Of a DNA stretch of 20,000 bases, positions 1 through 20,000 are shown piece by piece. Below the pieces are notes generated by a model that saw only the letters and a list, made by a program, of their open reading frames with translations, made no database searches and was not told where the DNA came from. A program made the translations under genes and the position numbers. This stretch comes from an uncultured bacterium (GTDB lineage Bacteria > B130-G9), in NCBI GenBank assembly GCA_965372715.1, contig CBDVDH010000012.1, positions 53,223 through 73,222 of the forward strand. The letters are read 5' to 3'. Positions within the stretch are counted from its first letter, which is position 1; each line of letters opens with the position of its first letter.

Positions 1-317
1 AGCCAGTCAACGCCGCGGTGGGAGTAGAATCTCGAGTCCTCCACAGCGATGATCGCCTGCAGCATCATCTCTGGTATCTCATCAATAGAGGTCCATATTC
101 GCCGCTCGATGTAGAATTCGTGGACCTTTTGTCCTTTGTCATCGAAGACTAGAGACGCGAGGCTTGGCCGGAAGTCGTCGAGAACCTCTATTGACGGGAG
201 GCCAGACGCAAGTTTGTGATACACGAACACGGCAGCGCCGCCCGAGACAAGGGCAAAAAGGACGATGAGCCAAACAATGACCCTAATGAGACGTCTACCT
301 CTTCTGGCCTTGATCAT
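1..317 (-). CDS. mrcA: Class A penicillin-binding protein (PBP1A family, transglycosylase/transpeptidase), 5' part only, truncated by the window edge
   Basis: Manual translation from the ATG at 317: MIKARRGRRLIRVIVWLIVLFALVSGGAAVFVYHKLASGLPSIEVLDDFRPSLASLVFDDKGQKVHEFYIERRIWTSIDEIPEMMLQAIIAVEDSRFYSHRGVDW. It has a basic N-terminus, a single TM helix and GT51 motif 1 (EDxRFYxHxG). It starts 2 nt after the mreC stop. Confidence 0.9.
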   Translation of the reverse strand, partial: MIKARRGRRLIRVIVWLIVLFALVSGGAAVFVYHKLASGLPSIEVLDDFRPSLASLVFDDKGQKVHEFYIERRIWTSIDEIPEMMLQAIIAVEDSRFYSHRGVDW

Positions 318-319
318 TG

Positions 320-1174
320 CTACCATTGTTGATCTTTGATCTGTTCAAGTTCATCCTTTCGCTCCGCCACGAGCGCGAGCAGCTCCTCCAGTTGTTGAAC
401 GTTTACGAAGGCGCAGACCTTCGCGGTTTTCGTCAACGCCCCCTTTTTCTTAACAACCGAGCGGACAGTTCCGACCCTCAGGCCCCGTGGGAAAACCCCG
501 CCGAACCCGGAAGTGAGCAGCGTGTCCCCTGGCCTGATGTCCGCTCCTGCATCGATATAGACCATCTCGCACAGATTGCTGCCGGTTCCCTGGAGTATCC
601 CCGGCGCTCTCGATCGCTGAACGAGCACCGCAACGCTGGACCTAGCGTCTGTCAGCAGCTGAACCCGTGCCGTATGTCTCGAAATCTTAACGATCTTGCC
701 CACAACTCCGTCGTACGTGATGATGGGCATGTTCCGGCTGAGACCATCGTCGGACCCACGATCAACGAATACGCTGCTAAAGAGCCTTGAAGCATCGACA
801 CCTATGACTGAACAGAGCAGCGACTCAAAGCGCCTTGACTCACTGAGGTTCACGATTTTTCTTAAGCGCCTGTTTTGTATCGCTGCTTCCATTAGGCTGG
901 CCTTTTGCGCCTCGAGCCTCGACATGTCCCTTCTGAGTCTCACGTTTTCCTTGTTGGTGTTGACGAGGCAGAAGTAGGTTTCAAGGGTTTCGCCGATGAA
1001 GTTGCACATCGTTGTGCAAGCCAATTGCACAGGGGCGAAGGCGGCCATGACGGCCCTTTCGATAACGAGCGTCTGGTCCGGGTTACGGATGTCCAACGAC
1101 ATCAGATAGACAGATGACGCAACATAGCAGACGAGCAACATGAAGGTTCGGTGCCTTCTGGCGAAAGCAGCCAT
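320..1174 (-). CDS. mreC: Rod shape-determining protein MreC
   Basis: N-terminal TM helix, coiled coil (ENVRLRRDM...QNRRLRK), DRGSDDG..NMPII..DGVVGKI, GDTLLTSGFGGVFPRGLRVG; immediately downstream of mreB. Confidence 0.95.
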   Translation of the reverse strand: MAAFARRHRTFMLLVCYVASSVYLMSLDIRNPDQTLVIERAVMAAFAPVQLACTTMCNFIGETLETYFCLVNTNKENVRLRRDMSRLEAQKASLMEAAIQNRRLRKIVNLSESRRFESLLCSVIGVDASRLFSSVFVDRGSDDGLSRNMPIITYDGVVGKIVKISRHTARVQLLTDARSSVAVLVQRSRAPGILQGTGSNLCEMVYIDAGADIRPGDTLLTSGFGGVFPRGLRVGTVRSVVKKKGALTKTAKVCAFVNVQQLEELLALVAERKDELEQIKDQQW

Positions 1175-1195
1175 ATCTTGTTCCCAGCCTGCCGG

Positions 1196-2236
1196 CTACC
1201 TGGACATTGATGCGACCTTGCGCAGAAGGTCAAGATCGTTCAGCATCCGGCCCGCCCCGAGCGCGACGCATGTGAGCGGGTCCTCACATATCTTGATAGG
1301 AAGTCCCGTCTCGTCCTTTAGCCGTAGGTCGAGGTTCCTCAACAGCGATCCGCCGCCCGAAATTGTCAAACCTCGCTCGGCTATGTCGCCCGAAAGCTCC
1401 GGAGGCGTTTTCTCAAGAGCCTGCCTTATCAGATGGACAATCGAGTCCACCGCATCCTTCAGCGCCTCCCTTATCTCGTCGTCGGTCACGGTAATCCGTT
1501 TTGGGACCCCCCTTATTATGTCTCGTCCCATGATCTCGACCGAAAGCGGCTTCTGAAGCGGATAGGCGGAGCCCACCTGGATCTTGACGTTCTCGGCCAT
1601 TCGCTGCCCGATCAAGAGGTTGTGTTTCTTTTTTATGTATTGCTGGACGCACTCGTCCATCTTGTCGCCGCCAAGTCGCAATGACTGCTTGAAGACCATT
1701 CCCGCGAGCGATATAACCGCGACTTCGGTCGTTCCGCCGCCGATATCGACGATCATGCTGCCCATTGGCTCGTCAATAGGCAGTCCGGACCCGATAGCAG
1801 CCGCCATTGGCTCCTCGACAAGATAGACCTCCGCCGCGCCGGCCTTTACTGCTGACTCTATGACCGCTTTCCGCTCAACTTGAGTGATACCAGATGGGAC
1901 GGCCACGATTATCCGCGGCCTAATGAACGGTCTTGAAATCGCGCCGCCCCCGTGGACCTCGCTAATGAAGTGGCGCAGCATTTTCTCTGTTATGTCGAAA
2001 TCAGATATGACGCCATCTTGCAGCGGTCTTATGGCTAGAATGTTCTGAGGTGTTCTGCCGACCATGCGCCTAGCATCTTTGCCCACGGCGAGCACCTTTC
2101 TTGTATCAGTCTGTATCGCTACGATGGACGGCTCGCTGAGCACTATTCCGCGATTCTTCATGTAGATGAGGCTGTTGGCCGTGCCCAGGTCTATTGCGAG
2201 GTCGTTTGAAAAGAAAGAGAAAAGCCACTGAAACAT
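1196..2236 (-). CDS. mreB: Rod shape-determining protein MreB (actin-like ATPase)
   Basis: Motifs DLAIDLGTAN, EPMAAAIG, DIGGGTTEVAVISL, TPPEL, GGGSLL; GGAGGT RBS upstream (acctcc on + at 2244-2249). Confidence 0.98.
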   Translation of the reverse strand: MFQWLFSFFSNDLAIDLGTANSLIYMKNRGIVLSEPSIVAIQTDTRKVLAVGKDARRMVGRTPQNILAIRPLQDGVISDFDITEKMLRHFISEVHGGGAISRPFIRPRIIVAVPSGITQVERKAVIESAVKAGAAEVYLVEEPMAAAIGSGLPIDEPMGSMIVDIGGGTTEVAVISLAGMVFKQSLRLGGDKMDECVQQYIKKKHNLLIGQRMAENVKIQVGSAYPLQKPLSVEIMGRDIIRGVPKRITVTDDEIREALKDAVDSIVHLIRQALEKTPPELSGDIAERGLTISGGGSLLRNLDLRLKDETGLPIKICEDPLTCVALGAGRMLNDLDLLRKVASMSR

Positions 2237-2323
2237 CTATATTACCTCCGCGTCCTGTCCGGTTGATCGGGCAGGAGCCTTAGTGCTAAAATCCTATTCA
2301 AGTCGAACGAAGTCTCACTATCT

Positions 2324-2352
2324 AAACTAAGCGTGGGCACGCACACTGTCAA
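2324..2352 (-). promoter_or_regulatory. Putative sigma70 promoter of the mreB-mreC-PBP operon
   Basis: Minus strand reads TTGACA (2352-2347), a 17-nt spacer, then TAGTTT (2329-2324). Confidence 0.6.
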
Positions 2353-2532
2353 GATAATTGGCGCGTCAGTTTCCGTAACCGGGCTGCATTGTATAGTTGG
2401 GACTCCAAGGTGGAAGGCCGGATGAATGCCACATAATTGGTCAGAGGGAATGTCGGGAGGCGGGACGAAGAGTGTTCTCTGTGTTGTGTTTTGGCAGGCA
2501 GGTCTTGTGATTGACGAGGGGCAGGTGTTTCA

Positions 2533-3390
2533 ATGAACCTAGTAAGAGCGATGCTTTTCGGCACTGTCCAGGGTCTGACCGAGTTCTTGCCGGTCAGTTC
2601 CTCAGGCCATCTAGCCGTCTTTCACCGGCTCTTTGGCGCAAGGGCGGAGACAATGGTTCCGATGGGCGTGATTGCTCACGTCGGAACGCTTCTTGCTGTC
2701 CTCATCTACTTTCGCAGAGACCTCGCGATGTTCGCACGAGCGCTATCCCCCAACGCACTATCAAGCCCGATACGCAAGCCGTCGCTCCTGTTCGCCTCAA
2801 CGGCGGACCAGGACGAGGAGAGTCGCGGTTGGTATCAGCGGGTGCTTGCGATGATCGCAATTGGCACGATTCCGGCTGCAATCGTGGGGCTTGTGTTCAA
2901 AGACGCGATTGAGCACGCCTTTTCGAGCATCAACCTAGTGGGCGCGATGTTCCTTGTTACCGCCGTCGTGCTTTTCCTGACGAGGCTATCGGGCCAGGGC
3001 AAGAAGACCGTCTGGCACTTCTGGCTTTTTGGTGCGCTCTTCATCGGGGTGGCTCAAGCTGTGGCGATAACGCCAGGCATCTCGCGCTCGGGCGCCACGA
3101 TCGCCGCCGCCTTATTCTTGGGCTTCAGGCGAGAATTCGCGGCCAGGTTCTCATTCCTGTTATCCATACCGGCCATAGCGGGGGCTTTCTTGCTCAAACT
3201 CGACGAGATCGCCCAGATGTTCAGCACTCAAGGCGCCTCGGAGACTGCGCTGGTATTCTTGTCGGCCTTTGGGGTCGGATACGCCTCAATAGCGGTCCTT
3301 CTGCGCGTCGTCGGCCGAGGCAAACTTCATCTGTTCGGCTTCTACTGCCTTGCCGCCGGGCTCGTCGCCCTGTTTGCCGTCGGCGCTTAG
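2533..3390 (+). CDS. uppP: Undecaprenyl-diphosphate phosphatase UppP/BacA
   Basis: Signature motifs VQGLTEFLPVSSSGH, PGISRSGATI and FSFLLSIPAI; polytopic hydrophobic profile. Confidence 0.96.
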   Translation: MNLVRAMLFGTVQGLTEFLPVSSSGHLAVFHRLFGARAETMVPMGVIAHVGTLLAVLIYFRRDLAMFARALSPNALSSPIRKPSLLFASTADQDEESRGWYQRVLAMIAIGTIPAAIVGLVFKDAIEHAFSSINLVGAMFLVTAVVLFLTRLSGQGKKTVWHFWLFGALFIGVAQAVAITPGISRSGATIAAALFLGFRREFAARFSFLLSIPAIAGAFLLKLDEIAQMFSTQGASETALVFLSAFGVGYASIAVLLRVVGRGKLHLFGFYCLAAGLVALFAVGA

Positions 3391-3756
3391 CCCGAATAAT
3401 CCAAGGCCGTGACTTCCGTCTGTGTGTGGCGGGCTTTCCGAGGCTGGGTCATAAGTCGTTGCGGTTGTGTAGGGGCGTGGTCTGAAGACCCGCCCTTTCG
3501 AATTGATGGTCGCATAAGATGCCTCGTATCCGCAGGGATTGATGTAGGCGGGCGGGTCTGAGACACCGCCGCTACAGGCCGATTCCGACAATCGCGTCGC
3601 ATAAGAGAACCGCCGCGTTGATCTTGACAATCGGTCGCATTTCCTGTGTCGTTGTTGTCTGAATGGGCAACGAAATCCTCGCCAATTGAATTATGACCCA
3701 GGCTGGAAAGCCTGCCCCACATCTGATCGCATCGGGGGTTTGTGAATGGTTTGCGC
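3390..3756. mobile_element. Non-autonomous nested inverted-repeat element (MITE/REPIN composite), copy 1, 367 bp, flanked by TA on both sides
   Basis: Colinear with 9348-9713 along its whole length. Degenerate outer ends GCCCGAATAAT.../...GAATGGTTTGCGC, middle IR at 3423-3458 / ~3686-3721, inner GTAG-type REP pair at 3469-3496 / 3550-3575. No transposase ORF. Confidence 0.8.
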
Positions 3757-5135
3757 TAGATTAACTTGCCCCTGAGTTCCTGGAGAGCTTGTTTCGACGA
3801 AGCTGCGGCCTGGGCTCTGATGTTCGGTCTTGCGGCTATTTTCGGGAAGTCCTGTTTGAGGAGAAGGTCGATCTCGCCTCGGTTGAACTCCTCATGCTTC
3901 AGGATCATCTGAAGCGATTCGGGGGCGATTTGACCTGATAGAGCCAGCTCGAGACACCTTAGCGCGTTGAAATACCCATGAACGTTGCTCACGCCCTCGC
4001 AGAAGAGAGCGATCGCCTGCTCGGTCTTGCCCGGTTGATAAAGGAGCTCGTCGAGGTCCTTCAGCGAGATCATGGCGCGGACGAGCTCGCTGAGCGCGCT
4101 TTTGCAGTTACCCGCGCCACCGGAGAAGTCAGCGGTCAGGAAGGTTACGAAATCGGTCTCGACCGTGAACATCAGTCTGGACAGGATGCCGGAGAAGTAT
4201 CGCACGCGTTGGCCGAGCGACTGCGCAACGAGCGCCTGAAACGGTTCGAAGTATGAGAGCGAAATGAAGCTCTCTCTTGAGCCTGATCTCGTGCTGATTC
4301 TGCTTCTGAGTCTCGCCTTGTGGAGGCCGAGTTCGAGCTGCGTGTCGATCATGTCCTGGAACTTTACGACGTTCAACGTTTCTGCCCCCTCGCCCTTGAC
4401 ACCCTCTTTGTAGGGCTTCAACAGGGCGCTCATCACCGGTTCATTCAGCGTTTGTACGTGCGTTGTTTTTGCTCTGCGCCCATTTGCCAGCAGCTCGTCG
4501 AGGTCAACCAGATTCAGCACATTATCGTTTCCGAGGGCGAACGTCCTTGAAGCGCCCATTCCCCTTGCTCTATGGAAAAATGCGTCTTCACCTCTCTGGT
4601 GAAGATATCGCACGACCTCGTTCAGGCTTCTGAGCTTCGATGCCAGACCTTCGTCTCGTGGGTTCTGGAGCGATTTCGCGACGTCGGGTCTGATCTCGGT
4701 CAAGAGTCCCAGCGCCCTCTTGTGTTGCGAGAAATACATCACATCGTCGCACAAGTTGAACAGCAGGACTCGCTTGAGGAACCAGAAGTGAGAGAGGAAT
4801 CTTTCCTTGATACTTGTGAGAGTGGTTCTTATCTCGGTGGCGTCCGTCTGGCTGACCCTAGCATAGGATTCTATCAGGGCATCGATACTGGTCATGCACG
4901 AGAGCAGTCGCCTGCTGAGCTTGTCGCAGATAACTTGGAGGTTATGCTTCTTGCTGCAACGGTGGGTAATGTTCTCGACGCTAAATGGCTCGTTGCCCCG
5001 AACGGCGACCTGGGTCATCTTGGAGAACATCTTACCGAGCTCGCTCAAACTCCTGACCGCTTTCCTATTGGCCTCTATGAACTGGCTGTATCGCTGGACG
5101 AGGCGCTTCAGCTCATTGCTTCTCTCACCTGCCAC
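3756..5135 (-). CDS. Uncharacterised 459-aa protein, translationally coupled to the PPDK-like gene; resembles from memory the non-catalytic N- and C-terminal domains of Desulfobacterota-type PEP-synthase-like proteins
   Basis: Long ORF with a GTG start preceded by GAGG, overlapping the upstream gene by 11 nt. Segments RYSQFIEANRKAVRSLSEL, SLNEVVRYLHQRGEDAFF, LNLVDLD, LELGLHKA, RVRYFSGILSRLMFTVE and LKDLDELL. The confidence refers to it being a real gene; the family resemblance is a tentative recollection. Confidence 0.8.
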   Translation of the reverse strand: MAGERSNELKRLVQRYSQFIEANRKAVRSLSELGKMFSKMTQVAVRGNEPFSVENITHRCSKKHNLQVICDKLSRRLLSCMTSIDALIESYARVSQTDATEIRTTLTSIKERFLSHFWFLKRVLLFNLCDDVMYFSQHKRALGLLTEIRPDVAKSLQNPRDEGLASKLRSLNEVVRYLHQRGEDAFFHRARGMGASRTFALGNDNVLNLVDLDELLANGRRAKTTHVQTLNEPVMSALLKPYKEGVKGEGAETLNVVKFQDMIDTQLELGLHKARLRSRISTRSGSRESFISLSYFEPFQALVAQSLGQRVRYFSGILSRLMFTVETDFVTFLTADFSGGAGNCKSALSELVRAMISLKDLDELLYQPGKTEQAIALFCEGVSNVHGYFNALRCLELALSGQIAPESLQMILKHEEFNRGEIDLLLKQDFPKIAARPNIRAQAAASSKQALQELRGKLI

Positions 5136-7938
5136 TGTCGAGCCTCGTCTTTTTTACCTTCGCCGCGATCAGTTTTGCGACCGGGACCATGATCGGCGGG
5201 CAGCATATCTCCGTGATGCCAAGATCGAGCAGTCTCTCGAGGCTATACTCGTTTGAGCAGTGTGTCCCTGCGACGAGTATTCGTATGTTCGGGTTGACGC
5301 GTTTGGCGGCCTCAACGGCATGTCCGACCAATCTCTCGGTACTTTTCTGGATAACCCTGAACGGGTCGCCATAGAACCAGCCCCGGTCGACGTATTCGCC
5401 CAGAAACTCCTCCGCGTCCTCTCTCACGAGATGGTGCGTCGAGGTGGTGAGCTTGTCGGACCTGATCACGATAAGGTTGGTGTGGCAAGCGATCTTGTCC
5501 ATCTCGAATGCGATTCCGCTGATCTCGACAACCGGGACCACCTCGTAGTTGAGGTCAGCTGCGCCGCAGTCAGCCGCAATCCTATCGGCAAGTTCCTGCA
5601 CATAGAGCAGTTCCCCCACGACGGATATGTAGGGAACCAGTATCTCGACGCGCATCTCCTTGTCTTCGGCCCGCATCTTCCGCATGGCGCTCAATATCGC
5701 CTTGATCTCCGTTTCATATACCTGCGGAAGCGTCGTTGCCAGCCGGACCCCTCGTCTGCCCAGTATCGGGTTGTAGTCCTCCTGCCGCCTTTTCTGTTTT
5801 CTGATCGTTCTCACCATTCTCTCGACCTGGTCGCTTTGCAGGCCAACGTCGCCGTTGCTTGAGCCGTCGCTTACCCTGTTCTTCAGGATGTACTTGGCGA
5901 GGTTGATGACGTCAGAGCGTTCCTTGGGGAAGTATTCATACATCGTGTGTTTGCAGAGCCTGATCGCCATGTAGTTCTCATCGATGGTCCGGAATATGCG
6001 CAGGAAGTCCTTCTCTAACAGGGCGTGAAGTTGCTCGCGAGCTCGCGGTTCGTTGGGCGTGCCGACGCTCAGGACATAGTCGCAAAGCGCGAAGTTGACT
6101 CGTTTCTTGAAGAACAGGAGGTCTGTGCGGAAATTGGCCACGCCGTCCGCGCCGAGCCTCTTGGCCGTCGCGTATGTCTCGTGGTCTTCCGCCTGCGCAT
6201 AGACCTTTATGTTGCTGTAATCCTTGACGAGTTCGCAGAAACGCAGCGTGAGCGGGTCCTTGACGCCCGAGACGCGGACCTCCATCCGGTCCCCATATAT
6301 CAGGCCTCGCTGCGCGTCGATAGAAATCGTATCGCCTTCCCTCAGGAGGCCGGGGCGCATTCCATCGCCTCCATACCTGACAGTGCCGGCTACTGGGTCG
6401 ATCGTAACCGATGCCTTCACAATGCTCGGTCTGCCGAGGTATCGCGCGTTGAGCGTCGCGTGCGACAGGACGTTTTTTTGAGACGAAACGATCCCATCCA
6501 CGACTTCCAGCACAGGCATGTGGGACAGCCGCAGCCTGTCGCAGCAGAAAATAACCGGCTCGTTCTTAGACTTGAATTGCCTCACTTTACCGATGTCGAA
6601 GCAGATCCTGCCGGTTGCGTAACCGGGCACGAGGGGGCTGCCCTTCCCAATTGGCTTCATTGAGCCGGGCGGGCCGGATGTTACGGCCGCCGAAAGCGCC
6701 TGCTCAAGCTGCCTCGGGTCTGTTCTGGCGATAACGTCCGCATCGGACACGATTCCCTCCTCAATCATGTCCAGCTGCGCCCGCAGGAAAGCGGCCGGCG
6801 CCATTTTGGCTGGTCTTGCTTGAAGAACGTAGAGCTTGCCGGACTCAAGCGTGAACTCGATGTCCTGAACGTAGCCGGAGTCGAGCTCCAGCCTACGGGC
6901 GATCTCGGTAAGCCTCTCGCAGACTCCCGGATGTGTCGATTGGAGGTCCTTGACCGCGCCCTCCTCGCCGAGGTCCCGAACGACATCGTCGCCCTGAGAT
7001 TGCACGATGATCTGCCCAAACAGCCGCGTGTTGCCCGGCGTTCCGGCCGGTTGACCGGTTGATGGATTCCGGCTGAAGACAACGCCGCTGCCAGATTCGG
7101 CGTCGAGGTTCCCGAAGACCATTCTCTGAACGGCTACTGCTGTCTTCAAGGGTTCCTGGATGTAGTTGATGCGCATGAACTCCCGCACCTGCCTTGTTCT
7201 AGCCGAGAGTATCACAGCCATAATGCAGGCCTTCAACGCTTGCCACGGGTCGTCCGGTACCTGACTGATTGTGAGGTATCGGTCGATGAGGTCCGCGAGA
7301 CTTCCTGCCTGAGAGAGCTTCTGGGCTTCTAGGATGGCCCTGAAACGACTCCTGCCCGTCCCAAGAACAGCACTGCCAAAGCCCTCGATGAACCTTCGGA
7401 AACAATCCAAGAGAAGGATGCGTCGTTCGTCCGAATGACTGAGGCGCTCGAGCATATTCCTTGTGAGGCCAACGTTGCAGACGGTCTCCATGAGGCCCGG
7501 CAGCGATACAGTTCCACCTGATCTAACCGAGACAAGGAGGGGGCAGTCTATGTCCCCGAACAGCCTTTCGGTTCTCTCCTCGAGCCAATGGATGCCCTCT
7601 TTGACTGCTTCCCACAGGCCGTCAGGGAGGAGGAGCTGCTCGATTATTTCACCCGGCGGCGTGTCGGCCCGGTCTATCCCGGAAAGGACCTCCTCGTTTA
7701 GCTTGTTGAACTCCTCGGTCGCCGAGGTTCCGACAATGAAACCCTCTGGACAAGGCATGCCGAGCTCGCATAGCCGCAGCAGGCCGCCGCCCTTTACGCC
7801 CAGGCAGGCGATTCGGAGCCTCTCGTCGCTCTCTAGCGATCCCCCGAGCATGCCCTTGTAGAACCTCAAAACATCAGGAGCGCTCGTCTTCTCTGTCATT
7901 TGTCGCCAAAGGTCCTCATTCGGGTCAGGACTCTTCAC
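5125..7938 (-). CDS. Divergent pyruvate phosphate dikinase (PPDK)-like protein with a degenerate PEP/pyruvate site
   Basis: ATP-grasp motifs GVKG, PLLVSVRSG, PGLMETVCNVGL, VQRMVFGN, SGSGVVFSRNPSTG, QGDDVV, QDIEFTLESGKLYVLQAR; His-swivel SHATLNAR; C-terminal barrel with NPILGRRGVRL. Start uncertain (GTG 7938 or ATG 7899). Confidence 0.9.
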   Translation of the reverse strand: MKSPDPNEDLWRQMTEKTSAPDVLRFYKGMLGGSLESDERLRIACLGVKGGGLLRLCELGMPCPEGFIVGTSATEEFNKLNEEVLSGIDRADTPPGEIIEQLLLPDGLWEAVKEGIHWLEERTERLFGDIDCPLLVSVRSGGTVSLPGLMETVCNVGLTRNMLERLSHSDERRILLLDCFRRFIEGFGSAVLGTGRSRFRAILEAQKLSQAGSLADLIDRYLTISQVPDDPWQALKACIMAVILSARTRQVREFMRINYIQEPLKTAVAVQRMVFGNLDAESGSGVVFSRNPSTGQPAGTPGNTRLFGQIIVQSQGDDVVRDLGEEGAVKDLQSTHPGVCERLTEIARRLELDSGYVQDIEFTLESGKLYVLQARPAKMAPAAFLRAQLDMIEEGIVSDADVIARTDPRQLEQALSAAVTSGPPGSMKPIGKGSPLVPGYATGRICFDIGKVRQFKSKNEPVIFCCDRLRLSHMPVLEVVDGIVSSQKNVLSHATLNARYLGRPSIVKASVTIDPVAGTVRYGGDGMRPGLLREGDTISIDAQRGLIYGDRMEVRVSGVKDPLTLRFCELVKDYSNIKVYAQAEDHETYATAKRLGADGVANFRTDLLFFKKRVNFALCDYVLSVGTPNEPRAREQLHALLEKDFLRIFRTIDENYMAIRLCKHTMYEYFPKERSDVINLAKYILKNRVSDGSSNGDVGLQSDQVERMVRTIRKQKRRQEDYNPILGRRGVRLATTLPQVYETEIKAILSAMRKMRAEDKEMRVEILVPYISVVGELLYVQELADRIAADCGAADLNYEVVPVVEISGIAFEMDKIACHTNLIVIRSDKLTTSTHHLVREDAEEFLGEYVDRGWFYGDPFRVIQKSTERLVGHAVEAAKRVNPNIRILVAGTHCSNEYSLERLLDLGITEICCPPIMVPVAKLIAAKVKKTRLDSGR

Positions 7939-8084
7939 AAGAACGAGGCGTGTGCCGCCTCACTGCTAGGATCAAAACAAAGCCGGAGCATTTGGTCAAC
8001 CTGTCAACCTTGAGGTGCTTCTAATCTCGCGTCGAAACTGTCTTACCTCAATAATCACATCGACGGAGGCTGGTTCTGTCTTTT

Positions 8085-8255
8085 TGGACTGCGGCGGCTT
8101 GACGCCGCTTTGATTGGTGGTGGCTTGACACCACCCTCTGATACATCCCCCTTCGACTCAAGAGGCAGCGACTGAACGAATGGACCGTTGCTGATCAGAG
8201 CGGACGCCGCGTCAAGCCGCGGGCAGCGAAAGCGGCGTCAAGCCGCCGCACTCCA
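8085..8255. repeat. REP/REPIN-like doubled palindrome pair
   Basis: TGGACTGCGGCGGCTTGACGCCGCTTT (8085-8111) pairs with AAAGCGGCGTCAAGCCGCCGCACTCCA (8229-8255). A degenerate inner pair GGTGGTGGCTTGACACCACC (8116-8135) / CGCCGCGTCAAGCCGCGG (~8205-8222) lies between them. Confidence 0.85.
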
Positions 8256-8282
8256 CAATCACCCAACGGGTTAAGTCTTCGC

Positions 8283-8311
8283 TTGACCGCGGCATCTGCG
8301 TTTGCTAAGCC
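8283..8311 (+). promoter_or_regulatory. Putative sigma70 promoter, possibly driving a leaderless transcript of the hydrolase
   Basis: TTGACC (8283-8288), a 17-nt spacer ending in TGC, then TAAGCC (8306-8311). The ATG is at 8320 with no SD sequence. Confidence 0.35.
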
Positions 8312-8319
8312 TGTTGGCT

Positions 8320-9348
8320 ATGGATCCGGTTTCACACGTCGCCTGGGGAATTGTCGCAACGAATCTGCTGCCCGAGCCTGACGCGGCGCTGCCCAGAATC
8401 GTGATCGCTGCCGCTGCGGCCGCCGCGCCCGACCTTGATTTCGTCACCAAGTTCTTCAAGAACATCTACTTCCTGAAGTATCACCACAGCGTTACCCACT
8501 CGCTTGTCGGCGTGTCCGTGATGGGTCTTGGCATTGCTTTTCTGGGGCGCCTCGTCTTCCCCGAGGTTGGCTTCTGGGAGGCCTATCTCGTTGCCCTTGT
8601 GGCAGGCGTCAGCCATTGTCTGCTGGACCTCCTCATGCACGGGACGGGCGCGATGGTTCTCTGGCCGTTTTCGAGGCGCATGATTACGGGCAGCTTGCTC
8701 TTGGGGCTCAATCCCACAACTACTCACGCGAGATGCCACGAGAAGTCGCTGCGCGTCTGCCTCGCCTGCCAGCTTCACAGCGCTGTTATGTCGCCTATGA
8801 TGTGGCTGGGCCTTCTGACAGCAGTTGCCTCGACGTTCGCACGGTCTCTCAGACCGATCACTGCGCTGGCGGGAGCGGCCTTGGGCGCCTCCTACGTGCT
8901 CATGTGCCATTTGCAGAAGAAAAAGACGAGGCGAGTTGCTCTACAGCTCGCTGATGACGCGACGGAGGTCTTGGCTTTTCCCGCTGGTTTCTCGCCGTTT
9001 GAGTGGCTCGCCGTTTGTCGGCTTCCTGAAGGGTTCCGATTACTCTGGCTGAGCTCCCCCAAGAGCGAACTGATGGCGATTCGAACGCTTCCCCCGGCGG
9101 CGTCCTCTGCCGCAATCGACAGGTCGAGGTCAACAAAGACTGTTCGGGAGTTCCTTTCGGCGTGCGTCATCCCGTGGGCCCTTCAAATCAAGGATCGCGG
9201 CGCCGTTCGGGTGCAGTGGCAGGACCTCAGCTACGCTCTCAGTTCGTCGATGGACCTATACGCGGCCCGGATCACAATGTCCCCCGATTTGACGGTGCTT
9301 GACGAAGATTTCCGCGAGCGCTGGCCGGACCTTTGGCGGCCCGGTTAG
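8320..9348 (+). CDS. Membrane-bound metal-dependent hydrolase (YdjM/YbcI-like)
   Basis: Family motifs MDPVSH, PDLD, HHSVTHSL, SHCLLD and GAMVLWPFS, plus several TM helices. ATG 8320 is preferred over TTG 8302 because this family typically begins MDxxT/SH. Confidence 0.85.
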   Translation: MDPVSHVAWGIVATNLLPEPDAALPRIVIAAAAAAAPDLDFVTKFFKNIYFLKYHHSVTHSLVGVSVMGLGIAFLGRLVFPEVGFWEAYLVALVAGVSHCLLDLLMHGTGAMVLWPFSRRMITGSLLLGLNPTTTHARCHEKSLRVCLACQLHSAVMSPMMWLGLLTAVASTFARSLRPITALAGAALGASYVLMCHLQKKKTRRVALQLADDATEVLAFPAGFSPFEWLAVCRLPEGFRLLWLSSPKSELMAIRTLPPAASSAAIDRSRSTKTVREFLSACVIPWALQIKDRGAVRVQWQDLSYALSSSMDLYAARITMSPDLTVLDEDFRERWPDLWRPG

Positions 9349-9713
9349 CCCGAATAATTCGAGGTCATGACTCCGGCGGGTGTGTGGCGGGCTTTCCGAG
9401 GCTGGGTCATAAGTCGTTGCGGTTGTGTAGGGGCGTGGTCTCAGACCTGCCCTCTCTAATTGATGGTCGCATAAGATGCCTCGTATCCGCAGGGATTCAT
9501 GTAGGCGGGCGGGTCTGAGACACCGCCCCTACAGGCCGATTCCGACAATCGCGTCGCAAATGAAAACCGCCGCGTTGATCTTGACAATCGGCCGTATTTC
9601 CTGTATCGTTGTTGTCTGAATGGACAACAAATCCTCGTCAATCGACTTATGACCCAGCCTCGGAAAGCCCGCCCCACATCTCACGCCATCTGCGGTTTAT
9701 GAATAATAAGGGC
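9348..9713. mobile_element. Non-autonomous nested inverted-repeat element, copy 2, 366 bp, flanked by TA on both sides
   Basis: Outer ends TA|GCCCGAATAATTC ... GAATAATAAGGGC|TA (12/15 inverted match including the TA). Middle IR 9381-9416 vs 9643-9678 matches 35/36. Inner GTAGGGGCG.../...CGCCCCTAC REP pair at ~9427-9532. Confidence 0.85.
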
Positions 9714-12421
9714 TAGTTGAGCCTGAGCTCCGGCCAGCAGCGCTCGAAGGCGCCGCTCCGCCCTTTGACGCGAAGGTTGAGGTAAAGCCCCTCGATGTAT
9801 GTGCCGTCTCCCGTCGGGATATGCGGCCAGGGCACACTCTGAAGCCCTTCGTGGTCTGTCGCGACGACCTCTACCAGATAGAGTCCTGCCCCGATTCCAG
9901 AGAGGTCCTCGAACTCGATAGTCGTTAACCACTCGAACAATTGGATGCTGCCCGGGGCGGCAAGGCCCCGCTCCATCGGGAAGGTTAGAGTCGCGCCAGG
10001 GATTCTGACATCGCAAGAGGCAATGGCCGTTGGGTCCCACGGGTCGTTCGCGTCGAAGGCGAAGGCCCTCACAGAAAAGCTGCCGCTCTCGTTTGCGAAC
10101 ATCGCGTTCTGTGAGATGCCGGCTGCGAAGATGAGGGGGTGCCTCGCTCCGTCTGCTATCAAGCTGTTGGGCGCGCCGGGCTCCGTCCCAGGAGCGGTCA
10201 AGAGCGCGGTGAATATCCCGTCCCCGGCGACCGGATCGCTGTCCTGGCCGCGATCATTCATGGAGACCTCAAGGTCCAGGTCGTTGTAGAAGACCTTGAT
10301 GCTGTCGATGAACGATGGCCCGTAGGGCAGGGCTACAACTGTGATATTACCGGCAACGCTCCCGTCAGGATTGACGTCGAGGTAGGAGTCAAGTGTGCCG
10401 GCGGCCCTGAAAGAGGGATACTTCGCGGGGGCGATATGGAGAATGTGCACGAAGTCGGAGATGGTTGTCTCTTCAATGATTATCGTGCTGGCGCTTTCCG
10501 GGTCGATGCTATACAGAAGGGGCCTCTCTTTGCAGGAGACATCAAGTGTGTGGAAATCGCCGTCCGGGAGTGTGCTAACTTCCCAGACCTCGGGCGGCAC
10601 CGTCGTGTCATAGAGCAGCTCGGGCGCAGAGAGGTCTATCTTGAGCCAGGCTGAGATTGTGTTCGGATTTGTGAGCTCGCCCGTTCTGACGTATGTAAGA
10701 CCTCGCTCGGTGCGGTAATCGTCGCCGAGGGAAAGCGGGAAGTCCGTCATCTTCCAGTCCGCGATAAGTATCTCCCCCTCTCGGTTTGGGTCTGCGATCG
10801 GCACGTGAACCATAAGGGCGATATCCTCGTTGCCCGTGGCGACGGTAGTTCGTTCGGGTCTCGGTTGATAGATGAGCGGCAGCACCATGTCATCAGGCGC
10901 GGTGTTGTGGAGCGTTATGCCGAGTGCGCGGGGATCGACGAACGAAAGTGACTTGTCGTATATGCTGGCAACCAGCTGGAACGTATAGAATGCTTGCCTG
11001 CTCAGCTCTGGCAACATGAACGGCCTGTTAGGGGTGAGGCGACAGCCCGAGTTTGTGTGAGTGCGGTTGATCAGGCCATAGTCTGCTCCCATGTCCCCCG
11101 CGTCTCCCTCCTGCATCTGCCAGTGGGTAACCTGGACGTTTGCGAAGTAACAGGTCAGGTACGATCTCGCGAGGTATTTGGCCATTCTGACAAAACCGCG
11201 CTTGTGCTCTGCGCATGGCCAGCTGTACTCGAACGGAGAGCCGTCCTCGGTGTTGTAGAGCTCTATTGACTCCGGGTCCTGACCAGTGATGGCGCTAACT
11301 CTTGCCCTCAGCTCGCTCACGTGCTCCAGGAAGCTCCGTGTCGGCGGCCCGAGACTCGCGTAATGAACGAACATCGAACATCTACCGTAGTGCGTATCGT
11401 CCGGTGCATACTGATGTGGCGAAGGGACCTCAACTTCGGGCGCGCCAAAATACACCTCGTCGGCAGAACGCCACACACCAGAACGGAATCCGTGGAAACC
11501 GTAACCGTCGATGTTCGTCGTGAAGAACTCCGGTGTTGCCCCAAGCGCTGCCATCTCCTCAACAACAGCCTCAATATACGGAACGTCACAGCCGCACGTT
11601 GCTCCGAACAGGAGCTTCGCGTGAGGCGTCAGCCGCTTCATCAGAGGCGCCGCGTTCAAGAGCATCTCGGCGTAGAGTCTGGTCATCCTTCGCCAGTCCT
11701 CCTCAGTCGCGTAAGGTGGATACGGCCTCCAGAACTCGGATTTGCATATACAAGCGTCAGCGTTCGAGCTACCGGAAGGCAGCCAGTTCTGTTCTTCCCA
11801 GATCATCCAACCAGCGATGTACTCGCCGTAGTACTCCGCCGCCGTCTTGCAGTATTTGAGGTATCTTGCAAGCCATTCGGCGCAGATATACGTCGTCTCA
11901 ATGTGGCCTATGTCACGGTCTTCGTGATCGTAAGATGTTTTTCCGTCAGGCTCATCAGCGGAGCGGACGTAGAAGCACCACTCCTGACCTCCGTCGCACG
12001 TGCTCGGTTTGTCAGGTGTGTAAAGCCAGTCAGGGTAATAGACGGGATTGCTAAATGAGAGCGTGACCATCGTCTTTATGCCGCGGTCGTGGCAGTCCCT
12101 AAATGCGTCGAGCGTAACAATGTCAACGTCCGAGAAGACAGGCACGCCCATCGGGTCGGTGTGCTTCTGCATCTCCGCCCACGAAAGAGGCGTGTCCCAA
12201 TGGGAAACGACGAACCAGGAGGCGCCAACGTCGTAACCTTGATTCTGAAGGACGCGGCCATATCGCACGGCAGAGCCCGCATGAGGAAACGACATCGCCA
12301 CGCCGAAGTGGTTCTCGGGGCCCTCTCCCGAGCCTCGCAGCTCGAAATGTCTCGCCGAACACAAGCTGGCACAAGACGACAGAAAAAGGCCCAGAAGGGC
12401 AAGATACGCTGCTTTCTTCAT
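9713..12421 (-). CDS. Exported (possibly lipoprotein) clan GH-A glycoside hydrolase-like protein (GH5/GH39-like barrel) with C-terminal anchor-type domains
   Basis: Signal peptide with a lipobox-like LSSC. Barrel motifs WMIWEEQN (acid/base position), AKLLFGA, DGYGFHGF, LYNTEDG (nucleophile position), DYGLI and RQAFYTF. C-terminal MNDRGQDSDPVAGDGIFT motif. Confidence 0.65.
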   Translation of the reverse strand: MKKAAYLALLGLFLSSCASLCSARHFELRGSGEGPENHFGVAMSFPHAGSAVRYGRVLQNQGYDVGASWFVVSHWDTPLSWAEMQKHTDPMGVPVFSDVDIVTLDAFRDCHDRGIKTMVTLSFSNPVYYPDWLYTPDKPSTCDGGQEWCFYVRSADEPDGKTSYDHEDRDIGHIETTYICAEWLARYLKYCKTAAEYYGEYIAGWMIWEEQNWLPSGSSNADACICKSEFWRPYPPYATEEDWRRMTRLYAEMLLNAAPLMKRLTPHAKLLFGATCGCDVPYIEAVVEEMAALGATPEFFTTNIDGYGFHGFRSGVWRSADEVYFGAPEVEVPSPHQYAPDDTHYGRCSMFVHYASLGPPTRSFLEHVSELRARVSAITGQDPESIELYNTEDGSPFEYSWPCAEHKRGFVRMAKYLARSYLTCYFANVQVTHWQMQEGDAGDMGADYGLINRTHTNSGCRLTPNRPFMLPELSRQAFYTFQLVASIYDKSLSFVDPRALGITLHNTAPDDMVLPLIYQPRPERTTVATGNEDIALMVHVPIADPNREGEILIADWKMTDFPLSLGDDYRTERGLTYVRTGELTNPNTISAWLKIDLSAPELLYDTTVPPEVWEVSTLPDGDFHTLDVSCKERPLLYSIDPESASTIIIEETTISDFVHILHIAPAKYPSFRAAGTLDSYLDVNPDGSVAGNITVVALPYGPSFIDSIKVFYNDLDLEVSMNDRGQDSDPVAGDGIFTALLTAPGTEPGAPNSLIADGARHPLIFAAGISQNAMFANESGSFSVRAFAFDANDPWDPTAIASCDVRIPGATLTFPMERGLAAPGSIQLFEWLTTIEFEDLSGIGAGLYLVEVVATDHEGLQSVPWPHIPTGDGTYIEGLYLNLRVKGRSGAFERCWPELRLN

Positions 12422-12681
12422 GTGAGCACCTCTTTGCTTTTAACGTTAATTGCCGGACCTAAAGGCTCCTTATCCGAATCCCGGTCTCGTCCAATTGCGG
12501 ACTCCTAAACAAGTCGCCTGCCGTTGACGCCCAGCGCACAACGCAAGGCTACATTAGCCTACCGTGTGTGCTGCATCAAGGCAAGTAGTTTCTCGGCCCA
12601 ATCGCTGATGTTCAGGGGCGTAACCCCATCACATCCCAGTGAAACGGCCGGATTACGGCTGTAGAGCGCATGATAGGTCCG

Positions 12682-12807
12682 GTAGGGGCGGGGTCTGAAG
12701 ACCCGCCCGTTCTCAGTGATAGGCCGTATCGAGGGTGGCGTGCTCAATTGGATCGGCCTAGGGGGGCGGGTCTGAGACACCGCCCATACGCGGCAATTCC
12801 GACGATA
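12682..12807. repeat. GTAG-type REPIN related to the inner layer of the 367-bp element; overlaps the 3' end of methyltransferase copy A
   Basis: GTAGGGGCGGGGTCTGAAGACCCGCCC (12682-12708) and GGGCGGGTCTGAGACACCGCCCATAC (12764-12789), followed by ATTCCGAC as in copies 1 and 2. Confidence 0.8.
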
Positions 12808-13468
12808 CCGCCTTGATCGCGATTGCGCAGCCGCGGTTCCTGTATAAAAGGTGATCGAGCCTCAGCGCGAGCTCCCTCAGAAGCCAGGGCAGCACGAGCT
12901 TTTTGCTGAACAGCCACGCAAGGTCCCGCAGATACCAGAGCTGATAGAGCGCCTGAGCAATTGTGCCGCCGTATTTCTCCACACCGACTACCTTCAGGCC
13001 CGCCGCGTGGCACTTGCAGACAAGCTCTCCGACCTCATAGCCCGGGCGGACATGACCCCACTGCGCCTCGGCCTCCGACCATTGCCTGGCACGCCGTCCC
13101 AGGGGCAACACGAGCTCCTTGAAGTCGTGCTCTACCGCTGGCGTTGTGAGAACAAGGCTGCCTTGAGGCCTCAGGACGCGGGCGATCTCAGCCAGCATGA
13201 AGCAGTCGTCTTCGATATGTTCGAGCACGTCGAGGCACAGCGCCGCGTCGAACGAATTGTCCCGAAAAGGAAAGGTCGAGCCATCATAGAGCACGAGGTT
13301 GGGAAACGTCCTCCGCCCGACCTCGAGATTAACGATGCGCCACGATGCGCTTGTGCCGGGCAGCGGGATCGTCCCGCAGCCCACGTTGAGAATCGTTTCG
13401 GCCCCTTCCGGAGCACTCGGCAGCCACCGTCGAATCGTCAAATGCCGTCTCTTAACCGCAATAGTCAT
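12758..13468 (-). CDS. Class I SAM-dependent methyltransferase (Methyltransf_11-like), copy A
   Basis: Motif I ILNVGCG, FPFRDNSFDAALCLDVLEHIEDD, EIARVLRPQG and GHVRPGY. Confidence 0.88.
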   Translation of the reverse strand: MTIAVKRRHLTIRRWLPSAPEGAETILNVGCGTIPLPGTSASWRIVNLEVGRRTFPNLVLYDGSTFPFRDNSFDAALCLDVLEHIEDDCFMLAEIARVLRPQGSLVLTTPAVEHDFKELVLPLGRRARQWSEAEAQWGHVRPGYEVGELVCKCHAAGLKVVGVEKYGGTIAQALYQLWYLRDLAWLFSKKLVLPWLLRELALRLDHLLYRNRGCAIAIKAVSSELPRMGGVSDPPP

Positions 13469-13476
13469 AGGTCGAA

Positions 13477-13505
13477 TTGTTACAGATGGCTCTATACGTT
13501 TGCAA
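13477..13505 (-). promoter_or_regulatory. Putative promoter of methyltransferase A, leaderless
   Basis: Minus strand TTGCAA-17nt-TAACAA, then 8 nt to the ATG with no SD; the same layout is conserved upstream of copy B. Confidence 0.55.
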
Positions 13506-13518
13506 CCAGAGCAAGGAA

Positions 13519-13546
13519 TTGCGATTCTTGACGACGCCTCTATGAT
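13519..13546 (+). promoter_or_regulatory. Putative sigma70 promoter for the thermonuclease
   Basis: TTGCGA (13519-13524), a 16-nt spacer, then TATGAT (13541-13546); back-to-back with the methyltransferase A promoter. Confidence 0.35.
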
Positions 13547-13623
13547 GATTCAGTGCGTCGTTTGACCCGACGGTGTAACGAGACTGTTCTGCTTGCCCGC
13601 GTCATTAACGGAGTGCGGAGCTG

Positions 13624-14157
13624 ATGTTCTCAGTAAGGACGCGTAGGATTGCGATTGCAGCCATCGCGGCGTTGGCGGTGTGTATGCTGGCGGTGAGAGC
13701 TTACCGCTGGGTTGCGCCTCGCGCGTCATCGCAGCCTCCGGTGCCAAGCTCGCGCACGCGAGGCCTTGAGAGGTATCCTTATTTCTGCACCAAGGTCATT
13801 GACGGCGACACGATCGTCGTCAAATCACTCGGACCCGTCAGGCTGATAGGGATCGACACGCCGGAGATGAACTACGACTTCGGCGTTCCGCAGCCGTTTG
13901 CCGAAGAGGCGAGGGAGTTTTGTAGGCGGCTTGTTCTCAGGAAAACAGTGTCGCTTGAGTTTGACGAAGTGAAGCGCGACAAGTATGGCCGCGCGCTCGC
14001 CTATGTCTTCGTTGGTGATGCTTTCGTCAACGCCGAACTCGTCAAGGCGGGTCTGGCAAAGGCCTACCACATTGCCCCGAACGACAGATACAAGGGCGAG
14101 TTCCGTCAGCTTCAGCAAGATGCAAAGGCCAAGGGACTCGGCCTTTGGCGCGAGTGA
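13624..14157 (+). CDS. Thermonuclease (staphylococcal nuclease/SNase family), exported or membrane-anchored
   Basis: Motifs KVIDGDTI, VRLIGIDTPE, DKYGRALAYV, VNAELVKAGLA and GLGLW; hydrophobic N-terminus; GGAG RBS upstream. Confidence 0.95.
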   Translation: MFSVRTRRIAIAAIAALAVCMLAVRAYRWVAPRASSQPPVPSSRTRGLERYPYFCTKVIDGDTIVVKSLGPVRLIGIDTPEMNYDFGVPQPFAEEAREFCRRLVLRKTVSLEFDEVKRDKYGRALAYVFVGDAFVNAELVKAGLAKAYHIAPNDRYKGEFRQLQQDAKAKGLGLWRE

Positions 14158-14311
14158 GCTTTGTGACCCCCTCAGGGCACAGAGGTCGTTTAGGGCGGCG
14201 CTTGTCTCCGCCTAAGGCGGTTCCGGCGGCGCATACCAGAAATCGGGATGACGTTCGCCGCGGCGAATCCCTACCCAAATGCCTCTCGGCACCGTTTTCT
14301 GGCCTCTGGAC

Positions 14312-14983
14312 TCAAGCGCGAACTGCCTTGATCGCGATCGCGCAGCCGCGGTTCCCGTAGAGTATGTGATCGAGCCTTAGCGCCAGCTTCATCAGAAGCC
14401 GGGGCAAGACCAGTTTCCTACTGAATAACCACGCTAGGTCCCGCAGATACCATAGCTGATAGAGCACCTGAGCAATTGTCCCGCCGTATTTCTCCACACC
14501 GACTACGGAAAGCCCCGCTGCGTGGCACTTGCAGACAAGTTCCCCGACGTCGTAGCCGGAACGAACCTGGCCCCAGTGCGCCTCGACCGCCGACCATTGC
14601 CTCGCGCGCTTGTCCGGCGGCAAAGCGATCTCCTTGAAGTCATGTTCAATTGCGGGATTGGTGAGGATGAGGGCGCCTCGAGGCTTCAGAACGCGGCTGA
14701 TTTCGGTGAGCATCAAGCTGTCGTCCTCCACGTTCACAAGCACGCCGAGGCATAGAGCGGCGTCGAACGAATTGTCCCGAAAAGGAAAGACCGAGCCATC
14801 ATACAGAACAAAATCGAGAAATGGCCTTCGCTCAACGTCAAGGTTGACGATTCGGAGGGCTTGGCTTAGACCGGGCACCGGGATCGTCCCGCACCCGACG
14901 TTGAGAATGATTCCGTCCCCTTCCACAGCACTCGGCAGCCACCGCCGAATCGTCAAATGCCGCCTCTTAACCGCGATTGTCAT
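14312..14983 (-). CDS. Class I SAM-dependent methyltransferase, copy B (paralog of copy A)
   Basis: Gapless alignment to copy A with about 172/221 identical residues by manual count. Start placed at ATG 14983 by homology (MTIAVKRRH) and promoter spacing, rather than GTG 15025. Confidence 0.85.
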   Translation of the reverse strand: MTIAVKRRHLTIRRWLPSAVEGDGIILNVGCGTIPVPGLSQALRIVNLDVERRPFLDFVLYDGSVFPFRDNSFDAALCLGVLVNVEDDSLMLTEISRVLKPRGALILTNPAIEHDFKEIALPPDKRARQWSAVEAHWGQVRSGYDVGELVCKCHAAGLSVVGVEKYGGTIAQVLYQLWYLRDLAWLFSRKLVLPRLLMKLALRLDHILYGNRGCAIAIKAVRA

Positions 14984-14991
14984 ACGCCGAA

Positions 14992-15020
14992 TTGTTACAA
15001 ACATGCGCTTGTGTCTGCAA
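14992..15020 (-). promoter_or_regulatory. Putative promoter of methyltransferase B, leaderless
   Basis: Minus strand TTGCAG-17nt-TAACAA-TTCGGCGT-ATG, the same geometry as copy A. Confidence 0.55.
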
Positions 15021-15143
15021 CCCACTCAAGAAGAGGAGTTTCCCCAATCGTGAGCGGGGAATCGCTGGTTTATGGGCTATATGGTTGTGATTCCGTACGG
15101 TAACAACTGGAATTGGAGCTGACCGGAGGCCGGGCATACGGGC

Positions 15144-15348
15144 GCCCTGAAGGGGCGGAATGTGAATAGCCATAGGCTTCGAGCCTATGGAATCGGTTCG
15201 TTTCCACGCCCCGCGACCCTGAAGGGGTCGAACTGGTCTGATTGTGAAGACTCTGTGCAGCCCCTTCAGGGCTGTTTTTCTTTTCCTGGCTATCCCTGAT
15301 CCGTAGGTTGAAACCTACGGCTATTCACGTTAATCCCCCTTGGGGATT
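15144..15348. repeat. Multi-hairpin REP-like palindromic element (a third repeat family)
   Basis: GCCCTGAAGGGGC, GTGAATAGCCATAGGCTTCGAGCCTATGG and GACCCTGAAGGGGTC are mirrored by GCCCCTTCAGGGC, CCGTAGGTTGAAACCTACGGCTATTCAC and AATCCCCCTTGGGGATT. Confidence 0.8.
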
Positions 15349-15434
15349 CGCAGGCGGTGTCAAGCCCCCTGAAACGAGCGCGGCGCCCTGAAGCACTCCA
15401 AGATAAAATGGGGAAAACGCCTCCGTCATTCGCC

Positions 15435-15463
15435 TTGACAGGATTGAGGCTTAAAGGTTAAAT
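15435..15463 (+). promoter_or_regulatory. Putative sigma70 promoter upstream of ilvE
   Basis: TTGACA (15435-15440), a 17-nt spacer, then TTAAAT (15458-15463). Confidence 0.6.
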
Positions 15464-15585
15464 GTTTCGGGTTAAGCTGACTCTGCATAGGCGATCTGGC
15501 TGGGAGCGCCGCGGACGCTGATTTGTGAATTCGTCTCGCGGAGTTCTTTGTTGTAGGTCGGCTAATTCGGTTGTGTGGGTCTAAT

Positions 15586-15622
15586 GCGGGAGCTATTGCG
15601 CGATAGCACTCGCTTTCTAATT
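15586..15622 (+). terminator. Terminator-like hairpin in the ilvE 5' leader
   Basis: GCGGGAGCTATT-GCGC-GATAGCACTCGC forms an 11-bp stem with one mismatch, followed by TTTCTAATT, just upstream of the GGAGG RBS. Confidence 0.4.
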
Positions 15623-15642
15623 CAATATACGGAGGTTCAGAT

Positions 15643-16524
15643 ATGGGATTGTGTATTTATGTAAACGGTGAGTTTGTGAGTGACAAGAAGAAAGCCGTGA
15701 CCTCTATCTACGATCACGGTTTTCTTTATGGCGACGGCATCTTCGAGGGTATTCGCGTCTATGACAGCCGCATATTCATGTTCGAGGAGCACATGAAACG
15801 GCTCTACGAGTCGGCCAAATCGATCGCCATGGACATCCCTATGTCGATAGATGAGCTTAGTAAGGTCACGATAGACACCGTGAGGCGAACAGGCTACAAG
15901 GACGCTTATATAAGGCTTGTCGTGTCGCGCGGCGAGGGGGACTTGGGGCTTGACCCCAGAAAATGCGGCACGCCCAGCATATTCATCATAGCCGACAGCA
16001 TTCAGCTGTATCCCAAAGAGAAATACGAGGTCGGCCTAAAGGTCATTACTTGCTCGACGAGGCGCAATAGCCCCGACGTCATCTGCCCTCAGATCAAGTC
16101 GCTCAACTACCTCAACAACATTTTGGCCAAGATCGAGGTGAACCGGGCCGGCGCTGATGAGGGGATAATGCTCAACCCACTAGGTTATGTGTGCGAGGCG
16201 ACCGCTGACAACATTTTTGTGATCAAGAACGGGCTGATTTCCACGCCGCCGCCCTATGTGGGTGTGTTGCTTGGGATTACCCGGCAGTGTGTTTTCGACA
16301 TTGCCAAGGAGCTCGGAATAGATATCGCTGAGACAAACATCGTCATGCACGACGTATATACGGCTGATGAGGTTTTCCTCACCGGGTCTGCCGCCGAATT
16401 CATCCCGGTTGTCAACGCAGATGACAGGATAATCGGCGACGGCAAACCTGGCCCGATCTTCAAGAGGCTCCTGGTCGAGTTCCGTGAGATGACGAAGCAT
16501 AGGGGGACGTTGGTTTACGATTGA
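15643..16524 (+). CDS. ilvE: Branched-chain amino acid aminotransferase (PLP fold type IV)
   Basis: Motifs DHGFLYGDGIFEGIRVY, YIRLVVSRGEGDLGLDP, IKSLNYLNNILAKIE, EATADNIF, LLGITR and ADEVFLTGSAAE; GGAGG RBS. Confidence 0.95.
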   Translation: MGLCIYVNGEFVSDKKKAVTSIYDHGFLYGDGIFEGIRVYDSRIFMFEEHMKRLYESAKSIAMDIPMSIDELSKVTIDTVRRTGYKDAYIRLVVSRGEGDLGLDPRKCGTPSIFIIADSIQLYPKEKYEVGLKVITCSTRRNSPDVICPQIKSLNYLNNILAKIEVNRAGADEGIMLNPLGYVCEATADNIFVIKNGLISTPPPYVGVLLGITRQCVFDIAKELGIDIAETNIVMHDVYTADEVFLTGSAAEFIPVVNADDRIIGDGKPGPIFKRLLVEFREMTKHRGTLVYD

Positions 16525-16566
16525 TATAGGTTGATATACGGCTGTCTTGCTTGTAAGGAGGTTTCT

Positions 16567-19119
16567 ATGATTGGTAAGGAGATGATAGCGAAAGCGGCGC
16601 TGCTCCTTCTTCTCGCGCTGTTTCTGCTCGGTGAGTTTGTGCCGACTTATGCAGCGCCGTTTTCGGCTTTCCCACTGACTAAGGAGCAGCTTGAGTCGCT
16701 GAAGATACGAGGCGAGCTCGAAGACGCGCTTGCCGCGCGGGACGCTTTTCTGGACGGAGTGAGAAGCAAGGAGTCGGGGCCAAGCACCGAGCGACTTTCG
16801 CTCGGCGAACGCCGGGCCTTGCTGATCCTGGTCGATTTTGAGGATAACCCTGCCGATTATGATGTTGAGCACTTTGAGGAGATGCTCTTCAGCGAGGGCG
16901 AGTATCCGACGGGGAGTTTCCGGGATTACTACCAGGAGACCTCCTACGAGCAGCTAGATGTTGAAGGGGACGTTGCGGGCTGGTATCGGATGCCGCAGGA
17001 CTACGCGTATTACGCCGGCGCCTACTACGGCTTTGGAGCGTACCCACGCAACGCCCAGCGGCTGGTAGAAGATGCGGTCGATGCGGCGGACCCCGACGTC
17101 GATTTCGCTGACTATGACAACAACAACGACGGCGTGGTCGATATGTTGATCGTGGTCCACGCGGGTGTAGAGGGGGCGGGTAATCCGGGTAATATCTGGT
17201 CACACGTCTCGGTTACGTATGGTTTCTTGGCTCACGATGGCGTCTATGTCTATAAGTATGCCATGTGTCCCGAGCTTTCCTCGATTGGGGTCTATTGCCA
17301 CGAGTTCGGCCACATTCTGGGGCTGCCGGACCTTTACGACACCGACTACACCTCGACGGGGCTAGGGTCTTGGTCGCTGATGGCTTCGGGCGCGCACAAT
17401 GACTATGGCCGGACGCCAGCCCATTTCGATGCCTGGTGCAAGGTCAAGCTCAAGTGGATAGAGCCCATAGTCGTCGAGGACAAGCTGACGGGGGCCTCGC
17501 TCCCCGCGGTCGAGAACGAGCCTGTGGTCTATAGGCTTTGGACAGATGGCGCGACCGAAAAGCAGTATTTCCTGGTCGAGAATCGGCAGAAGGTCGGCTT
17601 TGACGAGTATCTGCCGGGGGATGGCCTTCTCATCTATCACATTGACGACAACGTGCGAAACAACCGTGACGAGAACCATTACAGAGTCGCGGTCGAGCAG
17701 GCCGACGGTCGGCGCGACTTAGAATACGGGCGGAGTGCAGATAGGGGAGACCCGTTCCCCGGGTTCTCGGACAACAGACGGTTCGACAGCTTTTCTGACC
17801 CCAATAGCAAGGACTACCGTGGCCAGAAAACCCACGTCGAGGTGACAGCCATAAGCGATTCGGGACAGGAGATGACGGCGAATCTGGCCGTTGTCGAGAC
17901 TGCTCCTGACTTCCTGCTTGACGCCGTCAATATCGACGATGAGGACGACGGTTTGTTCTTGGCTGGTGAGCGGCTCTTTATGAGGTTCCGCGTCGAGAAC
18001 CGAGGCTTCAACGCCGGCTTTGTGAGCGGAACCTTGCGCACCGCGGACGAGTTCGTCACAGTGATTTCCGAAGATGTGTCTTTTCCTGGCATTGGCAGGG
18101 ACGAAAAAGTGTGGTCTGAGGAGGAGGCGGTAGTTGAGATCGCCTCAGACTGCCCGTGCCCATACGAGATCAACATGCACCTCGATCTTACGGCCGGTGC
18201 TTTTACAGCGTTCGTTGAGTTTGCATTCCACGTCTGCTCCACATTTGAGGAGACGTTCGAGGACACCGACGTCTTCTGGGCGCATCACGGCCTTTCAGGG
18301 AGCGACGATGAGTGGCACCAGTCGCCGCACCGGAACAGCACAGAAAACGGCATAAGGAGCGCCAAGTGCGGAAGCAAGAGCCGATTCGACGACTACGGCC
18401 GGAACCTCGACAACGCGCTCATCTCGCCGATAATAGGCATGAAGGAGGGCTCTGTGATCTCGTTTTCGTATTGGCTCGACGCCGAGGTTGACGCGGATGG
18501 TCTCGGGGTCGATGTCGGACTTGTCGAGGGGACCCAGGACGGCGAGACGTGGGTCGTTCTCTTCCCGGACACGGGCTACCCATCGACCGTGTCGAGCGCG
18601 GTGGATGTCCCCATACCGCCTGGTTCGCCCTGTTTCGCTGGTTCGACCGCCGGCTTTGAGCAGGTAACGATCACCTGCCCCGCAGAGCTACGCCTCCAGC
18701 AGTTTAGATTTCGCTTTCTGAGTAACGTTACTGCGGGCGAGGAGGGTTGGTATGTAGATGACGTTACCGTTACCCCACCCCCTAGCGTCTCGGAGCCCCC
18801 AGTCATCGTGGTGGGTGGGTTCATGCAGTCCCAGATGCTCGGCCCCGGGGAGACGCTCCGTGTTGTGGCCATGGTTCAGGCCCTCGGTGAGGGCAACTCG
18901 ATCGACCGGGTCGAGCTTCTCTTCGATGGGACCCCACTCGGGGTCATCCTGTCCGACGATGGCCTGAACGGGGACAATTTCTCCGGCGACGGCATCTATT
19001 CGACGCTTCTTGCTATACCCTATGGGACCCCACCGGGGCAATACATCCTCCACATAGTCGGGACCGACGCCCTAGGCCGACAAAGCGCGCCCTGGCCGCA
19101 GCTCTACGTCAGCCCCTAG
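16567..19119 (+). CDS. Secreted M6-family metalloprotease (immune inhibitor A-like) with Ig-like, jelly-roll and C-terminal anchor-type domains
   Basis: AAGGAGG RBS before ATG 16567; signal peptide; SFRDYYQETSY, VDFADYDNNNDGVVD, zinc motif HEFGHILGLPDLYD, WSLMASG, QYFLVENRQ, GLLIYHID, GWYVDDV and LSDDGLNGDNFSGDGIYS. Confidence 0.92.
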   Translation: MIGKEMIAKAALLLLLALFLLGEFVPTYAAPFSAFPLTKEQLESLKIRGELEDALAARDAFLDGVRSKESGPSTERLSLGERRALLILVDFEDNPADYDVEHFEEMLFSEGEYPTGSFRDYYQETSYEQLDVEGDVAGWYRMPQDYAYYAGAYYGFGAYPRNAQRLVEDAVDAADPDVDFADYDNNNDGVVDMLIVVHAGVEGAGNPGNIWSHVSVTYGFLAHDGVYVYKYAMCPELSSIGVYCHEFGHILGLPDLYDTDYTSTGLGSWSLMASGAHNDYGRTPAHFDAWCKVKLKWIEPIVVEDKLTGASLPAVENEPVVYRLWTDGATEKQYFLVENRQKVGFDEYLPGDGLLIYHIDDNVRNNRDENHYRVAVEQADGRRDLEYGRSADRGDPFPGFSDNRRFDSFSDPNSKDYRGQKTHVEVTAISDSGQEMTANLAVVETAPDFLLDAVNIDDEDDGLFLAGERLFMRFRVENRGFNAGFVSGTLRTADEFVTVISEDVSFPGIGRDEKVWSEEEAVVEIASDCPCPYEINMHLDLTAGAFTAFVEFAFHVCSTFEETFEDTDVFWAHHGLSGSDDEWHQSPHRNSTENGIRSAKCGSKSRFDDYGRNLDNALISPIIGMKEGSVISFSYWLDAEVDADGLGVDVGLVEGTQDGETWVVLFPDTGYPSTVSSAVDVPIPPGSPCFAGSTAGFEQVTITCPAELRLQQFRFRFLSNVTAGEEGWYVDDVTVTPPPSVSEPPVIVVGGFMQSQMLGPGETLRVVAMVQALGEGNSIDRVELLFDGTPLGVILSDDGLNGDNFSGDGIYSTLLAIPYGTPPGQYILHIVGTDALGRQSAPWPQLYVSP

Positions 19120-19190
19120 CTCTACCCGTGCCTCCGGATCGGGCCCCAAGATTCTCGGATTTGAGGCTCCTGCCTCTTGTGAGATTGAGC

Positions 19191-19225
19191 TTGACAATGG
19201 CGCTCCGAGAGCTTAGTGTTATAAT
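19191..19225 (+). promoter_or_regulatory. Strong putative promoter(s) for the 201-aa orphan
   Basis: TTGACA (19191-19196) with a 17-nt spacer to TAGTGT (19214-19219), overlapping a perfect extended -10 TGTTATAAT (19217-19225). Confidence 0.65.
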
Positions 19226-19279
19226 GTAAGGTTGATCCGCAATGAGTCAGGCAATCTAACGGCAAGGGAGGATTAGACG

Positions 19280-19885
19280 ATGCCAGCTTCAACCAAAATC
19301 TATTCATACGAGGCGGGACCCGACGCAGTTACTGCCAAGGGCGGGAGTATGCGCGATCCGATAACACTCGCCAATTTGGACGCGGACGGCACGGTCGGCG
19401 CCCATTTCTCGACCAGCGGCGAGAGCTCAAAGACCTACACGTGCGACTGTAACCTCGTCGTCGGCGCCTCGGACACGGACACGTTCTTTCGCATCCAGGA
19501 AGACGAAACGCTGATTCTCGCCTCGGGCAAGCAGCTGACCATGTTCCTTCAGGCGTTCAGGAACGACTTTGAGTTCAAGAACACGTTCTGGGCTCGATAC
19601 GCGAACGATCTGCCGAGCCAGATTCTGGGCGTGCAGAAATCCGGCATCCGCAAGATATTCTACCAGTTGCAGCTCACGCTCGGTTCTTCTGGAGGACTTG
19701 TCCCGTTGATCGGCTCGGGGGCCTCAGGAATCACATCTTGCGGGGTGCCGCTGCCCCCATCAGCGGGCGGCCCAAACCAGATGGGCGGCTTCAAGCTCGG
19801 AAACGTTCCGCCGCCGGCGGTCGAGGTTCCAGCGTCCGCGGTTCTCGTTATCGAGATGATCAAAGAGGGCGTCGTTCCGCTGTAA
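19280..19885 (+). CDS. Hypothetical protein, 201 aa
   Basis: AAGGGAGGA RBS, consistent G/C third-position codon usage, its own promoter and a downstream hairpin; no recognisable family motif and no signal peptide. Confidence 0.8.
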   Translation: MPASTKIYSYEAGPDAVTAKGGSMRDPITLANLDADGTVGAHFSTSGESSKTYTCDCNLVVGASDTDTFFRIQEDETLILASGKQLTMFLQAFRNDFEFKNTFWARYANDLPSQILGVQKSGIRKIFYQLQLTLGSSGGLVPLIGSGASGITSCGVPLPPSAGGPNQMGGFKLGNVPPPAVEVPASAVLVIEMIKEGVVPL

Positions 19886-19896
19886 GCGTAGTATTC

Positions 19897-19938
19897 CCCG
19901 TTTGTGGGCCTCGGCCTCAGCCGAGGCGCCACAGCGGG
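19897..19938 (+). other. GC-rich stem-loop downstream of the orphan gene (possible terminator or 3' stabiliser)
   Basis: TGTGG-GCCTCGGC-CTCA-GCCGAGGC-G-CCACA, extendable with CCCG/CGGG; no poly-U tail. Confidence 0.5.
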
Positions 19939-20000
19939 TCGGCTATCTAGTGTAGTGTAACACATTTCACTTGATGCTATTTTCGCTTTCTGTTATGAGT

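What the first reader, a model, noticed from the sequence alone, without database searches (positions are those of the whole stretch)
3756..7938. Candidate new two-protein phosphotransfer system: a PPDK with a remodelled pyruvate site coupled to an uncharacterised partner
Seen in the sequence: the two ORFs overlap by 11 nt (5125-5135) and form an isolated two-gene unit with no central-metabolism neighbours. The PPDK homolog keeps its ATP-activating module and phospho-carrier His but has lost the canonical acceptor site (next finding). Established knowledge: the ATP-grasp plus swivelling-His chassis is reused to phosphorylate other acceptors in rifampin phosphotransferase, glucan water dikinase and the multi-subunit phenylphosphate synthase, where the acceptor-binding module differs or is a separate subunit. 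Inference: the 937-aa protein forms phospho-His from ATP, and the 459-aa protein provides the acceptor or acceptor-binding module in trans. That would make it a novel small-molecule dikinase or a His-phosphorelay/signalling device.
Basis: partly seen in the sequence, partly recalled or inferred. Interest (0 to 1): 0.8.

Follow-up and report, generated by a model that had tools for sequence, protein, structure and literature searches.

The report
Rebuilt PPDK paralog with obligate partner
A second, heavily altered copy of the enzyme pyruvate phosphate dikinase is always encoded next to a protein of unknown fold, which is predicted to sit on its rebuilt active site, so the two probably form an undescribed ATP-driven phosphate-transfer machine.

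Summary
Window 5125-7938 (-) encodes a 937-aa three-domain PPDK homolog. It overlaps by 11 nt the start of a 459-aa gene (3756-5135, -) that matches no Pfam or NCBIfam family.

- **The paralog.** It keeps every ATP-site motif and His493. The acceptor barrel carries a different, strictly conserved residue set: D620K, N768D, D769K, C831A. It scores 516 bits against a cut-off of 843 for TIGR01828.
- **A normal PPDK exists too.** All 7 genomes of the phylum (Candidatus Coatesbacteria) have a normal PPDK (1374-1402 bits), the paralog and the partner.
- **Linkage.** The pair stays adjacent in all 12 testable related loci. These include two loci with unrelated flanks, one at only 38-43% identity.
- **Predicted complex.** The model passes its controls (ipSAE 0.61 against 0.00). 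It places the partner's invariant loops on the catalytic face of the barrel, not on the His domain.
- **Fused relative.** A distant partner homolog is fused to a His-swivel domain, an ATP-grasp domain and an LMW phosphatase in a 1703-aa protein.

My reading is a neofunctionalised dikinase that works as an obligate heteromer. The acceptor is unknown. This is a new variant of a known kind.

The parts
5125..7938 (-). PPDK-like paralog, 937 aa from GTG 7938 (924 aa if ATG 7899 is the start)
   Evidence: Pfam finds PPDK_N, PEP-utilizers and PEP-utilizers_C. TIGR01828 scores 516.4 bits against a cut-off of 843.45. The full-length alignment to PPDK 1kbl has E 6e-99.
6790..7806 (-). ATP-grasp (nucleotide-binding) domain, about aa 45-383
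   Evidence: PF01326 match. The motifs G-x-K-G, VRSG, QD-x-EFT and LQ-x-R are conserved as in canonical PPDK across the clade.
6304..6561 (-). Swivelling phospho-His domain, aa 460-545. The His493 codon is at 6460-6462.
   Evidence: PF00391 match. His493 aligns to the catalytic His of 1kbl and is invariant. The flanking motif is (K/R/E)N-x-x-SHATL-x-AR instead of GGMTSHAAVVAR.
5155..6234 (-). TIM-barrel (PEP-utilizers_C) domain with a rebuilt acceptor site, aa 569-928
   Evidence: PF02896 match. Kept: R604, R660, E805, H893. Changed and clade-invariant: K663, H664, R826, D828, K829, H835, H836, A/S890, C894. The predicted partner-docking surface is residues 582-613, 664-676, 839-862, 896 and 914-916.
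5125..5146 (-). Coupling junction: GAGG (5146-5143), partner GTG (5135-5133), upstream gene TGA (5127-5125), 11-nt overlap
   Evidence: Read directly from the sequence. Junctions in 9 related loci are -17, -11, -4 or +1 nt; L019 is -4 or +14 depending on which ATG is used.
3756..5135 (-). Partner protein, 459 aa, no known family. It has an N-terminal four-helix bundle (aa 1-193), an alpha/beta domain (197-356) and a C-terminal helical domain.
   Evidence: No Pfam, NCBIfam or PADLOC match. AF2 models have pLDDT 85 (whole protein) and 92 (aa 195-459). No convincing structural neighbour was found.
4944..5000 (-). Partner loop aa 46-64 (R-G-N-E-P-F-S-x-E-N-I-x-H-R-C-x-K-K), predicted to contact the barrel
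   Evidence: R46, N48, E49, P50, F51, E54, N55, H58, R59, C60, K62 and K63 are invariant in 13 sequences. Residues 48-64 are in the low-error interface. This loop is absent from the fused distant homolog.
4728..4799 (-). Partner segment aa 113-136 (F-x4-W-F ... L-C-D-D), the second predicted contact element
   Evidence: F113, W118, F119, L124, L128 and D131 are invariant. Residues 114-136 are in the interface and pack against F610, R604, D606 and H664 of the barrel.

Best explanation
The 937-aa protein is a neofunctionalised paralog of pyruvate phosphate dikinase and no longer interconverts PEP and pyruvate. It most likely still uses ATP at its intact ATP-grasp domain to load phosphate onto His493 of the swivelling domain (inferred from residue retention). 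Its TIM barrel has swapped the pyruvate/Mg2+ residues for a new, strictly conserved, more basic set. The translationally coupled 459-aa partner binds stoichiometrically to that catalytic face through two loops specific to this clade (predicted). The working unit is therefore a heteromer, with the barrel and partner together forming the acceptor site. The phosphate from His493 would pass either to a residue of the partner or to a ligand held by the partner's conserved His/Arg site (inferred; acceptor unknown).

Confidence by tier:
- Not a canonical PPDK: about 0.9.
- Functional and physical partnership: about 0.75.
- Phosphotransfer to an acceptor supplied or held by the partner: about 0.45.
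For: **A rebuilt site, not decay.** Thirteen clade members spanning 42-88% identity share the same replacement motifs: IRL-x-KHTM-x-E(Y/F), IR(S/T)DKLT(T/A)ST and V(A/S)G-x-HC-x-N. All ATP-site motifs and the His are kept.

**A separate normal PPDK.** All 7 of 7 phylum genomes have a copy at 1374-1402 bits plus the paralog at 434-518 bits, with nothing in between. The own genome has no PpsA above cut-off and only two PPDK_N genes.

**Linkage.**
- The partner is present in 7 of 7 phylum genomes.
- The PPDK-like gene lies immediately upstream on the same strand in 5 of 5 true genome loci. The sixth locus returned, L010, was a chance pattern hit.
- The same holds in 7 of 7 metagenome loci that have upstream sequence. 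L014 and L018 start inside the partner gene and could not be tested. L015 is the same contig as L008.
- L009 and L019 have entirely different flanks, and L019 shares only 38-43% identity.
- Junctions overlap or are at most 14 nt apart.

**Complex model.** ipSAE was 0.42, 0.62 and 0.61 in three runs (median 0.61); the best of 3 controls was 0.00. In the tool's calibration, 116 of 157 solved complexes and 2 of 215 mismatched pairs reached the mark; these counts hold only roughly here because I supplied my own alignments. The runs agree in at least 48% of contacts and the partner's pLDDT is at least 76.

**Interface conservation.** Interface residues are enriched for clade-invariant positions: 19 of 36 against 135 of 513 on the barrel chain, and 11 of 26 against 95 of 459 on the partner. 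Several are clade-specific replacements of canonical invariants: Q582, E584, D585, D606, H664, G857, R861, N896 and P914.

**Fused relative.** P0067 (1703 aa) carries a partner-like module at residues 320-604 (hhalign probability 98.2%, E 4e-14). The same chain has a PEP-utilizers His domain, PPDK_N and LMWPc, and no barrel.
Against: - Nothing biochemical is known. The complex score is the model's own confidence.
- The His domain (residues 425-555) was in the modelled chain, yet none of its residues is in the low-error interface.
- The near-universal GG before the catalytic His is replaced by K/R/E-N, which could impair phosphocarrier function.
- The residues invariant across the wider partner superfamily (N23, R176, H179, H272, R310) are not in the predicted interface, so the core function of the partner fold is unexplained.
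- The fused relative lacks both the barrel and the docking loop. It links the partner fold to the dikinase chassis but not to the barrel-docking model.
- Most linked loci come from one family-level lineage with conserved synteny. Only three contexts are independent.
- Enrichment of conserved residues at the interface is partly expected for any active-site face and for an alignment-driven predictor.
Confidence: 0.5

Rival explanations
1. The barrel alone binds a new small-molecule acceptor. The partner is a stoichiometric regulator or lid that caps the active-site mouth. It controls access of the phospho-His domain and takes no part in chemistry.
For: The predicted interface covers the catalytic face where the His domain would have to dock. 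The barrel keeps the phosphate-binding R604 and R660 and the metal ligand E805, and adds invariant K, H and R residues that could hold an anionic ligand. The partner's N-terminal half is a four-helix bundle resembling sensor domains, though only at the level generic to helical bundles (Z up to 14.2).
Against: Strict co-inheritance and translational coupling over 38-43% identity fit a subunit at least as well as a regulator. The partner fold is fused into a dikinase that has no barrel at all, so the fold has a role with the chassis beyond capping a barrel.
Confidence: 0.2
2. The paralog is a catalytically dead pseudoenzyme. It serves only as a scaffold for the partner, and no phosphotransfer takes place.
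For: The canonical acceptor residues and the GG of the His loop are lost. TIGR01828 scores far below its cut-off.
Against: Every ATP-site motif and His493 are invariant across 13 sequences down to 42% identity. That is not expected if the chemistry were abandoned.
Confidence: 0.1
3. It is still a PEP/pyruvate enzyme with relocated catalytic residues. C894 would replace C831, D828 would replace D769 as metal ligand, and the partner would be incidental or modulatory.
For: R604, R660 and E805 are retained. An invariant Cys lies four positions after the lost Cys. An Asp lies one position before the lost Asp.
Against: The conserved LDPPLHEF loop is replaced by (C/I/V)KHTM-x-E(Y/F) (F in one of 13), and G767, F776 and G777 become R, H and H (own-canonical numbering). 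The score distribution is bimodal with no intermediates, and a normal PPDK is present in 7 of 7 genomes.
Confidence: 0.07
4. The adjacency is inherited synteny with no functional link between the two genes.
For: Among close Coatesbacteria the whole ydjM-pair-bacA-mreBC block is syntenic, so those loci are not independent.
Against: The pair stays adjacent with overlapping or near-touching junctions in L009 and L019, where all flanks differ. The complex model passes its controls. The partner fold is fused to a dikinase elsewhere.
Confidence: 0.05

Closest known systems
Pyruvate, phosphate dikinase (EC 2.7.9.1; TIGR01828; Clostridium symbiosum enzyme, PDB 1kbl/1kc7/1dik)
   Same: The same three-domain order, ATP-grasp then swivelling His then TIM barrel, alignable end to end (E 6e-99). 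The ATP-site motifs, the catalytic His and the barrel residues aligned to R561, R617 and E745 are kept.
   Different: It scores 516 bits against a cut-off of 843. The positions aligned to D620, N768, D769 and C831 are K, D, K and A, and the GG before the His is lost. It always comes with a partner gene, and the genomes also have a normal PPDK. The roles of these residues in the C. symbiosum enzyme are recalled from the literature, not taken from any call.
Two-component and multi-domain small-molecule dikinases: HpeHI, phenylphosphate synthase and rifampin phosphotransferase (PMC12167813, abstract read; PMC4844700, abstract as shown in the search listing)
   Same: An ATP-grasp plus swivelling-His chassis delivers phosphate to an acceptor site that is not the PEP/pyruvate barrel. 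The functional unit can be split over two polypeptides.
   Different: In HpeHI the split lies between the ATP-grasp (HpeI) and the swivel plus substrate domain (HpeH). Here the dikinase is complete, barrel included, and the extra polypeptide is a separate protein of unrecognised fold. The RPH model NF041857 gave no match to the partner, and no RPH chain appeared in the fold-search lists.
Giant uncharacterised dikinase-phosphatase fusions, such as P0067 (1703 aa). Look-alikes were noted earlier in this scan as e1-4488621 and e1-5107483.
   Same: They contain a module homologous to the partner (hhalign probability 98.2%) together with a swivelling His domain and an ATP-grasp domain.
   Different: All parts are on one chain, in the order partner-like module, His domain, PEPS/RPH-type ATP-grasp, LMW phosphatase. 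There is no TIM barrel and no equivalent of the docking loop aa 46-64.
PTS enzyme I with HPr
   Same: A PEP-utilizer family enzyme passes phosphate from its swivelling His to a separate small protein encoded alongside.
   Different: EI is charged by PEP at an intact barrel and has no ATP-grasp domain. The partner here is 459 aa with no HPr match. The genome has a separate EI-like gene on contig C64.

Membership tests
Pyruvate, phosphate dikinase (TIGR01828 equivalog) | Three-domain architecture: PPDK_N, PEP-utilizers mobile domain, PEP-utilizers_C | tested here: met
   PF01326, PF00391 and PF02896 all score above their gathering cut-offs.
Pyruvate, phosphate dikinase (TIGR01828 equivalog) | Whole-protein score above the curated equivalog cut-off | tested here: not met
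   516.4 bits against a cut-off of 843.45. The genome's other copy scores 1393.7.
Pyruvate, phosphate dikinase (TIGR01828 equivalog) | Catalytic phospho-carrier His and ATP-site residues (K22, R92, D321, E323, Q335, R337 in 1kbl numbering) | tested here: met
   His493 and all these motifs are conserved. The flanking GG is lost.
Pyruvate, phosphate dikinase (TIGR01828 equivalog) | PEP/pyruvate and Mg2+ site: N768, D769, C831 (plus D620) in the barrel | tested here: not met
   These positions are D828, K829, A890 and K663, invariant in the clade apart from A/S at 890. The residue roles are recalled.
Two-component small-molecule dikinases (HpeHI / RPH type) | Substrate-binding component homologous to the RIF-binding plus swivel domains of RPH | tested here: inconclusive
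   The partner gave no match to NF041857 or any other NCBIfam or Pfam model. No RPH chain appeared in the fold-search lists. Absence from those lists does not exclude the fold.
PTS EI / HPr phosphorelay | HPr-fold phospho-acceptor protein and a PEP-charged enzyme | tested here: not met
   The partner has no PTS-HPr match. The enzyme has an ATP-grasp domain and an altered PEP site.
PPDK regulatory protein (PDRP, DUF299) | Partner belongs to the kinase/pyrophosphorylase family that acts on the Thr two residues before the catalytic His | tested here: not met
   The partner has no Pfam match. The Thr position is L, T or S in the clade.
Anti-phage defence systems (PADLOC) | Match to a known defence protein model | tested here: not met
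   The partner had no match. The only hit for the PPDK-like protein was a chance-level LmuB match (E 0.0043, 13 bits).

The most novel reading that the evidence does not exclude
The partner family is a new kind of protein phospho-acceptor for swivelling-His dikinases. ATP charges His493, which then phosphorylates a residue of the partner held on the rebuilt barrel. Candidates are His58 and Cys60 in the docking loop, or the superfamily-invariant His179, His272 and Arg310. This would be a protein phosphorelay built on a metabolic dikinase chassis. In the fused giant relatives the same module sits beside a built-in LMW protein phosphatase that would erase the mark.
Probability: 0.2. Interest if true: 0.85.

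Novelty: new variant of a known kind. Interest (0 to 1): 0.66.

Why it matters
PPDK, PEP synthase and enzyme I are textbook enzymes, and their TIM barrel is regarded as a dedicated PEP/pyruvate site. Here the whole three-domain machine has been kept while the barrel site was rebuilt, apparently into a docking and reaction surface for a second protein of unrecognised fold.

If the pair is an ATP-driven phosphotransfer system with a new acceptor, three things follow. It adds a branch to the dikinase family. It gives a first functional handle on an unannotated protein superfamily: 36 cluster representatives at E up to 0.001 in 1.84 billion proteins, one of them a low-complexity false hit. It also links that superfamily to the giant dikinase-phosphatase fusions of unknown role.

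The pair is a core feature of a candidate phylum with no cultured member, so it also bears on the unknown physiology of that phylum.

Tried and rejected
- **Apparent fusion in L019.** The list showed a 1343-aa ORF spanning both genes. Translation showed the first part is out-of-frame, GC-rich junk. The two genes there are separate and adjacent. Rejected as a fusion.
- **L010.** The Clostridia contig returned by the genome scan is a chance hit of the pattern RGNEPFSxEN inside an unrelated ORF. It was dropped from all counts.
- **ESM Atlas.** No usable hit for the partner.
- **Fold searches.** For the whole partner, Foldseek's best was E 0.011, and VIA-wide gave only generic helical bundles (Z up to 14.2, which is the noise range for bundles). 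For aa 195-459, the alpha/beta domain's best match was the MotA C-terminal domain (Z 6.7, rmsd 3.6, 99 residues aligned), below the level the tool treats as meaningful.
- **PDB profile search with A2.** Only designed helical bundles, at E 0.0016 or weaker.
- **Partner against PPDK-like, profile to profile.** No homology (probability 0.2%).
- **Context of the distant stand-alone partner relatives (P0034-P0064).** A viral-contig scan with A6 found none; A5 was too diverse to scan. Cluster look-ups gave no names.
- **Expression.** No RNA holder was listed for window 3700-8000. No reads were laid.
- **Literature.** These searches found nothing on this clade or the partner: 'Coatesbacteria'; 'pyruvate phosphate dikinase' with paralog, swivelling or novel substrate; 'PPDK-like', 'dikinase-like', 'PEP synthase-like' and 'PpsA-like'; Cys831, Arg561, Arg617, Asn768 and Glu745. 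No supplements were consulted.
- **The 111-aa ORF at 3387-3722 (-).** It has no family and no tblastn match in any of the 10 related loci searched. It is not counted as part of the unit.
Full report
**What is there**

On the minus strand of the window, ORF 5125-7938 (937 aa) and ORF 3756-5135 (459 aa) are both present as described. The partner's GTG start at 5135-5133 lies inside the last codons of the upstream gene, whose TGA is at 5127-5125. This gives the stated 11-nt overlap, and a GAGG sits seven nt upstream of the GTG. That GTG aligns with the ATG starts of homologs. The start of the large gene is less certain, because the protein collection holds a 924-aa form, which fits the ATG at 7899.

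The neighbours are bacA (convergent), ydjM (divergent), mreB/mreC, two methyltransferases, a nuclease and an M6 peptidase. None belongs to central carbon metabolism. Neither protein has a hydrophobic stretch typical of a membrane segment: the maximum 19-residue Kyte-Doolittle means are 1.56 and 1.12. Source names given to close homologs place the window in Candidatus Coatesbacteria.

**The large protein**

Pfam finds all three PPDK domains, and the protein aligns end to end with the Clostridium symbiosum enzyme (1kbl, E 6e-99). Its score against the curated PPDK equivalog TIGR01828 is only 516 bits, against a cut-off of 843.

I aligned it with 12 clade relatives, the genome's own canonical PPDK and three other canonical PPDKs.
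- The ATP-site motifs are all kept: G-x-K-G, VRSG, QD-x-EFT and LQ-x-R.
- The phospho-carrier His (His493) is kept.
- The barrel residues aligned to R561, R617 and E745 are kept (R604, R660, E805).
- The positions aligned to D620, N768, D769 and C831 are K663, D828, K829 and A890.
- Further canonical invariants are replaced: G to R826, F/Y to H835, G/S to H836, G to C894.
- The GG before the catalytic His becomes K/R/E-N.

The functional roles of those C. symbiosum residues are recalled from the literature. My searches did not retrieve the primary papers.

The important point is that the replacements are the same in all 13 clade members down to 42% identity. The site has been rebuilt and is held by selection. 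It has not decayed.

**A separate normal PPDK**

The genome is 96% complete. It has a canonical PPDK on contig C22 (1393.7 bits) with every canonical motif. It has an EI-like gene on C64, no PEP synthase above cut-off, and only two genes with a PPDK_N domain.

All 7 of 7 genomes held for the phylum, which form one family and four genera, carry one canonical copy (1374-1402 bits) and one paralog (434-518 bits). No scores fall between these two groups.

**Linkage**

The partner is present in 7 of 7 phylum genomes. In 6 of them the paralog lies on the same contig, 20-30 nt away by match coordinates. In the seventh the two genes sit at contig ends.

Of the 6 loci returned by the genome-contig scan, 5 are true relatives, and all 5 have the PPDK-like gene immediately upstream on the same strand. 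The sixth, L010, is a chance pattern hit.

Of the 9 metagenome loci, 7 have upstream sequence and all 7 show the same arrangement. L014 and L018 begin inside the partner gene. L015 is the same contig as L008.

Close relatives share the whole ydjM-pair-bacA-mreBC block, so they are not independent evidence. Two loci do provide independent contexts:
- L009 shares 63-66% identity. Its flanks are a sigma-54 activator, a PMT_2 glycosyltransferase and YidC.
- L019 shares 38-43% identity and has 67% GC. Its flanks are HSP20, a DAHP/KDO8P-synthase family gene and an ABC/FtsX transporter.

Both keep the pair although every flank differs. Junctions are -17, -11, -4 or +1 nt, and -4 or +14 in L019. An apparent 1343-aa fusion ORF in L019 is an artefact of out-of-frame reading in GC-rich DNA.

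**The partner**

It has no Pfam, NCBIfam or PADLOC match and no PDB sequence relative. Close homologs come only from Coatesbacteria-type sources, plus one at 39%.

An exhaustive profile search of 1.84 billion cluster representatives found 36 proteins at E up to 0.001. One of these is a low-complexity false hit (P0033). Most of the distant ones are 330-610 aa and have no Pfam family. Across 42 aligned sequences, N23, R176, H179, H272 and R310 are invariant.

AF2 gives confident models: pLDDT 85 and pTM 0.77 for the whole protein, and pLDDT 92 for aa 195-459. The protein has a four-helix bundle (1-193), an alpha/beta domain (197-356) and a helical C-terminal domain.

Structure searches gave only generic bundle matches. 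For the alpha/beta domain the best match was the MotA C-terminal domain at Z 6.7, rmsd 3.6, 99 residues aligned. I treat the fold as unassigned rather than new. The partner is not homologous to the PPDK-like protein.

**Predicted complex**

I modelled residues 425-937 of the large protein (His domain plus barrel) with the whole partner. The N-terminal ATP-grasp domain had to be left out to stay under the size limit. The three runs scored ipSAE 0.42, 0.62 and 0.61 (median 0.61), and the best of 3 controls scored 0.00. The runs agreed in at least 48% of contacts, and the partner's pLDDT was at least 76. In the tool's calibration, 116 of 157 solved complexes and 2 of 215 mismatched pairs reached the mark. 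Those counts hold only roughly here because I supplied my own alignments. The result supports binding but does not show it.

The low-error interface on the large protein is 582-613, 664-676, 839-862, 896 and 914-916. These are the loops at the C-terminal ends of the barrel strands, that is, the catalytic face. They include R604 (the R561 equivalent), D606 and H664.

On the partner the interface is residues 48-64 and 114-136. These are its two most conserved motifs within the clade: R-G-N-E-P-F-S-x-E-N-I-x-H-R-C-x-K-K and F-W-F...L-C-D-D.

Invariant positions are enriched at the interface: 19 of 36 against 135 of 513, and 11 of 26 against 95 of 459. Many of the barrel contacts are clade-specific replacements of canonical invariants.

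**A fused relative**

Searching longer proteins with the partner profile found one protein, P0067 (1703 aa; E 1.1e-9). Its residues 320-604 align with the partner family at hhalign probability 98.2% and E 4e-14. The equivalents of N23, H179, H272, R310 and Y313 are kept, while R176 is shifted by one position.

The same chain carries a PEP-utilizers His domain (889-936), a PEPS/RPH-type PPDK_N domain (1243-1549) and an LMW phosphatase domain (1560-1698). It has no barrel and no equivalent of the docking loop.

Earlier notes of this scan, which are unchecked AI notes, describe look-alikes of P0067 as a sizeable Elusimicrobiota family of dikinase-phosphatase fusions built around a domain 'with no detectable relatives'. 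My result gives that domain a relative. The partner fold is thus tied to the swivelling-His chassis independently, but not to the barrel.

**How it most likely works**

*Shown by sequence:* the ATP site and His493 are intact. The acceptor site is rebuilt and conserved. The two genes are obligately linked and tightly coupled. A normal PPDK exists in parallel.

*Predicted:* the partner binds the rebuilt catalytic face.

*Inferred:* ATP charges His493. The His domain swings to a composite barrel-partner site. Phosphate passes either to a residue of the partner or to a ligand held by the partner's His/Arg site.

Rivals, in order of weight:
- The partner is a lid or regulator of a barrel-only small-molecule dikinase (0.2).
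- The paralog is a dead scaffold (0.1).
- It is a PEP/pyruvate enzyme with relocated residues (0.07).
- The adjacency is meaningless synteny (0.05).

**Comparison with what is known**

It works like a PPDK-family dikinase, but it fails the membership tests for PPDK on both score and acceptor residues.

It resembles the split small-molecule dikinases (HpeHI; PMC12167813, abstract read) and RPH (PMC4844700, abstract as shown in the listing), which send phosphate to a non-pyruvate site. The split point and the partner fold are different here, and the barrel is retained.

I found nothing in print on this clade or on the partner.

I rate it a new variant of a known kind, with interest 0.66. The function is unresolved. 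The anatomy is unusual and coherent, and the decisive experiments are ordinary ones.

Noticed in passing
window 8094-8246 (intergenic, between ydjM and the PPDK-like gene): There are three copies of GCGGCTTGACGC: one on the + strand and two on the - strand. Each is part of a small GC-stem hairpin, within a 57-nt imperfect inverted repeat. Shuffles expect 0.27 copies, and 0 of 200 reached 3. The motif is absent from all related loci fetched, including the 94-96% identical L005. It therefore looks strain-specific, either a small repeat element or an operator.
   Followed up: partly
window 3387-3722 (-): A 111-aa ORF lies between the partner and bacA. It has no family and no tblastn match in 10 related loci. 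In L005 the gap between the partner and bacA is only about 100 nt, against about 365 nt here, so the window seems to carry a short strain-specific insertion.
   Followed up: partly
window 9713-12421 (-): A 902-aa ORF has no Pfam family and only a sub-threshold 'choice-of-anchor X' match (22.5 bits against a cut-off of 25). It is conserved at 69-94% in three related loci next to ydjM.
   Followed up: no
P0067 (1703 aa); no window coordinates: This giant protein joins a partner-like module, a swivelling His domain, a PEPS/RPH-type ATP-grasp domain and an LMW phosphatase. Residues 1-320, 604-889 and 936-1243 match nothing. Earlier notes e1-4488621 and e1-5107483 describe look-alikes.
   Followed up: partly
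L009:7389-8855, L019:1832-2779 and L019:7564-11617; window 2533-3390: In the three independent contexts, the genes next to the pair are all envelope-related or use PEP or polyprenyl phosphate. They are bacA, a PMT_2 glycosyltransferase that starts 9 nt after the partner's stop, a DAHP/KDO8P-synthase family gene, and a MacB/FtsX-type ABC transporter. This may be coincidence.
   Followed up: no
L019:3349-7380 (+): A 1343-aa ORF that seems to fuse both genes is an out-of-frame artefact of 67% GC DNA. ORF lists in such contigs need a frame check.
   Followed up: yes
window 12758-15025: Two class-I SAM methyltransferase genes, both on the minus strand, flank a secreted-type staphylococcal-nuclease homolog on the plus strand.
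   Followed up: no
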